The notes under the pieces are model-generated. The model was given only the letters and a program-made list of their open reading frames with translations. It was not told the origin of the DNA and searched no databases. A stretch of DNA of 64,000 nucleotides from an uncultured Candidatus Saccharibacteria bacterium (lineage in GTDB: Bacteria; Patescibacteriota; Minisyncoccia; Phycocordibacterales; UBA9973), in contig CAZWJU010000002.1 in NCBI GenBank assembly GCA_964634365.1, forward strand, positions 167,150 through 231,149. Reading direction: 5' to 3'. How positions within the stretch are numbered: position 1 is the stretch's first letter; every line of letters starts with the position of its first letter. The translations under genes were made by a program, and so were the position numbers. This document shows positions 1-64,000 of this stretch, piece after piece.

Positions 1-955
1 GCCTATGGTCGCTCGTGCAACCGGCTTGCCCAATAAAAACTTTTCTCACTTCCCCGCTTATGCAGTTTATAGAGAGGCATCGTGTTCCGCACGAAGGTTT
101 TTTACCTGCCATTGTTGTTTGGTCGATAAGATTTTATCTGTGGTTGGAAGACACAGAAATTTCTTATTGGGCTATGGGAGCAGATATCTCCCGTCGCCCT
201 TAATCCCAATAGTCAGCCCATGATAACGTCTTTATGACGGATCAAGGATTGAATCACTTTCCTTGTGGAAAGCTAGCTAGGATTTATAACCTTCTTACCA
301 GATGGCACTGGTCCGCTTCTTTTCCCTATCGAAGGGAGATTACCAGAAATGGCAACCACGCTACTTCCGGTAATCTCACTTCGATTTAAAGGGGATTTAT
401 GATTTCAGACAAATGACACTGGCTAACTCCACAATTAAATTATTTAGTGAGTGCGTGTGTCATTTACCTTCATCAAACTTCTGGAGATAGTATAGCAGAT
501 TCAAATTTATTTGTCAAGTATTTTTGCCTAATTTATAAAAATACTTATATTTACCAATGTTTATTGTGTCATTGTATTATGACATTTATATTTTTATTTT
601 GCTAAATAAAGGTTTTTATTGTCTTATTTGCTTGACAAATGTATTTGTATTTGCTATACTCTTTGCATAATTGTTATTTATGTATGACTAACTGCCACAC
701 TCGCGCTGATTTAGCGCCCGTATCGTTCGACAAAAACGTTAATCCCCGTATCCGAGGAAAAACGTAATGTCCATTCGAAGGCCCTGCAAAAAAGAATGTA
801 AAAATCCAAAAGCAGAGCCGTTGTTGATCTATGGGTGACTAAATTTTTGAGGAGGATACTGAAACCTAAAAGGTCCCTCAGTCCTCCTCACCCCCAGGGG
901 GTTTGGTCTACTCATTCAATGTTTTTTGTAGTCATGCGTGAATACAAAAAACATT

Positions 956-988
956 GAAAAAGCCGCTCAATACGAGCGGTCTTTTTAT
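956..988. terminator. GC hairpin (gccgctc..gagcggt) flanked by A-run/T-run, bidirectional intrinsic terminator just downstream of the minus-strand TrmB-like gene
   Basis: Inverted repeat followed by ctttttattt on plus strand and preceded by gaaaaa; located 14 nt after stop of 1002..1772(-). Confidence 0.5.
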
Positions 989-1001
989 TTGTTGTGATAT
1001 C

Positions 1002-1772
1002 CTACCTATTTTTCTTGTCTTTTTCTTCTGCCTCTATCCCCTTTATAGCTAGTCTAAACAAAGTTTTCATAGTATCTGCAAAATCTTTGCTTTTTATATA
1101 TATAGCCGAAAGACTATTTGACAGTGTGTGTATATGCACCCTATCTGCATACAAACCAATCTCACAAGACACATTGTAGTCTTTTGAATCTAGTCTATAA
1201 CGATTCGATGTATTGTCTGATTGATACACTTCATCTTTTGAAGAGTATATAGAAGTAAGCTTGATATTGTTTTTTATGCGGTTTTCTTTTGCTGCCTGCT
1301 GCTCCTTTTCAGAAAACACATCTTTCACTAGGTCGCGAGGGTATATAAGATAAGCATCTTTGTCTTTGTCACCGGCCTGAAAATAATCCCCGACTGATTT
1401 TAGTATCCCCTCTCTGCCTTCATATATCTTCACAATAGGCTTCTCTCCGGTCTGTATAGAAGCACCTTTTAATCTAGGAATTACTTCGTCGAGCAACTTT
1501 TCTTGCTCCATAAGAGAATTTTGCTTGTTTTTTATAAAAGTAATCAGTCTTTCAGGTGGTTCGGCTTGGTATCTAGCCTTTTTACCACTATCAACCTCAA
1601 TAACAAGGTCTTTTTTGATTAATTGTTCTAAAACTGGGTATATAGTGGTTCTGTTTATGAGTGTTAACTTAGAAAGATCAATAACCGAAGCACTCTCTAC
1701 TGTTAGTAGCTTTTGGTATATTTCAGCTTCTTTTTCGGATAGGCCAATATCTTCTAGAAATTGTTGAATCAT
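1002..1772 (-). CDS. TrmB-family (sugar-specific) transcriptional regulator, N-terminal wHTH
   Basis: N-terminus MIQQFLEDIGLSEKEAEIYQKLL...IDLSKLTLINRTTIYPVLEQLIKKDLV matches TrmB HTH architecture; three paralogous ORFs in window share this N-terminal pattern. Confidence 0.55.
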   Translation of the reverse strand: MIQQFLEDIGLSEKEAEIYQKLLTVESASVIDLSKLTLINRTTIYPVLEQLIKKDLVIEVDSGKKARYQAEPPERLITFIKNKQNSLMEQEKLLDEVIPRLKGASIQTGEKPIVKIYEGREGILKSVGDYFQAGDKDKDAYLIYPRDLVKDVFSEKEQQAAKENRIKNNIKLTSIYSSKDEVYQSDNTSNRYRLDSKDYNVSCEIGLYADRVHIHTLSNSLSAIYIKSKDFADTMKTLFRLAIKGIEAEEKDKKNR

Positions 1773-1936
1773 GTTAATAAAATTGTATCACAATATGATG
1801 TTTTTCTTAAAAACCCTTTGCCTATTGCACATTTTTGGGGGTTGGCTATACTTAATTCAAGCGTATAAAGACCCCTCATGGAAAAGGGGTCGTAAAGCGG
1901 GTCGTATTACCACTTAGTTACCACTACAAACTAAAT

Positions 1937-2209
1937 ATGAATAAACAAGCTCTAGTAGAATGGGTTCACGGAAAAATCGGAGGCACAAAAGTGCAAGCTG
2001 AAGAAATCGTGGACGGATTGATAGATGCAATCATCGGTACTTTGAAAAAAGGCGGTGAAGTTTCAATAGCAGGTTTGGGTATTTTCTCAGTTAAAGATCG
2101 TGCAGCTCGTATGGCTCGCAATCCAAAAACTGGAGAACAAGTGAAGGTAGCTGCAACACGTGTTCCAAAATTCCGTGCTGCAAAAGCTTTCAAAGACGCA
2201 GTTAAATAA
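1937..2209 (+). CDS. hup: HU family nucleoid DNA-binding protein
   Basis: 90 aa; MNKQALVE...[41 protein letters not shown] is the classic HU/IHF fold signature. Confidence 0.85.
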   Translation: [90 protein letters not shown]

Positions 2210-2213
2210 TTTT

Positions 2214-2335
2214 CCCCTGCCTGCCGGCAGGCAGGTCTCGAAATTATATATGTATATAAAAAGAAAAACTCGGTCCTATCCCCGAGTTTTTCTTTTTATA
2301 AAAAAACCTCTGGATTACCAGAGGTTTTTATTTTA
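2214..2335 (+). terminator. Three consecutive hairpins after hup: a GC palindrome (cctgcctgccggcaggcagg) and two T-tailed hairpins at 2265-2292 and 2305-2333
   Basis: Perfect inverted repeats each followed by T-runs immediately after the hup stop codon. Confidence 0.6.
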
Positions 2336-2555
2336 TTTTCCGATATTTTTTTGTGACTCTCTTACTTCTGGAGAAGGTTTTTGAGAAAACTTTTCTCTCT
2401 CTTCCCCTTCTGTCTTTATTTTTGTAACAGGTCTACCTGCTTTTTCAAATTCTTCTTGGCCTTTACTCAAAGTATTAAATAAAGAAAAGTACTTTCTATC
2501 CATATTTTGAATTATACACCCAAAAGAAAATCCACCATTTTAAATGGTGGATAAT

Positions 2556-3542
2556 TCAATAGCCAATATCTTCGTATAAAGTAGAGAAGACAACAGAATA
2601 GAACATCTGTTTATACGATCCCCCTAGTTCCAAATGAGCCTCTCGCTCGAACGAGCCTCTTCTGATGTATTCCAATCCATATGCATCACTCCAGGTCTGA
2701 TTGTCAGCATAAGACAAGAAAGATCGTAACGACACAAGCCTAGAGTTGAACATTCCATATATATATTTTGACAGAGAAGTTGCGGGTTTATCCTTGAACT
2801 GCTTTGCATGCCCTAGCTCTTCTAAAAAAAGATCAGGATTCCATGTATAACAATAATATCTATTGTTTTTCAAAGAATCTGTATTCCTTTCAAGTAATTT
2901 AGCTAAAAATATTCTATTGTTTAGTGGATCGTAGAAAGCATCGGCGTATTGCATTGGAAAAGAGTTTGAATTTGGGCAGTATTTCAATTTTGGCGCACCA
3001 AGTGAGAGATATACCTTCCATATGGTTTGATAGGTTGCTGTACTATTCAGACTATCTGGAGCAAAGTAAAATCTTTTTTCTATATCAATACCTTTACCCA
3101 GAAGATGTATATCAAATTCTTGATATGACATAGATTCAATTTCTTCTATAACACTTTGTACACTGTCTCTTATAGAAACTCTAGTACGAAAAGCTGTTTC
3201 AAGTCTACTTAATGTATCTTGATAAAATTGCATCACTTTCCACTCTCTGCTTATATCCTCTTTTCCAGCATAATAATTTACAATCATATCTGTTTCTTTG
3301 TCGCCACTTGTATAATTTGAAGCGTCTGGGGAAAGCAAGCTAAATGTTTCAACAGATAAATCATACTCCCCTCTCTCAAACAAAAAACCATACAAGGCGA
3401 TCGAGATCCAAACCGCAAAAAATAATGCAGTGAAGACTAGCGACGTACGCCAAAAGATTCTATAAATCCTGTTGGCTAGAGCACTCCAAAAAAGTAATTT
3501 CGGGAAATTAGATTTATAATTCCAAAAGCTTTTATATTCCAT
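2556..3542 (-). CDS. Hypothetical membrane-anchored protein (N-terminal TM helix, large extracytoplasmic domain)
   Basis: 328-aa ORF, hydrophobic N-terminal segment LVFTALFFAVWISIALYGFLF; terminator hairpin (atccaccatttaaaatggtggat) right after stop at 2529-2555; no family recognised. Confidence 0.45.
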   Translation of the reverse strand: MEYKSFWNYKSNFPKLLFWSALANRIYRIFWRTSLVFTALFFAVWISIALYGFLFERGEYDLSVETFSLLSPDASNYTSGDKETDMIVNYYAGKEDISREWKVMQFYQDTLSRLETAFRTRVSIRDSVQSVIEEIESMSYQEFDIHLLGKGIDIEKRFYFAPDSLNSTATYQTIWKVYLSLGAPKLKYCPNSNSFPMQYADAFYDPLNNRIFLAKLLERNTDSLKNNRYYCYTWNPDLFLEELGHAKQFKDKPATSLSKYIYGMFNSRLVSLRSFLSYADNQTWSDAYGLEYIRRGSFEREAHLELGGSYKQMFYSVVFSTLYEDIGY

Positions 3543-3622
3543 CGAACAAGTATTTGATTCTTTTTACTCCTATAAAAAGAAAATTGCAAGCAATAAAAAA
3601 ACCACTTTTGTAAGTGGTTTTT

Positions 3623-3979
3623 TTATTTATTTTCGTTCGGATTGTGTGGCGGGTTTGAGTTTGGCTCTTTACTTTGTTCCCCGGGGATAATTCTTTGATC
3701 ATCTTCTTTTGGATTACCCTCTGGGTCAATTTCTTCTGGAAAATCTTCTTCTGGATTTTCTTGTTCAATTTTCTTTTTTTCTTCCAAAAGTCTTTTCTTT
3801 ATATTTAAAATAGATTCTTGTTCTTTTTGAAAATCACCTCTTGGTTTATCACGCCGAGCATTGAAAAGCTCTTCTCCTTCTGGAGGATTTTCTGGCTTAA
3901 AATCACTTCGATTCTTTATACCTTTATCTTTATCATCTCCCCCATTTCTCCAAGGCGGAATCCACTCTTTAAAATTCAT
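3623..3979 (-). CDS. Hypothetical low-complexity charged protein (K/E/D/P-rich)
   Basis: 118-aa ORF followed by intrinsic terminator at 3598-3622 (aaccacttttgtaagtggtt); overlapping 78-aa ORF in other frame judged less likely. Confidence 0.35.
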   Translation of the reverse strand: MNFKEWIPPWRNGGDDKDKGIKNRSDFKPENPPEGEELFNARRDKPRGDFQKEQESILNIKKRLLEEKKKIEQENPEEDFPEEIDPEGNPKEDDQRIIPGEQSKEPNSNPPHNPNENK

Positions 3980-4058
3980 AAATAGATTATATCAGAAAAA
4001 TGAATAATCGCTTTTTCGCAAATACCATTTGGGTATTTGGATATATTTTTAATGCTGG

Positions 4059-4253
4059 GTCGGGGTGCCGGGTGAGCCGTGTGAGGGAACCCTGTGGGTG
4101 GACGGCGCAAGACCTTTTGAGATATCTTTACGAATATTTGAAGTAAAGTATCCAAAAGGTGTACAGGTTCTGTAAGAACTCGAACCCAGAGTCGCCTCTA
4201 TAATGATCCTCGAATACCGTTTATATACCTGGAGGTTGTTCTTAAAAGTTTTG
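4059..4253 (-). repeat. tRNA-Pro trailer element: degenerate direct copy of tRNA-Pro 3' half (aggcgactctgggttcgagttc) plus exact 14-nt copy of the tRNA 3' end (gtcggggtgccggg at 4059-4072), with a 70% GC segment in between
   Basis: Direct sequence comparison with tRNA-Pro at 4254-4326; spurious 114-aa ORF 4049..4393 overlies it. Confidence 0.6.
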
Positions 4254-4326
4254 TCGGGGTGCCGGGATTCGAACCCGGAGTCGCCTGTTCCCAAAACAGG
4301 AATGTTAGCCGTTACACTACACCCCG
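4254..4326 (-). tRNA. tRNA-Pro (anticodon TGG), no encoded CCA
   Basis: Reverse complement folds as cggggtg/caccccg acceptor, anticodon stem cctgt/acagg with loop tttggga, T-arm ccggg-ttcgaat-cccgg; 73 nt. Confidence 0.8.
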
Positions 4327-4418
4327 ACAAAACTTTCAAAATACATAACTTACACAAAACTAGCTTGTAGGGCTCAGTATAGCCGAGATACATATAATCT
4401 TCAAGTTTTTTATAAATT

Positions 4419-4595
4419 GTGCGGGATAGGAGAATCGGTCACAAATAATTTTTATTACATAAAATTTTCGCGACCCCGACTCAGCGACAAGCACTCGCTT
4501 CGCTCGTCTTGTATACCGCCTCCGTCTTTCGATTCCCCTACCGCACTAAAACACAAAAGCCCGAACACTAACATGTCCGAACTTTGTGTTTTATG
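4419..4595 (-). repeat. tRNA-Gly(GCC) trailer element: hairpin, inverted tRNA-3'-like fragment (gtctttcgattcccctaccgcac on plus strand at 4520-4545), GAGTCGGGGTCGC core (plus strand 4470-4484 as reverse complement), ending in a 19-nt direct copy of the tRNA 3' end (4419-4437)
   Basis: gtgcgggataggagaatcg occurs at 4419-4437 and again as the genuine tRNA 3' end at 4596-4614. Confidence 0.6.
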
Positions 4596-4666
4596 TGCGG
4601 GATAGGAGAATCGAACTCCTGTCTCATCCTTGGCAAGGACGTGTTCTACCACTAAACCAATCCCGC
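4596..4666 (-). tRNA. tRNA-Gly (anticodon GCC), no encoded CCA
   Basis: Reverse complement: gcgggat acceptor, anticodon loop ttgccaa, T-arm ggagttcgattctcc, 3' atcccgc + discriminator A. Confidence 0.75.
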
Positions 4667-4715
4667 ATATTCTTTGTACCTTGCGATATTAACATTGAAA
4701 TCGATTTTGTGCAAA

Positions 4716-4746
4716 AGAAAAACCCTGAAAATCAGGGTTTAGTTTT
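4716..4746. terminator. Intrinsic terminator hairpin aaaccctga-aaa-tcagggttt with flanking T-run
   Basis: Perfect 9-bp inverted repeat, immediately 3' of 4748..5170(-). Confidence 0.6.
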
Positions 4747-4747
4747 T

Positions 4748-5170
4748 TTAGGCGAAGGCCTCTTCGTTTGCGAGCATAAAGAGCCTCTCTACCCACTCGG
4801 TGTATTTACCGAGTATAAAAAAGGTCAGGAGCGCAAGCACGAGCTCGATTGCCACACACTGCGTGTGTGGAAGCATTTCACGCTTGTACTTGGATGTAAG
4901 CTCTGAGCGAATGTTTGCTGCAACCTCACAAAGAGGATTATTTTCCCTTCTGTGCATTACTGCGCTCACAGCTTTTGAAAAATGAAACGAATAGTGAAAA
5001 TCGTTTTTAGAAACCCCCTCCAGAGCTTCTTCAATCCCCTTGGCCAAGGCTTTAAATTCCTTGTCATGATTTGCATCGCCAAGATTTTTGATTTCAACGA
5101 TTTTGTTTATCAGAAACGTCGTGAGCTCCTGAAAATGCCGTTTCCCGGCTTCTTGTTTTTCTACTCGCAT
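4748..5170 (-). CDS. Hypothetical protein
   Basis: 140-aa ORF with terminator right after stop; no recognisable family. Confidence 0.4.
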   Translation of the reverse strand: MRVEKQEAGKRHFQELTTFLINKIVEIKNLGDANHDKEFKALAKGIEEALEGVSKNDFHYSFHFSKAVSAVMHRRENNPLCEVAANIRSELTSKYKREMLPHTQCVAIELVLALLTFFILGKYTEWVERLFMLANEEAFA

Positions 5171-5273
5171 AAAGTGGTTTTGGGTTATTTAATTTGTTTA
5201 AAGAACATATAAAATATTACACCTGTGTTTTTATTTTGACAAGTATTTTTATTTGTTGAGTTTTGTAAAATAG

Positions 5274-5648
5274 CTAAATTATATTTTCAATAACCTTAAC
5301 TTTGGCTTTTTTGTTTACATTATCCAAAAGGACACATACCAAGTCTATTTGCCACTCTATGTCCTTTATATTCTTCTCATGTAAATATGTTGATATTGTC
5401 CTTTGTAATTTGACCAATTTAAATTGATTCATGTTTTCTTCTGGTCTTATTGTAGAATTGAAGCTCATAGACTTAACTTCTATAAAATAAATCGCTTTAT
5501 TCTTTTTTGCGATAATATCTATTTCGCCAAGTCTTCTTGTGTAATTTCTTTCAATTATTTCAAAACCATGTTTCATGAGAAACATACAAGCGATCTCCTC
5601 GCCCAATTCTCCTTTCTTTTGAGATTTTGAAGTAAAAACCTTAGGCAT
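5274..5648 (-). CDS. yraN: YraN-family (UPF0102) predicted endonuclease
   Basis: GELGEEIACMFLMKHGFEIIERNYTRRLGEIDIIAKKNKAIYFIEVKS matches the YraN core (G.E.A...L...G..I..RN....GEID.IA.....F.EVK). Confidence 0.7.
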   Translation of the reverse strand: MPKVFTSKSQKKGELGEEIACMFLMKHGFEIIERNYTRRLGEIDIIAKKNKAIYFIEVKSMSFNSTIRPEENMNQFKLVKLQRTISTYLHEKNIKDIEWQIDLVCVLLDNVNKKAKVKVIENII

Positions 5649-5768
5649 GTTTCATATGAAACTAATAATTTATGTAAAAATGATTATATTTTAGTTACAC
5701 GTGCAACTTTTCTAATAAAAAACCACTTGTTTCATGTGTAACTATTTAAATATGTTTCACGTGAAACA
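5647..5768. promoter_or_regulatory. Array of four related palindromic sites (half-site GTTTCA / GTTACA): gtttcatatgaaac, gttacacgtgcaac, gtttcatgtgtaac, atgtttcacgtgaaacat; the first overlaps the yraN start codon
   Basis: Perfect 14-bp and 18-bp palindromes read directly; spacing about 40, 35 and 25 bp in the AT-rich leader between yraN and the tRNA cluster. Confidence 0.45.
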
Positions 5769-5992
5769 TATTTTTATATAGGACATGAGTTTTCCACCTA
5801 AAAACTACTAAAATTCTACAAACCATTGAAAAATAAGGATATTTTATTGAAAAAAGACTGTGGATAAATACACAACTTGATGTCCTTTATAAACAATATA
5901 CACGCCTTTATCCACATATCATTGAAAAATAAAGTTTTTTTGTGTATAAAAGGACATTTAAACCTGCTGAACAACAGATACTTTACCTAAAT

Positions 5993-6117
5993 GTGCATCC
6001 GGAGGGATTCGAATATTACATATTCAGGTATTTTTCGCTTTTGTTGCACAAAAGATCGAAAAATCTTTCGAATACCCCCCCCCGCAAGCAAAGAAGTTTG
6101 CTTGCTCGTATGCACCA
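5993..6117 (-). pseudogene. Interrupted tRNA-like locus: 3' end shares ccggagggattcgaa with the neighbouring tRNA-Arg; T-loop appears split by a ~62-nt insertion with duplicated tattcgaa, preceded by a run of 9 G and a gcaagca/tgcttgc stem
   Basis: Reverse complement ...gcggggggggg tattcgaa agattttt...atgtaata ttcgaatccctccggatgcac; acceptor pairs gcatacg/cggatgc with one mismatch. Either an intron-containing tRNA or a decayed duplicate. Confidence 0.3.
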
Positions 6118-6120
6118 ATG

Positions 6121-6192
6121 TGCACCCGGAGGGATTCGAACCCCCAACAACGGTTCCGAAGACCGGTATGATATCCATTTCACTACGGGTGC
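6121..6192 (-). tRNA. tRNA-Arg (anticodon TCG read from loop cttcgga), no encoded CCA
   Basis: Reverse complement gcacccg-ta-gtga..tcat-a-ccggt-cttcgga-accgt-tgtt-ggggg-ttcgaat-ccctc-cgggtgc-a; 72 nt; one 27-43 mismatch. Confidence 0.6.
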
Positions 6193-6270
6193 AGTAAAAT
6201 CAGTATAAGCTTTATATAATAAATTGCAAAATAAGGTTTTCCTGATATAATCCATTTTATATTAATAATC

Positions 6271-6341
6271 GCGGGATTAGTTAAATGGTATAACTTCAGT
6301 TTTCCAAACTGAAATCAAGGGTTCGATTCCCTTATCCCGCA
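6271..6341 (+). tRNA. tRNA-Gly (anticodon TCC; alternative register would give CCA), no encoded CCA
   Basis: gcgggat-ta-gtta-aatggta-taac-t-tcagt-tttccaa-actga-aatc-aaggg-ttcgatt-ccctt-atcccgc-a; shares acceptor stem with tRNA-Gly(GCC). Confidence 0.65.
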
Positions 6342-6470
6342 CAAATAATTTTATAGGGATAGTGAGCAAACTGCTTTGCTCACGGAAGGGAATCGAAAGA
6401 CTTTTCCATACAAGCGAAGCGAGACGGAAAAGTACCTGGCTATGTAATAGCCGATTCCCTTATCCCGCAC
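6342..6470 (+). repeat. tRNA-Gly(TCC) trailer element: inverted partial copy of the tRNA 3' end with embedded hairpin (gtgagcaaaCTGCtttgctcac), GCGAAGCGAG motif, ending with a 20-nt direct copy of the tRNA 3' end (6451-6470) 10 nt upstream of the cca start
   Basis: ccgattcccttatcccgcac at 6451-6470 versus tRNA 3' end ttcgattcccttatcccgcac at 6321-6341; gggaatcgaaagac and atacaagcgaagcgag shared with the Gly(GCC) trailer. Confidence 0.6.
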
Positions 6471-6480
6471 AAAATGCTCT

Positions 6481-7959
6481 ATGAGCAAAACACACGAAAT
6501 TAAAAAAGAATCCATACCTACTGAGATATTGGATATATTGAAAACTCTTGAAAGTTCTGGGTTTGAGGCTTTTATCGTAGGTGGCTGTGTTCGTGACTTA
6601 CTACTAAATCGTAAACCAAAAGATTGGGATATAACAACAAATGCAATACCAGAAGAAATAATACCTTTGTATGAAAAAACAGTTTACGAAAATACCTTTG
6701 GTACCGTTGCTGTAATACTAGAAGATAGTGAAGATAAAACACTTAGACAAATAGAGATAACTCCTTATAGAACAGAAGGGAAGTATTCTGACAAAAGACA
6801 CCCGGATACAGTGTCCTTTAGTAAAGATATAAAAGATGATTTAGCCAGAAGAGACTTTACGGTAAATGCTCTTGCCTACAACCCCTCTAGAAGTCAATTA
6901 ATTGACCTTTTTGAGGGTATAAAGGACATAGAGGTCAAAACTATAAGGACAGTCGGCAATCCTTCTGACAGGTTCTCTGAAGACGCTTTACGCATGATCA
7001 GGGCGATTCGTTTTTCTTGTGAACTTGGTTTTGCTGTGGATAACGAAACACTTCAGGCAATTGTGGAAAACGCACAAAATATTTCAGAAATTTCTACAGA
7101 AAGAATTAGAGACGAATTTGTAAAAATAATAATGTCCAAAGAGCCGGTGATAGGTGTTGCTATGCTCCAAAAAACTGGGATGCTTAAATACATAATCCCA
7201 GAACTAGAAGAGGGTATAGGGTGTGAACAGGGAGGTGCGCACAAATACAATGTATATGAGCACTTACTCCAGGCACTCCAACACTCTGCTGACAAAAACT
7301 GGCCACTAGAGATCAGACTCTCAGCGCTCTTTCACGATATCGGTAAGCCAAAAACTCGAAGAAAGGGAGTCAAGAAGGCGTATACATTCTATGGGCACGA
7401 AGTTGTTGGAGCAAGGATGGTTAAGGTGATTATGGAGAGACTAAAGTTCCCGAAAGATACAAGCGAGCTAGTGACAAAGCTAGTAAGACAACACATGTTC
7501 TTCTCTGACACAGAACAAATATCACTTTCTGCTGTACGAAGAATTGTGCGGAATGTAGGAGTGGAAAATATTTGGACACTTATGAATGTGCGTGAGTGTG
7601 ATCGTGTGGGAATGGCAAAAGTAGAAGCTCCATATCGATTGCGTAAATATCATGCAATGATCGAGGAGGTTCTGCGTGATCCGATATCTGTTTCGCAACT
7701 TGTGGTAGATGGAAATATTTTGATGGGTGAACTCAATGTGAAGCCCGGACCTCGCATGGGCTGGATACTAAACTCACTTCTAGAAGAAGTGCTCGATGAC
7801 CCAGCAAAAAATACTCGCGAGTATCTGGATAAAAGAGTAGGGGAACTGAACGAGTTGGAAGATAAAAGTTTGAAATTGTTAGCTGACAAAGCTAAGCAAA
7901 CAAAAGATGAACTAGAGGAAAAAGAGATCGAGGAATTACACAAGAAGCATAGAGTATAA
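6481..7959 (+). CDS. cca: CCA-adding tRNA nucleotidyltransferase (class II pol-beta NTase + HD domain)
   Basis: N-terminal GGCVRDLLL..KDWDITT nucleotidyltransferase motif, RDFTVNA, C-terminal HD (FHDIGKP); needed because none of the tRNA genes encode CCA. Confidence 0.8.
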   Translation: MSKTHEIKKESIPTEILDILKTLESSGFEAFIVGGCVRDLLLNRKPKDWDITTNAIPEEIIPLYEKTVYENTFGTVAVILEDSEDKTLRQIEITPYRTEGKYSDKRHPDTVSFSKDIKDDLARRDFTVNALAYNPSRSQLIDLFEGIKDIEVKTIRTVGNPSDRFSEDALRMIRAIRFSCELGFAVDNETLQAIVENAQNISEISTERIRDEFVKIIMSKEPVIGVAMLQKTGMLKYIIPELEEGIGCEQGGAHKYNVYEHLLQALQHSADKNWPLEIRLSALFHDIGKPKTRRKGVKKAYTFYGHEVVGARMVKVIMERLKFPKDTSELVTKLVRQHMFFSDTEQISLSAVRRIVRNVGVENIWTLMNVRECDRVGMAKVEAPYRLRKYHAMIEEVLRDPISVSQLVVDGNILMGELNVKPGPRMGWILNSLLEEVLDDPAKNTREYLDKRVGELNELEDKSLKLLADKAKQTKDELEEKEIEELHKKHRV

Positions 7960-7965
7960 AATAAA

Positions 7966-7992
7966 TAAAACGAGCCAATTGGCTCGTTTTTG
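7966..7992. terminator. Bidirectional intrinsic terminator aaacgagccaattggctcgttt
   Basis: Perfect 9-bp stem with A-run upstream and T-run downstream, between convergent cca and 7994..8293(-). Confidence 0.7.
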
Positions 7993-7993
7993 T

Positions 7994-8293
7994 TTATTGT
8001 TTGCGATTGAAATAAAATATATCTCCATCGAAAAAGTAAGTTCTTTGATTTAACAGGACATAAGGCACTCTCTCCTCGTCTATTTTGTTCCCCATTTTAC
8101 TTAAAATACAAATATCCAAGTTTTTATTTGTATTTTCAATTAAGCAAAAAGATTGAGTGAAGGGAAAAGAAGAATGTCTTTTAAGTCTATTTTTAATATT
8201 TTTAAACTGCTCTTCACTAATCGGCAAATTGCCTTCGATACAATTTAAAATGTTTGTAAAATTCATATCTGACTTTAAAATAAATTTTTCCAT
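7994..8293 (-). CDS. Hypothetical protein
   Basis: 99-aa ORF, no recognised family. Confidence 0.35.
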   Translation of the reverse strand: MEKFILKSDMNFTNILNCIEGNLPISEEQFKNIKNRLKRHSSFPFTQSFCLIENTNKNLDICILSKMGNKIDEERVPYVLLNQRTYFFDGDIFYFNRKQ

Positions 8294-8339
8294 ATACTGT
8301 TTTTTTGAAAAATAACATATATATATGCGTGTGTCAATA

Positions 8340-8528
8340 TCATATAAAAATAAAAAGCGCTCCGGGGGAGCGCTTTTGGTTCAAAGCCTTCACTACTTTG
8401 ATCGAAAGTAACACTGTTGCAGTCTGTGCCACAATCAATAAAACATAGGCAAGATTTTGATAACCCATAATAGCTACTACAATAGTTAAACAAGCTATTG
8501 TAGTAGCAGTAATTCTCAACGCTTTCAT
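8340..8528 (-). CDS. Possible small membrane protein (62 aa); C-terminal codons overlap a terminator hairpin
   Basis: Hydrophobic ORF; hairpin aaaagcgctccgggggagcgctttt at 8355-8384, near-duplicate of the hairpin at 8611-8640. Confidence 0.25.
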   Translation of the reverse strand: MKALRITATTIACLTIVVAIMGYQNLAYVLLIVAQTATVLLSIKVVKALNQKRSPGALFIFI

Positions 8529-8610
8529 TGTACTTATTTTAAATTTAAAATATCACTATATTTCTTTCTTGTCAAGTTAAAGCTGGTTTCTGATTACAAA
8601 AATACAAATA

Positions 8611-8640
8611 AAAAAACGCTCTCTTGGGAGCGCTTTTGGG
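8611..8640. terminator. Intrinsic terminator aaacgctctcttgggagcgcttt downstream of the 8649..9905 gene
   Basis: Inverted repeat with flanking A/T runs; paralogous to the hairpin at 8355-8384. Confidence 0.6.
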
Positions 8641-8648
8641 CGGACGCT

Positions 8649-9905
8649 TTATATTTTTATGAAAGAAAAAACTTTTCCTTCGATAAGAATATAATATGTT
8701 CCTGCCGGTATACTGAGACAATCAAAAACTTTTCTATTATCAACTTCATTGACCATCAAATATATCTCTTCTGACAAAGAAAATATTCTGATGTTTTTTC
8801 CGGCTCCATTTTCGATGACAAGAAATTCTGTTACAGGATTTGGAAAAATCCTAACTTCACTTTCTGATAAATCTTCTATTCCGTCTTCGTAACAAGAGGG
8901 GAGCGAAATGATTCCTGGAGAATGGATGTCTGCTCCATACGTGAAAGACCCGCCTACATAGACAAAGTCTTCATTTGCAGATAGCGAATATCCATTTCCA
9001 TCGAGCCCTCGATCAGTCTGAACAATCTCTTTTGTGGAGCGTTCAAACATTGCGAAGTTTTCAGCATCGCAATTACCGAAATTTGTAAAACTCCCAACAG
9101 TAAAGACGAAACAATCTGTTGCCTCGATCGCAAGGATATTTCCATCACTTGAAAATATGGAGTCCATATCTCCATCGTCCTTGAATTCAGATAAAATCCC
9201 GTATTCCGACGGAGGAGAAAAACTGGTAGAGGAAACATATATCCTGTCTCCTCCATCTGCCCAAGAAATAAAATATTCTCCCTCGGGAAACACATATTTT
9301 ACTTCCCAAACAGAGTCTTCTAATTCTAGTATTTTTTCTTCTCCAAAATCATTTGTAACACAATATTTTTTATCACCCGAGACAACAAACGAAACCAGGC
9401 TTTCTGTTTCTGGAGAGATAAGCGAGCCCATTTCTCCTGTTGCTGGAATAAAAAAGTGGATCAACGAAGGGGACAGTGTATCGGCAATATAAATTCCTGA
9501 TCTAAAAATAAATATTGTGTCTTCTTTGATCAAAAGATCGGAAATACCTTCTGATTTGCAAACAATATTCCAAGAGCAGGATTCTTCCATTTCCAGAATG
9601 TATTTACTTTCGGTATAGAAATAAAACTTATTGCCATAAGCGACACCGTGAGCTATCTCACCAAGTGAATCGGGAAGCGGACAAGTAAGCCAGTTTTCAA
9701 AAAATAAATCCCCAAAAACGACAGGATCGCCAGCGGAAGATGTCCGACCAACACATAGATTGTTCCCATCTAAACTAACAACAGAAACATAGTCGCCGGA
9801 TTCTTGATCTGGTAGATAATTACTCTCCCAAACAGGGATAAAATTTTGTGCATTTACTGTGCAACAGAAAAACACAGAAAATAAAATTAGTATAAGTTTT
9901 TTCAT
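8649..9905 (-). CDS. Secreted protein with N-terminal signal peptide and C-terminal T9SS-type (Por_Secre_tail-like) sorting domain
   Basis: MKKLILILFSVFFCCTVNAQN signal peptide; C-terminus VRIFPNPVTEFLVIEN...IPAGTYYILIEGKVFSFIKI resembles the ~80-aa T9SS CTD motif (PNP..l.i...G.Y.v.v). Confidence 0.5.
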   Translation of the reverse strand: MKKLILILFSVFFCCTVNAQNFIPVWESNYLPDQESGDYVSVVSLDGNNLCVGRTSSAGDPVVFGDLFFENWLTCPLPDSLGEIAHGVAYGNKFYFYTESKYILEMEESCSWNIVCKSEGISDLLIKEDTIFIFRSGIYIADTLSPSLIHFFIPATGEMGSLISPETESLVSFVVSGDKKYCVTNDFGEEKILELEDSVWEVKYVFPEGEYFISWADGGDRIYVSSTSFSPPSEYGILSEFKDDGDMDSIFSSDGNILAIEATDCFVFTVGSFTNFGNCDAENFAMFERSTKEIVQTDRGLDGNGYSLSANEDFVYVGGSFTYGADIHSPGIISLPSCYEDGIEDLSESEVRIFPNPVTEFLVIENGAGKNIRIFSLSEEIYLMVNEVDNRKVFDCLSIPAGTYYILIEGKVFSFIKI

Positions 9906-9978
9906 ATCAAAGTGCTTTGCAGTGTATTATCTCACACAAAAAATAAAAAACTCTGCTGTGTGCAGAGTTTTGGTAAAA

Positions 9979-10140
9979 TTAAACGTATCTTTTGTTGGGA
10001 GTGGATTTAATGACTAAAACAAATCCAGCAATAACCGCTATTCCGAAAACTATTCCTGAATAAATAAAATTTCCTGTAACTGCTGATGCAGTAAATCCGG
10101 ATACAGCAAGAACGCTAATTGAGATAACAATTTTTTTCAT
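9979..10140 (-). CDS. Small (53 aa) hydrophobic protein MKKIVISISVLAVSGFTASAVTGNFIYSGIVFGIAVIAGFVLVIKSTPNKRYV, absent from the ORF track (<60 aa)
   Basis: Hand translation of the minus strand; ATG at 10138-10140, TAA at 9979-9981; terminator hairpin aaactctgcTGTGtgcagagttt at 9945-9970 just downstream. Confidence 0.35.
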   Translation of the reverse strand: MKKIVISISVLAVSGFTASAVTGNFIYSGIVFGIAVIAGFVLVIKSTPNKRYV

Positions 10141-10305
10141 TATTTGATTTTTTTGAGTTAAATAAAAAGTTTAAATTTTAGTGAGATAGGCAAACCGTAT
10201 AGTCATAGCCTATCTGCCATATATGACGTATGAAACAGTATTTTGTGACAAAGGCAAAATAGCCTTATAAAACAAAGTAAAAAGGATGCAAAATGCATCC
10301 TTTGT

Positions 10306-11190
10306 TTAAAATCTTTTAAACAATCTTCTCTTTGGTAAAACTGCGACAAGGGGTGCTGTATGATGTATGTATTTATCTATAGAAACAGGTTTGAGTCCTG
10401 GCTCTGTATAACATACTTCTATTTCACAAACCTCTTGTGGTGATATGTACAATAAAGCAAGTGTTGTATCAACTTTTTCCAACAAAGATTTTCTAATTGC
10501 TAAAAGTTCTTCTTTTGTAAAAGACTTACCAAAACATCTTTTCTGATGTGCTGGGCTAGCATAAACACTGTCGGACAAAACTTGATCTATGTCGTACATA
10601 TTTCTTTCGGTTAATCCAAATTTTTCCATCAATACAGGATCTATAAAGCGTATACCGTCTGAGCGCCTGCCTCTGGTATAAAAACCAGGGTGTGGATTTT
10701 TAGGATCGTTTGGATACCAACACGCAGCACTTGCGTGCGATATTATATTTTTATCTATAATATCTGGGTATTTTCTTTTCAGAGAGTCATTCAACCATCT
10801 ACCTGCTTTTATTTGCATATCGGTAAGTGGCTCATCAAAATACCCAACGTATTCAATGCCTATAAAAAATCGTGACAAGCTAGTGTCTCCTTCATAATAC
10901 GAATCACCCGCATGATCAGCCGCCCGCCAATCGTCGCATATAAGTTCAATACGCCCAGCGCGATTGATCAAATAATTTGTCATCGGAGGACCGTAGTTTA
11001 TACACTGAAGCCAGGTACGACATCCAGGCCAGTCACCTTGGGTATCGTGATTGATTATGCCTATAGTCTTTTCTCTGGGAGGGGTTTCGTCGTTAAACCT
11101 ACTGCGCTCATCATGAATTACAAAAGTGTCTTGTGAGTAAAGTGGTAGCAATAAAACTACACACATTACACAAAAAAAGATTTTTTTCAT
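10306..11190 (-). CDS. N-acetylmuramoyl-L-alanine amidase (Amidase_2 / PGRP-like), secreted; likely start at internal Met (MKKIFFCVM...), frame extends to 11226
   Basis: HDTQGDW...NYLINRAGRIE...AADHAG motifs of zinc amidase_2; signal peptide after second Met; terminator hairpin at 10279-10304. Confidence 0.65.
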   Translation of the reverse strand: MKKIFFCVMCVVLLLPLYSQDTFVIHDERSRFNDETPPREKTIGIINHDTQGDWPGCRTWLQCINYGPPMTNYLINRAGRIELICDDWRAADHAGDSYYEGDTSLSRFFIGIEYVGYFDEPLTDMQIKAGRWLNDSLKRKYPDIIDKNIISHASAACWYPNDPKNPHPGFYTRGRRSDGIRFIDPVLMEKFGLTERNMYDIDQVLSDSVYASPAHQKRCFGKSFTKEELLAIRKSLLEKVDTTLALLYISPQEVCEIEVCYTEPGLKPVSIDKYIHHTAPLVAVLPKRRLFKRF

Positions 11191-11274
11191 ATATGTAGTT
11201 TTAAATGTACTAATTCTAGTGTACAAAATAATTTTATAAAAAGAAAAGACCCGCTAATGGGGTCTTTGGTGTTT

Positions 11275-11727
11275 TTAGTTTGTTATTGTTTTTATTTCAT
11301 CTTCTTTTGGTTTTAGATTTGTGTAGACCAAAAGCATGAATATATAAACATAAATAGATAGAAACACAACAACAATTGCGGCGTTTGCCACGCTTACGTC
11401 AGATGAAAAAAAACTAATGTTTTGCGCATCTGGATATATCTTGTAAACCAAAAAACCAACAGAATTCAAAACAATAAACCACAAAAAGAAGCTGGCGATA
11501 GTTAAAAAACCTAACTTTCTGAAATTTTTTTTCTTTGATACATCGTCAGTATCTCTTTCTTTTAAAGTCAGAGAGCGTTTGGTGTGTACAAACCATAGAG
11601 AATACAAAACCGAAGATACAATTAAAATCGGCATCGATTCTATGGGCGAGAAAAACAACGCCGCAAAAATCAAGCAAATGACCGTCTGCCAAACAGGTAG
11701 GGTAAAGATAAAAAAACTTTTATTCAT
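11275..11727 (-). CDS. Hypothetical multi-pass membrane protein
   Basis: 150-aa ORF with 4 hydrophobic segments; terminator aagacccgctaatggggtctt at 11247-11272. Confidence 0.4.
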   Translation of the reverse strand: MNKSFFIFTLPVWQTVICLIFAALFFSPIESMPILIVSSVLYSLWFVHTKRSLTLKERDTDDVSKKKNFRKLGFLTIASFFLWFIVLNSVGFLVYKIYPDAQNISFFSSDVSVANAAIVVVFLSIYVYIFMLLVYTNLKPKEDEIKTITN

Positions 11728-11796
11728 ACGTATGCGATTTTAAAATGAACAATTAGATGAGACTAAAATATAACCTGAAAAATACCCTTTGTCAAA

Positions 11797-12561
11797 TTAC
11801 TCAATAGAATCCCACATAAATTGAAATAGCGTCAGGAACGTATTTGCGATATCAGTGTTTTCAATAATCGTGGTGACCATAGCATCTTTGTTTTTAACAG
11901 AAGTTATACTAACCTTGCCTTTGTAAATCAAGATGTAAGCTGGCAAGACAAATTTATCTTTTGGGATTATTTTACGAGTTATATTACGCTCCATATCATG
12001 CGAATACACAACACTAGACATATGCTCTAGTTTTGGAGTTAAGACGTACGACCTAATACCAGCTTGCGATTGTTTCTTTAGTTGTTCGCTTATGAGTGTG
12101 CGAAGCTCTTTGTTTTCGTGGTCGTAGAGAGATCTGAAAACAAATACTTCTTTTACGTTTTTCAAAATATCTGAATAGGTTTCTCTTATACCATCGAAAC
12201 CTTCAAAGAATTTTACATGCGGACGAGAATGTAGAGTGTTGAAGTCGCTTACAAGATGTTCTATTACTTTTCCATAGGCTAGGCTCGCTTCATCTGCGAG
12301 AAGTTTTTTCTCTTCAGCAACTCTTTTGATACTTTCTGGATGTTTTGCTCTCCATAACGCAACCTTTCCTATGTTTTCTACTTTTTCACACAAGCCGATA
12401 GCAGTGAGTTGGTCTAGCACATAGTAAGTAAGCTCTCTACCTACTCCAGCATTTTTAGAAATATTACGAACAGGTAAAAGAGGGGACGAGAGGAGCACTT
12501 CATATATAAGAGCCTGCTCTCGGGTTAATCCTATGCGAATTAGTTCATTTGTGTAGTTCAT
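11797..12561 (-). CDS. TrmB-family transcriptional regulator
   Basis: N-terminus IRIGLTREQALIYEVLLSSP...ISKNAGVGRELTYYVLDQLTAIGL is the same wHTH architecture as 1002..1772. Confidence 0.55.
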   Translation of the reverse strand: MNYTNELIRIGLTREQALIYEVLLSSPLLPVRNISKNAGVGRELTYYVLDQLTAIGLCEKVENIGKVALWRAKHPESIKRVAEEKKLLADEASLAYGKVIEHLVSDFNTLHSRPHVKFFEGFDGIRETYSDILKNVKEVFVFRSLYDHENKELRTLISEQLKKQSQAGIRSYVLTPKLEHMSSVVYSHDMERNITRKIIPKDKFVLPAYILIYKGKVSITSVKNKDAMVTTIIENTDIANTFLTLFQFMWDSIE

Positions 12562-12726
12562 ATTGTAAAATCTTATTTACAATTTAATACTATTAAAATG
12601 CATGTATTTTGTCAATAAGTAAAGGCTTATATACTTGTTAGCAAAAAAACGTAAAAAATCTATTACATTTTATATTTATAACCTGTATAGTCAGGATAGA
12701 TTCATTTCATTTAAAACAAAATAACT

Positions 12727-12957
12727 ATGGAAGTAATATTTACACAGAAAATCTCAAATTGTATTGACTGCCCATTTCATAAAGTTTTACCGGACCCTGA
12801 TCCAGACGACTGGTTCTGTGACGACGATATGAAAGTGGTTTGCACAAAAAAAGAAAACAAAGAAATCACTTGTGCATGCAGACCTTACAATCTAAGAAAA
12901 GAATCTGAGGTACCAACATGGTGCCCGCTAACTGAAACCGAAAAACAAGAAAAATGA
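12727..12957 (+). CDS. Small Cys-rich protein (7 Cys; CIDCP...C..C...CAC...C), possible zinc ribbon; stop overlaps start of downstream HD gene (ATGA)
   Basis: 76-aa ORF, 4-bp overlap with 12954..13592 suggests translational coupling. Confidence 0.4.
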   Translation: MEVIFTQKISNCIDCPFHKVLPDPDPDDWFCDDDMKVVCTKKENKEITCACRPYNLRKESEVPTWCPLTETEKQEK

Positions 12958-13592
12958 AAGAAAATAGAAACACATTTATTGAAAGACTGAAAAGACATGG
13001 TGCGAGTAGTTCTGATATGGACATGATTATGCTTGCATATGATATATCCAAAGAAGCCCACAGAACTCATACTCGTGATAGCGGTGAAAGATATTTTGAA
13101 CATCCTAGAGCTCTCGTGATTATCGCTCTTGATGAACTTAACTGGTACGACAGAGATGTAATATGTGCATTGTTCTTGCACGATGCAGGGGAGGACTCTC
13201 CGATATTTGGGAACAGAAGTATTGGATGGGAAAATTTTGTAAGGACTGCAAAATATCGTATCGGTAGAATGTTCAACGAAAATATTGCGGCGATAGTGAT
13301 AGCACTTACAAAACCAGAGGTTGATGGTATTCTATTTTTCTCCAAAAAAGAAACCACTGAGTACTATCTGTCGAATATTGTAAAAAGAGAAAAAGTTATT
13401 CGCTGCAAAGGCATAGACAGACTTCACAATCTTCGAACACTGCCAAATTGTACTGCAAAAAAGATTACGAGGATGATCATAGAAACTGAGGAGAAATACA
13501 TTCCCTTGTTTGGTACAAACAATGAAGAAATCGATGTGTTAATCATGCAAAAAATTAACACTGAGTTGGAAAATCTTCATCAGTTAGTATAG
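12954..13592 (+). CDS. HD-domain protein related to RelA/SpoT N-terminal (p)ppGpp hydrolase domain (small alarmone hydrolase-like)
   Basis: ERYFEHPRALVIIALDEL....ICALFLHDAGEDS parallels the SpoT HD signature (G.PY..HP..VA.IL......D...I.AALLHD..EDT); terminator aaacccgcaaatatttgcgggttt at 13594-13620. Confidence 0.55.
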   Translation: MKENRNTFIERLKRHGASSSDMDMIMLAYDISKEAHRTHTRDSGERYFEHPRALVIIALDELNWYDRDVICALFLHDAGEDSPIFGNRSIGWENFVRTAKYRIGRMFNENIAAIVIALTKPEVDGILFFSKKETTEYYLSNIVKREKVIRCKGIDRLHNLRTLPNCTAKKITRMIIETEEKYIPLFGTNNEEIDVLIMQKINTELENLHQLV

Positions 13593-13622
13593 TAAAACCC
13601 GCAAATATTTGCGGGTTTATTT

Positions 13623-14405
13623 TTATATAATTTTGTGCAAGTTTTGTTTGAACTCCTCGAACGTAATGTCCTCAAAACGGACAGAGTATGCCCAATCTAT
13701 GACTCTCTCGGGCCAAGACATTATTGTTTTTAAAGACTCGAAAGGATCTTGAAATATCTTTCTTGCACCACTGGTTAGAAAAACCTCTCCTGTTATAGAA
13801 GCTTTTTCTAAAGTTTTAAGAAACTTTAATTGCTCAGAGTGAATAAACCCGAACGGAGTTAGCAGTGAACCATTGCGCTCTCGATTGAATTCATCAACCA
13901 ATCCCATAGTTGCCCACAGCCAATATTCTGGACCTTTTCCGATAGATGCTATATCAGCATCTTGGACTATGCATACCCACAGGTCTGAAGACTTACCATG
14001 TGCAGAAAATTTAGTTGAGAGTATTAAGTCTCGGATTCTCTGCTGAGCAATTCTGGTAGGCACTCCACAGATTTTAAAATCTTCTTTTGATAGGGCGCTC
14101 ATCATACGGGTAGCTGCACGCTCCTCGTCGTTTGGACGATGTACTCCACGATGATCTGCGTCGTGAAAAAGTAGAGCAAGGGCAATTGTGTTGATCTCTT
14201 CTCGATTACATCCACAAGCTTCTGCGATCAGAATCCCACTCTCGGTCACACCAAGTGCATGACCAAATCCATGATATGGATTTGGTATAGCAGACTTTTG
14301 GGCTTTGTTGATAATATCAATTGAAATATCTGTATGCTCTAAAATAAATTTAATTTTTTCTTCGTTTGCACGAATGCGAAAATATTTTACTTCTTTTGTT
14401 TGCAT
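13623..14405 (-). CDS. HD-superfamily metal-dependent phosphohydrolase, function unknown
   Basis: HGFGHALGV ... LLFHDADH motifs (H..H...HD...D). Confidence 0.55.
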   Translation of the reverse strand: MQTKEVKYFRIRANEEKIKFILEHTDISIDIINKAQKSAIPNPYHGFGHALGVTESGILIAEACGCNREEINTIALALLFHDADHRGVHRPNDEERAATRMMSALSKEDFKICGVPTRIAQQRIRDLILSTKFSAHGKSSDLWVCIVQDADIASIGKGPEYWLWATMGLVDEFNRERNGSLLTPFGFIHSEQLKFLKTLEKASITGEVFLTSGARKIFQDPFESLKTIMSWPERVIDWAYSVRFEDITFEEFKQNLHKII

Positions 14406-14460
14406 GTTTTACGATTCTTTTTTGAAAGTAGCATTTTGAATACAAAATTGCAAAAGTTAA

Positions 14461-14487
14461 ACCCTCGGCAAATGTCGAGGGTTGTAT
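14461..14487. terminator. Hairpin aaccctcggcaaatgtcgagggtt between convergent genes
   Basis: 8-bp perfect stem, T-run follows on plus strand. Confidence 0.55.
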
Positions 14488-14490
14488 ATT

Positions 14491-15027
14491 TTAAGCTGCT
14501 GCTCTTTTTTTAATCACATTTTCAATTGGCACCAGCCAAGAATTGTCTTCTGCGATCAGTTTTTTAACTGCATCGAGAACCTCAGTCCCTTGAGTTATTG
14601 TTACAAGTGGGTGAGTATCCAGCTCTTCAATCAGGAAATCTTCTTTGCTCTCAGTGTTCATAGAACTCCCTGCGAGCCCTAAGATATCGACAGCAACTTC
14701 TTCGTCTTGTTTTTTCTTGCTCTCCTCGTACCAAGCATCGCGCTTGTTTTTTGTGTCCTGGTGAATAGAATCTCCTACATACTCAAGATACAAATAATCG
14801 ATCTCAACTTGCTCTAAATAAGAGAGCTTGTTGATGATGGTGGGGTATATGTGCATACCCAGAATATTTTTGAAATTTCTTTTATCCTTCTCAAGTTCTT
14901 TGACTTGAAAATTTTGCTCTTCGCGCCGATCTGTCCGATCTTTTTGTCGAGCAAAAAATTTACTTAGCTCGCGGTAAATTTCTTTACCACCCGCACCATA
15001 CTTCAACCAATCAAAATCAAAAAGCAT
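14491..15027 (-). CDS. Hypothetical protein, possible C-terminal CBS-like domain
   Basis: 178-aa ORF; C-terminus HPLVTITQGTEVLDAVKKLIAEDNSWLVPIEN is CBS-like. Confidence 0.4.
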   Translation of the reverse strand: MLFDFDWLKYGAGGKEIYRELSKFFARQKDRTDRREEQNFQVKELEKDKRNFKNILGMHIYPTIINKLSYLEQVEIDYLYLEYVGDSIHQDTKNKRDAWYEESKKKQDEEVAVDILGLAGSSMNTESKEDFLIEELDTHPLVTITQGTEVLDAVKKLIAEDNSWLVPIENVIKKRAAA

Positions 15028-15096
15028 ATATTATGTTTAATATGTTAAATGAACTATGTACACAATAGCACATTTTTTGTATAAAGTCAAATATAT

Positions 15097-15894
15097 TTAG
15101 TCTTTGATTTCCAGGAGAATAGGGCAGTGATCGGACCCGATTTGTTCAGATAAAATCTGGGATTTGGTGATTTTTGAGGTAAGTTTTTTGGATGTAAAAA
15201 AGTAATCTATGCGCCAACCTATATTTCTTGCGCGTGCGGCTGCAAAGTGACTCCACCAAGTATAGTGACCACCATCTTTTGTAAAAATACGAAAAGCATC
15301 TACAAATCCAGAGGAGATTATGTTATCTATTCCGCTTCTTTCCTCGTCGGTAAAACCTTTCTTGCCGATATTTTCTTTTGGACGAGCTAGATCTAGGGGA
15401 GTGTGTGCAACATTTAAGTCCCCACAAAAAATAACAGGCTTTTGCTTTTCCAAACTCAAAACATATTCTAGAAATGCCTTGTCCCACTTTTTGTATCTGA
15501 GTGGAATTCGTGACAGATCATCTTTAGAATTTGGAGTATATACTGTAACAACAAAAAATTTCTTAAATTCTAGCGCTATTAAACGACCCTCAGTATTTGG
15601 GTCACCGTATTTATCTTTCAAGGTAGAGTATTTTTTTACGATTTCTTTTGGGATATCTAGTAGGACTTTTTCGGGTTTTATTTTTGAAAAAATTGCTGTT
15701 CCACTATAGCCTGGGCGTTTTGCAGAATTCCAATACTCTTCATACTCAGGCAGATCAACTTCTGACTGATGCTCTTCTGCTTTTGTTTCTTGTAAACAAA
15801 CTATGTCTGGATTGTACTTTTTTATAAAAGGAACAAAAAGACCCTTTTTATGTACCGATCGTATTCCGTTTACATTCCATGAAATTATTTTCAT
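15097..15894 (-). CDS. xth: Exodeoxyribonuclease III / AP endonuclease (EEP family); start at internal Met (MKIISWNVNG), frame extends to 15990
   Basis: MKIISWNVNGIRS...CLQETK...GDLNV...SDHCP are canonical Xth/ExoIII motifs. Confidence 0.85.
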   Translation of the reverse strand: MKIISWNVNGIRSVHKKGLFVPFIKKYNPDIVCLQETKAEEHQSEVDLPEYEEYWNSAKRPGYSGTAIFSKIKPEKVLLDIPKEIVKKYSTLKDKYGDPNTEGRLIALEFKKFFVVTVYTPNSKDDLSRIPLRYKKWDKAFLEYVLSLEKQKPVIFCGDLNVAHTPLDLARPKENIGKKGFTDEERSGIDNIISSGFVDAFRIFTKDGGHYTWWSHFAAARARNIGWRIDYFFTSKKLTSKITKSQILSEQIGSDHCPILLEIKD

Positions 15895-16177
15895 AAAAGC
15901 ATTATAACAATATAAAGCATTTGACAAAAAAACTTCTTTGGAATAATATCTCTGCCAAGGGTTATTTAAAGGGTATTGTTTTACGCACAAGGTATCAGCT
16001 TGATTTGGGTTTCGCTACCTTATCTCTGGCTGAGTACGCCTGTATGTTCGCTCCCGAAGCGTTCGTGCTGGTCAAGATGACCTTGTAACACAGAAACTCC
16101 TCCGAGTCTGTGACGTAAACAATTAGGATTGGGTTCGCAAGAACTCAATCCTTTTTATTTCAAAAAATATTTTGAAA

Positions 16178-16250
16178 GCGAAGGTAGCTCAGTTGGCAGA
16201 GCATCGGTCTCCAAAACCGAGGGTCGTGGGTTCGAGTCCCACCTTTCGCG
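16178..16250 (+). tRNA. tRNA-Trp (anticodon CCA), no encoded CCA
   Basis: gcgaagg-ta-gctc-agttggca-gagc-a-tcggt-ctccaaa-accga-gggtc-gtggg-ttcgagt-cccac-ctttcgc-g; 73 nt. Confidence 0.8.
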
Positions 16251-16253
16251 CGA

Positions 16254-16290
16254 AACCTGAAACATTTTGTTTCAGGTTTTTATTTTTTAC
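16254..16290 (+). terminator. Long hairpin aaacctgaaaca-tttt-gtttcaggttt followed by T-run, terminator of the tRNA-Trp transcript
   Basis: 12-bp perfect inverted repeat directly after the tRNA. Confidence 0.7.
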
Positions 16291-16927
16291 GAAAAATAGT
16301 TACTAGATAAGCTAGATTTTCGCGACCTTTTATATAATCGATTTTTTTATGCTCTAGTGTGGCGCTATCTCTAAAAAGATTGATTAGTTCATCTGGTGTA
16401 AAGAAGTGGTACAAGACGCCCTCGTTTTTAAAATCTCCATTTAAATCTTTTTTTGGGTTCCATTTTAGGTATTTGTCTGTTTCTCTAGATAGTAATACTA
16501 ATAAAAAGTATCCTCCACTTTTTAAAACTCTCAGGGATTCTCGTATATAAGTCGGCCAATCATTTTTATCTAAATGCTGGAGCAGTCCGAAATCTACAAC
16601 ACCATCAAAACTATTGTCTGCAAAAGGAATATCTAAAACATCTCCTTCTATAAATCGAATCTTGTCAGATATTTTATTTATTTTTATTTCGTCATTGTTT
16701 TTTTGAACTATATCTTTTACATACTCAAGCCCAATAACTCTAAAACCTAAATTTACTAGCTCAAAAGGAAATCTTCCACGACCACTGCCGAGGTCTAGTA
16801 TCATAGCGTTTGGTGCTAGGTAGGGCAGGAGGTCTTTGCCTTTTAGTTCATATGGGGTATGAGTCCAAATATCAGAACCTGTTCTGTATGCACGTTCAAA
16901 ATATTCTTTTTGTGTTTTGTAATCCAT
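16280..16927 (-). CDS. Class I SAM-dependent methyltransferase
   Basis: ILDLGSGRGRF (motif I GxGxG) and downstream acidic motif II; 215 aa. Confidence 0.65.
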   Translation of the reverse strand: MDYKTQKEYFERAYRTGSDIWTHTPYELKGKDLLPYLAPNAMILDLGSGRGRFPFELVNLGFRVIGLEYVKDIVQKNNDEIKINKISDKIRFIEGDVLDIPFADNSFDGVVDFGLLQHLDKNDWPTYIRESLRVLKSGGYFLLVLLSRETDKYLKWNPKKDLNGDFKNEGVLYHFFTPDELINLFRDSATLEHKKIDYIKGRENLAYLVTIFRKK

Positions 16928-16952
16928 TGTCTTATATCATACAACATTAAAT

Positions 16953-17867
16953 TTATTTCTTTGAATGAAATTTTTTATGAACATCGCGAAGCTGCTTGTC
17001 GGTAACATGGGTATATATCTGAGTAGTAGCAATATTTGCATGCCCTAACATCATCTGTACAGAACGTATGTCTGCACCGTTTGAAAGCAGGTCAGTTGCA
17101 AAAGAGTGGCGTATTACATGCGGAGTAACTTTTTTAGAGATACCGGCTTTAATTGCATAGTGTTTTACGATTCTCTCGATTGATCTTTGTGTTAGCCGAC
17201 CACCGCTTTGGCCTTTGTTTCTTGCATGCTGAACAAACATTGGTTCGTCTGTGTCAGTACGCTTTTTCAAATAATCACGAATAGCAGATTTTGCGGAATC
17301 TGATAAAAAAACCACACGAACCTTTTCACCCTTTCCACGAATTGAAAACTCATCTTTAGATAAATCTAAATCTCGATTTAGAGAACACAACTCGGATAAA
17401 CGCAATCCTGTTGAGAAAAATAATTCTAATATAGCTCTATCTCGCAATGATTTTAAATCATCTTTGTCTGGAGCTTTCAGTAGGCGATTTAATTCTTCGA
17501 CAGTTATCAGGTCTAGATGTCTCTCTTTTATTTTAGCGAGCTCTATCGCATCTGGAGAGATTGCTTGTATACCTCGCTTCATTAGATATTTTAAAAACCT
17601 GCGAAGAGCGATTAGGTAGTAGTTTTGAGTGTTTTTCTTCATTGTGGCACTAGACTGTCCACGTACATGTATCCCTGGCTGCCTGTTTAAATACAATCTG
17701 TATTCACGAATTGAATCGTCGGTTATATCTTTTAGACTGTCAGATTTTATAAACTCAAAAAAACGAGACAGGTACCTATCATAATTTGAAACTGTATTGA
17801 GACTTGCTCCACGTTCAATTTCCATGTATTCCAAAAATTGACGTTTTAGATTTTGAACCTCTGACAT
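16953..17867 (-). CDS. xerC: Tyrosine site-specific recombinase XerC/XerD family
   Basis: C-terminal HVIRHSFATDLLSNGADIRSVQMMLGHANIATTQIYTHV contains the R..H..R..Y catalytic box II. Confidence 0.8.
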   Translation of the reverse strand: MSEVQNLKRQFLEYMEIERGASLNTVSNYDRYLSRFFEFIKSDSLKDITDDSIREYRLYLNRQPGIHVRGQSSATMKKNTQNYYLIALRRFLKYLMKRGIQAISPDAIELAKIKERHLDLITVEELNRLLKAPDKDDLKSLRDRAILELFFSTGLRLSELCSLNRDLDLSKDEFSIRGKGEKVRVVFLSDSAKSAIRDYLKKRTDTDEPMFVQHARNKGQSGGRLTQRSIERIVKHYAIKAGISKKVTPHVIRHSFATDLLSNGADIRSVQMMLGHANIATTQIYTHVTDKQLRDVHKKFHSKK

Positions 17868-18224
17868 ATGCCAAATTATAGCATTTTTGACTTTTGTAGA
17901 CTTTTCGTATTTAATGAAGAAAAGTTTTTTATGAAAAAGATATTTTATTTTATTTTTGATTGGCTATTTCTGATTGTTCGGTTTACTATACGTGCAATAA
18001 AGGGAGTACTCATATTGTCTTTGTTTATCTATCCAATATACCTACTTTTAGATTACTTTGGGTGGATTTCCGGTGTAAGCATATCTATTGTTGCGGTTTT
18101 GATATCCATTTTAGTGACCGCTCGGAAAAGGAACTCATGGAGAGATATAGGACTTGCCTTGATTTTTATAGGGCAAATAATCTTCATGGATGTAAGTGCC
18201 TACGAAGACACCGAAACAGCCTAA
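17868..18224 (+). CDS. Hypothetical membrane protein
   Basis: 118-aa hydrophobic ORF; terminator gcccccgacaacgtcgggggc at 18235-18258. Confidence 0.35.
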   Translation: MPNYSIFDFCRLFVFNEEKFFMKKIFYFIFDWLFLIVRFTIRAIKGVLILSLFIYPIYLLLDYFGWISGVSISIVAVLISILVTARKRNSWRDIGLALIFIGQIIFMDVSAYEDTETA

Positions 18225-18295
18225 AATAAGCCAAAAGCCCCCGACAACGTCGGGGGCTTGCAATTTGTAGATAAATATGCTACTATATATGCACA

Positions 18296-18556
18296 ATGCT
18301 TACAGTAAAGAAAAAACAAACAGTTATAAAGAAGAGCCAGGTTCATGATAAAGACACTGGTTCACCAGAAGTGCAGATAGCTATCCTATCGGCTTCTATT
18401 GACGAACTTACAACTCATCTTAAAAAACACAAAAAAGATGACCATTCAAGACGAGGACTTATAAAGATGGTTGGCGATCGAAGATCACACCTAAAATACC
18501 TCGAGAAGAAAGATAAGACACGTCACGCTGCAGCTGTTAAAAAAATCAAAGAATAA
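18296..18556 (+). CDS. rpsO: 30S ribosomal protein S15
   Basis: [48 protein letters not shown] matches universal S15 signature; terminator at 18560-18594. Confidence 0.9.
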
Positions 18557-18685
18557 AAAAATATCACTCGAGCAATCGAGTGATATTTTTTATAAACTCT
18601 CTTTTTTTATATATTTTGTTACACTTAGGGAGAGGTAGGCATTTTTATAATATTTATTAGTTAAAAATTTTTCAAAATAAACTAT

Positions 18686-19213
18686 ATGGCAGTTATTAAA
18701 CACCCAGAACAGCGCGTAGCGGTATTTATTGATACTCAAAACTTATATCACAGCGCCAAAAATCTATACAAAGCTAGGGTAAACTTTGGAGCAATCCTAA
18801 AAGACGCAGTGGCAGGTCGCAAACTAGTACGTGCAATAGCGTACGTTATAAACACAGAAGCAGGTGATGAAAAAAACTTTTTCGATGCACTTACTAAAAT
18901 GGGAATCGAAACTAAAACTAAAGACCTTCAAGTTTTTGTTGATGGAGCAAAAAAAGGTGACTGGGACGTAGGACTTGCTGTTGATGCGATCACTATGGCA
19001 ACAAAACTTGATGCGGTAATAATCGTATCAGGAGATGGAGACTATGTACCACTTGTAGAATATCTACAAATACACTCCGGTGTACAAGTAGAAGTAGTAT
19101 CTTTTGGTAAGTCTTCTTCTATGAAACTAAAAGAAGCTGTAGATGACTTTATGGATCTTTCAGAAAATCCTAGAAAATATCTTATCGGCGGTTTAGGAAA
19201 ACAGAGAAGATAG
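18686..19213 (+). CDS. NYN-domain (LabA/YacP-like) predicted ribonuclease
   Basis: VAVFIDTQNLY...IIVSGDGDYVPLVEYL typical of NYN/PIN-like domain. Confidence 0.6.
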   Translation: MAVIKHPEQRVAVFIDTQNLYHSAKNLYKARVNFGAILKDAVAGRKLVRAIAYVINTEAGDEKNFFDALTKMGIETKTKDLQVFVDGAKKGDWDVGLAVDAITMATKLDAVIIVSGDGDYVPLVEYLQIHSGVQVEVVSFGKSSSMKLKEAVDDFMDLSENPRKYLIGGLGKQRR

Positions 19214-19359
19214 GAACAAAAGCTCCAGAGATGGGGCTTTTGTTTTTTATAAAAGTTTTGCTAGTCTAAAGATATTACGAACTAATAATAGGTCTCTAAA
19301 CATGTAGTAATGGAAGCTGGGCGTGCTTACATACTAAAGTTTAGAGATTCTAAACAAAT

Positions 19360-21519
19360 ATGTACAAAAAAGAATATATATTGGAGATTGCAGGGAGAAA
19401 AATTACAGCAATATTTTCAGACCTAGCAGATCAAGCACATGGATCAGTAATGCTAAAGTGCGAAGATACTGTAGTTTTAGCAACTGCAGTTATGAGTAAA
19501 GATGGAAAAAATAATCCAGGATTTTTTAACCTAACGGTTGAATACTTAGAGAAATTTTATGCATCTGGTCAAATACTAGGAAGTCAATTTACTCGCCGCG
19601 AAGGAAAGCCGTCCGACAAGGCAATACTTGCATCACGTGTTATAGATCGTACAATCCGTCCACTTTTCTCTCATCATATTAAAAACGCAGTTCAAGTAAT
19701 CGTGACTGTTATTGCAGTTGGAAAAGCAGACCCGACAATACTTGGAGTAAACGCGGCTTCTCTTGCCATAGCAACATCAGATATTCCATGGCGTGGACCT
19801 GTTGGATGTGTACATATCGGAAAACCAAAGGGTGAGAGTGCTGTTGATGTCGATTTGTATATAGCACCAGACGGAGAATCTAAATACGATCTAGACCTGA
19901 CTGTGTGCGGTCGTGATGGACACATCACAATGATCGAAGCTATGGCAAGCGAGATAGTCGAAGGGGAACTGGGCGATGCTTTTGATTTAGCTATGAAACA
20001 CATAACAGAGATAGAAAATTTTCAGAAAAAAATTGTATCTGAAATCGGCAAGGAAAAGAAAGTATTCGAAGAGCCTGTTGTTCCACAAGAAATAAAAGAT
20101 TTGTTTCACACTGAAATAGGACCAAAGATGGAGGGTAGTCTTTTCAATAAAGATAGCAAGAAAACAATTCACGAACTTGAAGATGCTTGGATAAAAATAC
20201 TTGATGACAAGTACGGCACAAGTGATGAAAACAAAGAAACTGTATCAATAGCAAAAGATTATTTTTCTGACAAAGTTGACCAGGAGTTACATAGAGGAGC
20301 TATAGAGGACAACAAGCGCGCTGATGGAAGAGCGATGGGTGAAGTTAGACCCCTATTTTGTGAAGCAGGTGGCGTGTCTAGTGTGTTACACGGAACAGGA
20401 ATATTTTATAGAGGAGAAACTCATGTTCTTTCTGTTCTAACACTCGGAGGACCAGAAGATACTTTTGTTCAAGATGGAATGGAAGTAAAAGGGGAGAAGC
20501 GCTTCATGCATCACTACAATTTTCCTCCATACTCAGCTGGTGAAACAGGAAGACTTGGTGGAATAAACCGCCGTGAAATGGGACATGGATTTTTAGCAGA
20601 AAAAGCACTTACGCCAGTTATTCCAAATAAAATGGATTTTCCATATACAATACGCGTTGTTTCTGAATCTATGGCTTCAAACGGATCAACCTCACAGGCT
20701 TCGATTTGTGCATCTTCAATAGCACTTATGGACGGAGGCGTGCCAATATCTTCACCAGTTGCTGGTATAGCAATGGGATTAATGTTATCTGAAAAAGATA
20801 AAACAAAATACAAAATTTTAACTGACATACAAGGACCGGAAGATCATTATGGAGATATGGATTTCAAGGTAGCAGGAACTAAAAACGGTATTACAGCTAT
20901 TCAGCTTGATATAAAACTAGATGGAGTGCCCGTGCAAATACTAAAAGAAGCTGTTAAAGAATCTAGAGTTGCACATCAAACAATATTGGCAGAAATAAAT
21001 AAGACGATTGAAAAACCAAGAGGAGATATTTCACCAAATGCACCAAAAATATTAGTAATAAAAATAAACCCTGATCAAATAGGTATGGTGATTGGATCTG
21101 GAGGAAAAACAGTAAACAAAATTCGAGAAGAAACAGGAGCTGAGATCACAATAGAAGATGATGGAACTGTATTTTTAACTGGTAAAAATGGTGGCGCAGA
21201 AAAAGCTCGAGATATTATTGAATCAATGACTCATGAATATGTTGTCGGTGAAATGTTTACTGCAAAAATTGTTAAGATAATCGAAGTTGGAGCAATAGCA
21301 GAATTCAACAATGGTGGAGCAGAGGGTTTGATACATATATCCGAAATTGCACCTTTCCGAGTAAGTAAGGTTACTGATGTTTTGAAAGAAGGTATGGAGG
21401 TTCCAATAAAAATCGTCGGCGTAGACAAAGAGCGTGGACGCATCAGTCTATCAATCAAAGAAGCTGATAGAAACTTTATAAATAATCCATATCCACCTGT
21501 AGAACCTCAAAAACAATAA
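19360..21519 (+). CDS. pnp: Polynucleotide phosphorylase (two RNase PH domains, KH, S1)
   Basis: 719 aa; FTRREGKPSDKAILASRVIDRTIRPLF, second PH domain, KH (GSGGKTVNKIREETGAEI) and S1 (GEMFTAKIVKIIEVGAIAEF) all recognisable; terminator at 21528-21558. Confidence 0.95.
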   Translation: MYKKEYILEIAGRKITAIFSDLADQAHGSVMLKCEDTVVLATAVMSKDGKNNPGFFNLTVEYLEKFYASGQILGSQFTRREGKPSDKAILASRVIDRTIRPLFSHHIKNAVQVIVTVIAVGKADPTILGVNAASLAIATSDIPWRGPVGCVHIGKPKGESAVDVDLYIAPDGESKYDLDLTVCGRDGHITMIEAMASEIVEGELGDAFDLAMKHITEIENFQKKIVSEIGKEKKVFEEPVVPQEIKDLFHTEIGPKMEGSLFNKDSKKTIHELEDAWIKILDDKYGTSDENKETVSIAKDYFSDKVDQELHRGAIEDNKRADGRAMGEVRPLFCEAGGVSSVLHGTGIFYRGETHVLSVLTLGGPEDTFVQDGMEVKGEKRFMHHYNFPPYSAGETGRLGGINRREMGHGFLAEKALTPVIPNKMDFPYTIRVVSESMASNGSTSQASICASSIALMDGGVPISSPVAGIAMGLMLSEKDKTKYKILTDIQGPEDHYGDMDFKVAGTKNGITAIQLDIKLDGVPVQILKEAVKESRVAHQTILAEINKTIEKPRGDISPNAPKILVIKINPDQIGMVIGSGGKTVNKIREETGAEITIEDDGTVFLTGKNGGAEKARDIIESMTHEYVVGEMFTAKIVKIIEVGAIAEFNNGGAEGLIHISEIAPFRVSKVTDVLKEGMEVPIKIVGVDKERGRISLSIKEADRNFINNPYPPVEPQKQ

Positions 21520-21591
21520 ACGTTCAATTTAAAAAATCAGACCCTTGGTCTGATTTTTTAAATTGAATAAAATAAGATAAAATTAAACATA

Positions 21592-22503
21592 ATGGAACCA
21601 AATCCAATAAACATAAAAAATGATTCAAATACCGAACCTGTAAAAACAAGTCCTTATTCGGATCTAAAAACAATCAGAACTTACGCAAGCGATATGGCAA
21701 AAGCCTTAAGCGACCAACAAGGATCTGTTATAAAAATCGCCATGGCTGAACATAAAAAGAAAGAGTCTGATTTTGAAAATATTTCTCCTGCTTCTAAGAA
21801 GAATATAAAACTAATTGTGGGGAGCGTGATTATGATACTTATTGGGGCTGGTGTTATATCTTATGTATTTTTGAATAAAAAAAATGATGTTGTGGTTGTA
21901 GACAAAAAACCAGTTATTTTGTCTCTTATAGTTTCTGAATTAACAGAAGAGATAAAAGTTGAGGATATTTTAACACCAAAACAGTTTTCTGACTCTGTTC
22001 TTGTATTGAAAGAAAGAGAGAATGGAGACGGGGTTCTTAATATAATTTTTACAACACCAACAGAAACAGGCAGTAGATTTATAACAGTAGAAGAACTTTT
22101 AGAAAAGATTGATGCTGATGTCAGTGGATATTTTGTTAGATCTCTAACAAACAATTATATGTTTGGATTAAATACAAAAGATAATGTAAGTGAGTTTTTT
22201 ATGGTTTTAAAAACAACTTCTCGAGAAACATCTTTAGCTGGTATGCTTGAGTGGGAAAACAAGATGTTTGATAATTTTTATGGAATACTGGGTATAACCC
22301 CAAACACAGAAAATAATTATCTTTTTTCTGAAAAATTTAGTGATATTGTGATTGAAAATCGAGACGCTAGGGTGCTATACGACAAAGAGGGTAAGCCGGT
22401 GATTGTGTATATTTTTATAGATGCTGGAACAATACTAATAACAGAGTCCTTTGAAACCATAAATGAGGTAATAGACAGATTAAATGCTAGTATTGATAGG
22501 TAG
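21592..22503 (+). CDS. Hypothetical membrane-anchored protein
   Basis: 303 aa, one TM (LIVGSVIMILIGAGVISYVFL). Confidence 0.4.
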   Translation: MEPNPINIKNDSNTEPVKTSPYSDLKTIRTYASDMAKALSDQQGSVIKIAMAEHKKKESDFENISPASKKNIKLIVGSVIMILIGAGVISYVFLNKKNDVVVVDKKPVILSLIVSELTEEIKVEDILTPKQFSDSVLVLKERENGDGVLNIIFTTPTETGSRFITVEELLEKIDADVSGYFVRSLTNNYMFGLNTKDNVSEFFMVLKTTSRETSLAGMLEWENKMFDNFYGILGITPNTENNYLFSEKFSDIVIENRDARVLYDKEGKPVIVYIFIDAGTILITESFETINEVIDRLNASIDR

Positions 22504-22546
22504 GTTGATTTGCTATTAAATTTAAGCATGTTATTATACGCTCACC

Positions 22547-22903
22547 ATGAAAATAGATATGAAAAACTTTGAGGAAAAATTAAAAGCAGAAAAAACAACT
22601 CTTTTGGAAGAGCTTAAGGGTTTGGGTGCTATAAGAAACCCAGAAACAAATGACTGGGATGCTATCCCAGAAGAATCTGTGCCTGAAGCAGATGAAAATG
22701 ACCGCGCAGATAGAGCAGAGGACTACGAAGAAAGAACAGCTCTAGTAAATGCACTCGAAAGTAGACTAAATGATGTTGAGGGTGCTCTAGAAAAAATAGG
22801 TAAAAATAGTTTTGGTAAATGTGAGGTTTGTGGAGAAGATATAGAAGAAGAAAGACTTGAAGCAAACGCAGCTGCTCCAACATGCATAAAACATATGAAC
22901 TAA
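22547..22903 (+). CDS. dksA: DksA/TraR-family C4 zinc-finger protein
   Basis: C-terminal CEVCGEDIEEERLEANAAAPTCIKH is the TraR/DksA C4 finger; acidic coiled-coil N-terminus; terminator aaccgccacagaaggcggtt at 22908-22938. Confidence 0.65.
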   Translation: MKIDMKNFEEKLKAEKTTLLEELKGLGAIRNPETNDWDAIPEESVPEADENDRADRAEDYEERTALVNALESRLNDVEGALEKIGKNSFGKCEVCGEDIEEERLEANAAAPTCIKHMN

Positions 22904-22973
22904 TAAAACAAAAAACCGCCACAGAAGGCGGTTTTTTGTTTACTTTTTCAAAAAAGAAAACTAAAATTAGTAG

Positions 22974-24503
22974 ATGTCCTTTGCGCGTGTATACACAGCA
23001 CAAATAAATTTGCTCAGTGGTCAACTAGTAAATGTAGAAGTTGATATATCAACTGGCCTTTATGCTTTTTCAATTGTTGGATTACCAGACAAAGCAGTAG
23101 AAGAAGCGCGTGATCGTGTAAGCTCGGCTATAAAAAATTCTGGCTTTACATCTCCTAAAAGTAAAAATCAAAAAATTGTAGTTTCTCTTTCTCCTGCAGA
23201 CACCAAAAAGGAAGGTTCTTTTTTTGATATTGCGATAGCTCTCGGCTATCTTTTGGCAAACGAGGAAATATCTTTCGATGTAGGTAAGAAAATATTCCTC
23301 GGAGAACTTTCTTTAAATGGAGATGTTTTACCTATTAGAGGGGCTCTACCACTTGCTATGCTCGCAAAATCCGAAGGTTTTAGTGAGTTGTATTTACCAA
23401 AAGAAAATGCAAAAGAAGCAGCCTTAATTGAGGGTGTTGATATATATGGAGTATCCACCTTGAAAGAGCTTGTTACACATCTTACAGATAAAAACATATC
23501 TATAATAAAAGAACCGAAAACTCTTATTGAAGATATGGGAGACGAAACTTTTGTTGACCTTGCTGACATAAAAGGTCAGGAGAGTGCAAAGAGAGGCTTG
23601 GAAATTGCAGCTAGTGGTGGACACAACATAGCAATGTATGGACCACCAGGAACTGGTAAAACAATGCTTGCTAGAGCTTTTAGATCACTACTACCTAGTC
23701 TTTCGGTGGCTGAAGCATTAGAAATAACTAGTATATATTCTATTGCAGGAAATTTAAAAACACCTGTAATAACAAAAGTGCCTTTTCGTTCACCACACCA
23801 TACATCTTCTTATGTATCAGTTATTGGAGGTGGTGCGTTTCCTAAACCAGGAGAGGTTACACTTGCTCACAGAGGAATTCTTTTCTTGGACGAATTCCCT
23901 GAGTTCGATAAAAGGGTTATAGAATCCCTGAGACAGCCTTTGGAAGATAATTTTGTTTCTATATCTAGAGCAAAAGGAACAGCTCTTTTTCCTTCAAATT
24001 TTATACTTATTGCTGCTATGAATCCTTGTCCGTGTGGTTTTAGAGGCTCAAAAAATAAAGCTTGTGTATGCACAGCAGGTGATATATCTAGGTATCAAAG
24101 AAAATTATCTGGCCCAATAATGGATCGTGTTGATATTTGGGTTGAAGTAGGGAATATTGAATATGAAAAACTTAATGAAAAAAACACCACTTCAGAAAAT
24201 ACAAAATCAGTTTTAAACAGAATAAAAAAAGCTAGAGAAAAACAAGTTTCTAGATTTGAAAATACTCAAGGTAAGATTCTTAGAAATTCTGATATGCCAG
24301 CAAAAGATATACCAAAATATATAGAATTATCAAAAGAAACAGAAGATGTATTAAACCAAGCTGCAGCAAAATTAAATTTATCAGCCCGCGCATATCACAG
24401 AGTATTGAAACTTGCTCGAACGATAGCAGACTTGAGTGATAGTGAAAAAATAGAAACAAAACATATCCTAGAGGCGATACAATATAGGCCCAGAATAACA
24501 TAA
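22974..24503 (+). CDS. yifB: YifB/ComM family Mg-chelatase-like AAA+ ATPase
   Basis: Lon-like N-domain, Walker A GPPGTGKTMLA, ILFLDEFPEF Walker B, C-terminal Mg_chelatase_C. Confidence 0.85.
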   Translation: MSFARVYTAQINLLSGQLVNVEVDISTGLYAFSIVGLPDKAVEEARDRVSSAIKNSGFTSPKSKNQKIVVSLSPADTKKEGSFFDIAIALGYLLANEEISFDVGKKIFLGELSLNGDVLPIRGALPLAMLAKSEGFSELYLPKENAKEAALIEGVDIYGVSTLKELVTHLTDKNISIIKEPKTLIEDMGDETFVDLADIKGQESAKRGLEIAASGGHNIAMYGPPGTGKTMLARAFRSLLPSLSVAEALEITSIYSIAGNLKTPVITKVPFRSPHHTSSYVSVIGGGAFPKPGEVTLAHRGILFLDEFPEFDKRVIESLRQPLEDNFVSISRAKGTALFPSNFILIAAMNPCPCGFRGSKNKACVCTAGDISRYQRKLSGPIMDRVDIWVEVGNIEYEKLNEKNTTSENTKSVLNRIKKAREKQVSRFENTQGKILRNSDMPAKDIPKYIELSKETEDVLNQAAAKLNLSARAYHRVLKLARTIADLSDSEKIETKHILEAIQYRPRIT

Positions 24504-24538
24504 AACACCCCCAATTCAGGAGGTGTTTTAGTTATATG

Positions 24539-25009
24539 CTATATGTTTCCAATGTATTTTATTACCACTCTTCTATCTTGACCAAAACCGGTTGATTCTG
24601 TTTTTATATCTGTTTTGTTTTCTAAAAAAGTATGGATGATACGTCTATCAAAAGAGCTCATTGGGTCTATTTCTACGTTTGATTTAAAGTATCTAGCTCT
24701 TTCAGCCATCATATGAGCTATTGTTTTTAAATTTTCTATCCTATTTTTTTGATAATCATTTACATCTATTAAAACATTTAGGAGTGTTTGATTTTCTGGG
24801 TTTTTGGATTCTATTATTTTTCTAAAAATATAATTTAAAGCTTTTAGTGTTTCACCATCTTTTCCTATTAAAAGGTGTGATTCTTTTGATTTTATTTTAA
24901 ACCAATATGAACCAGACTGATCATCGAGATGAAAATCTATTTCATCTACAGAAATATTGGTTAATTTTACGATTTCTTCTACTATTAATTTTAAATCATC
25001 TGGTTTCAT
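24539..25009 (-). CDS. khpB: Jag/KhpB (KH + R3H RNA-binding protein)
   Basis: C-terminal R3H SFDRRIIHTFLEN...; conserved position downstream of yidC. Confidence 0.7.
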   Translation of the reverse strand: MKPDDLKLIVEEIVKLTNISVDEIDFHLDDQSGSYWFKIKSKESHLLIGKDGETLKALNYIFRKIIESKNPENQTLLNVLIDVNDYQKNRIENLKTIAHMMAERARYFKSNVEIDPMSSFDRRIIHTFLENKTDIKTESTGFGQDRRVVIKYIGNI

Positions 25010-25012
25010 GTT

Positions 25013-25744
25013 TTATAACTTTAGAAAACTTTCTTTTTTTATTAATCCAGCTTTTGATCTAATTATAAGCTCTTGAATTATTGTAATTATGTTACTAGTA
25101 ACCCAGTAAAGAGCTATCGCTGCAGATACGCTATATGCTACAAAGGCCACAAAAAATGGTAGGATGTATTTCATTTGAAATTGCATACTTTTTGCTAGCT
25201 GACCTTTGAAAGATAAGTCATTTGGATCTGCCGGTTTTATCATAGATGTGCTTATTTTCATTTGTATAAATTGTGTAAGACCAGCTAAAATCGCAAAAAT
25301 AATACTCTTTTCTTCTAGATTTATACCTAAAAACATTGTTGATAGATTTTCTGGTATGTGAACAAAAGAATAAAGTATTCCTGTGTTAGATTCTATTCCT
25401 CTTAAAAAAACTTGGTAAAGAGCTATGATTATTGGTAGTTGTATTAATATAACTAAACAACTAGAAAAAGGGTTTACATTATTTTTTTTATATAATTCTA
25501 GTGTTTTTTTAGATTGTTCTGTTTTATCTGGATAATCTTTCTTTATTTTTTCTATATCATCATTTAGTGCGTATATTTTTGCCTGACTTAATATAGATTT
25601 TTTTGTAAGAGGGAACATTAGTATTTTTACTATTAATGTGAGGGTTATAACAGCAAGTCCAATACCCCCAAAAGTACCTGTAAAAAATACGAGCGCATTA
25701 TATAGTGGCTCATAAAAAATAGTTGTCCAAATATTTGATAGCAT
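25013..25744 (-). CDS. yidC: Membrane protein insertase YidC (short form)
   Basis: 243 aa, 5 TM, conserved LNDD..K.......LYKKNNVNP and PFFVAFVAY motifs; synteny with yidD/rnpA/rpmH. Confidence 0.8.
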   Translation of the reverse strand: MLSNIWTTIFYEPLYNALVFFTGTFGGIGLAVITLTLIVKILMFPLTKKSILSQAKIYALNDDIEKIKKDYPDKTEQSKKTLELYKKNNVNPFSSCLVILIQLPIIIALYQVFLRGIESNTGILYSFVHIPENLSTMFLGINLEEKSIIFAILAGLTQFIQMKISTSMIKPADPNDLSFKGQLAKSMQFQMKYILPFFVAFVAYSVSAAIALYWVTSNIITIIQELIIRSKAGLIKKESFLKL

Positions 25745-25783
25745 TAATCAATTGTATCTATAAACCCTGAAATTGCAATCTAT

Positions 25784-26044
25784 TTAAGGAACCGGATCGA
25801 AGTGGTTTTTTTGCCAAGGATGGCAGCGTAGTATGCGTTTTATGCCCAAAAAAGAACCTTTTATAAATCCATACTTGATAATGGCAATTCTTGTATATTC
25901 AGAGCAAGTAGGGGTAAAAACACAAACAGGCCTGTTAATTAAGCCTATTTTATGGGGTATCCCTGTGTCTGGAGATATGTATTTTTGATAAAAATCAATA
26001 ATTATATTGATGATTTTATCTTTATTTTGCTTTTTTAAGCCCAT
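25784..26044 (-). CDS. yidD: Membrane protein insertion efficiency factor YidD
   Basis: C.F.PTCS.Y......kyG motif ([19 protein letters not shown]). Confidence 0.8.
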
Positions 26045-26351
26045 TTATAAGGGTTTTTTCAATATCATCTAGTAAAATTTGGTGTTTTTCTGGTATTCCA
26101 CTTTTTATAAACACAACTATCTCTTTGTTTAAAAAGTCTTTATTTTTAGGCCTTAAATGGTGATATATAACTCTTTTTATCTTATTTCGGTCAACAGCCC
26201 TTGAAGCAACCTTTTTGGATACAACAATAGCTATTTTAGGCTTTAAATTAAGGCTATTTTTAATAGTTATCCTGTTATAAAGACCAAAAAAACCTGATTT
26301 TTCCTTGAAAATAGGGGATTTTTTAGAGATCTTTTGAGATTTAGGAAACAT
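26022..26351 (-). CDS. rnpA: RNase P protein component
   Basis: 109 aa basic protein, RNR-like motif ([17 protein letters not shown]); conserved rpmH-rnpA linkage. Confidence 0.75.
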
Positions 26352-26356
26352 TACTG

Positions 26357-26491
26357 TTATACAGTTAGTTTTGCTCTGCCTTTTTGACGTCTTCGGGTAA
26401 GGACTTTTTTGCCGTTTTTTGACTTTATTCTATTTCGAAAACCGTGAGTTTTGGCTCTCTTTTTCTTCTTTGGTTGGTATGTTTGTGACAT
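26357..26491 (-). CDS. rpmH: 50S ribosomal protein L34 (44 aa: [44 protein letters not shown])
   Basis: Hand-translated from minus strand; not in ORF track (<60 aa); near-identical to universal L34 consensus. Confidence 0.85.
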
Positions 26492-26638
26492 GCCTTGCAT
26501 CATACATTAAAAGGCTGTTTTGGGCAAGATTTTGTATTGTTTTTTTATAAAATATTATTAACAGTTTATACACAATTGTATTTTTATTTTAGGTCTTTTT
26601 ATTATCAATCTGTAGACTATAATGAGTTAACTAAACTT

Positions 26639-27985
26639 ATGATGGAAAACAAACAACTTTGGGAAACATGCTTATCTGAGATTGAACAGTCTGTTTCTAG
26701 GGCAAATTTCAGTACATGGTTTAAAAATACTTCTATTACTAAACAAGATTCTGGAACCGCTTATATTGGTGTCCCAAATGAATTCGTAAAAGATTGGCTT
26801 TTCAATAAATATCACAAGTTAATACTTAAAACTCTTATGAATCATTCAGAAAATGTTCGTGGTATTGAGTTTGTTATAGTAAAACATGATATAAGGCAAA
26901 AAATAGAAGATATAGAGCAGAAATCAATCTTAAACAAAGAACTGCCTCTGGCTGATCTATATATAAACAAAGAAGATAATCTTAATCCAAGATATATATT
27001 TGATGGATTTATTGTTGGAGGGTTCAATGAACTAGCTTTTGCAGCCTCACAAGCTATTGTAAGCAAGCCTGGAACAAGTTATAACCCATTTTTCGTATAT
27101 GGAGGTACAGGACTTGGTAAAACGCATTTAATCCAAGCAATAGGTAATACTATTAAAACAAAATACCCAGAAAAAAGGGTGCATTATATAACTCTTGAAA
27201 AATTTGCTACTGATCTAATAAACTCTTTTCAAACAAATAAAGCCAATTCATTTAAAGAAAAGTATAGAAAATACGATGTTTTGATTATTGATGATATCCA
27301 GTTTGTAGGGAAGATGGAAAAAACTCAAGAAGAACTTTTTCATACATTTAATACTTTTTATGAAAATAATAAACAAATAATATTTTCATCAGACAAACAC
27401 CCTAATTATATCCCGGGATTAGAAGACCGTATGAAGTCTAGATTTCAAGCTGGAATGATTATAGATATAGGCGAACCTGAATATGAATCTAGATTAGCTA
27501 TACTTAAAGCTAAAGTAAAAGAGCAGGGTGTACCTATAAACGATGATGTTGTTGATTTTATAGCTTCTTCTATAAATGGATCTATTCGTGAACTTGAAGG
27601 TAGTCTAAATGCTATAGTTTGCCAAACTAGATTGAAAAATAAAGAGATTTCTTTAACAGAGGCAAAGAATTTGATTAAAAACAATATTAGACCAAAGAAA
27701 AGTGTCTCTATAGACGAAGTGGTTAAAGTAGTTGCTCAGTTTTATAATATAGATGAATCTACTGTATACGAAAAAACACGTAGAAAAGAGATTGTTAAAA
27801 CGAGACAAATGATAATGTACCTTCTTCGTGAAGATTTTAACGTTTCATATCCATTGATAGGTCAAAAACTAGGTGGAAAAGATCACACAACAGTTATACA
27901 TTCTTTCTTGAAGATAAAAGACGATCTAAAAACAAACCAAACATTGGCGCAGGAATTAGAACAGATAAGAGTTATGTTTAAATAA
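26639..27985 (+). CDS. dnaA: Chromosomal replication initiator DnaA (start at MMENKQLWE; the ORF-track N-terminal 48 codons are likely non-coding leader)
   Basis: Walker A GGTGLGKTHL, DnaA signature ...DDIQF, sensor, C-terminal HTH (VKTRQMIMYLLRE...DHTTV). Confidence 0.95.
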   Translation: MMENKQLWETCLSEIEQSVSRANFSTWFKNTSITKQDSGTAYIGVPNEFVKDWLFNKYHKLILKTLMNHSENVRGIEFVIVKHDIRQKIEDIEQKSILNKELPLADLYINKEDNLNPRYIFDGFIVGGFNELAFAASQAIVSKPGTSYNPFFVYGGTGLGKTHLIQAIGNTIKTKYPEKRVHYITLEKFATDLINSFQTNKANSFKEKYRKYDVLIIDDIQFVGKMEKTQEELFHTFNTFYENNKQIIFSSDKHPNYIPGLEDRMKSRFQAGMIIDIGEPEYESRLAILKAKVKEQGVPINDDVVDFIASSINGSIRELEGSLNAIVCQTRLKNKEISLTEAKNLIKNNIRPKKSVSIDEVVKVVAQFYNIDESTVYEKTRRKEIVKTRQMIMYLLREDFNVSYPLIGQKLGGKDHTTVIHSFLKIKDDLKTNQTLAQELEQIRVMFK

Positions 27986-28194
27986 TGTTAATAACTGTTT
28001 AAAACGTGTAGATAAAAATATGATAAATAAATTAAAAACTCAATTTATTTTTATAAACACAAGATTAAACATAAAAATTATATTTTAAATATGATAAATA
28101 AATTAAAAATAACTTTATATATCAAGATTAAATATAGATATCCACATATCCACAGGGCTAATATAAGTATTTAATTAAATAAAAAGAAAATACT
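27986..28194. promoter_or_regulatory. oriC candidate: AT-rich dnaA-dnaN spacer with two tandem DnaA-box-like 9-mers (ATATCCACA at 28138-28155) and a 22-bp direct repeat AATATGATAAATAAATTAAAAA x2 (28018-28040, 28089-28111)
   Basis: Read directly from sequence; canonical position between dnaA and dnaN. Confidence 0.6.
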
Positions 28195-29292
28195 ATGAAT
28201 ATAAATACTACTGCAAAAAAAATAAAACAAGCTATAAACTTTACAGAAAAGATAACTGGTAAAAATCTAACATTACCTATTCTAAGTTCTATTCTCATTA
28301 TAGCTTCAGGTAAAACTCTTAAATTTAGATCAACAAACCTAAATCTAGGTATAGAAGTTGATATACCAGTAAAAGTAGTGAAAGACGGTGTTGTGGCTGT
28401 AAGAGGGGACGTTTTATCTCAAATATTTTCAACAATACAAGACAATGAAGATATAGAACTAAAACAAGAAAATGATAACTTATTGATAGTAACTAAAAAC
28501 AATCAGCTGTTAATAAAATCTAATTCTTATGAAGATTTTCCAACAATACCAGTTGTTTCTGGTGATAAACATATATTGAATTCAAAAAAAATAGTAGAAG
28601 GTATAAAATCAGTAGTTTATAGCTGTTCTATATCAGAAATAAAACCAGAAATGGCTAGTGTTTACATATATTCTGATGATGGAAATCTAGTTTTTGTAGC
28701 TACAGATTCATTTAGACTTGCAGAGAAAAAAATCAAATCAAAACATAGTACAGATTTTTCACCAATATTGATCCCTTTTAAAAATATAAATGAAATATTA
28801 AGGATATTAGAATCAACCTCTGAAGATATAGAGTGTGTAACCAGTAAAAATCAAATATCTTTCATGTTTGATGGTATATACATAACATCAAGGTTAATAG
28901 ATGGTGTTTTCCCAGATTATAAACAAATAATACCTAAAAATTTTACAACCGAAGTTGTTTTACTAAGACAAGATTTTTTAAATGCTTTAAAAATATCTAA
29001 TATATTTTCAGATAAATTTAATCAAATAACTTTCAATATAGACCCAAAAAGTAAAACATGTGAATTAAACGCTAGAAACAATGATATAGGGGAAAATAAA
29101 ACAAAAATTGACGCAACAATAGAAGGTGAACCAATTTCAATGAGCTTCAACTACAAGTATATTATCGATTGTTTTCAATCTATAAATCAAGATAGTCTAA
29201 CTTTAAAATTTAACGGCTCAAACAAACCGCTAATCATAAAAGGTGGTAGTGATCAAACATTTATATATTTAGTTATGCCTATGAATAGATAA
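28195..29292 (+). CDS. dnaN: DNA polymerase III beta sliding clamp
   Basis: 365 aa, three-domain clamp pattern; position after dnaA. Confidence 0.9.
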   Translation: MNINTTAKKIKQAINFTEKITGKNLTLPILSSILIIASGKTLKFRSTNLNLGIEVDIPVKVVKDGVVAVRGDVLSQIFSTIQDNEDIELKQENDNLLIVTKNNQLLIKSNSYEDFPTIPVVSGDKHILNSKKIVEGIKSVVYSCSISEIKPEMASVYIYSDDGNLVFVATDSFRLAEKKIKSKHSTDFSPILIPFKNINEILRILESTSEDIECVTSKNQISFMFDGIYITSRLIDGVFPDYKQIIPKNFTTEVVLLRQDFLNALKISNIFSDKFNQITFNIDPKSKTCELNARNNDIGENKTKIDATIEGEPISMSFNYKYIIDCFQSINQDSLTLKFNGSNKPLIIKGGSDQTFIYLVMPMNR

Positions 29293-29294
29293 AA

Positions 29295-29555
29295 ATGTTC
29301 AATAATATTGAAAATTTTCTACTAAAAAGATTAAACCCAGCAATAGCGCACAATAATTTTTTAGTTAATATATCTCTGATAATTAAAAAAAATACAAATA
29401 TTGATATTTCTGAGAGAAAATTAAAAATAATAAATAAAACTTTATTTATTAAAACTAATCCAATAAGAAAACAAGAAATTTTACTTAAAAAAGATAAAAT
29501 AATCTTAGATATTAAGGATTTAAATTATAAAACAGATATTGATAATATAGCCTAA
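29295..29555 (+). CDS. Questionable small ORF (86 aa, low complexity, AT-rich)
   Basis: Only ORF-track support; overlaps 3' end of the convergent PBP gene. Confidence 0.2.
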   Translation: MFNNIENFLLKRLNPAIAHNNFLVNISLIIKKNTNIDISERKLKIINKTLFIKTNPIRKQEILLKKDKIILDIKDLNYKTDIDNIA

Positions 29556-32065
29556 TTTATATCTATATTGATAGATATATTTTTTTTATTGTATACAGTA
29601 TCGTAAACTATTGCATTTAAAGTATGATTTCCTTTTGAAATGTTACTTTCTGAAGGTATAAATACAAAGTCTTTTGCATTACTAGTTCCTAAAAATATAT
29701 TGTCTACAAATATATCAAATTTTTGAAAAGGATATGTACCATCATAGTCTAGATTTACACTGAGTGGTAAAGTTTGAGAATACTGCACTCCATTTTTAGG
29801 ATTTGAAAAAGAAACATCAGGAATATTATTTTCTGTGTGAATATTGTCGTAAGTCGTTGGTATTTCATCTATAGAAACACTGTTGTATAGATATTTATTT
29901 TTCATCCACCAATCCTGCACTGTTGTTTCCCAGCGTAAATACTGTGAATCATCACTAGGATTTGCTGGAATAGGACCTCTTGGGTTATTTTTATTTACCC
30001 AATGAAGTATGTCGTGTACATTTGTAACAACTATTTCTTTTCTTGTTTCTGGTGGAGTAAAATCAGTAGCAAGCTTACCAGAAATAGTATCTATTACATA
30101 GCTTTCTCCTCCCATCCACTCTCCTCTTAGTATTGGTTTTAGTATATTTGGATCATTTTCTATAATAGGTTTTTCAAAATCTTCTTGAGGGATTGCTTTT
30201 AGTGCTATATTCATAAATTCATTCCACATTGGGCCAGATATAGAAGAACCTTTTTTCATAGGCTTATTATCATTGTTTCCTGACCAAACACCAACAACTA
30301 CAGATGGAGTATATCCAATCAACCAAGCATCTTTATTATTGTTTGTAGTTCCTGTTTTTGCTGCTACTTCATATCCAGGGAATACCATAAATGAATTTGA
30401 TCCAAAGAGTGGAGTTCTAGCCACATTGTCTGCCAATATATCTGAAATAGTTAAAGCTACATTACTATCTAGAGCATTTGTTGGGTTTTCTTTGAATTCT
30501 TCCAGTACTTGCCCATCATGGTCTTCTATTTTCAATACTCCATTATAAGGATTTCTAATGCCTTTATTTGCAAAAACACTATAACTAGAAACCATATCAA
30601 GCAAACTAACTTCTCCACCTCCAAGTACAAGGGTTAAACCATAAACACTTGCATCTGATAGTGTTGTTATTCCCATAGTTCTAGCTGTTGCTATAGAGTC
30701 TTGTACGCCTGCTAAATATAAAAGCTTAACAGATGTGACGTTTCTAGATTGCCCCAAAGAATTTCTTAGATTTATAGGACCAACATATTTACCATCATAG
30801 TTTTCAGGGCTATAACAATCATCCTGGCTGTTTCCAGGTAAAGCTACACCATAAGCATTACAACCACCCTGAAACTCAGTAGGAACATCAAATAAAACAG
30901 TATTTGCAGTATAGCCCTCTTTTAGTGCTGTGGCATATACAAAGGGTTTAAATGATGATCCTGGCTGTCTCTCGGCTGTTGCTATATTGAAGTTTCCATC
31001 TATCTCTTTATCAAAATAATCTCTAGAACCAACCATAACCAGTATTTGTCCTGTTTTTGGATCTATTGCAACCATACTTGCGTTACTTGCGTTCCAATCT
31101 ACTTCATTTTTTAAAGCATTTCTTTTTACTATTTCCTCAGCTTGTTCTTGTAGTGAATAATCCAAAGTAGTAATAACTTTTAACCCTCCGTTTTCTACAG
31201 CATCTTGCCCATATTGTTCTTCCAAGTACTCTTTTATAAAGAAAACAAAATGAGGAGCTTTTATACCCTTACCTTCTACAGTCTTAAATTCAACAACCTC
31301 TGCTTTTGCTGTTTGGTATGTCACCTCGTCAATCATCCCAATTTCTAACATTCTGGATAGGACTGTGTTTTTTCTATCGTCTAACTTATCTCTATGCTGA
31401 CCAAAAGGTGAGTAATATGTAGGTGCTTTTGGTATTGCAGCCAAGTAGGCCGCTTCTGCTAAAGTTAAATCTATTGGGTTTTTGTTGAAAAATGTTTTTG
31501 AAGCTTCTTGTACACCGTAAATACTTCCTCCATAAGGTGCGTCATTTAGATAAACAGCAAGTATTTCATCTTTACTCATAACCCCATCTAGTTTTATAGC
31601 CAAAATCCATTCTTTGAATTTTCTAGTTATTGTTTTTTCAGTAGTAAGTAGAGTATTTTTAATTACTTGTTGAGTTATAGTAGAGCCACCTTGTGAAAAA
31701 TCTCCACTAAAAATATTTGCAATAATTGCTCGAACAATAGAAGTTGGTCTAATACCATTGTGTTCATAAAAAGAAGAATCTTCTATTGCAATTGTTGCGT
31801 TTTTTATATTTTCACCCATTTGCTCATAAGGTATAACTGTACGTCTGAAATCCTGATGAACATCATAAAGCAAAACCTCACCTGTTCTATCGTATATTTT
31901 GGTCGAACGAGCAATCTTACGCTCTTCAAAAGATTTAAAATCTGGTAGCTCTATAGTAGATAGCCAAACAGCTCCAATAGAGCAAAAAAGCACAAAAAAT
32001 GTCCCAACAATAAATAAAATACTTCTTTTTTTATGATTCATATGGAGTTTATTCATATTTAGCAA
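29552..32065 (-). CDS. mrcA: Class A penicillin-binding protein (PBP1A: GT51 transglycosylase + transpeptidase) with C-terminal extension
   Basis: GT51 motifs (EDSSFYEHNGI, GGSTITQQ), transpeptidase SSFKP active-site motif (SxxK), SXN and KTG(T) motifs; N-terminal TM. Confidence 0.85.
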   Translation of the reverse strand: MLNMNKLHMNHKKRSILFIVGTFFVLFCSIGAVWLSTIELPDFKSFEERKIARSTKIYDRTGEVLLYDVHQDFRRTVIPYEQMGENIKNATIAIEDSSFYEHNGIRPTSIVRAIIANIFSGDFSQGGSTITQQVIKNTLLTTEKTITRKFKEWILAIKLDGVMSKDEILAVYLNDAPYGGSIYGVQEASKTFFNKNPIDLTLAEAAYLAAIPKAPTYYSPFGQHRDKLDDRKNTVLSRMLEIGMIDEVTYQTAKAEVVEFKTVEGKGIKAPHFVFFIKEYLEEQYGQDAVENGGLKVITTLDYSLQEQAEEIVKRNALKNEVDWNASNASMVAIDPKTGQILVMVGSRDYFDKEIDGNFNIATAERQPGSSFKPFVYATALKEGYTANTVLFDVPTEFQGGCNAYGVALPGNSQDDCYSPENYDGKYVGPINLRNSLGQSRNVTSVKLLYLAGVQDSIATARTMGITTLSDASVYGLTLVLGGGEVSLLDMVSSYSVFANKGIRNPYNGVLKIEDHDGQVLEEFKENPTNALDSNVALTISDILADNVARTPLFGSNSFMVFPGYEVAAKTGTTNNNKDAWLIGYTPSVVVGVWSGNNDNKPMKKGSSISGPMWNEFMNIALKAIPQEDFEKPIIENDPNILKPILRGEWMGGESYVIDTISGKLATDFTPPETRKEIVVTNVHDILHWVNKNNPRGPIPANPSDDSQYLRWETTVQDWWMKNKYLYNSVSIDEIPTTYDNIHTENNIPDVSFSNPKNGVQYSQTLPLSVNLDYDGTYPFQKFDIFVDNIFLGTSNAKDFVFIPSESNISKGNHTLNAIVYDTVYNKKNISINIDIN

Positions 32066-32125
32066 TCATAACACAATATCCATATACATAAAGACATAAA
32101 ACCACAAATATGCTAAAGTGTTCTT

Positions 32126-33334
32126 ATGAAAGTTATAGTAGATGAAGCAAAAATAGATGAAATATTGAGCCGTGGAGTTCATGAAGTTTTTACAAAAGAA
32201 GAACTAAAAAAGAAGCTAATGAGCGGCAAACAATTGCATATAAAACTCGGTACAGATGTAACCGGAGCTTTTTTGCATCTTGGACACTCTGTTTTACATA
32301 GAAAAGTTAGAGATTTTCAAGAGCTTGGACATAAAGTAACTTTGATAGTGGGTGATTTCACAACCCTAGTTGGAGATCATTCTGACAAGGTTGATATGAG
32401 AGCTGATATAACAGAAGATCAGATAAAGAAAAACCAAAAAGGTTGGGAGAAACAATTCTATAAAACAATAATTAAAAAATCTTCAAAGATAAAGAAAAAT
32501 TCAGAGTGGCTTAAAAAACTTACATTTAAAGATGTTTTGAATCTAACAAAGCAATTTACTGTTTCTCAGATGTTAGATAGAGAAACTTTTCTACTAAGAT
32601 ATAACTCTGGGAAACCAATTGGTTTAGATGAGTTTCTATACCCACTAATGCAAGGCTATGATTCTGTTGCTATAAAATGCGATGTAGAAATTGGAGCAAC
32701 AGACCAAACCTTCAATCTTTTGGCCGGAAGAAGGCTTATGGAAGCATTTTCTATAAAACCACAGTCTGCTTTGGTTATGAAACTTTTAGTTGGTAGCGAT
32801 GGAAGACCGATGGGGAAGAGTTTGCAAAATTTTATTGCAATAAGCGAAGACCCAAACGAAATGTACGGTAAAATAATGTCTATCGTCGATTCTGTAATAT
32901 TTGAATATTTCGAGCTTGTAACAAGAGTTCCTATGCAAAAAATAGAAGAAATGAAAAAAGCTGTTTCAAACGGCGAAAACCCAATGATATACAAAAAGAT
33001 ATTGGCAAAAGAAATAGTTGGTTTTTACCACGGAGAAGATTCTGCAAAAAAAGCCGAAGAAGCTTTTGAAAATACTTTTAGTAAAGGCGAAATTCCAGAA
33101 GATATCAAAAAAGTAACTGTAAAAATAAAAATGCCTCTTGTTGATATTTTGATTAAAAACGGTATGGTTTCTTCTAAATCAGAATTCAGAAGACTGGTAG
33201 AAGAGGGCGCAATAAAACTTCATGTAAACATGGAAGAAAAGAAAATAATAGACCCAAATACTCTAATAGAAGGCGATGGAGCTATAAAAATTGGTAAAAA
33301 AAGGTTTATACATATAACTGTTCAGAAAAAATAA
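32126..33334 (+). CDS. tyrS: Tyrosyl-tRNA synthetase (class I, C-terminal S4 domain)
   Basis: HLGH (HIGH) motif, KMGKS-like (PMGKSLQN), C-terminal S4 EFRRLVEEGAIKL; terminator aacccactttgtgggtt at 33337-33360. Confidence 0.8.
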   Translation: MKVIVDEAKIDEILSRGVHEVFTKEELKKKLMSGKQLHIKLGTDVTGAFLHLGHSVLHRKVRDFQELGHKVTLIVGDFTTLVGDHSDKVDMRADITEDQIKKNQKGWEKQFYKTIIKKSSKIKKNSEWLKKLTFKDVLNLTKQFTVSQMLDRETFLLRYNSGKPIGLDEFLYPLMQGYDSVAIKCDVEIGATDQTFNLLAGRRLMEAFSIKPQSALVMKLLVGSDGRPMGKSLQNFIAISEDPNEMYGKIMSIVDSVIFEYFELVTRVPMQKIEEMKKAVSNGENPMIYKKILAKEIVGFYHGEDSAKKAEEAFENTFSKGEIPEDIKKVTVKIKMPLVDILIKNGMVSSKSEFRRLVEEGAIKLHVNMEEKKIIDPNTLIEGDGAIKIGKKRFIHITVQKK

Positions 33335-33362
33335 AAAACCCACTTTGTGGGTTTTTTATTTT

Positions 33363-33518
33363 TTAATATGATTCGTCTTCATCTTCTCCGTCTTCTCCAT
33401 CTTCTTCTGCAATAACGTCATCTATAGATAAAAGATCTTCATCTAAAGCGTCGTCTCCATCTAGAGCTTCAAGAAGGTCTTCTTCGTTTAAATCCTTATC
33501 TTCTTCTTCGTTGTACAT
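33363..33518 (-). CDS. Possible small highly acidic protein (51 aa: MYNEEEDKDLNEEDLLEALDGDDALDEDLLSIDDVIAEEDGEDGEDEDESY)
   Basis: Hand translation of minus strand; absent from ORF track; codon-level periodicity of GAA/GAT repeats. Confidence 0.3.
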   Translation of the reverse strand: MYNEEEDKDLNEEDLLEALDGDDALDEDLLSIDDVIAEEDGEDGEDEDESY

Positions 33519-33630
33519 GTACGATTAATTTAAATTTATAAATTAGATCACACTGTTTTGTGTGCCTCAGGTATTTTTATCAAATGCACTTTATATTTGC
33601 AAGAAAAAAAGCCCTTTTTTGTGGATAACT

Positions 33631-34113
33631 TTATCTATTTTTATACTTGATTGTTGCAGATAGGGTAAGTGCTATCGCTATAGCATCTACTTCGTCATCT
33701 TTCATTTTTTTTGCGCCTAAATCTATTAGCTTAGGAACCATTTTGGCCACATCGTTTTTTGTTGCTTTTCCAAAACCTGCTGCTGCCATCTTTATTTCCA
33801 TGGGTGTAAATTCATAAATTGGAACTTTGGCTTTTTGTGATTCGTATAATATAACCCCACGTGCCTCTGCTACGTTCATGGCTGTTTTTTGGTTTACGGT
33901 CATGTATAATTTTTCGATACTTGTATAATCCGGTTTGTATTTTTCTATACACAAAGATATTTTTTTTCCGATCATAAAAAGTCTTTCCGCGAAAGAATCT
34001 TTTTTGTTTGTTTCAAAACACTCAGAATACACTAAAGTTTCTTTCCCTTTTTCGCCTTTGTCTACTATAGCTATTCCCAGTCGATCAAACCCAGGATCTA
34101 TTCCAAGTATTCT
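33631..34113 (-). CDS. ruvC: Holliday junction resolvase RuvC (start at MRILGIDPG; frame extends to 34152)
   Basis: ILGIDPGFDRLGIAIV catalytic Asp motif and C-terminal DAIAIAL. Confidence 0.85.
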   Translation of the reverse strand, partial: RILGIDPGFDRLGIAIVDKGEKGKETLVYSECFETNKKDSFAERLFMIGKKISLCIEKYKPDYTSIEKLYMTVNQKTAMNVAEARGVILYESQKAKVPIYEFTPMEIKMAAAGFGKATKNDVAKMVPKLIDLGAKKMKDDEVDAIAIALTLSATIKYKNR

Positions 34114-34345
34114 CATGTATAGATTATGATTTATTAATATTAATTTTACCAATTGACAATAAAAGCATCTCTTGTTAGATTACATACCGAAATGTTTTTA
34201 TGGGGATCCTTCGGCCAAAGCTCCTGTAAAAAGGTGTGGAGGCTGAAGGTTTTAAAATAAATTCTGATAGTATTTATCAGAAAAACTTTGTTCTTTTCAT
34301 ACTTGAACAAAATGGGGGTTTCCTGGAAACGGGAAGCCCCCTATT

Positions 34346-35374
34346 TTATTTTTCTAATTCTTTGTATTCAAAACTCAAATGCTCATAGGCTTTTTTTGTT
34401 ACAACTCTCCCTCTCGGTGTTCTATCAAGCAAACCTCTTTGTATTAAATACGGCTCCACAACATCTTCTATGGTCGCCTCCTCTTCGCTTGTTGCTGCTG
34501 CAATAGTGTTTAGTCCAACAGGTCCACCTTCAAATTTTTCTATAATAGTAGTTAGTATAGATCTGTCTACTTCAGACAATCCAAGCTCGTCTATTCCAAG
34601 TAGAGAAAGAGCCAAGAATACGGTTTTTTTATCTAAATCTTTTTTGTGTACTTGAGCATAGTCTCGAACTCTTTTCAGAAAATAGTTTGCAGTACGTGGA
34701 GTAAATCTACTTCTTTTTGCAATTTCAGATACAGCTTCTCCCTCCAGTTCTACACCAAGAATTTTTGCAGATCTATTTATGATTTTTGATATCTCTTCTT
34801 CTTTGTAAAATTCTAGACGAAAAGTTCCTCCAGAAAATCTTGATCTAAGTGGAGCAGAAAGTAGTGCTATACGAGTTGTCGCTGCGATAAGTGTAAATGC
34901 AGGTAGGTCTAGTTGAATAGTTCTAGCTGAAGGTCCTTTGCCTATAATAATATCTAGAATCCCACTCTCCATTGCTGGATACAGAACTTCCTCAACCATT
35001 TTATTTAGTCTATGTATTTCGTCTATAAACAAAATATCTCCAGAAGAAAGGTTTGTTAATATAGAAGCTAGATCACCAACTTTTTCTATGGCCGGACCAG
35101 ATGTGATTTTTATCTGTCTGTTTGTTTCCTTGGCTATTAGATGGGCGAGAGTAGTTTTTCCAAGACCTGGTGGACCATAAAACAATATATGTTCTGCGGG
35201 GTGATTTCTCTCCTTTGCTGCGGTGAGTAATATACGCAAGTTTTCCTTGATTTGCTCTTGGCCGACGTACTCTTCCCATGTTTGTGGGCGCAAAGTTAGA
35301 TCAAGCCTAGTATCTGTATTTTCTCTCTTTTCTTCCATGTGGTAAGTATAACCCATACTGCCGGTAGTTGACAA
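34346..35374 (-). CDS. ruvB: Holliday junction branch-migration helicase RuvB
   Basis: [13 protein letters not shown], Walker [22 protein letters not shown], winged-helix C-terminus. Confidence 0.95.
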
Positions 35375-35734
35375 AAAAATTCTAATATGCTAAGATGTGT
35401 TTAGTTGTAACGACCTCGGTCGTGCAGGAAACATATAAAAGCCAACAAAATATAGGGCTTTTTATTTTTGCACTATTTTCCACACAATGTCCACAAGACG
35501 ATATTTTTTACGTCTAGGCAAGTGCAAAAGTATACGTATACTTATAAAGCGATCAGTTACTAAAGAGGACATAAATCTCTAAGCAATCAGATGAATTTCT
35601 ATATGTATTTGCGTAGGACGTTCTGGTACTATTTATAGACCACTGGGGCTATCCTTCAAAAATATGTTACTTACTAGGCCTAGCCTTTTAAGGATTGTTT
35701 AGAGATTTATGTTTTTTTTGTTTTAAAATAAAAA

Positions 35735-35770
35735 TCTAAAACCCGTCTCTGGCGGGGTTTATTTTTCTAA
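35735..35770. terminator. Hairpin aacccgtctctggcggggtt with flanking A/T runs
   Basis: Inverted repeat in long non-coding region. Confidence 0.4.
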
Positions 35771-35799
35771 TCGTTACTTTTTCAAAAAACAACTCACTT

Positions 35800-35889
35800 A
35801 ATAGTGTTTCAAAAGACACGAAAATTTACTGCTATAAATTTTCTTTGTTTCGCGCCGTCGCACTACACAGAGTCTTTTGAAACACTATT
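35800..35889. repeat. Hairpin element 1: perfect 18-bp inverted repeat AATAGTGTTTCAAAAGAC / GTCTTTTGAAACACTATT enclosing a 54-nt GC-richer loop (..cgcgccgtcgcac..)
   Basis: Read directly; lies in 750-bp gene-free region. Confidence 0.6.
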
Positions 35890-35954
35890 TGCGTTCGTCT
35901 AGATATGTAAATCTACAAGGCAAAGTTAGGCTCCAAGAATTCTAAATACACCAA

Positions 35955-36046
35955 TCCATACTTTTAAAAAGCCTAACGGAACGCGTCGGCGTGAGTTTGA
36001 GGGATTTTTCAGCAGAAAAATACCCGTGCTTTTTAAAAGTTATGGA
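35955..36046. repeat. Hairpin element 2: 18-bp near-perfect inverted repeat TCCATACTTTTAAAAAGC / GCTTTTTAAAAGTTATGGA enclosing a 55-nt loop (..cgcgtcggcgtga..)
   Basis: Read directly; same architecture and similar loop motif as element 1. Confidence 0.6.
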
Positions 36047-36129
36047 TAAAATAAAGTTTTCCGGAAACTGGGCTATGAGTTACTGCGAACTTAATATGGG
36101 TTACAAAAAATAAAAACCCTTACGGGTTT

Positions 36130-37827
36130 CTATTCTTCATCAAGTTCTACAACACTCTTCACCTCAGACAAACTTGTTACTCCCATTAGTACTTTTACAA
36201 TTCCGTCTTCTTTCATATCGAGCGTGCCTTGTGCATGTGCAGTTCTTTTTATTTCTCGTTCACTTGGATTTTCTGGGATGATTTTTTCAATCGATTCATC
36301 GGTTTGGATTGCTTCAAATATTCCCATTCGTCCCTTGTATCCTGTACCGTTACAAGCCGGGCATCCAACAGCGCTCCATATTTTTAGAGTTTGATTTGGA
36401 TCTACGTTTACCTCTTCAACTATTTTATTTTCGTTTTTTATACCAGTTAAAATTTTTCTCATTACAACTTCATCTTCCTTTGATATTTCTTGTTCTTTTT
36501 TACATTCGTTGCAAAGTTTTCTTACAAGTCTTTGTGCTATAGACAAACGTAGCGCTGACACAAGTATTTTTGGATTTACTTCCAAGTCTATAAGACGAGG
36601 GATCACACCTCCTGCATTGTTTGTGTGAAGCGTCGAGAAAACCAAGTGCCCAGTCAACGCACTTTCTACTGCAATCTTTGCAGTTTCAGAATCGCGTATT
36701 TCTCCGACCATTATCACATCTGGGTCTTGGCGGAGCGCGCTACGCAAACCTTCTAGGAAAGAATAATTTTTTTCTACTTGTGTTTGTGTGATACCTGCAA
36801 GGTGGTATTCTATTGGGTCTTCGATTGTGATTATTTTCAATTCACTTGAATATATTTTACGCAAAAATGCGTACAGTGTTGTGGTTTTACCCGAACCAGT
36901 CGGACCTGTGATAAGTATAAGTCCGTTTGGTTTTGCTATTTCAGCTTCCATAACTGATAAAAGTTTTTTTGGAATACCCATCTCGTCTAGATTTACTTGA
37001 ATTGATTTTGGATCTAGAATTCTCATCACGATTGATTCGCCATATGCTCCTGGTATTACAGATACACGCATAGATATTTCAGTTCCGTCTGATTGGTAAA
37101 TACTAAATCTTCCATCTTGCGCCACACTTTTTATTACAAGTTTTAAACCAGAAACAAGTTTAATACGAGAGTTTACGAGTTTGTAAGTTTCGTGTGGGAA
37201 GGTAAGTATGTTTTGTAGCACACCATCTAGTCTAAAACGCACCTGAACATTGTCCTCGCCTGGTTCTATATGAATATCAGATGCTTTTATAGCAATAGCT
37301 CCACCGAGTATTATTTCTAGCATGTGAGATAGTTTGTGTGTTTTACTGTCGCTCGCAACTTCTTCTACAGTTTTTGCTACATCGTCTATGCTATGGATTT
37401 TTTGTGCGATATCTAAAAGTGCTTCACTGGATATATCTAAGCCACCAGCCTTTGAAGCAGAAGCAAAAGATATTTCTCCATATCTAGACCAAGCCTTCTC
37501 TAAAGAGGCAAGAGAAGCCATATATAGAATCGGATTGTAGTTTTGGCTTTTTATATCTTCAAGTACTTGTGTTAAGTCTTCTCGGACAGGGGATCTAACT
37601 GCGATATGTAGATTTTTACCAAGCACCTTGAAAGGGGCGATCTCTACAGCTTTAGCAGTTTTTTCAGGTACGATACGAAGCGCTTCGTTTTCAATAGTTG
37701 TACTAGATAGATCAATATAGGGGATATTGTATTTTGCAGCAGACAGAATACGAACCAAGTCCTCTTCTTCTTGGTATTTTAAGTCCTCGAGACGCTTTTT
37801 TTGTTTATCCTCATCAAATTGGATCAT
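36130..37827 (-). CDS. pilB: Type IV pilus / type II secretion assembly ATPase (GspE/PilB family); probable start at MIQFDEDKQ (frame extends to 37905)
   Basis: Walker A GPTGSGKTTT, Asp box, His box, C-terminal zinc tetracysteine (CNECKK..CPACNGTG); terminator aaaccc ttac gggttt at 36108-36133. Confidence 0.85.
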   Translation of the reverse strand: MIQFDEDKQKKRLEDLKYQEEEDLVRILSAAKYNIPYIDLSSTTIENEALRIVPEKTAKAVEIAPFKVLGKNLHIAVRSPVREDLTQVLEDIKSQNYNPILYMASLASLEKAWSRYGEISFASASKAGGLDISSEALLDIAQKIHSIDDVAKTVEEVASDSKTHKLSHMLEIILGGAIAIKASDIHIEPGEDNVQVRFRLDGVLQNILTFPHETYKLVNSRIKLVSGLKLVIKSVAQDGRFSIYQSDGTEISMRVSVIPGAYGESIVMRILDPKSIQVNLDEMGIPKKLLSVMEAEIAKPNGLILITGPTGSGKTTTLYAFLRKIYSSELKIITIEDPIEYHLAGITQTQVEKNYSFLEGLRSALRQDPDVIMVGEIRDSETAKIAVESALTGHLVFSTLHTNNAGGVIPRLIDLEVNPKILVSALRLSIAQRLVRKLCNECKKEQEISKEDEVVMRKILTGIKNENKIVEEVNVDPNQTLKIWSAVGCPACNGTGYKGRMGIFEAIQTDESIEKIIPENPSEREIKRTAHAQGTLDMKEDGIVKVLMGVTSLSEVKSVVELDEE

Positions 37828-37999
37828 TACCTTAAATAATACAATGAAATATCTAAAATAAGAAGAAAAACAAGGGGATTTTGGATTAAAGAACTTGCCC
37901 AGCACTAAGCATACTTTGCGCTTAGTGCTGGGTTGACAATAATGCTTAAATGTGATAAGATAAAGAAAAATATTCCGTAAATCCTAAAATCCGATTGAT

Positions 38000-39001
38000 A
38001 TGAAAAAAATACTGTTCATCTTAGTTTTATTGCAAATTATTACTACCTCCGCCTTTGGGCAGGATGGTAAACCCATTCTGAAATCAGAGTGGTGCGGGAA
38101 AATTACTGGTGACCAGTATGTCACCGCAATTGAAAACGGAGACCCTGACGGGATCTTCAACTGTACAACCACAGAGCTCAAAAAAACCTTTAAGGATGTT
38201 TTGAATTGGGATATTGAGCACAAGTGGAAAGATCAAAATTTAAACCCTATTGTAACTGATCAAGATTTGTACTCATCTTTAAGAGCTTGTTTTTCTGGTT
38301 TATCAGACGCCAGCTTTAAAAAAGGCGAAAGATTAATTGGTTATGTGGCCGAAGATGGAACAATCAAGTTCAAGGCATTCCGATCTAATTATGCCGGAGA
38401 AGAAAGTTACAAGTATAGTGGTTTTGATATTTGGTCACAGTGGTGTGGTAATCCGTTCGCTGACTTGGCTTTTTTGGGAAGCACAGGCACTGTTAAAAAA
38501 GATGCCGTTGTTGCAAGTGCAAATGGTCAGCCGATCATCATAAACAACTATGTTTATGCCGGCAACAATAATGGTAATGGTAACGGTGGAGACGCATTGG
38601 CGCTCAGCACCGCGCCAGCTGCAGATAATGCAGTAGATGCGTCAGTGCCTGCGCCGGTTGTTTATCAGCCGCCTGCACCACGCTATGATCCACCTGCGCA
38701 AGTTGTTTACCAACAACCACAACAACCGGTTGTTTATCAAACAGGTCCTGCGCCATCAAGCGGAGGGGATTGCCCTGAGTGTAAGAAGGGTGTACCTGCA
38801 TGGGTTCCGGTTGCAACTGCGGCCGGTGGGGTTGTGTTAGGGTATTTCCTGAACGAATGGATCGGAAACGGTTCTTCAGGAGGAACCTACTACGGAACTC
38901 CAACGGGATATCCTGTTGATGTCAATGGTGGAAACCCTGTTGGCCCTGGTGGTCCAGTAGACATACCGGGTGGCCCTGTGGACATCTCAGGTGGTGGATG
39001 A
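38000..39001 (+). CDS. Secreted hypothetical protein with signal peptide and Pro/Gly/Gln-rich C-terminal region
   Basis: MKKILFILVLLQIITTSAFG signal; C-terminal PAPVVYQPPAPRYDPPAQVVYQQPQQPVVYQ repeats; terminator at 39008-39040. Confidence 0.5.
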   Translation: MKKILFILVLLQIITTSAFGQDGKPILKSEWCGKITGDQYVTAIENGDPDGIFNCTTTELKKTFKDVLNWDIEHKWKDQNLNPIVTDQDLYSSLRACFSGLSDASFKKGERLIGYVAEDGTIKFKAFRSNYAGEESYKYSGFDIWSQWCGNPFADLAFLGSTGTVKKDAVVASANGQPIIINNYVYAGNNNGNGNGGDALALSTAPAADNAVDASVPAPVVYQPPAPRYDPPAQVVYQQPQQPVVYQTGPAPSSGGDCPECKKGVPAWVPVATAAGGVVLGYFLNEWIGNGSSGGTYYGTPTGYPVDVNGGNPVGPGGPVDIPGGPVDISGGG

Positions 39002-39235
39002 TTTGCAATGTTTTTGTACGACCTCGAAGTCGGGGTCGTACTACTTTTTTAGTTCTTGATTTTGGTTTATGCTAGAATCGAGGCCTAAAACATGTAGTTA
39101 TAAGTAGTTTAATATAGATCTCCTATTAGATCCTCCCATATACGGGTGGGTGGGGACTTAATTGACTTTTAAGCTAAAATGTTGTATAATACATATTATT
39201 AGTTGTCATTTATTAGAGATTAAAAAACAAATTTT

Positions 39236-41470
39236 ATGAAAAACTTTATTAAAAAAATCGCATACACATTTTCTTTCCTAGCCTTTGTTGGTTTAGGATT
39301 TACAGCGCTTCCTACAGAGGCTGCTGCTTTTGTGGCGTTCAACAACGATCCACAAGACTATGCTACTTTCCGTGGCATGAACGTTTCAGACTATCCAAAC
39401 GGTACAAACTGGATATCTACAACAGTATCAGCTGATGCTGGTGAAACAATATCTTTCGATATTTATTACCACAACACTGGTAACACAACAGCAAACAATG
39501 TGAAGCTTAAGGTGTCTCCAGAATCTACTGGAACAGGTACATCACACACTTTCACGGGTAGCATATCTGCTGATGGATACGGAGGTCTTTCAGACTCTGT
39601 AAGTGTGTCTCTTTCTAGTTCTCAATCTCTAACATACATCGACAACTCTGCTACTTGGTTTCCAAACCAAACAACTACTGGTTCTGCAATAAGTGATTCA
39701 AGTCTATTCTCAAGTGGAATAAACATCGGTTCAGTTGCACCAGGATGGTCTAGTCAAGGACACCTACGTGTTCAATTCAAAGTAAGTGGAACTACTGATG
39801 TTGCACAATGTGATGACAACGAAGACAACGATGGCGACGGATATACAGATATGGATGACCCAAGTTGTTCAAGTCCAAGTGACGACTCAGAATCTCCATA
39901 TGACGGAGGAGGTGATGATGCTAGTGCTCCTAGTGTAAGCACTCTTTCAGCTGATGATGTAGACGATAACTCTGCAACACTACGTGGTAGTGCTGATGCA
40001 AACGGAGACAGTATAAACAACTGTTGGTTTGAATGGGGTACAAACGATGCAATCGGTGATCTAGATAACACAGAAGATGTTTCATGTTCTATTCCAGATG
40101 ATTCTACTGAAGACTTTTCTGAAAATATATCTGGTCTATCTGACAATGAAGACTATTACTACCGCGCTTGTGCAGAAAACGGCGAAGGTACAGATTGTGG
40201 AGATATTGTTCATTTTGAAACAAATTCTACAGACACAGGTTCTGATCAAGAGCCAGATGTTACAACACTTTCAGAAGACAATGTTGATGAAGACTCTGCA
40301 ACACTTCGAGGAGAAGTTGATGCAAACGATGATTCAGTAAACTCATGTTGGTTTGAATGGGGTACAAACGATGCAATCGATGACCTCGATGAAACAGAAA
40401 ATGTTTCTTGTTCAATCTCAAGTGGAGATACAGAAGAATTTTCTGAGACTATAAACGGTCTAGATGATAACCAAGATTACTACTACCGCGCTTGTGCAGA
40501 GAGTGACATAGGAGAAGACTGTGGATCTATCATGAGTTTCACTACAGATAGTGACAACAATGATGATACAGATTTTGATTATTCAGACGTAACAGTTTCT
40601 ACTGTTAGTGCTACATCTATAACACAAACATCTGCAACACTTTCTGGATTTGTTTACAACACATCAAACGATAATCCTACAGGATGGTTTGAATACGGAC
40701 CAACAACTTACATGGGTCTATACTCATCACAGCAATTACTTGGTACAAATTCAACACTCTCTTACTTCAACACTGTTACAGGTTTAGTTGCTAACACAAC
40801 TTACTATTACAGAGCTGTAGTTCGCGCAGATGATGGAACCCTAAAGTATGGACAAGTTCTAACATTTAGAACACTTTCATACTCAGTTCCAGTGGTTCCA
40901 GTTGTTATCAATACAGGTACAACTATATCTACAGGTACAGGTAATGGAGACATCATGCTTACTATAGACTCTAGATATGAAAATGTTTATATGGGAGATA
41001 TAGTAGATTACACACTTATCTACAAAAATATAAGTGGAAAGACACTTCAAAACGCTACGCTTCGTGTTCTGTTCCCACAAAATATTAACTTCAGAAATTC
41101 TTCAATAGGTGATTACTCACTTGCTGACCACGCTCTAACAATTCAACTCGGTACACTCATTCCAAATCAGACCGGTACGTTCTATATTCAAGGGGTTGTC
41201 GCAAATAGTGCAAAACTAGGTGAGCTACTCGTTACAACTGCAAGTTTAGTTTACACTGACCCTAAGGGTGCTCAGCAAGAAGCTATTGCATACGAGATGA
41301 ATCGTGTTTCTACAAGTAGAAACCCACTTCTGGGTTTAGCATTCTTCTCAGGTCTTGGATTCTTCCCGAATACACTACTTGGATGGTTGCTACTCATACT
41401 TGTGATATTCGCACTAGTTTATCTAGCTCGTAGAATATATACACGTAGACCAACACCAAATTTCAACTAA
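39236..41470 (+). CDS. Large acidic cell-surface protein: signal peptide, two ~120-aa internal repeats, DUF11-like beta domain, C-terminal TM anchor
   Basis: Repeat CWFEWGTNDAI(G/D)DLD(N/E)TE(D/N)VSCSI...DYYYRACAE..G.DCG occurs twice; C-terminus LLGWLLLILVIFALVYLARRIY; terminator aaacccactctagagagtgggttt at 41482-41510. Confidence 0.55.
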   Translation: MKNFIKKIAYTFSFLAFVGLGFTALPTEAAAFVAFNNDPQDYATFRGMNVSDYPNGTNWISTTVSADAGETISFDIYYHNTGNTTANNVKLKVSPESTGTGTSHTFTGSISADGYGGLSDSVSVSLSSSQSLTYIDNSATWFPNQTTTGSAISDSSLFSSGINIGSVAPGWSSQGHLRVQFKVSGTTDVAQCDDNEDNDGDGYTDMDDPSCSSPSDDSESPYDGGGDDASAPSVSTLSADDVDDNSATLRGSADANGDSINNCWFEWGTNDAIGDLDNTEDVSCSIPDDSTEDFSENISGLSDNEDYYYRACAENGEGTDCGDIVHFETNSTDTGSDQEPDVTTLSEDNVDEDSATLRGEVDANDDSVNSCWFEWGTNDAIDDLDETENVSCSISSGDTEEFSETINGLDDNQDYYYRACAESDIGEDCGSIMSFTTDSDNNDDTDFDYSDVTVSTVSATSITQTSATLSGFVYNTSNDNPTGWFEYGPTTYMGLYSSQQLLGTNSTLSYFNTVTGLVANTTYYYRAVVRADDGTLKYGQVLTFRTLSYSVPVVPVVINTGTTISTGTGNGDIMLTIDSRYENVYMGDIVDYTLIYKNISGKTLQNATLRVLFPQNINFRNSSIGDYSLADHALTIQLGTLIPNQTGTFYIQGVVANSAKLGELLVTTASLVYTDPKGAQQEAIAYEMNRVSTSRNPLLGLAFFSGLGFFPNTLLGWLLLILVIFALVYLARRIYTRRPTPNFN

Positions 41471-41500
41471 AGAAGTAAACAACAAAACCCACTCTAGAGA

Positions 41501-41989
41501 GTGGGTTTTGTTTATGCTAGAATCCGTCATATGAAAAGAGTGTTTGAGATAAATGAAATCGATAGTGTTGTAAAAGAATTGCTAAATGCAATTTCTGTAC
41601 CAAAAGATTCTGCGACCGTGATCGCTCTCTCTGGTGATTTGGGTGCGGGCAAAACTACTCTTACTCAAAATATTGCTTTGGTTTGTGGAATAAACGAACA
41701 AGTTCTTTCTCCAACTTTTGTTCTAATGCGAATCTACAAGATAGATGAAAAAAATAGTCAAAAAATATTTGGTTTCAAATACGAACACCTAATACATATC
41801 GACGCATATAGAATAGAAAAAGAAAAAGAACTTCTGACTTTAGGTTGGGAAGAAATGTTAAAAGAGAAAAAGAATTTGATTTTGATCGAGTGGCCAGAGA
41901 AGGTGAGTGGACTAGTTCCTAAAAACGCAATTTCAGTAAAACTAAAACACAAGGGAGAAAAAATAAGAGAAATCGAGGTTTCAAAGTAA
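41501..41989 (+). CDS. tsaE: tRNA t6A37 biosynthesis ATPase TsaE (YjeE); likely start at MKRVFEIN (41531)
   Basis: P-loop LSGDLGAGKTTLTQ and SPTFVLMRIY..HIDAYRIE motifs typical of TsaE. Confidence 0.75.
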   Translation: MGFVYARIRHMKRVFEINEIDSVVKELLNAISVPKDSATVIALSGDLGAGKTTLTQNIALVCGINEQVLSPTFVLMRIYKIDEKNSQKIFGFKYEHLIHIDAYRIEKEKELLTLGWEEMLKEKKNLILIEWPEKVSGLVPKNAISVKLKHKGEKIREIEVSK

Positions 41990-42020
41990 TAGGTATTTTA
42001 GTGATATAATTGGCTTACAA

Positions 42021-44408
42021 ATGCCAAAAAAATCTGAAAATTTAAACAAAAATAAGCTTGTTTTGCTTGATACGCACGCTATTATTCACCGTGCTTACCA
42101 CGCCCTCCCAGACTTCGCCTCTTCAAAAGGAGAGCCTACAGGGGCAATATATGGCCTTCTGACCATGCTTTTAAAGATAATTACAGATATTAAGCCGGAT
42201 TATATTGTGGCCTGCTATGACTTGCCTGAAAAGACTTTTCGACATATTGCCTACGAGCACTACAAAGCTGGACGTGTAAAAGCCGATGATGCGCTGGTGG
42301 TCCAGCTAAATAGTTCAAGAAAAATATTTGAGGCACTTTCTATTCCTATGTATGACTCTCCAGGTTTTGAGGCTGATGATATGCTCGGCACCATAACCGA
42401 GAATTTGAAGAAGAACAAAGATGTAGATATTGTTATAGCTTCAGGTGATATGGACACGCTACAGCTTGTAGATGACAAGAGAGTTCAAGTTTTTACTTTG
42501 AAAAAAGGTATCAACGATACAATTTTATACGACGAAGAAAAGGTTCTAGAAAGGTTTGGTTTCCGTCCTGAATTTTTGCCAGACTACAAAGGTCTGCGTG
42601 GTGACCCGTCTGACAACATAATCGGGATCAAGGGTATTGGAGAAAAAACCGCAGAAATTTTAATTCAAAAATTCGGTACTTTAGAGAAAATGTACAAAGA
42701 GATCAAGAAAGATCCGCTTTGTATAAAAAATGCTGGCCTGTCAGATAGAATCTCTGAGCTTATTAAAAACGGTGAAGAAGAAGCGATTTTTTCTAAAACA
42801 CTAGCTACAATCAGACGCGATGCCCCAATAGATTTCAATCTCCCAGAAAAAAAGTTTTTAGAATCTGTAAATATAGAATCAGTAGAAGAGCTTTTGCGTG
42901 ACTTTGAATTCAAATCTCTAATGAATCGCGTGCGTTCAGTTTTAGGTGGTGCAGAAAATACAAATATTCCCGGCAAAAACATAACAGAGAGTATTTCAAA
43001 AGAGGAAGAAGAAAAAATCAGGATTGCTTTTTGGTTGTTGAATTCAGAAGTTGCCGATGCAAACTTTGAAGACATACTTTCATACGGAGGAGCCAAGAAT
43101 TTTTCTGAAGCTAAAAAAAATATAATTGATAAAATTGAAAAAGAAAATCTCGGTTATGTTTATGAAAAAATTGAACTGTCGATTATACCCATAATCAGAA
43201 AAATGGAAGAGTATGGTGTTCTTGTAGATACTTCATATTTGAAAAAATTATCAGAAAAATATCACACCGAACTCAAAAAACAAGAAGCTTCTATATGGGA
43301 GGATGCTGGGCATGAGTTCAATATAAACTCTCCAAAACAGCTTGGCGTAGTGCTTTTTGATGAAATGAAGCTTGTTCCAGAAACTGGTCGGATGAAAAAA
43401 ACTGCAGGAGGAGCTCGCTCGACAAAGGAGTCTGAGCTTGAAAAACTGCGCGGTTCCAGTCCTATAATAGATAAAATATTTTTATATCGCGAACTACAAA
43501 AACTACTCTCAACTTATATAGATGTGATACCAACACTTGTCGGTAGTGATAGTAGACTACATGCTCACTTTAAACAAAACGGTGCAGCAACAGGCAGATT
43601 TTCTTCACAAGATCCAAACTTACAAAACATACCAACAAAAACAGAGCTTGGTAAAAATATCAGAAATTCTTTTGTAGCACCAAAAGGACATAGCTTGATG
43701 TCTTTTGATTATTCACAAATTGAGCTCCGACTCGCGGCGCTTATGTCCGGAGATGAATATTTGCGAAATGTTTTCGTAGAAGGTCGCGATGTTCACTCTG
43801 CTGTTGCGATGAGGGTTTTTGATGTAAATGAAAAAGATGTGACAGCAGAAATGCGTAGACGTGCAAAGGTGATAAACTTCGGAATACTTTACGGCATGGG
43901 AGTGCTCGCATTAAAACAAAATCTTGGCACAGACAGAGCAGAAGCTCAAAAATTTTACGATAGTTATTTTGAAGAATTTCCAACAATACGCGGATATTTG
44001 GATTCTGTTATTGCACAAGCAAAAGAAAAAGGATATACAGAAACCCTTTTTGGTCGCAGAAGATATTTTCCAGGACTTAGATCAAAAATTCCTTTTATAA
44101 AAGCTATGGCTGAACGCATGGCTATAAATGCACCTCTTCAGGGTACAGCTGCAGATATAATCAAGATTGCAATTAAAAATTCACATGAGGCACTAAAAAA
44201 TGCTGGGTTGCTTGATGGGTGCCACCTCATACTTCAGGTTCATGATGAGTTGGTGTACGAAGTCAAAGAAGAGTATGTAGAAAAAGCCAAGAGTGTTGTG
44301 GTAGAAGCAATGAAAAATGTTATTCCATCTGAATTTATAAAAGATAAAAAACCTGTTCCACTAGATGTACATATATCTGTTGGCAAGAATTGGGGGGAGA
44401 TGAAATAG
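42021..44408 (+). CDS. polA: DNA polymerase I (5'-3' exonuclease + family A polymerase)
   Basis: N-terminal FEN/5'-nuclease motifs, polymerase motifs A (DYSQIELR), B (RRRAKVINFGILYG), C (QVHDELV). Confidence 0.95.
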   Translation: MPKKSENLNKNKLVLLDTHAIIHRAYHALPDFASSKGEPTGAIYGLLTMLLKIITDIKPDYIVACYDLPEKTFRHIAYEHYKAGRVKADDALVVQLNSSRKIFEALSIPMYDSPGFEADDMLGTITENLKKNKDVDIVIASGDMDTLQLVDDKRVQVFTLKKGINDTILYDEEKVLERFGFRPEFLPDYKGLRGDPSDNIIGIKGIGEKTAEILIQKFGTLEKMYKEIKKDPLCIKNAGLSDRISELIKNGEEEAIFSKTLATIRRDAPIDFNLPEKKFLESVNIESVEELLRDFEFKSLMNRVRSVLGGAENTNIPGKNITESISKEEEEKIRIAFWLLNSEVADANFEDILSYGGAKNFSEAKKNIIDKIEKENLGYVYEKIELSIIPIIRKMEEYGVLVDTSYLKKLSEKYHTELKKQEASIWEDAGHEFNINSPKQLGVVLFDEMKLVPETGRMKKTAGGARSTKESELEKLRGSSPIIDKIFLYRELQKLLSTYIDVIPTLVGSDSRLHAHFKQNGAATGRFSSQDPNLQNIPTKTELGKNIRNSFVAPKGHSLMSFDYSQIELRLAALMSGDEYLRNVFVEGRDVHSAVAMRVFDVNEKDVTAEMRRRAKVINFGILYGMGVLALKQNLGTDRAEAQKFYDSYFEEFPTIRGYLDSVIAQAKEKGYTETLFGRRRYFPGLRSKIPFIKAMAERMAINAPLQGTAADIIKIAIKNSHEALKNAGLLDGCHLILQVHDELVYEVKEEYVEKAKSVVVEAMKNVIPSEFIKDKKPVPLDVHISVGKNWGEMK

Positions 44409-44453
44409 TCCCAAGACTCTTCACAAAATTGCTACCCGTGCTACACTTTTTTT

Positions 44454-44924
44454 ATGAACAAAAATAAAACACCAAAAACAGTTCACGAGATACTGGCCCA
44501 CTCATACATCACATACTTCACAGCTCTGGTTTTGGGTCTTATTTTGGACTATTTGTACCCGCTTAGAGTTATGTCTGAAACGCTTGTTTCACTAGGGCCA
44601 CTACTGCTTATACTGGCAACTGTGCTTATATTCTGGTCTCAAAAGACATCTGACAGAACAAAAAAACACAGACTTGATCCAGAAAATCTAACAGCAAAAG
44701 AGTTTCGAAAGGGTCCGTATGTATATCTCAGAAGCCCTACACACCTTGGGCTAGCGCTGTTAGTTTTAGGTTTTGGATTTCTATCAAACTCTGTGATTAT
44801 TGTCTGTGCTTCAATGGTTACTTTTCTTGCAACAAGATATATTTTTGTTGTTAAAGAAGAAAAATATCTCGAGAAAAAATACGGCAAAGCGTATGAAGAT
44901 TATAAAAAAACTGTTAGATTTTAA
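44454..44924 (+). CDS. Isoprenylcysteine carboxyl methyltransferase (ICMT/PEMT-like) family membrane protein
   Basis: 4 TM; C-terminal ...GPYVYLRSPTHLG....EEKYLEKKYGKAYEDYKKTV matches ICMT-family C-terminal signature. Confidence 0.55.
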   Translation: MNKNKTPKTVHEILAHSYITYFTALVLGLILDYLYPLRVMSETLVSLGPLLLILATVLIFWSQKTSDRTKKHRLDPENLTAKEFRKGPYVYLRSPTHLGLALLVLGFGFLSNSVIIVCASMVTFLATRYIFVVKEEKYLEKKYGKAYEDYKKTVRF

Positions 44925-44926
44925 AT

Positions 44927-45649
44927 ATGCTTTATGTTTTTTATGGTAACGATATAGAAAAACGCACAAAATCTCTTGAGCGTTTTTTAGATAAAACAAA
45001 GAAAGATGGTTTTATAGTTAATTTGTTGGACAGCAGTCTAGACGAAGGATTTTTAGCTTCATCAATAGACAGCGTCAATCTATTTGGCGAAAAAACAGCT
45101 TTTGTATTGAGACACACAATAGACGAAGAGAGTGAGAGCTCTTTTGTTTTGGATAATATTTCTAAAATGTCTAAATCAGACAATCTTTTTATTATAGTAG
45201 AGACCGATATAAAGAAATCTGTGCTCAAAGAATTTGAATCCGAAAAAGCAGAAATAGAATTTTTTAAAACAGACAAGAAAGACAAAGAAAGGCCAGCAAT
45301 CTTCTCTCTGACTGATAGTTTTGGGAATAAAGACAAGAAAAACGCTTGGATTATATTTAGAAAAATGCGAGATGATAGCATATCCCCAGACGAAATAATA
45401 CCTATGCTATTTTGGTCTATTAAAAATGCGCTTTTGGTGTATAAGCAAAATCAGAACAATCTCAGTAAAGATAGTACAAAATTAGCACCATTTGTTTATG
45501 GAAAAGCTTCTAATATGGCAAAAAAGTTTACAGACCTAGAATTGTCATCTTTTTTAGAGTCACTAAACGACATGTATCACAATGCGAGGAGTGGGAAAAG
45601 GGATTTAGATAAGGATTTGGAGCTATTTATACTAAAAGCATTGGCATAA
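44927..45649 (+). CDS. Hypothetical; possibly DNA polymerase III delta subunit-like
   Basis: N-terminus MLYVFYGNDIEKRTKSL resembles HolA start; weak. Confidence 0.3.
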   Translation: MLYVFYGNDIEKRTKSLERFLDKTKKDGFIVNLLDSSLDEGFLASSIDSVNLFGEKTAFVLRHTIDEESESSFVLDNISKMSKSDNLFIIVETDIKKSVLKEFESEKAEIEFFKTDKKDKERPAIFSLTDSFGNKDKKNAWIIFRKMRDDSISPDEIIPMLFWSIKNALLVYKQNQNNLSKDSTKLAPFVYGKASNMAKKFTDLELSSFLESLNDMYHNARSGKRDLDKDLELFILKALA

Positions 45650-45876
45650 AAATAAAAAAAGGGTCTCGTGTATGGCGCGTAACCTTTACGCAACATGCAT
45701 GAGACCCTTTCTCCTATCCTAAAGAACAGAAAACCTGTGATTTATACGGATAATAATAATTTCCGTACATAATGAACTGTTTCGATATTTTTTTGCTATC
45801 CCTTAAATATATTCCCTAAATGGGTTACCTGGGGTGCAATTTTTTATGTGCTCTCCCTATATTGTACAACAGTATT

Positions 45877-46434
45877 TTATTGTTGCACTGTGTTTGTTGT
45901 GGATAAGTCAGATCCACCTTGTTTTTTAAGCGTAAAATACACACCGAAGAGTCCAATAAATAGGAACATTGCCATTAGTGGTATTGTTGAAAATCCAAAT
46001 GTAAATACGAATCTTTGTGTGCATGACACAGCAGCAGGGCAAGGTATGGGATTAAAATTCGTATAGGTGATGATTATGTGATACAGAGAGAATATACTTC
46101 CGATTATAGTTAGAGCTAGGTTTATTTGAGATACTAAAAATCTTGGGTATTTTTTTACCATAGCAAGTCCAAACAATACAACCTGAGGATATATGAAAAT
46201 TCTTTGATACCAACACAGAACACATGGTGGGTATTTGTATACATCTGAGTATATAAGACTCATTGCAACAGCACCCAGTGTAATCAAGAATCCGATCAGG
46301 TATGCTTTTTTTGAAATTAGGGCACCAAAAGCTGTTTGTTTCTTTGAAAAAGCCAAATAAATAGCCACTAGGCCAAATACCCCTATAAATATAGAGCCAA
46401 TAGTCGCCAATATGTTGAATATTTCTATAGACAT
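45877..46434 (-). CDS. dsbB: Disulfide bond formation protein B-like membrane oxidoreductase
   Basis: 4 TM; PCVLCWYQRI matches the DsbB CxxC..QR motif; second Cys pair (CPAAVSC) in later loop. Confidence 0.6.
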   Translation of the reverse strand: MSIEIFNILATIGSIFIGVFGLVAIYLAFSKKQTAFGALISKKAYLIGFLITLGAVAMSLIYSDVYKYPPCVLCWYQRIFIYPQVVLFGLAMVKKYPRFLVSQINLALTIIGSIFSLYHIIITYTNFNPIPCPAAVSCTQRFVFTFGFSTIPLMAMFLFIGLFGVYFTLKKQGGSDLSTTNTVQQ

Positions 46435-46438
46435 ATTT

Positions 46439-46831
46439 TTAGTTTGGAGCTACGCAACCAGATTTTTCTGCCAGTGTAGATAGTGGTATTTCTCCACTAA
46501 GTCTCGATCCATCTGTAAATTCCCAAGTAGGGTAACCTTCTATTTTGTTATCTATACACACCTGTAGTTGGTCTTTTCCGTCTGTAGTAGAGCATTCTAT
46601 ATAAGGAAGAAGCTTAGATGCAGATCTTCCGAACATCTGTTTTTGTTTTTGGCAGTGGGGGCACCAAAAAGTACCATAAAACTTAACCCCATTATCTTTT
46701 AAACACTGAGCTAGTGTTTCCTGTGGAGTAGGGACTTTTATTGAATTCTTTGATTTTATAAAAAAGCTTGTAAAACCTAGTATTAAAATACCAAATATTA
46801 CAGCTAAGATTATTTTTGTTTTTGGTTTCAT
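46439..46831 (-). CDS. Thioredoxin-fold thiol-disulfide oxidoreductase (WCPHC active site), secreted/membrane-anchored partner of DsbB-like protein
   Basis: YGTFWCPHCQKQK motif; N-terminal TM; 4-nt spacing to dsbB-like gene. Confidence 0.65.
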   Translation of the reverse strand: MKPKTKIILAVIFGILILGFTSFFIKSKNSIKVPTPQETLAQCLKDNGVKFYGTFWCPHCQKQKQMFGRSASKLLPYIECSTTDGKDQLQVCIDNKIEGYPTWEFTDGSRLSGEIPLSTLAEKSGCVAPN

Positions 46832-46930
46832 ATATTTATTTGTAACATATCTATATTTTTTTAAAAAGCATTTTTTGTGTAAATATATTTGCCGAAAAGC
46901 TATAAATATGTTATTTTCAATGAGTTAAAT

Positions 46931-47003
46931 CCTCCCGTAGCTCAGTCGGTAGAGCAGCTCCCTTTTAAGGAGAGGGTCGTAGGTTCGATTCCTACCGGGA
47001 GGA
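46931..47003 (+). tRNA. tRNA-Lys (anticodon TTT), no encoded CCA
   Basis: cctcccg-ta-gctc-agtcggta-gagc-a-gctcc-cttttaa-ggaga-gggtc-gtagg-ttcgatt-cctac-cgggagg-a. Confidence 0.7.
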
Positions 47004-47180
47004 CAAGGTCGAAAAAGTGGACTGCTCCACTTTTGAGTACACTTGTCCTAGACGGAAACATGTTTCGTTAGCAGACGAAACAGTTGAGTCGGGGTCGCAG
47101 AAAAATACGAGCGGCGGCGAGTATTTTATCTGTGACGACACATTCACTCTTAAATAAGGAAAGATTCCTACCAAGATAAT
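47004..47180 (+). repeat. tRNA-Lys trailer element: hairpin aaaagtggaCTGCtccactttt, core GAGTCGGGGTCGC (47086-47098) ...ACGAGCGGCGGCGAGTA..TGTGACGACA, ending with a 10-nt copy of the tRNA 3' region (gattcctacc, 47163-47172)
   Basis: Aligned by eye with the element after tRNA-Arg(GCG) (53146-53300) and after tRNA-Gly(GCC). Confidence 0.55.
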
Positions 47181-47192
47181 GTAAAATACTCC

Positions 47193-47669
47193 ATGATAGT
47201 CTTAGACTTCTTGATTTTTAAACAAATAGGTTTTTTTACACCACTTGTTCAAATATTTTTGATTATTTTTCTATTTCTATTTACCCTAATAACACAAAGA
47301 AGGCAGTTTAAAGAAACTGGATTTACTTGGGGGAAATATCCTTGGCGAATTTCTACATTCCTTTCTAGTGCCTACGAAGAAATAATATTTAGAGGAATTG
47401 TATTGTTTGGATTGATGTACGCACTTCCAATATTTTGGTCAGTAGTCATATCTTCCGTGTTGTTCGGTCTTTGGCATATAAAAAATTATAAGTGGCAATC
47501 TAAAAAAGATACAATATATCAAGTTCTATACACAGGAATTATTTTTGGTCCCATAGCTTGCGTGATTACTTTATGGACAGGGACTATATGGATGGCTGTT
47601 ATTTTACACTACGCTCACAATTTATTAATTAGCATATTCAATAAATATTTAATCCGCTATGAACAATAA
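47193..47669 (+). CDS. CPBP-family intramembrane metalloprotease (CAAX protease / Abi)
   Basis: EEIIFRG motif 1, FGLWH motif 2, HYAHN motif 3. Confidence 0.7.
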   Translation: MIVLDFLIFKQIGFFTPLVQIFLIIFLFLFTLITQRRQFKETGFTWGKYPWRISTFLSSAYEEIIFRGIVLFGLMYALPIFWSVVISSVLFGLWHIKNYKWQSKKDTIYQVLYTGIIFGPIACVITLWTGTIWMAVILHYAHNLLISIFNKYLIRYEQ

Positions 47670-48129
47670 AATCCTAATCCTAGACAATATTCGAAGCGCG
47701 GAAAACGTCGGCGCTATTTTTCGTACTGCGGACGCTGTGGGTATAGATGAAATAATCCTCTGTGGTACTACGCCTGACCCAATAGATCGTTTTGGTAGAC
47801 CAAACCCTAAAGTCGCAAAGTCTGCTCTCGGTGCAGAGAAAACTGTTCTCTGGCGACACACAAGCGATACTCTGTCCGAAGTAGAGAATCTTAAAAAATA
47901 TGGATACCAAATAATCGCGATTGAGATTGCAGAAAATTCAATTGATTATAAAAAAGTTGTACCGGCTGAAAAAGTAGTTTTCATACTCGGCTCTGAAACT
48001 CTAGGCATATCAAAAAGTATTTTAGACATATCCGACATGATCGCTGAAATTCCAATGCAGGGCGAAAAAGAATCTCTGAATGTTTCAGTTTCTACTGGAA
48101 TTGCATTATTTAGAATGCTTGGGGTCTAA
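47659..48129 (+). CDS. trmH: SpoU/TrmH-family RNA 2'-O-methyltransferase (SPOUT)
   Basis: ILILDNIRSAENVGAIFRTADAVG, ILGSETLGIS, ...IPMQG..ESLNVSVSTGIALF motifs. Confidence 0.75.
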   Translation: MNNKILILDNIRSAENVGAIFRTADAVGIDEIILCGTTPDPIDRFGRPNPKVAKSALGAEKTVLWRHTSDTLSEVENLKKYGYQIIAIEIAENSIDYKKVVPAEKVVFILGSETLGISKSILDISDMIAEIPMQGEKESLNVSVSTGIALFRMLGV

Positions 48130-48692
48130 TAGAATTCTAAAGTTCTAAAAATAGAAAATGCAGTGTTTTGAACACTAGGATTTAGGTTGTATCCAGATAT
48201 TGAAAATTTTTCTAGAGCTGGTGTGCGATCAATAAACATACCTGTTGTATTTCCTAAAAATCCTGTAGGTTTGATCATTGTCGCATAGTATCCACTAACA
48301 GTTTCGTGAGTAAAAGTATGTCTGTCGTCTGTTGTCGGAACTGGAATCGTAGCATATGGTCCGTATTCAAAAAACAGAACAGTGTTTCCGTTTGTAAATT
48401 CTCCTCTGTATGAATTCCAAACACTAGAGTCAGATTCATTGAATGCCCAATCTGTCGGCATAGCTACAGAAAAATATTTTGTTGAAACAGATTTCCACCC
48501 AGCTGGAGTATTTGGATTTAGTGCTGTGTTGTCTGGTCCATATATTTCGCCCGTATCAAGAGGGGAAGGTGGCTTTATAAAAGGTTTGTCGTTTTCTGGG
48601 TCGTATCTTTCTGGTCCGCCACTAATAAACCAAGCCAAAAAAAGCACTGCTAGTAGGCTACCAAACCATTTTAATTCTTTCATTCCGTCCAT
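48126..48692 (-). CDS. Hypothetical secreted/membrane-anchored protein
   Basis: 188 aa with N-terminal hydrophobic segment. Confidence 0.4.
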   Translation of the reverse strand: MDGMKELKWFGSLLAVLFLAWFISGGPERYDPENDKPFIKPPSPLDTGEIYGPDNTALNPNTPAGWKSVSTKYFSVAMPTDWAFNESDSSVWNSYRGEFTNGNTVLFFEYGPYATIPVPTTDDRHTFTHETVSGYYATMIKPTGFLGNTTGMFIDRTPALEKFSISGYNLNPSVQNTAFSIFRTLEFY

Positions 48693-48697
48693 GTTTT

Positions 48698-49633
48698 TTA
48701 ATTATACACTTTTTGGTGTTTTGTACAGAAGTGAGCTGATCGTCCGCCAGTAACTATGCGCTCTATTTTTCCAGAACATTTTTTCTTGCCACATGTTTCA
48801 CCTTTTTTTCTATAAACATTGTGATGGTGATGAAAAGTACCCTTCTTGCCATCTGTATTTCTATAGTCACTTGTAGAATCTCCCCCGAAATCTATACCCT
48901 TCTTTAACACTTCTTTCATTGCGCCATAAAGCTGTTTCATTTGTTTTTTGGGTATTTTTGATACAACAGAAACTGGATGAATACCAGAGAGCCATAGCAT
49001 TTCATCAGAATAAATATTACCAATACCTGAAATCACCAATTGGTCCATCAAAACTTGTTTTATTTTTCCTTTTGGTTTCATACCAAGTGTTTCAATAAAC
49101 TTTTCAAATGTGAAACCACTCTCTAGTGGCTCTGGTCCAAGTTTTCCAAGATGACTTTTTGTGTGTATATCTTCTGTATTTACAATTTTTACTGTGCCAA
49201 ATTTTCTAGCATCGCAGAAAACCAAATGTTTACCATTTGAAAGTGAAAAAACAACATGAATAAATTTGTTGTATGAATCAGATAATGCCAAATTTTTTTC
49301 GCTTTCATCTGGAGACCAAGAATTTTTCTTTTTATCGTATTTGTATTTTCCGATCATCAGATGTCCGGTCATCTTCAGGTGTACTAAAATCGTATTTTCT
49401 CCAGTTATGTTTATGAGAATATTTTTTGCGCGACGTTCGGCTTTTATAAATTTTTGCCCAGCAACCTTTTTCTTGAACTCTTTGAAATAGGGAAGGTATT
49501 TTATTGTATGAACAAAGTCTTTGCGTGTAACTTTGTTTGTAGGCAAATCACTCCAAACATCTGTGATTGTAAGTTTTGGTAGGGCTTTGTTTAGACCGTT
49601 TGTTGTTGTTTGTACTTCAGGTAGCTCGGGCAT
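48698..49633 (-). CDS. mutM: Formamidopyrimidine-DNA glycosylase (Fpg/Nei family); start at MPELPEV (frame extends to 49690)
   Basis: N-terminal PELPEVQ catalytic Pro/Glu, H2TH, C-terminal zinc finger C..C...C..C. Confidence 0.8.
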   Translation of the reverse strand: MPELPEVQTTTNGLNKALPKLTITDVWSDLPTNKVTRKDFVHTIKYLPYFKEFKKKVAGQKFIKAERRAKNILINITGENTILVHLKMTGHLMIGKYKYDKKKNSWSPDESEKNLALSDSYNKFIHVVFSLSNGKHLVFCDARKFGTVKIVNTEDIHTKSHLGKLGPEPLESGFTFEKFIETLGMKPKGKIKQVLMDQLVISGIGNIYSDEMLWLSGIHPVSVVSKIPKKQMKQLYGAMKEVLKKGIDFGGDSTSDYRNTDGKKGTFHHHHNVYRKKGETCGKKKCSGKIERIVTGGRSAHFCTKHQKVYN

Positions 49634-49716
49634 ATAGATTAGGTTATATGGAAAAGGGGGTAGGTGCAAGTCTATTTGACTAAATTTCATTTAGCTGTTA
49701 TAGTAAAAAGAAAAAT

Positions 49717-49983
49717 ATGAAAAGCACTTTTATACTTATTTGGAAGCTTGTTTGTATAGGGTTCAAAAATGGTTCTGGTCAAATTTCAAAGGAAGAATTG
49801 TTGTATCAAAATGCACAAGTATTTATAAGATCCAAAGCCGCCACGGACTATGATGCAGTTAAGGCAATAAAAGATTGTTTAGACAATAAAAATATACCAG
49901 ATAAAAAAATTGATGAGCTTGTAGAATTATTTATAAAAGAAAGACCTAGTGCTACAAATAACTTAATAAATTTTTCAAAATAA
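49717..49983 (+). CDS. Hypothetical small protein
   Basis: 88-aa ORF; terminator aaacgactccgatgagtcgttt at 49990-50012. Confidence 0.35.
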   Translation: MKSTFILIWKLVCIGFKNGSGQISKEELLYQNAQVFIRSKAATDYDAVKAIKDCLDNKNIPDKKIDELVELFIKERPSATNNLINFSK

Positions 49984-50010
49984 ATTTAAAAACGACTCCG
50001 ATGAGTCGTT

Positions 50011-50589
50011 TTATTTTTTTCCTAAAATTTTTAGAGCCTCTTTTATGCGAGCACTTGTGCCGACAATAGTATTGTCGATTTCTTTTAGTGCGTCACGAGC
50101 TTCGTTCTGTGAGTAGCCGAGAGATTTGAGTGCTTCGACAACATCACTTTCTGCGCGCAACATTCCTGGAGTATCGCCTGCGTTTACATGAGCGCGCAAT
50201 TTATCTCTCAGTTCAATCACAATTTTCTCGGCAGTCTTTCGTCCGATTCCAGAAACTTTTGTTAGATACGATGTATCGCCTGAGCCGATGGCTTGCCTCA
50301 GTGTGTCTATAGTAGTAGCTGAGAGTACTCCGAGTGCTGACTTTGGTCCTATACCAGACACAGATAGTAGCATCTCAAAGAAATCATGCTCCTCGGAGCT
50401 TATAAAGCCATATAAGTCTAGTGCGTCCTCTCGTACTGAAAGATATGTGTATAGGGCCACAGAGTCTTTTTTGGTCACAATAGAGAGTGTTTCTGGGGAG
50501 CAGTATATTCTGTATCCGACACCTTTTACGTCCAAAATAACCCACTTTTCGCTCGCTTCTATTACGTCGCCTTCTAGTCTTGCAATCAT
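50011..50589 (-). CDS. ruvA: Holliday junction DNA helicase RuvA
   Basis: OB-fold N-terminus MIARLEG.V, two HhH motifs (GIGPKSA, VSGIGRKTAEKI), C-terminal domain III. Confidence 0.9.
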   Translation of the reverse strand: MIARLEGDVIEASEKWVILDVKGVGYRIYCSPETLSIVTKKDSVALYTYLSVREDALDLYGFISSEEHDFFEMLLSVSGIGPKSALGVLSATTIDTLRQAIGSGDTSYLTKVSGIGRKTAEKIVIELRDKLRAHVNAGDTPGMLRAESDVVEALKSLGYSQNEARDALKEIDNTIVGTSARIKEALKILGKK

Positions 50590-50645
50590 TTTTACAGTAT
50601 AACTTACGAATCTCTTTTTTAAAATGAGACATAAACCTGTATACT

Positions 50646-52196
50646 TTGTGTATGGAAAAAAATGAAAGTCTAGTTTTAAATCAAAAAACCGTAGAAAATC
50701 CTGAGGAAAATATTTTCTCTGAAATCAAACACAACCTCCTGCGAATATATAGTCTATTGAATAACCCAGAAACAATCACTTCAGAAAAAATATCTGAAAC
50801 AACACTAGAGATAGAAAAAGCAGTGGATGCTATATATAGTTTGGATATAAAAATAATTTTGGAAGATCAGAATTTTCGAATGGAGATTATTCGATATATA
50901 AATTCGATATATTCTCAGATACCAACTTTTGGATATTCGCCAGACTATGACAAGAATCTAGAAGATATATACAGAAACATAGGGCATGTCGTGTACAAGC
51001 TTCAAGAAGATCTTTATAAAAATCAGGATAGATATGATTTGGATAAGATAGATATCGAATTGGGTCGCATTAAGAATCCTGTTTTAATAGCCAACGATCT
51101 TTTTTTATTTTTCTCGTTGATTGAGAGATACGGTGGAGGCATGTCCAATTATATGGATTTAGCAGAAAAAGCACTTTTCAATTCTAGAGACAATATATCC
51201 GTCGCTTTTTCAAGATATAGTGTTGAGCCAGACGGAACAGCTTTTTTACTTGTTAGAATTTATCAAAAAGCAGAGAGTGATGCAAAAGAAAAAATAGATG
51301 CTTTTCTAGAGGAAGAAATAAAAAAGGGTAACTATACAACATTTGAAGACATACTAAAAAGTGAGCGCAGGACTGCTGTTGAGAAGAAGTGTTTTGAATT
51401 GCTCAACAATCTTTTTGTAAAAGAATTTGGAATTACCAAGAAAAATTTTGCTGAAGGATTGAACTATCAAGATGGTATTATAAAAAAGAACTTACTCGCG
51501 ATGAATTTCATTGAAAATATTCATCCAGGTGGAGTTAGAGAGCTAAATGAAAAATACAACATACACGAATTTAGAAGGTATTCATTTGATATGCTCGTAT
51601 CTCAGCTTGAGCATCAAGACGACCAGCTTCCATATGGTCTTGTGATATTCCCGCGCTCTGACCACAATGGAGCTTTTGATAAAATAGGTGGCAGTATCTA
51701 CAATGTTTTTCGAGATACAAAAGACAAGCTTTTGCTTCGAATTTATGAGGCATCTAGCAAATATGATATTGCACGCATCTTTTTAGAATGTGATAAAAAA
51801 TACGGAGAAGAAAATAAAATCTCATATCTTATTTTAGGTGGACACGGACAACGCGAGCTTTTGAACTTAGGGTCTCATGTCGCTAGGCATGTTGGAGAGT
51901 CAAACAAAAATTATATTTTTAAACATGATTTTTTAGGAAAGGGGGTAAAAAAATCTGAAAAGTTTTTTGTTGAAAAACCAACCATAGCACTCATATCTTG
52001 TTCTACAGGAGAAGACAATGGATTGATCGATAATTTCTCAAAAACATACAACGCAGAAGTGGTCGCACCAAAGATCCCAACAAGCGTTAGAGATATAAAA
52101 GCTAAATTTGATAAATCTGGGCAGGTTCACTTTGATATAGAGTGGACAGACGAAGGTGCAAATAGTTTGCGTGTAGGAGGGGAAAAGGTTTCCTAA
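50646..52196 (+). CDS. Large hypothetical protein (516 aa), no recognisable domain
   Basis: Uninterrupted ORF; C-terminal half contains ILGGHGQ and ISCSTGED motifs that could be a nucleotide/hydrolase fold. Confidence 0.45.
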   Translation: MCMEKNESLVLNQKTVENPEENIFSEIKHNLLRIYSLLNNPETITSEKISETTLEIEKAVDAIYSLDIKIILEDQNFRMEIIRYINSIYSQIPTFGYSPDYDKNLEDIYRNIGHVVYKLQEDLYKNQDRYDLDKIDIELGRIKNPVLIANDLFLFFSLIERYGGGMSNYMDLAEKALFNSRDNISVAFSRYSVEPDGTAFLLVRIYQKAESDAKEKIDAFLEEEIKKGNYTTFEDILKSERRTAVEKKCFELLNNLFVKEFGITKKNFAEGLNYQDGIIKKNLLAMNFIENIHPGGVRELNEKYNIHEFRRYSFDMLVSQLEHQDDQLPYGLVIFPRSDHNGAFDKIGGSIYNVFRDTKDKLLLRIYEASSKYDIARIFLECDKKYGEENKISYLILGGHGQRELLNLGSHVARHVGESNKNYIFKHDFLGKGVKKSEKFFVEKPTIALISCSTGEDNGLIDNFSKTYNAEVVAPKIPTSVRDIKAKFDKSGQVHFDIEWTDEGANSLRVGGEKVS

Positions 52197-52394
52197 TCCC
52201 CCTGCCCAGTTAGAGAATACTTTTTCTAATACAAATCAACAGAATATAAGAAGTGGCTCGATTGAGTGGTTTCTCTAACAGGGTTTACAAAATAGGATTT
52301 TTTGCTATAGTAGTAAGACAAGAAAAGTGTTGTGTCTCAATACTCTCTTGGGAAAAATCCCCGGAAAATTAATTGAATAATATCTAAGTAAAAT

Positions 52395-52646
52395 ATGCCA
52401 ATTACAAAATCAGCAAAAAAAGCACTTCGTGGTTCAGAGCGCAAAAAGGTTATAAACGACCGCCGCACAAAGATCATGAAAGACACAATCAAGCGCGTTG
52501 AAAAGCTAGCAAAGGAAAACAAGTCCGATGCAAAGAAAATGCTCCCGAGCGCATATGCAGCAATCGACAAAGCTATGAAGCGCGGTGTTATCAAGAAAAA
52601 CAACGCTTCTCGCAAGAAAGCTCGTCTATCTAAAATCACAAAATAA
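52395..52646 (+). CDS. rpsT: 30S ribosomal protein S20
   Basis: MPITKSAKKALRGSERKKVINDRRTKIMKDTIKRV...KAMKRGVIKKNNASRKK; terminator aactccacgaaagtggggtt at 52653-52675. Confidence 0.9.
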   Translation: MPITKSAKKALRGSERKKVINDRRTKIMKDTIKRVEKLAKENKSDAKKMLPSAYAAIDKAMKRGVIKKNNASRKKARLSKITK

Positions 52647-52741
52647 ACAAAAAACTCCACGAAAGTGGGGTTTTTTGTTGTATAGCCGAAAACTTGTTTT
52701 TACGATACACTAAGGAAGTTAATATTAAGCTAAATAAAAAA

Positions 52742-53002
52742 ATGCCATTAATCAATTTTTACGGAGAAGAGTGCCCACATTGCCAACATATGCATACTGT
52801 AGTCGAAAAACTCGAGAAAGAAGAGGGGATAAAAGTAGAAAAGATGGAAGTCTGGCACAACAAGGAAAATTTAAAGAAACTTGAAGACCTCGACAAGGGT
52901 GTGTGTGGTGGAGTGCCGTTTTTCATAAATACAGAAACAGGCAAGACTATTTGTGGCGAAGCTGAGTACGAAGCTCTAAAATCTTGGGCAAAAGGGGAAT
53001 AA
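52742..53002 (+). CDS. Small thioredoxin/glutaredoxin-like protein (CPHC active site); start at MPLINFYGEECPHC (frame begins 52694)
   Basis: ECPHCQ...GVPFF pattern typical of glutaredoxin-like YruB/NrdH fold; terminator aacacccatctcgggtgtt at 53008-53031. Confidence 0.6.
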   Translation: MPLINFYGEECPHCQHMHTVVEKLEKEEGIKVEKMEVWHNKENLKKLEDLDKGVCGGVPFFINTETGKTICGEAEYEALKSWAKGE

Positions 53003-53073
53003 AAATAAAAACACCCATCTCGGGTGTTTTTATTTACAAAATCCTTAAAATACAGTATATTTCAATCTGCTAC

Positions 53074-53145
53074 GGCCCCGTAGTTCAACGGATAGAATGC
53101 AAGATTGCGGATCTTGTGATCCAAGTTCGATTCTTGGCGGGGTCA
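53074..53145 (+). tRNA. tRNA-Arg (anticodon GCG as read; loop ttgcgga), no encoded CCA
   Basis: ggccccg-ta-gttc-aacggata-gaat-g-caaga-ttgcgga-tcttg-tgat-ccaag-ttcgatt-cttgg-cggggtc-a; 72 nt. Confidence 0.6.
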
Positions 53146-53420
53146 CATATAAGAAAAAGACTGGACTGCTCCAGCCTTTTTCTTATATGTGACGGGCGCA
53201 GTGATGTTTTATTAGAGAACAAAACCACGAGCCGGGGTCGAGAAATTTTGCGAGTGGCGACGAGTAAAATATTCGTGACCACAAGGTGGTATAATGAGCA
53301 GACTTAGTAACTTGTGACCACATTAAATCTCTATGTGACGACAAGAAATTGTTTGTAGCCACACTACTAAAAGTCGCGATAAATTTCCATCAGGAAATTT
53401 ACTTGTGATCATACCTAAAA
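53146..53420 (+). repeat. tRNA-Arg trailer element expanded into an iteron-like array: 16-bp-stem hairpin with loop actggaCTGCtccagc (53146-53193), core GAGCCGGGGTCG (53229-53240)...GCGAGTGGCGACGAGTA, then 5-6 copies of (T)TGTGAC(N)ACA-like sites
   Basis: Sites read at 53180(tatgtgacggg), 53271(ttcgtgaccaca), 53311(cttgtgaccaca), 53332(tatgtgacgaca), 53356(ttgtagccaca), 53401(cttgtgatcata); followed by an AT-rich stretch to 53610. Confidence 0.55.
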
Positions 53421-53614
53421 ATACCAAAAGGTGTTTTTTAGATCTATACCTTGTAGAATATATAATATTGACTTAATATTATATTTATGCTATAATTCTA
53501 AAATAGCTCTTTAAACTATATTGATTTGCATCAATATTTATTGAGTTTTCTTGGTTTCTTATTAGGGGATTCAAGATGACTCAGTAAATATTTAAATTTA
53601 AATCAATATAAAAC

Positions 53615-54103
53615 ATGGGATACGAATTAAGAAAGGTGCCGGCAAGTTGGGAGCACCCAAAAAATGAAAAAGGTAATTACATACCACTTTTTGGTGGTAG
53701 TTACTCAAAATATTCAAAACACTTTGATATCCGCAGAGAAATGTGGAACAAAGGTTTTGATTTAAGTACGAATATTATAGAAGGAAAAATCGTAAATAAC
53801 TGGATTCCTAAAGATAAAGATAATACAGATTCTTTTGAGGACTGGTGGGATGGAGAAAAAAGAACGCCGGTAGACTATATGCCGGATTGGACTGAAGCTG
53901 AGCTCACGCATTTTCAAATGTATGAGAACGTTACAGAAGGAACGCCAATTTCTCCGGTTTTTGAAAAACCTGAAGACCTTGCTCATTGGTTGGGATTGAA
54001 TCTTGATAATAATTTATATCCATATACACAAGCTGAATGGCTTGTGATAATTAAAAAACCTGATGACCCCTCAACAAGTTTGATAATCCCCATCCAAACT
54101 TGA
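53615..54103 (+). CDS. Hypothetical protein
   Basis: 162-aa ORF, Trp-rich, no family recognised; terminator aaggcttcataacgaagcctt at 54135-54160. Confidence 0.4.
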   Translation: MGYELRKVPASWEHPKNEKGNYIPLFGGSYSKYSKHFDIRREMWNKGFDLSTNIIEGKIVNNWIPKDKDNTDSFEDWWDGEKRTPVDYMPDWTEAELTHFQMYENVTEGTPISPVFEKPEDLAHWLGLNLDNNLYPYTQAEWLVIIKKPDDPSTSLIIPIQT

Positions 54104-54159
54104 TGTGCTCAAAATTAAATTAAATATTTTTATAAAAAGGCTTCATAACGAAGCCTTTT

Positions 54160-54633
54160 CTAAAACCCCAACACATCCAATATCTTATGAAGTCCTGGTT
54201 CGTGGAGCTCTTCTTCTTTCATGTATTTCAATAAAAATTCTTTTAGTCCGTCGGTGTCTACGTTTTCAGGTATAAGTATTGTGATATGTGGGAGTATTGT
54301 TCGGTCTATGTGGATTATGAGTTCATTATGAGATTCGTGCTCACCGATCCAAAATGCTTTTATTTTATGGTAAGGGAAAAAGTAACTTCCAATACGGATA
54401 CCTTTTTCATTTATAGTATAAGTTACTAAATCTGGTTTTTTTACACTAAAAATAGCGATACTTATACTTGCAAGTAAAATGAAAATTCCAAAAAGATAAT
54501 TTTTGAAAACAAAAGATGCAATACATGTAGAGATTGCAATAATACCAAGTGCCCAATACCAATCTACTTTTCTTTCTCGGTATTCATATTCAAGTGCTTG
54601 CCAGGTTGCACTGATCTTGCCCTGTTCGTCCAT
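54160..54633 (-). CDS. Hypothetical membrane protein (2 TM then soluble domain)
   Basis: 157-aa ORF. Confidence 0.4.
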   Translation of the reverse strand: MDEQGKISATWQALEYEYRERKVDWYWALGIIAISTCIASFVFKNYLFGIFILLASISIAIFSVKKPDLVTYTINEKGIRIGSYFFPYHKIKAFWIGEHESHNELIIHIDRTILPHITILIPENVDTDGLKEFLLKYMKEEELHEPGLHKILDVLGF

Positions 54634-54697
54634 ATGTAAACTTTACCATGAACTTGTTTTAAAAAACATAATCCCCCGATAGATTCGGGGGATTTCT

Positions 54698-55519
54698 TTA
54701 TGTGGTTTTTTTTATTTTTATAAAACCGATTTTTTCTAGGAAAAGCATCCAGTGATAATACATATCGTACTGGCCTTCAGTACCGAAGTTTGGACTGCTT
54801 GGATATTTGTGGTGGTCGTTGTGATACGATTCTCCGCCCATCAATATATCGTGCTCAAAAAGATTTTTCGATGAATCTCCGGTTTCGTGCGGAGCATCAC
54901 CGTATTTGTGAGCAAACCAATTTATCATAACTCCATGCAGTGGGCCCATTATGAAATGGATTAGCAAGAGTGGATAGCACCAAAGTGGGGGATCTATAGA
55001 GATGTATATAAATATATATATCCCCATCCAAGTCAGTCTACACCACCATGAGCTCGCAAATTTATCAAAGCTTTCCCACTCGGGAACATTTTCTTTGAAC
55101 TTTTCATCTACTCTATATTTTCCAGACCCTATGTCACTGTAGTAGACTTTTGTCCTCCACATAAGCTGGAAAAGTCCCCAGGGTCCATGGAACATATCTG
55201 CTGGGTGAGGGTCCGCCGGGCTATCTGAATATGCATGATGGAGTCTGTGTAACAGTCCATATATGTAAGCTGATAGATACGATGGACCCATCAGTATAAA
55301 CGCAAGTATCCAAAAAGCTTTTTCAACTCTCGAGCTCATTTGGATTTGCCCGTGAGCCGAATACCGATGCATAAATATACTCTGTATTCCCAAAGATAGG
55401 TACCAGTGACACACCAGTAGTACCAGTATGATGGGTGGTACGTACAGTAAGGCTGCTGCCACAAGAACTAAAACTATTCCGTATAGGATTATCTTTTTCA
55501 AATCTCTCATTGTGTACAA
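54698..55519 (-). CDS. Membrane fatty-acid desaturase family protein (three His boxes)
   Basis: HRYSAH, HRLHH, HNDHH histidine boxes in the canonical order with intervening TM segments; terminator aatcccccgatagattcgggggatt at 54670-54697. Confidence 0.6.
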   Translation of the reverse strand: MYTMRDLKKIILYGIVLVLVAAALLYVPPIILVLLVCHWYLSLGIQSIFMHRYSAHGQIQMSSRVEKAFWILAFILMGPSYLSAYIYGLLHRLHHAYSDSPADPHPADMFHGPWGLFQLMWRTKVYYSDIGSGKYRVDEKFKENVPEWESFDKFASSWWCRLTWMGIYIFIYISIDPPLWCYPLLLIHFIMGPLHGVMINWFAHKYGDAPHETGDSSKNLFEHDILMGGESYHNDHHKYPSSPNFGTEGQYDMYYHWMLFLEKIGFIKIKKTT

Positions 55520-55583
55520 ATTTGAGATTAGTCTAGCACAAGATAAACAAAAATCCCCTGTTTTTAGTCAGGGGATTTTTGTT

Positions 55584-56336
55584 TTATTCAAATGATTTTT
55601 TTAGTTCTACGCGTGCTGTTTCTAGTGAGCTTTTGAATTGTTCTTGGACAATTTTCATCTTTTCAGAAGTTTGTGTTTCGTAGATTTCGATAGAAGTTTT
55701 AGGATCTTGAGATTTGATTGTATTTTTTAGATTTTCTCTAGCTTGCTCCATCGCAGACTTTAGATTTTCACGAATATCTCTAGTTGAAACATCGTTTTCA
55801 CATTGGGCACTGATATCACTGATAGCAGAGTTCACACTAGCTTTGAATTCGTCTACAGCGCTCCCAGCTATTTCGTTTCTGTTCTCCATAGCAGTGTTTA
55901 TGTTTGATCTATAGTCTTTTATGATCTCGTCTATCGCTACTCTGCGAACCTCAAGTGCGTTTTTTACTGATGTTTCATAGTTTGCGATAGCTTGTCTCTG
56001 TGCATCTGTTGTTGCTTTTGTATTTAGACTAGCGATTTGGGTTGATAGTACTGTATCAGCTTCGAGTCTTTTTGCTTCGCGCTTTGCGTCTATTTCAGCC
56101 CACTTGCTACCAAGATCAGTCATACGGTTTTCTTTTTTTGTTTCAAACATTGTTTCACGCTCAGTGATTTTACTAGATATCTTTGCGTCTATTTCGTTCC
56201 ACTCAGAGCAAAAAATACTTGCTCTATCAAAAGGGCTTGCAGCAAAAGTTTGTGTAGCAAAAAACAATGCAAACAAACTCAATATTGTAATGTTTATTTT
56301 ATATATTTTCTTCATAAAATGGTTGATTAAAATCAC
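55584..56336 (-). CDS. Secreted coiled-coil protein, hypothetical
   Basis: Signal peptide ILSLFALFFATQTFA; remainder heptad-like alpha-helical; terminator aaatcccctgtttttagtcaggggattt at 55549-55580. Confidence 0.45.
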   Translation of the reverse strand: MILINHFMKKIYKINITILSLFALFFATQTFAASPFDRASIFCSEWNEIDAKISSKITERETMFETKKENRMTDLGSKWAEIDAKREAKRLEADTVLSTQIASLNTKATTDAQRQAIANYETSVKNALEVRRVAIDEIIKDYRSNINTAMENRNEIAGSAVDEFKASVNSAISDISAQCENDVSTRDIRENLKSAMEQARENLKNTIKSQDPKTSIEIYETQTSEKMKIVQEQFKSSLETARVELKKSFE

Positions 56337-56793
56337 TCGTAATATCGCTTTCTGCTACTGCTAAGACAAAAGATCCTTCCTCTGCAAATAAATCCGAGTC
56401 ATCTTCAATACTATACAGTGAATCTTCGATTATGACAATAGGCTCTTTGATCTGTGTAGGTAGTGCAACCTTTTGTGTGTGCTGGTATTCTGGTAGCAAT
56501 ACAAGTGTTAAAAGTAGTGCGCTTGGTACAAGTATCATGCCCATCTTCCACCAAGAAGTTTTAACCGGCTGGCGTGCATCCACATAAACCTTTTTGCTTT
56601 TAGGTATTTGCCCCAAGATTGAGTTCAGTACTTCTTTTGGAGCTATGACAGATTTTTCTTTTAATCGAGCGGATTCAAAGAAGGATACTAGGCTATCTAT
56701 ATTTTCATCGTGGCTGTTTTCCAAAGAAAATACCTCATTTAGTTCTTTTTCTAAATCAAGGTCTCTTATTTTGTTTTTATTTATATTTTTCAT
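56299..56793 (-). CDS. Putative anti-sigma factor (single-pass membrane protein encoded immediately downstream of, and overlapping, the ECF sigma gene)
   Basis: Position and topology only (cytoplasmic N-domain, TM WWKMGMILVPSALLLTLVLL, extracytoplasmic C-domain); 4-bp overlap with sigma gene. Confidence 0.4.
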   Translation of the reverse strand: MKNINKNKIRDLDLEKELNEVFSLENSHDENIDSLVSFFESARLKEKSVIAPKEVLNSILGQIPKSKKVYVDARQPVKTSWWKMGMILVPSALLLTLVLLPEYQHTQKVALPTQIKEPIVIIEDSLYSIEDDSDLFAEEGSFVLAVAESDITSDFNQPFYEENI

Positions 56794-57356
56794 TTGTTTT
56801 TATTTAAATTTTCTTTGAGTATTTTTAGTGCTCGCGATTGAAGTTGTCTTATCGCATCTTCTCTTTTATTTAAGACTGTAGAGATTTCTTTGTAAGACAT
56901 GTCATGTATAAATCTCATGGTGACCACTTCTCGCTGTTCTTCGGTTAGATTTTGCATAGCTTTTTCGACTGATGCGAATTCTATTTGTGTGTCTATCGTC
57001 TCCTCGATCCCAGTCTCTTCCGAGGGTATTTCTGGCATCTCTTCGCTGTCTAAGATATACAGATCTTTTTTCTTCCTTCGGTAATCTATCAAGGTGTTTC
57101 TAGCTACTGTATAGAAGTAAGCCAGAGGCTCGTTTTTAGATACCTCTACCGTGTCCAAGGATTTGTAAACTTTCAGAAACACAGTTTGAGACAGGTCGGA
57201 AGCTTCGTCTTTATCTTTAAGTCTAAAGTATAAATATCGATATATAGGAGTATAAAAAAGCTCATAGAGCTTACCGTACGCATCATTATTTCCAGCTTTT
57301 GCTAGCTCTATTAGTTGTTTTGGGTCCATATTTTCACCTATCGATATATCTCTCAT
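56790..57356 (-). CDS. sigE: RNA polymerase sigma-70 factor, ECF subfamily
   Basis: Region 2 (YRYLYFRLKDKDEASDLSQTVFLKVY) and region 4 HTH (MSYKEISTVLNKREDAIRQLQSRALKIL). Confidence 0.8.
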   Translation of the reverse strand: MRDISIGENMDPKQLIELAKAGNNDAYGKLYELFYTPIYRYLYFRLKDKDEASDLSQTVFLKVYKSLDTVEVSKNEPLAYFYTVARNTLIDYRRKKKDLYILDSEEMPEIPSEETGIEETIDTQIEFASVEKAMQNLTEEQREVVTMRFIHDMSYKEISTVLNKREDAIRQLQSRALKILKENLNKNK

Positions 57357-57427
57357 ATATAACGTATAGTATAGCTTTTTGTGATTTTTCCGCCAAAAGA
57401 AAATAGAGGCACTCGGCCTCTATGTGT

Positions 57428-57997
57428 TTAAATCCCCAATATTTCTTGCCAGTTATCCATATCCCACCTGATACGTTTGTTTTCGGTCAGATGACGGTTG
57501 TAGGACGTGTCGTAGACTATATGTTCCCATATAGGCACCTCTCGGAGTCCGGTGATGTCTGGTCTGTCGTCAATCAGCATATCTCCGCCCACAATAGTCT
57601 TGTCATAGGCATAGGTAACTTTTTTCGTATATTTTTTACCGAGATACTTTTCGATCCATTCATGCTTTTCAGAAAGCGAGTGCCCAGCATAGTGGAGCGG
57701 GGTGGTGCAGAGCATAATTTCATGCCCGCGACTCTCGATTAATTTTATAGCTTCAATGCTACCTGGGATTGGTTTGAGTTTTTTGAAGAACTCTTTTTGG
57801 TAATATATTGAGATTATTTGTTGCCTCAGCTCTTCTGGGAAGTTGTCTTCCAGAAAATAATTTAACCTGTCTTTCAATTTGTCTTTGTGTTCTGGAGGAC
57901 AAATTTTTTCCCATATTTCTAAAAAACCTGTTTCAAAATCCGCCAACACTCCGTCCTGATCAATCAGATATAATTTCAAGTGTTTGTGTATGTACAT
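57428..57997 (-). CDS. 5'(3')-deoxyribonucleotidase (HAD superfamily, NT5C-like)
   Basis: LYLIDQDGVLADFETGFL (DxDGVLADFE motif I), LIDDRPDITG, WEH match cytosolic/mitochondrial 5'(3')-deoxyribonucleotidase family. Confidence 0.7.
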   Translation of the reverse strand: MYIHKHLKLYLIDQDGVLADFETGFLEIWEKICPPEHKDKLKDRLNYFLEDNFPEELRQQIISIYYQKEFFKKLKPIPGSIEAIKLIESRGHEIMLCTTPLHYAGHSLSEKHEWIEKYLGKKYTKKVTYAYDKTIVGGDMLIDDRPDITGLREVPIWEHIVYDTSYNRHLTENKRIRWDMDNWQEILGI

Positions 57998-58066
57998 ACG
58001 TATTTATTTGTCTGCACATTACCACAGAATATAGAAAAATCAAATCCACCCAAATGGGTGGATTAT

Positions 58067-58585
58067 TTATTTACAAAACGACTTAAACAACTCAATTAAT
58101 TCTTTTTTTCGGTTTTCATTAAGAGAGGAGAGTTTATAATCACTTTTCGGAGAAAATCTATCCCAAGGTTTGCCTGTTACCATAAGTGTATATGTAAGAT
58201 TTTCGAGTGGTCTTACATAATGCCAGCCATCAGGATCAATCATTTCATATTCATCACCTTCATTTAATACAATCGTGCAAGCTATAGGCGGGTATTCTTC
58301 ACCCTTACCATAGCCAACCCCCATTTCATATCTTCCCTTAAGTATTTTCATTCCACTAGGCCAAGGATGTGGATGATAGAGAACTTCTTCGCGTGTACAT
58401 GGATGAATCGCGTGGAGTGATATCCGGAAATCCTCGAATTCAGTCCAGAGTCTTTCCACATATGGATGCTCATAATTTACAAATAAACTTTTCCATAATT
58501 CTGGTTTATCCAGAAGGGAAGGTAATATTTTTTCAATTTTTTCCAAAAGATTAATGTAATCTCCAGTTTCTTTTTTAGTTTTCAT
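58067..58585 (-). CDS. Hypothetical protein, possibly cupin-like; start uncertain (frame extends to 58696)
   Basis: HPHPWPSG...H motifs suggestive of a metal-binding beta-barrel; weak. Confidence 0.35.
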   Translation of the reverse strand: MKTKKETGDYINLLEKIEKILPSLLDKPELWKSLFVNYEHPYVERLWTEFEDFRISLHAIHPCTREEVLYHPHPWPSGMKILKGRYEMGVGYGKGEEYPPIACTIVLNEGDEYEMIDPDGWHYVRPLENLTYTLMVTGKPWDRFSPKSDYKLSSLNENRKKELIELFKSFCK

Positions 58586-58652
58586 AATACTTTTTCTTTT
58601 AGTATGTGCTTCTTTACAAATATGTACAAAATGTCGTACAATTACGACAACA

Positions 58653-59438
58653 ATGGATAAAAGAAAAGAAATTCTAATAGAGCTTGGACTTGGCAACCAT
58701 GAGGCACTCGTATACAGTGCTCTCTTGGAAGAGTCTTCTTGCGGTGCAACAAAACTTTCTAAAAAGGTAGGGCTAGCGCGAAGCAGTGTCTATACAACCC
58801 TTTCTGGTCTTATAAGTAAGGGTCTAGTGGGCGAGAAGAAGAGTGGTAGTACAACTGAATTTAAGGCAGGCTCAATTGAGGCATTAGAAACATATCTTGA
58901 AAAACAAAAAGCCAATTCTATAAGAAAATTAAATATATTATCTAGTTCAAAAAGCCTCTTAAAAATTGAAAAGATCGAACTAGATGAAAGTAAGCCCGAA
59001 ATAATTACTTTCTCAGGTGTAGATGGTCTCAAGCGTATTTACTTACAAATGCTTCGAGATGCAAAATCAGGAGATGAGCTTTTAATGATACGTGATGAAT
59101 TTGTATGGAATAGTAAATGGAGATTTATTTTTGAGCCACAGTGGCATATACGTGTAAGAAAAATCAGAAAAGAAAAAAATATTAAAGCAAAATTACTTGT
59201 GAACAACTCTAAGATCGAAAAATCTAAACAAAATTTTTATAAATCACGCAGGAGTACAACATTTAGATTTTTATCAAAAGATTTATGTTTGGAAAATTAT
59301 GCTGAATATATAATTGGTAATACTATGTGCGTACTATCCACGGAAAAAGATAATCCAGTAGGAATTTTTATCCGAAACAAGACTATGGCTAAAAATTCCG
59401 CTAGAATTTTTGAAAATATCTGGAAAAATTCTAAATAG
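58653..59438 (+). CDS. TrmB-family transcriptional regulator
   Basis: ILIELGLGNHEALVYSALLEESSCGATKLSKKVGLARSSVYTTLSGLISKGLV wHTH. Confidence 0.55.
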   Translation: MDKRKEILIELGLGNHEALVYSALLEESSCGATKLSKKVGLARSSVYTTLSGLISKGLVGEKKSGSTTEFKAGSIEALETYLEKQKANSIRKLNILSSSKSLLKIEKIELDESKPEIITFSGVDGLKRIYLQMLRDAKSGDELLMIRDEFVWNSKWRFIFEPQWHIRVRKIRKEKNIKAKLLVNNSKIEKSKQNFYKSRRSTTFRFLSKDLCLENYAEYIIGNTMCVLSTEKDNPVGIFIRNKTMAKNSARIFENIWKNSK

Positions 59439-59440
59439 TT

Positions 59441-60235
59441 TTATTTTGCATGGGGTTTGGATGCACCCCAGAGGCCTTCGAAAACTGCACGCATTGTGTT
59501 TGCGTGCTCAGCTGAAGATATAAGGACTGCGTAGCACTCTTTCATAGAAGATACATACAAAGTAGAGTTGTCGAATATAAATATAGTAGTACTGAATTTG
59601 TCCTTCATAACACTCGGAAGTATTTGTACATCTGCAGCTTTTTCATAATATTTTTTAAAAATAGATTTCTCTATCTCACGTTCCCAGAGATTGCGTGTAT
59701 GGATATTGCGCTTTATTCTTTCCTCTACGAAACTTTTTACAAACTCCCCGCCGATATCCCAAAAAAAGTTTTTTGATGGTGCTATACAAAATATCTCCTT
59801 TTCTTTTACATACATTGTATCCATCACGACACGTTTGATAGCCTCTCTCCCTTCAAAGAATGAAACTTGAGGTTTTGTATTTTTGTCACTTTGTTTTTTT
59901 GACAGTAGAGGGGCAAGTTCTCCGATTTTTTCTGTGAGCATCATTGCTTCACTCTCTCGTTCGCGAGCTATAGCTACGAGACGTTCTGTGGGGGAGAGTG
60001 TAAAACCAGAATCATTTTCTTTTTTTGATTTTGAGATCAAACCTCTTTTTTCAAGAGAAGAAAGCGCATAGTAGACTGTTGGGCGCTTCATCTTGGTCAC
60101 CTTCAGTAAATCTCTGGCGCTGGTAGAACCGGCAACCATACTCAAATACACGGTAGTTTCGGACTCCGACAGACCAAGTTCTTTTAGATATTTTTCTGGG
60201 TCAATCATAGTTGTATAACGGTTATTATACAGCAT
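59441..60235 (-). CDS. TrmB-family transcriptional regulator
   Basis: LKELGLSESETTVYLSMVAGSTSARDLLKVTKMKRPTVYYALSSLEKRGLI wHTH; convergent with the other paralog. Confidence 0.55.
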   Translation of the reverse strand: MLYNNRYTTMIDPEKYLKELGLSESETTVYLSMVAGSTSARDLLKVTKMKRPTVYYALSSLEKRGLISKSKKENDSGFTLSPTERLVAIARERESEAMMLTEKIGELAPLLSKKQSDKNTKPQVSFFEGREAIKRVVMDTMYVKEKEIFCIAPSKNFFWDIGGEFVKSFVEERIKRNIHTRNLWEREIEKSIFKKYYEKAADVQILPSVMKDKFSTTIFIFDNSTLYVSSMKECYAVLISSAEHANTMRAVFEGLWGASKPHAK

Positions 60236-60292
60236 TGTACAGATTTTGGCAAAGGGTTAGATTGGTAATAAAGATACTTAAAAATTAAATAT

Positions 60293-60895
60293 ATGAAACG
60301 CAAACCCATTGGTCTTACTGGAAATATCGGTTGTGGCAAGAGTACTGTTGCAGATTTTCTTAGAAAAAACGGCGCTATTGTTTTGGATATGGATTCTATG
60401 GCAAAGGAAATACTTTTCTCTTTACCAAAAGATTTTGTAAATCAAAAACTCGGAGCAGATGTGTTTTCTGAAAATAAGCTTGATACAAAAAAAGTAGCAC
60501 AGATTATTTTCAGTGACACAGGGAAGAGAAGAACACTAGAAGATATTGTCCACCCAAAGTTATGGGGAAAAATCGACAAGGTGATTGAATCTGTCGATAA
60601 CGAAACTCTAATATTTGTAGAGTCTGCAATTCTGTATGAAAAAGGTAGCGATAAAAACTGCGAACTTACTGTCGCTGTAACGTGTCCTAAAGATGTTCAA
60701 ATAAAAAGACTTTTAGATAAACGCGGTATGGCACTATCTGATATAGAGGCAAGAATTGCAACACAAATACCCAATAAGGAAAAAGAAAAAATGGCGCAGT
60801 TTGTTGTGTCGACTGACTGTGACTTATTCGAGTTAGAGGAAAGAGTAAAAACTTTATTTTTACAAATCAAAAACAAACAAGGAGGTAAAAAATGA
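60293..60895 (+). CDS. coaE: Dephospho-CoA kinase
   Basis: IGLTGNIGCGKSTVA P-loop and overall CoaE length. Confidence 0.85.
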   Translation: MKRKPIGLTGNIGCGKSTVADFLRKNGAIVLDMDSMAKEILFSLPKDFVNQKLGADVFSENKLDTKKVAQIIFSDTGKRRTLEDIVHPKLWGKIDKVIESVDNETLIFVESAILYEKGSDKNCELTVAVTCPKDVQIKRLLDKRGMALSDIEARIATQIPNKEKEKMAQFVVSTDCDLFELEERVKTLFLQIKNKQGGKK

Positions 60896-61992
60896 AAAAG
60901 GCAATTTATACCGGAACTTTTGATCCGCCTACGCTTGGTCACGAATGGGTGATAGATCAATCAAGAAAAATTTTTCACAAAGTAATTGTGGTAATTGCAA
61001 TAAATTCTGAAAAGAAAACCATGTTCACAATAGACGAACGCAAAGCAATGCTTTTATCTATTACAAAAAATATGGAAAATGTCAGTATAGAGATTTGTTC
61101 CGATAAATTTATTGCAAATTTTGCAAAAGAGTTGGGTGCAGAATATGTAGTTCGTGGAGTACGAAGTAATCAAGACTTGGAATATGAAACCCTAATCCAA
61201 GAAGTAAACAGGAAGATCAACCCAAACTTACAACACGTGTATCTGGTCCCGCCTGCAAGTCTTGCTCACACGAGTTCATCTCTTGCAAAAGGTCTTGTTG
61301 GGCCAGAGGGGTGGGAAGGAGCGGTTAGTGAATACGTTTCGCACTCAGTTCTAGCAAGGCTAAAAGCTAAATTTGGCAAGAAAAGTAATTTGTGGAAAGC
61401 GCTGGAGGGGAGAAATGCGTCTGGGAGTGAAATAGAATTCTGGGATATGCTCAAATCCCCATACTATGAAACAGGGCGCTTCTATCACAACATGGACCAT
61501 ATAAATTCTATGCTTTGTGAAGTGGAAGATATAAAAAGATTTCTAATTGACCCGGAGGCAGTTGAGCTTGCAATATGGTTTCATGACAGAGTGTACGATA
61601 CAAAGGCGCTAGACAATGAACTAAAGAGTGCAGATGAAGGCTTTGAGATTATGAAAAAGTTTGGCTTATCAGAATTTTTCTGCAAATACATTCATCATTT
61701 TGTGCTCGTAACTGATCACAAAACTGTTCCACTCAATACTGATGAAAAATATATTGCTGACATAGATCTTGCGATCCTTGGAAAAGATACCGAGGAATTT
61801 GATGAATATGAAAAAAATATTCGCAAGGAATACTCTTGGGTTCCAGAGGAAACTTATCGTATTGAGCGCAAGAAAGTGCTTCAGTATTTTCTGAAAAGGG
61901 AATATATATACCACACTGAATATTTCATGGGTAAGTATGAAACAAAAGCTCGCGAAAATCTAAAGCGATCAATCGAAGTTCTTTCTAAGTAA
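60892..61992 (+). CDS. coaD: Phosphopantetheine adenylyltransferase fused to a C-terminal HD-superfamily domain
   Basis: N-terminal AIYTGTFDPPTLGHEWVI (T/HxGH nucleotidyltransferase motif) through ~aa 160; C-terminal 200 aa with YHNMDH...WFHDRVYD (HD-like); 4-bp overlap with coaE; terminator aaaccccgcaatcgcggggttt at 61996-62020. Confidence 0.7.
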   Translation: MKKAIYTGTFDPPTLGHEWVIDQSRKIFHKVIVVIAINSEKKTMFTIDERKAMLLSITKNMENVSIEICSDKFIANFAKELGAEYVVRGVRSNQDLEYETLIQEVNRKINPNLQHVYLVPPASLAHTSSSLAKGLVGPEGWEGAVSEYVSHSVLARLKAKFGKKSNLWKALEGRNASGSEIEFWDMLKSPYYETGRFYHNMDHINSMLCEVEDIKRFLIDPEAVELAIWFHDRVYDTKALDNELKSADEGFEIMKKFGLSEFFCKYIHHFVLVTDHKTVPLNTDEKYIADIDLAILGKDTEEFDEYEKNIRKEYSWVPEETYRIERKKVLQYFLKREYIYHTEYFMGKYETKARENLKRSIEVLSK

Positions 61993-62025
61993 AAACAAAC
62001 CCCGCAATCGCGGGGTTTTAATTTT

Positions 62026-62700
62026 TTATTTTAACAAGAATCTGAGAGTAGAAACTAGACGAATCTTTTTATATTCAGGAGAGCCTGGGTCTTTGTCTGT
62101 AATATCAAACACTCCCTGGTTGCCGCGAGTCACACTTCCTACTCGACTACCTGCATTTTTAGCGAATTGTGAAGCTGTATCACGAGCATTTTTTATAGCC
62201 TCAGCAAGCATTTCTGGTTTTATACTGTTCAAATCTGAGAATTCAAATGAAATATAATTTTGGCTCAATACTACACCGTCTTTTACTAAAAGCAGAGTTT
62301 CATTTGAAGCTGATTTAGCCAAATCTACTTTTTTTGTGTATATAGCCACCTGGCTTGTTGAGTTGTATCTAAAAGCCGCATCTTTGTATGTATCTTGATA
62401 TATATTTACAGGTGCAACATTGATCTCAGATTCCTCAAATCCTTTCTCGACAAGAAACTTCTTTATTGTGGTTATGTTTTCTTCTATATCAGAATAAAGC
62501 GTGTCTACATTGTTTGACTTTACTTCAAAGCTCATAGACCAAATAGCCGTGTCTGCTTTTACGATTCTTTCTGATAGGCCCTTTACCTCAACATATGACC
62601 CTTGTTTGGAAAAATTGTGTGCAGCAAAAAAGAATACGAGAGAGAATATTACCAGAGCTCCGCTCAATATTAGTACCCAATTGTTTTTTAGTGTTTCCAT
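62026..62700 (-). CDS. SIMPL/BP26-family (DUF541) periplasmic protein with N-terminal TM/signal anchor
   Basis: C-terminal LAEAIKNARDTASQFAKNAGSRVGSV resembles SIMPL family signature. Confidence 0.5.
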   Translation of the reverse strand: METLKNNWVLILSGALVIFSLVFFFAAHNFSKQGSYVEVKGLSERIVKADTAIWSMSFEVKSNNVDTLYSDIEENITTIKKFLVEKGFEESEINVAPVNIYQDTYKDAAFRYNSTSQVAIYTKKVDLAKSASNETLLLVKDGVVLSQNYISFEFSDLNSIKPEMLAEAIKNARDTASQFAKNAGSRVGSVTRGNQGVFDITDKDPGSPEYKKIRLVSTLRFLLK

Positions 62701-62753
62701 ACTTTATATTATAGCACCAACACAGTATTGGGTCACCAACAGAAGGTGTGTAT

Positions 62754-63761
62754 TTATTCAGAAATTTTTTGCAGAAGCATTGTTGAATTATTCATAATAT
62801 ACATATTGTAACGTTCGGTTTTTAGTAGTTCAGAGACAGATTTTACCCAAGCGGATTTTCTGACTTCGAATTTTTCTGCTCTATCGAACATCTCGTGTCC
62901 ATCTCTTTTAAAATCTAGAAGAAATAATGGGTGGATTCTAAGTATTCCATTTACAGCTAGTAGATGATCTATGTTTTTGAACATATTTTCTATATCTTTT
63001 GCTGTTTCAAGATACATAGGTACAGACCATGTCGCCCATATCTCGTCAGCTTTTTCTATTCCAAAATTTTTTAATTCTTCACTTTCTGCTTCGAGGACAA
63101 TAGAGCGGTAATTTTTTCTTTGATTTTTGTCTTTATCTTCAAATTTTATAAATGAATCAATATTTACAATAGAAGATGGTTTTATGTCAGATTCTAAAAT
63201 CAGGTCGTTTATGGAATCCCCACCCCCGAGTAAAATAATCTTTTTGTTATCGAGGATTTTTCTCAAAAGTTCTTTTCTGTGTTCTTTGCTTAAACAATCT
63301 AAATCAAACAAGCTTTCAATCAACGGCGGTTTTTTACCTGGAACTTTTTTTGAAAAATCTCTATTGATTTCTGTTCTATCAAAATATTCTTCTCGATTTT
63401 GAATTTTATCTAGATCGTCTATCGGATTAGACATTTGATCTATAGACTGATTTAAGTGTCTCAATTCCTGATTTAAAAGAAGCACGGGCATTCTTTCTGG
63501 TGTTCTAGATTCTATTTTTTTAACTTCCTCCCAAATCAATGGCTCTATGATATCCCAATCAGCTACTAGCTCCTTCTCGTCTTTTCCGCTCAGATTTATC
63601 TTACTGAAAAGCACGCTAGAAGAAATATTTTCGACCACTCTATACAAATACATCTCAGAATTTTCATAAGGGAGTGATGTTATATTTTTGGACCACCAAT
63701 AATCCTTGTTTTCTGGTTTGGGTGTTTTATTTTTTGGGGTATCTTTGCCGAATTCATTCAT
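62754..63761 (-). CDS. Hypothetical protein, possible Rossmann-fold (ILLGGGDS) enzyme
   Basis: 335-aa ORF; GGGD motif reminiscent of spermidine-synthase-like folds, not conclusive. Confidence 0.35.
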   Translation of the reverse strand: MNEFGKDTPKNKTPKPENKDYWWSKNITSLPYENSEMYLYRVVENISSSVLFSKINLSGKDEKELVADWDIIEPLIWEEVKKIESRTPERMPVLLLNQELRHLNQSIDQMSNPIDDLDKIQNREEYFDRTEINRDFSKKVPGKKPPLIESLFDLDCLSKEHRKELLRKILDNKKIILLGGGDSINDLILESDIKPSSIVNIDSFIKFEDKDKNQRKNYRSIVLEAESEELKNFGIEKADEIWATWSVPMYLETAKDIENMFKNIDHLLAVNGILRIHPLFLLDFKRDGHEMFDRAEKFEVRKSAWVKSVSELLKTERYNMYIMNNSTMLLQKISE

Positions 63762-63820
63762 AATAGTATTTTTATCATACTATATTGTAATAGTCCCGTC
63801 ATTTTGCTATTATGCCCTTG

Positions 63821-64000
63821 CATATACGTAAGTATATTGGAGGCGTGGCTGAGTGGAATAAATATAAACTGCTTTATATTTATTCCGAAGGAGGACAACC
63901 ACTTAGCCACGCTTCCCAAAGGGCGACAATACGTAAGTATATTGGAGGCGTGGCTGAGTGGAATAAATATAAACTGCTTTATATTTATTCCGAAGGAGGA
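63821..64000. repeat. Tandem direct repeat (period ~104 nt, at least 1.7 copies, truncated by window end); each unit contains nested inverted repeats GGAGGCGTGGCTGAGTGG / CCACTTAGCCACGCTTCC around a perfect palindrome AATAAATATAAA-CTGC-TTTATATTTATT
   Basis: 63821-63897 is identical to 63925-64000 over at least 76 nt. Confidence 0.6.

Follow-up and report, generated by a model that had tools for sequence, protein, structure and literature searches.

What are the repeated words that follow the tRNA-Arg(GCG) gene in this 64,000-nucleotide stretch (the window) of an uncultured Candidatus Saccharibacteria genome? The original prediction took five to six copies of TGTGAC(N)ACA, lying between a striking hairpin and an AT-rich tract, for iterons of a plasmid or phage origin or for the arm-type sites of an attachment site, and raised the possibility of a remnant or satellite mobilised in trans. 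The hairpin, the words, and the AT-rich tract are all present, but the words are not iterons and the tract is not an unwinding element, so that the observation is confirmed in part and its interpretation supported in part. The segment 53147-53283 is one intact copy (copy B) of a structured element, followed by at least four decayed partial copies, and the 'iterons' are the 3' strand of one helix (P3) plus a target repeat (X), TGTGAC with CACA or GACA, in copies otherwise deleted. We favor, with some reserve, the view that the intact and decayed copies behind tRNA-Arg(GCG) belong to a non-autonomous, site-specific integrating element that is mobilised in trans.

The spacer between tRNA-Arg(GCG) and the next open reading frame (53615-54103, plus strand) is 468 nt long. 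The features around the element, and the one recombinase gene considered, are as follows.

53074-53146, plus strand: tRNA-Arg(GCG), the target gene (ARAGORN; Rfam tRNA, 63.8 bits).
tRNA end, plus strand: segment X1, the last nucleotides of tRNA-Arg(GCG) plus trailer, GTCACAT.
53142-53193, plus strand: P0, a long hairpin pairing the tRNA 3' end and trailer with their own complement (inverted repeat I2).
53166-53169, plus strand: CTGC loop of Hp, the inner stem-loop of P0, terminator-like with a T-run.
53287-53295, plus strand: putative extended -10-like sequence TGGTATAAT, immediately 3' of the element (read by eye).
53413-53439, plus strand: weak hairpin followed by a T-run, terminator-like (from sequence and fold).
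53468-53496, plus strand: sigma-70-type promoter, TTGACT-17-TATAAT (promoter scan; 11 of 12 consensus positions, TG extension).
16953-17867, minus strand: Xer-type tyrosine recombinase (Pfam Phage_integrase, 7e-45; NCBIfam XerD/XerC/XerA-type).

The hairpin is longer than the 16-bp stem first described, with 24-nt arms (53142-53165 and 53170-53193) that are 96% complementary, the left one beginning within the tRNA acceptor end. The terminator scan predicts a bidirectional intrinsic terminator in inner P0, with its stem at 53161-53174, the tail CCTTTTTCTT, and a score on the opposite strand too, and this hairpin alone supplies the GC-containing stem and T-run that such a terminator comprises; the weak hairpin at 53413-53439 is absent from the output of that scan, as is TGGTATAAT from the output of the two-hexamer promoter scan. 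A sigma-70 promoter within P0 was rejected, its candidate hexamers lying 14 nt apart. The AT-rich segment is as predicted (GC 0.21 over 53441-53614, against 0.355 for the window); it is the promoter region of ORF 53615-54103, and its promoter lies outside the element. Downstream stands the anticipated block of hypothetical, membrane, desaturase, and ECF-sigma genes (a hypothetical protein, DUF5673, a fatty-acid desaturase, and an ECF sigma factor), and the contigs that encode the flanking ORFs' proteins are from the same strain only. No integrase, Rep, or transposase adjoins the locus, in line with the original prediction: Pfam scans of 20 flanking ORFs contain no Rep, and no integrase lies within 44-58 kb. 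The sole tyrosine recombinase among the larger ORFs scanned is the Xer-type protein, 36 kb away, which may perhaps be listed as a candidate trans-acting factor and nothing more.

These neighbours bear on the proposal that the locus is the attL of a ~4-kb island (53.1-57.4 kb) integrated at tRNA-Arg and that the repeats are arm-type sites for an integrase. A location at a tRNA 3' end followed by accessory-looking genes fits such an island; however, the 20-nt tRNA-Arg end is unique in the window at up to three mismatches, so that no second tRNA-Arg 3' end bounds the block, and the only repeat is CACA, 137 nt downstream. The block has no integrase, its composition is like that of the rest of the window, and its genes are ordinary in function. 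Moreover, DUF5673 adjoins tRNA-Arg(GCG) in two other loci, L170 and L051, and is therefore not island cargo. We regard this island as highly improbable.

The words themselves form a strong local cluster of five copies. Exact TGTGACNACA occurs just twice in the region, at 53313 and 53334, with a third occurrence at 47131 behind another tRNA (three in the window against 0.24 expected), and the variants are CGTGACCACA at 53274 (one mismatch), TGTAGCCACA at 53354, and TGTGATCATA at 53404 (two mismatches each). At up to two mismatches the window contains 163 words against 155 expected, indicating no enrichment in the rest of the window, which was one of the checks set by the original prediction; five plus-strand words nonetheless fall within 140 nt (lambda 0.18, P about 1e-6). 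They are shared over 10 nt, or over 18 nt with flanks, are zero to two mismatches apart, and start at irregular intervals of 39, 21, 20, and 50 nt.

Clustered repeats beside a tract of 21% GC are what suggested iterons with a DNA-unwinding element, whether of a plasmid, phage, or secondary chromosomal origin or of the remnant of one. Yet repeats of 10-18 nt at these spacings are not the three or more direct repeats of ~17-22 bp, in regular helical phase, by which iterons are recognized; they are instead a helix strand and fragments of decayed copies, and the AT tract holds a consensus promoter. There is no adjacent Rep or other initiator, the chromosomal dnaA-dnaN origin region lies elsewhere, at 25-30 kb of the window, and three other tRNAs in the window are followed by a like arrangement. 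The extrachromosomal copies that had been envisaged did not appear in the phage and plasmid collections (viral-contig pattern scan; blastn against phages and plasmids). An origin of any of these kinds is thus extremely unlikely.

The element is ~110 nt long with three helices; in candidate-phyla-radiation bacteria it adjoins tRNA genes, and a few protein genes, at their 3' ends. Its unit reads, in order, X, Hp, X', a ~95-nt core, and a second X, where X is the target gene's last nucleotides and X' a short stretch that is antisense to the first part of X. Hp is a stem-loop, usually with a CTGC loop (present in 19 of 49 family members, on unrelated stems), which doubles as a terminator in AT-rich hosts and has no T-run in GC-rich ones. 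The core is predicted, from folding and covariation, to form a three-way junction on the gene-sense strand. Its helix P1, X' paired with the second X, abuts a conserved P3 (GGGUCG.../...YGUGAC), and hence the boundary between element and repeat always falls between GAC and X. In copy B the parts are as follows.

53188-53191, plus strand: X', TGTG, the 5' strand of P1 (covariance-model alignment).
53192-53280, plus strand: core, three-way junction (model R1, 97.7 bits, E 8e-25; fold z-score -7.8).
53195-53233, plus strand: P2, with a GNC/GN'C base helix, a GSAG/CGA internal loop, and a variable hairpin.
53236-53280, plus strand: P3, with an invariant G.U pair, a bulged A, a CGAG-YGGCGR-CGAG apex, and tandem G.A pairs.
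53280-53283, plus strand: X2, CACA, a 4-nt repeat of the tRNA-Arg end.

The TGTG of copy B is antisense both to the tRNA end and to the repeat 3' of the core, and the P1 columns covary across the family (TGTG/CACA, TGTC/GACA, TGGG/CCCA). For 43 sequences the share of paired cells is 86.3%, compared with 34-47% when partners are slid, and the covariation score of 0.459 (controls, 0.09-0.15) is reached by none of 500 shuffles. The middle pair of P2a is GC in 16 sequences, CG in 14, AU in 12, and UA in 1, and is never broken. One G.U pair is invariant in all 43 sequences and another pair is GC in 22 and GU in 16, indicating that the folding strand is the gene-sense strand. Many of the 'invariant' columns are so by design, the strict search pattern having fixed 23 positions; P1, P2a, P2b, and most P3 pairs are situated outside these or between them, and they covary nonetheless. 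Copies A and B, both in the window, share blocks with compensatory changes (AAAAUAC/GUAUUUU in one, AUUUUGC/GUAAAAU in the other). Compensatory change above controls marks the element as a conserved structured RNA or single-strand family.

Set against this fold, each word resolves into a piece of the element.

53274-53283, plus strand: 'iteron' 1, CGTGACCACA, P3 base, 3' strand (GTGAC), followed by X2.
53296-53322, plus strand: remnant 2 ('iteron' 2), GAGCAGACTTAGTAACTTGTGACCACA, a collapsed P3 of a variant element type.
53326-53343, plus strand: remnant 3 ('iteron' 3), ending TCTCTATGTGACGACA, a P3 3' end plus GACA repeat.
53346-53363, plus strand: remnant 4 ('iteron' 4), AAATTGTTTGTAGCCACA, matching 15 of 18 positions of the consensus AAATTATCTGTGAC(C/G)ACA (manual comparison).
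53369-53413, plus strand: remnant 5 ('iteron' 5), AAAAGTCGCGATAAATTTCC-ATCA-GGAAATTTACTTGTGATCATA, a P3 with its apex deleted and no P2.

An intact form of the variant P3 in remnant 2, GGGGTCGCGAGCACTTAG..hairpin..ACTTAGTGACTTGTGACC, occurs in loci L149 and L182, and the same 3' strand in L129 and L158. Remnant 3 agrees with the family 3' consensus AAATTATCTGTGAC(C/G)ACA at 14 of 18 positions in a manual comparison, with TGTGACGACA exact. Remnant 5 was assigned by its likeness to GGGGTCGCGGAAATTTCC..GGAAATTATCTGTGACC and by inverted repeat I24, and the short P3 apex of an intact copy in the window, copy C, is a precedent for it. These assignments bear on a further reading, in which the words are operators on duplex DNA, bound by a dimeric transcription factor (palindrome-like consensus TTGTGAC-CACAA) that has the promoter at 53468-53496 and ORF 53615 under its control. 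In its favor are the partly palindromic form of the words and their location 55-195 nt upstream of that near-consensus promoter. Against this, more than 80 copies of the element, ahead of unrelated genes, have this word in an identical position, the first word is a helix strand with covariation, and the others align over longer element pieces, beyond the 10-mer; the words are irregularly spaced, and no gene for a regulator adjoins them. Operators are therefore a very unlikely explanation.

The element is previously undescribed. At gathering thresholds and at permissive E-values, only tRNA passes among the Rfam 15 models in the window; at E up to 10 over 52950-53700 only generic hairpin matches to microRNA models appear, and at E up to 0.1 on 14 other loci only tRNAs. 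Searches of the literature turned up no description of the element, the nearest subject being group I introns in Patescibacteria tRNA genes, which are anticodon-loop introns and unrelated. Hammerhead, hairpin, hatchet, and HDV-like ribozymes were rejected (core motifs absent from the consensus, no Rfam match), as were 5S rRNA, SRP RNA, RNase P RNA, tmRNA, and Y RNA (no match in sequence, and multiple copies of the element), TIGR arrays and type III toxin-antitoxin repeats (wrong unit size and context), and a tRNA minihelix mimic (P1 usually covers the T-stem region only, leaving the acceptor strand mostly unpaired).

The strict pattern recovers the family at 62 metagenome loci and in three candidate-phyla-radiation genome bins (Taylorbacteria, Saccharibacteria); the pattern used for the genome-contig scan was too GC-rich and mostly returned chance matches in high-GC genomes, L006, L051, and L064 alone being real. 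Covariance model R1 gives 83 matches in 390 kb of pattern-found loci and three strong matches in the window, always co-oriented with the upstream gene. In about 45 of 68 copies a tRNA on the same strand lies 72-215 nt upstream, and these tRNAs represent at least 24 anticodons. The tRNA 3' end is repeated after the core, with two classes of repeat, the first of 13-23 nt (most 18-23), running from T-loop position C56 to the end, and the second of 4-10 nt. The insert is thus bounded by duplicated target sequence that restores the gene, although in copy B this repeat is only 4 nt. Many loci contain arrays and remnants, and the repeat left by a first element in L156 serves as the base of a second.

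Four copies are linked to topA, and after each comes a duplicate of the final ~60-70 nt of the topA reading frame. Duplicate and gene differ at 35 synonymous and 4 nonsynonymous codons, with 37 of 46 differences at third positions; differences that are almost all synonymous indicate that both topA-end copies diverged while coding. By sequence, the duplicates would look like an element-borne replacement 3' end from another lineage. In L147 and L176 it is the upstream X that X' matches, in L167 the downstream one; this counts against the reading, and either copy may be the element-borne one.

Four of the seven tRNAs in the window carry the element. Besides copy B, we found the following.

46931-47172, plus strand: copy A, behind tRNA-Lys(UUU) (alignment A1; model R1, 98 bits; fold z-score -6.9).
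4418-4594, minus strand: copy C, behind tRNA-Gly(GCC) at 4595-4666 (model match 4427-4539, 56 bits, E 2.6e-13).
6343-6473, plus strand: copy D, reduced, between tRNA-Gly(UCC) and the CCA-adding enzyme gene.
35962-36039, plus strand: possible minimal relative (model R1, 25.5 bits, E 8e-5).

Copy A follows a tRNA-Lys(UUU) (46931-47004) that had been miscalled tRNA-Stop; its P0 spans 47001-47048, its core runs to 47140 and ends TGTGAC+GACA, and the repeat table places a 10-nt tRNA T-arm fragment, GATTCCTACC, at 47163-47172. Copy C comprises P0, a long P1, and a core whose P3 apex is short; its tRNA repeat (4418-4437), 20 nt and perfect, runs from the T-loop to the end. Copy D scores only 7.3 bits with R1 and is probably a family member by its layout, loop, repeat, and likeness to copy C: Hp lies at 6362-6383 with an ACTGCT loop and X' at 6384-6395, the core is shortened, and a perfect 22-nt repeat joins 6452-6473 to 6324-6345. 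The segment at 35962-36039 keeps NNCGGAA..GUGAGNN and a P3 with a bulged A, with no tRNA nearby, and its membership is uncertain. Copies A and B have 63% core identity and each is nearer to copies on other contigs. The copies within one genome are old, which we counted against demonstrated recent movement.

In the syntenic locus L170, the tRNA-Lys(UUU) and tRNA-Arg(GCG) sites, both occupied in the window, are empty, its tRNA-Arg(GCG) ortholog being near-identical and ending GGGGTCACAT; in L051 the tRNA-Arg(GCG) site is occupied. The expected variation among relatives at this locus therefore exists, between genomes so distant (37-56% protein identity for L170) that 'empty' could mean never occupied or lost.

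The strong sequence constraint on the core and its non-Watson-Crick features, including the conserved G.U, tandem G.A, and junction nucleotides, fit a host-useful RNA as well. The RNAs of such a resident family of structured RNA genes would be transcribed together with tRNAs and some mRNAs and freed by cleavage at the P1 stem, with duplicates and arrays arising by local duplication and gene conversion and with no movement between sites. Strict co-orientation with the upstream gene, the topA-linked position kept in four diverged contigs, the association with tRNA-Arg(GCG) common to the window and a Saccharibacteria bin, and several old lineages within one genome all agree with it, and the absence of a T-run from the stem-loop of GC-rich hosts makes read-through plausible. 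For copy B, the promoter scan found no promoter for the core, and this, with the T-run stem-loop that separates tRNA from core in AT-rich hosts, leaves its transcription uncertain. A resident RNA accounts less readily for at least 24 tRNA species and several protein genes each having matching X and X', for topA differences that are nearly all synonymous and so hard to obtain from an untranslated local duplicate, and for empty orthologous sites in L170; decayed copies and stacked arrays imply that many copies are dispensable, and four to five copies in 64 kb is a high density. On balance we consider a resident family improbable, though a serious alternative to a mobile element.

The integrating element that we favor would enter at a gene 3' end, co-oriented with the gene, and would bring or regenerate that end and so leave the gene intact; repeated entry at one gene, followed by deletion, could produce the arrays. 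The folded single strand, whether transcript or single-stranded DNA, would display the X':X helix beside the conserved core, the two together forming the proposed site that is recognized, cut, or joined by a factor encoded elsewhere, and the short antisense X' would set or mirror the choice of target. The suggestion of a remnant or satellite mobilised in trans is in this respect supported in spirit, by a protein-less element of ~140 nt and its remnants exactly at a tRNA 3' end and by a family with duplicated target ends and arrays. Clustering of neighbour proteins over 63 loci gave no recurrent protein, enzyme, or transposase, the two largest 'clusters' being spurious ORFs read across RNA and tRNA; no TnpA/TnpB lies near copies in these loci, and no excised or circular form, no autonomous relative, and no associated enzyme came to light.

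Co-oriented insertion in the 3' part of a gene is also the habit of P4-like and other integrase-type islands at tRNA, tmRNA, and protein genes, for which Williams reportedly distinguished sublocation classes in 2002. The identity block from the T-loop or acceptor end to the gene end, the replacement of that end by an element-borne one, and tandem accretion that leaves partial tRNA fragments downstream are likewise the same. In contrast, the present element is only ~140-260 nt long, has no integrase or other protein and no recognized arm-type or core-type protein sites, targets at least 24 tRNA species and several protein genes, and carries an antisense segment that pairs with the repeat start beside a three-way junction.

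Folded single-strand sites are used in recombination by integron attC and by CTX-phage attP(+), the latter with Xer recombinases. The element resembles both in its strand-specific fold, in conserving structure more than sequence, in its conserved unpaired or mismatched bases, in a junction-containing closing helix (R''/R' in attC, X'/X here), in unit arrays, and, as proposed, in a recombinase acting in trans. Unlike them, it has no GTTRRRY box, integron platform, or dif location, and its core is a three-way junction, whereas attC is a single bulged hairpin. Its closing helix is target-specific (TGTG/CACA, GGGATTCG/CGAATCCC, and others) and no IntI lies nearby, which argues against an attC identity.

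At IS200/IS605 ends and in PATEs, a guide beside a hairpin pairs with the cleavage or target site. The order of target, hairpin, and short complementary guide, the structured DNA, and the second copy at the right end recur here, as would a strand-specific form with the target encoded by pairing. The pairing is nevertheless 4-18 nt of Watson-Crick, against a mixed interaction of 4-5 nt in IS200/IS605; gene ends of up to ~70 nt are duplicated; TnpA/TnpB are missing nearby; and copy D runs against the expected lagging-strand rule if the origin is at dnaA, which contradicts a strict rule of that kind.

A conserved scaffold with a short, variable, target-matching segment is also shared with IscB/TnpB omega RNAs, IS110 bridge RNAs, and the R2 ribozyme, a co-transcript ribozyme of the R2 element that pairs with host rRNA sequence, as are co-orientation and probable co-transcription with a highly expressed host gene. 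Here, however, every copy is without a partner protein gene, inside it or nearby, and the scaffold is unlike any Rfam family. REP/BIME, Correia, and RPE are miniature repeats that provide terminators or sites of RNA processing; like the present element they are small, numerous, and intergenic, form stable hairpins, and are possibly neutral or mildly useful to the host, but the present element lacks terminal inverted repeats of constant sequence, keeps strictly to gene 3' ends, has target-matched flanks, and contains a conserved three-way junction with non-canonical pairs.

A bolder version of the mobile reading, which we put forward only tentatively and think less probable than not by some distance, is a module without protein genes, in which a ~95-nt three-way-junction scaffold would stand beside a guide, X', that specifies the insertion target by pairing. 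This would amount to programmable, nucleic-acid-guided integration, with the enzyme elsewhere in the genome, perhaps the lone Xer-type recombinase or an unrecognized protein.

Candidate-phyla-radiation bacteria have tiny genomes with few recognized mobile elements, and the element recurs in Saccharibacteria, Taylorbacteria, and many metagenome contigs. If mobile, it would represent a new route by which gene 3' ends are colonized harmlessly, with the choice of target visible as a short complementary segment and a recognition rule that is testable and possibly re-programmable. If resident, it would give a major uncultivated radiation an RNA that is abundant, under strong constraint, and associated with tRNA genes. 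On both views it accounts for clusters of repeats and partial tRNA fragments behind tRNAs that would otherwise be annotated as att sites or origins.

The 468-nt spacer between tRNA-Arg(GCG) (53074-53146) and the open reading frame at 53615-54103, both on the plus strand, begins with the striking hairpin of the original prediction: its arms, 24 nt each (53142-53165 and 53170-53193), are 96% complementary, and the left arm begins within the final four tRNA nucleotides. In a terminator scan, its inner stem and T-run scored on both strands. Of the five to six predicted copies of a TGTGAC-N-ACA word ("iterons"), only two are exact TGTGACNACA (53313 and 53334), the others carrying one or two mismatches; a third exact copy lies at 47131, giving 3 in the window versus 0.24 expected. 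At two mismatches the word occurs at chance level window-wide (163 found versus 155 expected), but the local cluster is real, with five plus-strand matches within 140 nt (P about 1e-6). The AT-rich tract is likewise present (21% GC); it contains a near-consensus promoter, TTGACT-17-TATAAT, at 53468-53496, and the simplest reading is that it serves as promoter region for the following gene.

The third exact TGTGACNACA sits ~130 nt behind another tRNA (46931-47004, plus strand). When the two flanks were aligned, the tRNAs differed while the following ~140 nt proved homologous, sharing a long hairpin that begins in the tRNA end (loop GGACTGCTCC), a small hairpin, the blocks CGGGGTCG and CGAG-Y-GGCG-R-CGAGTA, and the TGTGACNACA word. 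Because both flanks are homologous and adopt like folds (z-scores -7.8 and -6.9) connected by compensatory changes, the first "iteron" is the 3' strand of a conserved helix. ARAGORN annotates the tRNA at 46931-47004 as a suppressor, tRNA-Stop(tta). In the Rfam register its loop has the standard 7 nt, CUUUUAA, and it reads as tRNA-Lys(UUU); the syntenic ortholog on contig L170 (1971-2044) is called tRNA-Lys(ttt). Judged on this tRNA, there is no evidence of stop-codon recoding.

A search pattern built from the shared blocks, with 23 positions fixed, matched in three CPR genome bins (L006, Taylorbacteria; L051 and L064, Saccharibacteria) and at 62 metagenome loci, with zero matches in viral contigs. 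Rfam holds no matching family, phage and plasmid collections contained nothing similar, and no protein family recurs beside the copies. The family has a single architecture: a stem-loop (Hp), a short antisense segment (X') and a three-way junction. The Hp loop is CTGC in 19 of 49 copies, although the stems are unrelated. Junction arm P2 runs from a GNC/GN'C base helix through a GSAG/CGA internal loop into a variable hairpin; the long arm P3 has a GGGUCG/YGUGAC base with an invariant G.U pair, a bulged A, and a CGAG-YGGCGR-CGAG apex with tandem G.A pairs. Across 43 sequences, 86.3% of cells are paired, versus 34-47% with slid partners, and the covariation score of 0.459 (controls, 0.09-0.15) was reached by no shuffle; RNAalifold was concordant. 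The middle P2a pair appears in each of the four Watson-Crick combinations and is intact throughout. Invariance at the 23 pattern-fixed positions carries no meaning, the covarying pairs being independent of the pattern. Since the G.U pairs would read A.C on the opposite strand, the base-pairing pattern identifies the gene-sense strand as the one that folds, as RNA or single-stranded DNA. Two sites accommodate large insertions, one of ~55 nt separating P2 from P3 in the L135 group (L135/L146/L148), the other of ~38 nt in the P3 apex of the second unit of locus L156 (3016-3157).

Elements lie behind four of the seven tRNAs in the window; tRNA-Pro, tRNA-Arg(UCG) and tRNA-Trp are without one.

Element copies in the window
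47038-47147: copy A, behind tRNA-Lys(UUU); covariance model, 98 bits
53182-53290: copy B, behind tRNA-Arg(GCG); covariance model, 97.7 bits
4427-4539, minus: copy C, behind tRNA-Gly(GCC); covariance model, 56 bits; short P3 apex and a perfect 20-nt tRNA repeat, T-loop to end
Between tRNA-Gly(UCC) and the CCA-adding enzyme gene: copy D, reduced, found by inspection; ACTGCT loop and a perfect 22-nt repeat
35962-36039, plus: weak, possible minimal relative, a 78-nt three-way junction; 25.5 bits, E 8e-5

The minimal relative keeps the family's CGGAA/GUGAG internal loop and bulged-A helix; it is flanked by ruvB and a pilB-like ATPase gene, with no tRNA nearby.

A same-strand tRNA stands 72-215 nt upstream of roughly 45 of the 68 copies, and at least 24 anticodons are represented. 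The core's final GAC is always followed by a repeat (X) of the upstream gene's 3' end, which is either 13-23 nt (mostly 18-23), starting at T-loop C56 and stopping shortly beyond the discriminator, or, as in copies A and B, 4-10 nt taking in the very end and the trailer. X' is complementary to the first nucleotides of this repeat, which gives helix P1; it can pair equally well with the real tRNA end, giving the long hairpin P0. Each remaining "iteron" can be aligned to the element beyond the 10-mer.

Copy B flank parts and the remnants behind it
53142-53193: P0
53188-53191: X', TGTG
53280-53283: repeat, CACA
53296-53322: remnant, collapsed variant-type P3, the intact form of which occurs in loci L149 and L182
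53326-53343: remnant, matching the P3 3' strand at 14/18 positions
53346-53363: remnant, matching the P3 3' strand at 15/18 positions
53369-53413: remnant, P3 helix with its apex deleted

Many other loci similarly hold an intact copy next to diverged or truncated ones. At L156 the first element's tRNA-end repeat serves as the foundation for a second element, with a third after it, and L166 and L153 carry near-identical units in tandem. An extended -10-like TGGTATAAT directly 3' of copy B (53287-53295, plus) and a weak hairpin with a T-run (53413-53439, plus) could together delimit a ~130-nt transcript of the decayed copies.

Six tRNA genes in the window (4253, 4595, 6120, 6271, 46931 and 53074) have CA, not an encoded CCA, after the discriminator base, as does tRNA-Arg(GCG) on L170, at a site without the element. 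The order tRNA, element, CCA-adding enzyme gene (window 6271-7959; L122, L131, L159 and L169/L179) is repeated for three or more different tRNAs (Gly-UCC, Gly-GCC and Arg-UCG), which may be only a consequence of cca lying behind tRNAs; L145 also encodes the enzyme, but >1 kb from its element.

Protein genes carry the element as well, and these cases bear on its mobility. In four diverged contigs the element directly follows the topA stop codon, and the last ~60-70 nt of the reading frame are duplicated 3' of the core. Between the two topA ends, 35 codons differ synonymously and 4 non-synonymously, with 37 of 46 differences at third positions, which is not expected of an untranslated local duplicate. 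One of the two must have a history as coding sequence in a different lineage, as would be the case if an integrating element brought in a replacement gene end; the alternative is that both are used. At L164 a different protein gene has the same layout.

Variation at the tRNA-Arg(GCG) locus, which the original prediction had asked to be looked for, was found between related, if distant, genomes, and also bears on mobility. L170 is syntenic with the window (PolA, 55% identity; PEMT; HolA; SpoU, 56%; RuvA, 55%; DUF5673), yet its sites are empty: the SpoU start codon lies 3 nt downstream of tRNA-Lys(UUU), and tRNA-Arg(GCG), almost identical to the window's and ending in GGGGTCACAT, is followed by the next gene 31 nt on. 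An element is present in L170 at tRNA-Arg(UCU) instead. L051 is occupied, in the order DUF5673, tRNA-Arg(GCG), element, RuvA. Directly upstream of the intact L170 tRNA-Lys, two tandem ~72-nt repeats (1815-1970, plus) each comprise its first ~17 nt (TCCGCCCGTAGCTCAG) and then unrelated sequence; they are partial tRNA-gene 5' duplications, a mirror image of the element-linked 3' duplications.

Several observations speak against mobility in its simple form. Core identity between copies A and B is only 63%, and each is nearer to copies on other contigs; the core sequence is strongly constrained; the loci disagree on which topA copy is element-borne; and neither an excised form nor a partner enzyme was found. 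The main rival, a resident structured RNA co-transcribed with tRNAs and using P1 as a processing stem, is a possibility that we take seriously but consider unlikely. Iteron/origin, island-attL and operator readings each appear highly improbable. The first "iteron" is a helix strand and the others are element remnants. Neither the origin nor the arm-site reading of the original prediction was correct. The window itself consists of ordinary chromosomal sequence, with dnaA, dnaN and yidC at 25-29 kb.

Replication and recombination genes in the window
16953-17867, minus: Xer-type tyrosine recombinase (XerD, 260 bits), the lone one among the larger open reading frames scanned, adjoining tRNA-Trp
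25013-25744, minus: yidC
26495-27985: dnaA
28195-29292: dnaN
24-30 kb: AT-rich, GC down to 0.24

The yidC-dnaA-dnaN region is probably the chromosomal replication origin region, with the cumulative GC-skew minimum nearer 17 kb. The recombinase scores above the archaeal XerA/integron-integrase model cutoff and is a possible candidate trans factor for the element. The window also encodes four paralogous TrmB-family regulators in 64 kb (1002-1772, 11797-12561, 58653-59438 and 59441-60235).

The element resembles integrase-type elements in restoring the target-gene 3' end and accreting at tRNAs, integron attC and CTX attP(+) in its strand-specific fold with a closing helix bearing the junction, IS200/IS605 in a hairpin-adjacent guide pairing with both target and end, and omega and bridge RNAs in a scaffold next to a target-matched segment. 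It fails defining tests of these systems, with no transposase recurring across 63 loci in the case of IS200/IS605, and on a limited literature search we therefore rate it outside known kinds. The original observation is confirmed in part, and the reading favored by the evidence is the fallback of the original prediction: a small, integrase-less element mobilized in trans at a tRNA 3' end. The analysis establishes the anatomy, the family, its fold, the duplicated gene ends, the arrays with their remnants, and the existence of occupied and empty sites. We consider it reasonably probable that the family represents non-autonomous, site-specific integration at gene 3' ends. The junction would lie at the P3|P1 boundary (GAC|X); a factor encoded at another locus would meet the X':X helix, displayed by the folded single strand next to the conserved core, and repeated entry and deletion would leave behind the TGTGAC+CACA/GACA stubs.

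Follow-up and report, generated by a model that had tools for sequence, protein, structure and literature searches.

The flanks of tRNA genes are usually regarded as simple. The spacers of tRNA precursors can carry small RNAs or regulatory elements, such as the 3'ETS-leuZ of E. coli, and ETS sRNAs of this kind act as sponges in trans. In the split and permuted tRNA genes of Nanoarchaeota and algae, the 5' fragment of a tRNA is encoded apart and is brought to its partner by a complementary RNA segment. Selfish palindromic repeats, among them the Rickettsia palindromic elements and the Correia, REP and MITE elements, possess terminal repeats of their own and occur as many dispersed copies. For integration within tRNA genes, Williams is said to have formulated rules of sublocation in 2002. 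Control of tRNA 5' processing by sequestering or exposing the leader has been achieved with a synthetic RNase P riboswitch (PMC7897497), and template switching and small inverted triplication are described (PMC8794818, PMC13334657) as sources of layouts in which a segment occurs in direct, inverted and again direct orientation.

The repeat described here lies at the 3' edge of a stretch of 64,000 nucleotides, the whole of which is referred to as the window. It belongs to a family of units found upstream of tRNA-Ser genes in Patescibacteria, and this family is an undescribed structured RNA; in the literature on tRNA-like or leader elements in Patescibacteria, no description of the element was found.

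Geometry and composition of the repeat

The last 177 bases of the window contain 1.7 copies of a tandem repeat with a start-to-start spacing of 105 nt. Positions 63824-63895 recur exactly at 63929-64000, where the second copy is clipped by the end of the window, and an exact repeat of 72 nt cannot be chance. The first-pass annotation of this DNA had placed a duplication of at least 76 nt, 104 nt apart, from position 63821 onward; the duplication itself stands, and its figures are corrected to 72 nt, 105 nt and a start at 63824. Divergence between the units, which the same annotation had proposed to check, was not seen, as all 72 visible nucleotides of the second copy match the first. TRF did not detect the repeat, since no more than 1.7 of its copies are in view. 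The outer inverted repeats and the inner perfect palindrome with a CTGC loop that had been noticed by eye were both located by repeat search. The former pairs 63839-63856 with 63899-63916 over 18 nt (16 Watson-Crick pairs and two G.T), and the latter is a 14-bp palindrome (63855-63868 with 63873-63886) enclosing the loop at 63869-63872. No chance match of the 18-mer arm is expected in the window, and with up to three mismatches allowed it has no occurrence in these 64 kb besides the two units. The RNA fold predicted for the unit reaches -44.5 kcal/mol on the plus strand (z = -8.0 against dinucleotide shuffles) and -35.9 kcal/mol on the minus strand (z = -5.5), the latter being weaker because the two wobble pairs exist on the plus strand only.

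Unit 1, the complete repeat unit of 105 nt, occupies 63824-63928 on the plus strand, as do all of the parts described below, and scores 93.3 bits on this strand and 28.2 bits on the minus strand with the R1 covariance model. It opens with a 15-nt copy of the tRNA-Ser leader (ATACGTAAGTATATT, 63824-63838), and the identical 15 nt directly precede the real tRNA-Ser at the related locus L019. The 5' arm that follows, termed S (63839-63856), is an exact copy of nucleotides 1-18 of tRNA-Ser (GGAGGCGTGGCTGAGTGG) and forms the 5' strand of the outer stem. Next come the P3 hairpin (63857-63884), whose invariant tip AAA-CUGC-UUU has its loop at 63869-63872, and a short P4-like segment (CCGAAGGAGGA, 63885-63895), which forms a small CC/GG hairpin in the predicted fold. 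To judge from comparison with L014/L015 and with the P4 hairpins of L002, L007, L010 and L011, CCGAAGGAGGA is a remnant of a palindrome of the GTCCTCC-GAAG-GGAGGAC type. The antisense arm S' (CAACCACTTAGCCACGCTTCC, 63896-63916) complements nucleotides 1-21 of tRNA-Ser with two G.U pairs and provides the 3' strand of the outer stem, and a 12-nt tail (CAAAGGGCGACA, 63917-63928), kept as CGAAGGGCGACA in L002 and L019, joins one unit to the next leader copy. Of unit 2, the first 72 nt are present before the window ends (63929-64000; 50.5 bits with R1, its 3' end missing), and it contains the P3 hairpin and is therefore a second unit, not the tRNA gene.

Upstream of unit 1 and outside the repeat lies a putative promoter (63785-63813, plus strand), composed of TTGTAA, a 17-nt spacer and TATTAT, with a TG-extended -10. 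The stretch spanning its -10 hexamer, TTTTGCTATTATGCCC, is kept upstream of tRNA-Ser in L002, L003 and L019, and its counterpart in L004, TTTTTGCTATTATGCCC, has one T more.

The repeat as the 5' flank of a tRNA-Ser gene

Neither ARAGORN nor Rfam RF00005 found a tRNA at 63821-64000 (seven tRNAs were found elsewhere in the window), and only nucleotides 1-18 of tRNA-Ser are matched there. The neighbouring gene, on the minus strand at 62754-63761, encodes a 335-aa protein with no Pfam domain and with homologues in Candidatus Nomurabacteria. In these close relatives, the syntenic locus comprises the promoter, zero or one unit, tRNA-Ser(UGA) and ruvX. The nearest of them, L019, matches the window at 98% identity across 760 nt and shows the order promoter, one unit, leader, tRNA-Ser(UGA) and ruvX, its unit being 1 nt apart from that of the window. 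In L002 (complete 705-kb genome CP064973.1; 81% protein identity), a single diverged unit precedes the tRNA-Ser. L003 (84% protein identity) has no unit and shows a plain tRNA-Ser(UGA) gene beginning with GGAGGCGTGGCTGAGTGG and followed by ruvX; just upstream of this tRNA-Ser stands a near-identical form of the unit's first 15 nt with a 3-nt insertion (ATACATATTAAGTATATT). L004 (50% protein identity) likewise has no unit. Arm S equals the first 18 nt of tRNA-Ser(UGA) in L019, L003, L002 and L004, with no difference.

Since the syntenic tRNA-Ser begins with the unit's 5' arm, the repeat flanks a tRNA-Ser gene on the 5' side. By synteny, a tRNA-Ser(UGA) gene followed by ruvX should lie just past base 64000 of the window, and at this tRNA gene, within one or a few units, the array very probably stops rather than continuing. 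None of the ruvX homologues retrieved came from the window's own genome, and L019 was obtained by the same route. An exact 22-mer of the window unit had no match in genome_contigs, metagenome_contigs or viral_contigs, which are collections without the source genome, and a gapped pattern of the 5' arm and CACGCTTCC had none in genome_contigs.

The unit is thus present at least twice in the window, once in L002 and in L019, and not at all in L003 and L004. The units of the window and of L002 share arms, tail (CRAAGGGCGACA) and leader, yet their interiors differ almost wholly, and the unit is therefore old. Leader and tRNA-Ser 5' end together form a direct repeat of 33 nt in L019 (leader plus nucleotides 1-18) and of 30 nt in L002. 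Unequal recombination between such 33-nt direct repeats could have produced the two identical tandem copies in the window, and the reverse route would be a clean deletion as in L003, where the unit was probably lost in this manner. In principle, a loop made by the assembler might account for the number of units in the window, given the 33-nt repeat, the Logan contig L001, which is identical to the window and breaks inside the repeat, and the single unit in L019, which is a MEGAHIT contig. Such an artefact would be limited to the copy number only; the unit itself is not one, because it is independently present in L002, L019 and metagenomes. The condition named at the outset as a refutation, a simple local duplication with just two copies, is nearly fulfilled as far as the tandem arrangement goes; the unit, however, is conserved and is more than a trivial duplication.

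The layout is direct, inverted and direct. In L019, S stands at the start of the unit, S' lies 42 nt downstream of S, and S occurs again as nucleotides 1-18 of the tRNA; in the window, the third copy is the S of unit 2 (63944-63961), so that the layout of a small inverted triplication is present.

A family of structured RNA units

Metagenomes were scanned for the tRNA 5' 15-mer occurring twice at a distance of 90-120 nt, which returned 11 loci, each with a unit directly upstream of a real tRNA-Ser (anticodon UGA, CGA or GCU). The 5' identity at these loci is built in because the pattern demanded an identical 15-mer, and only L002 and L019 were found independently of it, by synteny. The two-copy pattern had no match in viral contigs. 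A common architecture was recognised in six distinct sequences, namely window/L019, L002, L007 (equal to L008), L010, L011 and L016, and consists of helix P1 (GGAGG with CYUCC), helix P2 (CGUGGCU with AGCCACG), a P3 hairpin with the invariant tip RAA-CUGC-UUY, a P4 hairpin in most members and an optional GCAA hairpin.

Paired cells make up 96.9% in the alignment of these six sequences, compared with 33-46% when the partners are slid. Changes on both sides of a pair were found for eight pairs, all of them located in helices 3 and 4, the P3 hairpin with its basal extension, and the observed values of pairing and covariation were reached by none of 500 shuffles, the covariation being drawn from only six distinct sequences. 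In the long outer stem, paired positions that vary go from G-C to G-U only, by C to U on the 3' strand at three positions; at another two, a single sequence has an unpaired cell. The restriction to G-U changes, together with the scores of 93 versus 28 bits on the two strands, indicates that the element is read on the tRNA strand; the fold is thus selected on this strand, most simply as RNA. With respect to P3, the window is separated from the unrelated L016 by two compensatory double changes and is unlike the syntenic L002, and this greater nearness to L016 hints at an exchange of hairpin cassettes. At L014, pseudo-tRNA-Ser copies are riddled with small palindromes, and tandem amplification has occurred there too.

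An R1 covariance search of 195 kb (the window and the loci) found nothing beyond the training set except a weak match to the L009 unit. In Rfam 15, the best match of the window unit was a miRNA hairpin model (E = 0.71, 17 bits against a cut-off of 84 bits), and the units of L010, L011, L016 and L019 matched nothing at E <= 1. Under gathering and E-value thresholds, the Rfam matches of the window edge, the tRNA trailers and four related loci comprised only tRNAs and chance miRNA-like hairpins. The possibility of a small structured RNA, mentioned in the first-pass annotation, is thus strengthened by a stable, strand-specific and covarying fold, and the Rfam comparison that it had recommended matched the element to no family in Rfam 15. 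No conserved protein partner stands beside the units, the context varying by lineage (ruvX, trxB-like, DEAD-box helicase).

Similar modules at other tRNA genes

The layout extends beyond tRNA-Ser. For five of the window's seven tRNAs, the 3' end recurs as a direct copy 110-190 nt downstream, with an antisense arm in between, which mirrors the Ser unit. Perfect CTGC-loop hairpins of at least 9 bp occur only twice elsewhere in the window, at 6362-6383, just after tRNA-Gly(UCC), and at 47013-47034, just after the tRNA at 46931-47004, so that the likeness of the repeat's tetraloop to those of tRNA-trailer hairpins, which had been pointed out from the letters alone, holds for both. Several tRNA trailers carry a CUGC-tipped hairpin like that of the Ser unit, and inner cassettes are common to trailers of different tRNAs. 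A matching change is found in the antisense arm and in the distal copy of the Arg(UCG) module, and the Arg(GCG) trailer is kept in L002 with a fully compensated 7-bp stem segment and replaced by a plain terminator in L004. Modules at the 5' end are present in relatives at Leu(GAG), Arg(UCU), Arg(GCG) and Glu tRNAs. Like the Ser unit, none of these modules at other tRNAs is represented in Rfam. The Ser repeat exemplifies something general and so far undescribed about the tRNA loci of these bacteria.

Precursor folding and a candidate mechanism

The promoter-like site is unrepeated and only the leader is duplicated, which argues for the units and the tRNA forming a single transcript. One promoter (63785-63813) would accordingly transcribe the units and tRNA-Ser as a single precursor, and the units themselves are probably excised by RNase P too, as the leader and +1 context is present anew in each of them. 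Each unit would close first via its 18-bp outer stem, hiding the antisense arm and leaving the tRNA free. Alternatively, the antisense arm could form a 21-bp duplex with the genuine 5' end of the tRNA, which the decoy 5' copy would then replace in the acceptor stem, and the leader would in this manner set the share of the precursor that folds into an RNase P-cleavable tRNA-Ser. We know of no precedent for a natural leader with a decoy and an antisense copy of the 5' end of its own tRNA.

Structure prediction is consistent with such a scheme. The minimum free energy (MFE) structure predicted for the precursor, comprising unit, leader and tRNA, is swapped, in that 21 bp are formed between S' and the genuine 5' end of the tRNA, whose 3' acceptor strand is bound by the unit's S. 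The swapped fold is the predicted precursor MFE at all six CUGC-family loci (the window being represented by L019), where it is more stable by 6-14 kcal/mol than the separate folds added together, in models that ignore tRNA tertiary structure and modification and underrate a folded, modified tRNA. In five of the six lineages (L019, L002, L007, L010 and L011), the pairing of S' with the tRNA 5' end is stronger than that with its own arm by 4.5-9.7 kcal/mol; the unit's own 5' arm lacks UUG or has a bulged A, and S' keeps 2-3 nt that pair exclusively with the real tRNA. Two mutually exclusive pairings of one segment, as expected of a switch, therefore recur across the family in predicted folds. 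In modules of other architecture (L006, L012, L013 and L015), capture of the tRNA 5' end by S' is absent from the precursor MFE. Co-transcriptional folding should favour the self-hairpin, and the swapped fold may never form in cells. The units are absent from L003 and L004 and are therefore dispensable. A kissing contact between the CUGC loop and a trailer GCAG was also considered and dropped, as it involves only 4 nt and is not kept in L007.

On balance, we give an even chance to the proposal that the 5'-flank units of tRNA-Ser are a co-transcribed bistable leader that affects the folding of pre-tRNA-Ser and its processing by RNase P. A role in cis in tRNA-Ser maturation appears to be the best-supported function and is ranked above its main rival, a selfish or neutral origin. 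A wider version of the proposal, which is speculative and rather doubtful, would see in Patescibacteria a natural strand-swap switch over tRNA maturation, whose outcome would be set by a factor reading the invariant CUGC hairpin and which would serve most tRNAs in this genome, with 5' modules at Ser, Leu, Arg and Glu and mirrored 3' modules at Gly, Pro, Arg and Lys.

Alternative explanations

According to the main rival, the unit is a selfish or neutral by-product, which began as an inverted triplication or partial tandem duplication of the tRNA 5' end and was later colonised by mobile palindromic hairpin cassettes; the hairpin would be kept closed only since an open antisense arm harms tRNA folding, and tandem copies would be recombination noise. 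Such an origin would agree with the varying presence of the unit among close relatives, with the recurrence of the layout elsewhere, at the 3' ends of five of the window's seven tRNAs and, in relatives, at the 5' ends of tRNAs for Leu, Arg and Glu, and with the inner cassettes common to modules of different tRNAs, as well as with the palindrome-filled pseudo-tRNA-Ser copies of L014 and a window P3 nearer to the unrelated L016 than to the syntenic L002. Template switching and small inverted triplication are also documented for layouts of this type (PMC8794818, PMC13334657). However, the RAA-CUGC-UUY tip and the P4 features have been kept over deep divergence, though genomes of ~0.7 Mb could delete the unit by simple repeat recombination, and the antisense arm retains its 2-3 nt of pairing with the real tRNA alone. 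Moreover, no mobilising enzyme was identified, and within 64 kb the arm shows no dispersed copies. We judge such an origin less likely than not. A dispersed repeat of the MITE or REP type was rejected, as the arms are the end of the adjacent tRNA and R1 found no further copy in 195 kb. Among the options listed by the first-pass annotation, tandem MITEs and a satellite find no support, given the lack of another arm copy in the 64-kb window, the 1.7 copies visible there and the zero or one unit in relatives.

If the unit instead acted as a stand-alone tRNA-like small RNA, RNase P and 3' trimming would free a hairpin of ~80 nt that works in trans via its P3/P4 loops, for example by binding a protein, with tandem copies raising the dose and the tRNA-derived arms serving as a processing handle only. 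The very stable fold (-44.5 kcal/mol, z = -8), a leader and +1 context the same as those of the tRNA, a loop that is invariant across the family and found in tRNA trailers too, and the tandem amplification in the window and in L014 would all fit. We nonetheless consider this improbable, because no neighbouring protein is conserved across the ruvX, trxB-like and DEAD-box helicase contexts and because the better match of the arm to the tRNA than to its own partner would be left unexplained. Still less probable, and in our view quite unlikely to be correct, is an element acting at the DNA level with no RNA role, either the att-site scar of an integrative element or a single-stranded DNA hairpin for a recombinase or transposase. 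Direct repeats of a tRNA end around an insert are a hallmark of elements integrated in tRNA genes (PMC9897764), and the insert here is flanked by such repeats; in L007, a gene for a large serine recombinase also abuts the 3' end of tRNA-Ser. But the duplicated part is the 5' end with its leader and not the 3' end, the insert consists of just 72 nt of hairpins with no integrase or other recombinase, and an inverted copy of the tRNA end is foreign to att sites. In addition, the one-strand, G.U-compatible substitutions and the covariation indicate a single-stranded (RNA) fold on the tRNA strand, and viral contigs yielded no matches. Least credible of all, to the point of being nearly negligible, are an atypical CRISPR array, a protein-coding repeat of 35 aa and a pure assembly artefact. 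The period of 105 nt corresponds to 35 codons, with three of six frames open through the unit, and short-read assemblers can loop through a 33-nt repeat. Against this, the open frames have no start signal, and a search with all three translations found nothing among 5.8 billion proteins, so the protein-coding repeat was rejected; an artefact is countered by the independent presence of the unit in L002, L019 and metagenomes. CRISPR arrays have repeats of ~23-47 nt with unique spacers about as long; here, the whole visible unit is identical in both copies, and there is therefore no spacer and no CRISPR array. No cas gene was found among the genes upstream of the repeat in the window (a hypothetical protein, SIMPL, a cytidylyltransferase, CoaE and TrmB) or among those downstream in relatives (tRNA-Ser, ruvX, a tRNA-binding protein and pilM), which agrees, over the genes covered, with the initial view that the array is not CRISPR. 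The earlier reading was therefore sound in setting the repeat apart from CRISPR, in proposing a structured RNA and in linking it to CTGC trailers, also listed satellites and MITEs, for which there is no support, and missed the identity of the outer arm with the 5' end of tRNA-Ser.

Comparison with known systems

These modules mean that a streamlined genome of ~0.7 Mb spends 100-200 nt on structured modules of copies and antisense copies of its own tRNA ends, at most of its tRNA genes. Should they act on precursor folding, RNase P processing would for the first time be seen to be controlled naturally and in cis by a decoy/antisense pair; should they be selfish, uncultivated bacteria would harbour a new class of palindromic elements that target tRNAs. 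Either way, such modules break assemblies, create spurious ORFs and can mislead the annotation of tRNAs and CRISPR arrays.

The unit resembles a CRISPR array in having regularly spaced, partly palindromic repeats at a contig edge, but differs in the lack of unique spacers, the period of 105 nt, relatives without cas genes and a tRNA gene that ends the array. With split and permuted tRNA genes it shares a separate tRNA 5' fragment and a complementary segment, whereas relatives have a complete tRNA-Ser gene downstream and no joining is needed; to our knowledge, no splicing endonuclease has been reported from these bacteria. Like the selfish palindromic repeats of reduced genomes, it is ~100 nt long, contains nested palindromes, is tolerated in genes or RNA genes and preserves open reading frames, but its arms are tRNA-specific and it has no dispersed copy in 64 kb.

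Closer parallels concern the tRNA gene itself. In att duplications at tRNA genes (PMC9897764), as here, an insert is enclosed by a direct repeat of the tRNA end and lies next to a tRNA gene that has stayed intact; the unit differs in its repeated 5' end and leader, its 72-nt insert without an integrase, its inverted copy of the tRNA end and its covarying RNA fold. Template-switch hairpins and small inverted triplications (PMC8794818, PMC13334657) share the direct, inverted and direct segment and the perfect RNA hairpin beside its source; they are mutational mechanisms and not functional classes, and they leave the conserved inner hairpins and the cross-lineage retention of the unit unexplained. 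The RNAs of tRNA spacers and the synthetic RNase P riboswitch have in common with the unit a functional RNA segment co-transcribed with a tRNA, presumably so in the present case, and the unit is set apart from the spacer RNAs by carrying both a decoy and an antisense copy of its own tRNA's 5' end.

Modules downstream of the window tRNAs

Exact direct copies of their own 3' ends occur 110-190 nt downstream at five of the seven window tRNAs, each copy spanning 10-22 nt and starting in the T loop, with an antisense arm lying between the tRNA and the distal copy. This arrangement is the mirror image of the Ser unit, the 105-nt structured repeat located upstream of the expected tRNA-Ser(UGA). The copies are located at 4059-4072 for tRNA-Pro (4253-4326, minus strand), 4418-4437 for tRNA-Gly-GCC (4595-4666, minus), 5999-6013 for tRNA-Arg-UCG (6120-6192, minus), 6452-6473 for tRNA-Gly-UCC (6271-6342, plus), and 47163-47172 for the tRNA at 46931-47004 (plus). 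The last of these was assigned by ARAGORN as tRNA-Stop with anticodon UUA, a register in which the D and anticodon stems must be separated by two bases and an internal C.A mismatch has to be tolerated. In the canonical register its loop reads CUUUUAA, and the gene is tRNA-Lys(UUU). A role as UAA suppressor is unlikely, because TAA terminates 21 of 29 long ORFs.

Immediately 3' of three window tRNAs are hairpins with a CUGC tip and no U tract, namely at 6362-6383 after tRNA-Gly(UCC), 47013-47034 after the tRNA at 46931, and 53147-53188 after tRNA-Arg(GCG). The Arg(GCG) hairpin is retained in the Ca. Nomurabacteria relative L002 with its outer 7 bp fully compensated, while a second such relative, L004, carries an ordinary terminator at this position instead.

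Cassettes shared between tRNA trailers

Some trailer cassettes recur at different tRNAs. The trailers of tRNA-Gly(UCC) (6343-6476, plus) and tRNA-Arg(UCG) (5995-6119, minus) are homologous, comprising in order a hairpin tip AAACUNCUUU, the segment UCGAAAGAYUUUUC...GAAAARUACCUG, and a GUA-loop hairpin, with the module ends fitted to the respective tRNA. The same core is found in L004 within a pseudo-tRNA-Arg(UCU) copy upstream of tRNA-Arg(UCU). A second cassette, GAG-NCGGGGUCG-(covarying A/U helix with a CGAGCGGCGGCGAG-type loop)-UGUGAC, is present in three window trailers, each belonging to a different tRNA (about 4440-4500, minus; 47080-47140, plus; 53225-53285, plus) and in two other genomes (the Arg-GCG trailer of L002 and L011 1122-1209), and has no match in Rfam.

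Modules upstream of tRNA genes

Modules on the 5' side are not confined to tRNA-Ser: they also precede tRNA-Leu(GAG) in L002 and L004, tRNA-Arg(GCG) in the metagenome locus L012, and tRNA-Glu in L016, each beginning with a copy of the tRNA's own 5' end. The Leu(GAG) module retains the anticodon stem, with the anticodon loop replaced by a tetraloop, and has been conserved between genomes in which the adjacent proteins share only 50% identity. At the metagenome loci L014 (879-1512, reverse strand) and L015, the tRNA-Ser 5' end occurs four times upstream of one tRNA-Ser(UGA). Some of these copies are pseudo-tRNAs that extend to nt 45 and are broken up by small GTCCTCC-GAAG-GGAGGAC-type palindromes, to which CCGAAGGAGGACAACCAC of the window is similar.

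At the metagenome locus L007, where a tRNA-Ser bears a unit on its 5' side, the 3' end of this tRNA lies less than about 10 nt from the end of a large serine recombinase ORF (2-1156, plus; Pfam Recombinase and Zn_ribbon_recom), suggesting that a mobile element integrated at the tRNA. L008 contains the same sequence region.

Effect on assemblies

The Logan contig L001, which is identical to the window and whose positions 1-20 correspond to window 63834-63853, stops within the 33-nt direct repeat, and the MEGAHIT contig of a 98%-identical relative holds a single Ser unit. The tRNA-flanking modules fragment short-read assemblies, in which their true copy number may be masked.

Reading frames and an inverted hexamer in the Ser unit

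The hexamer GCCCTT (63814-63819), directly following the -10 box, recurs inverted as AAGGGC (63920-63925) in the Ser unit tail, adjoining the antisense arm. The inverted copy would seem to have formerly taken in promoter-proximal DNA minus the present leader, although the correspondence may be due to chance. At 105 nt (63824-63928), the unit equals 35 codons and is stop-free in three of six frames, with no database protein matching any frame. A stop-free unit of 35 codons is reminiscent of palindromic elements that tolerate in-frame insertion.
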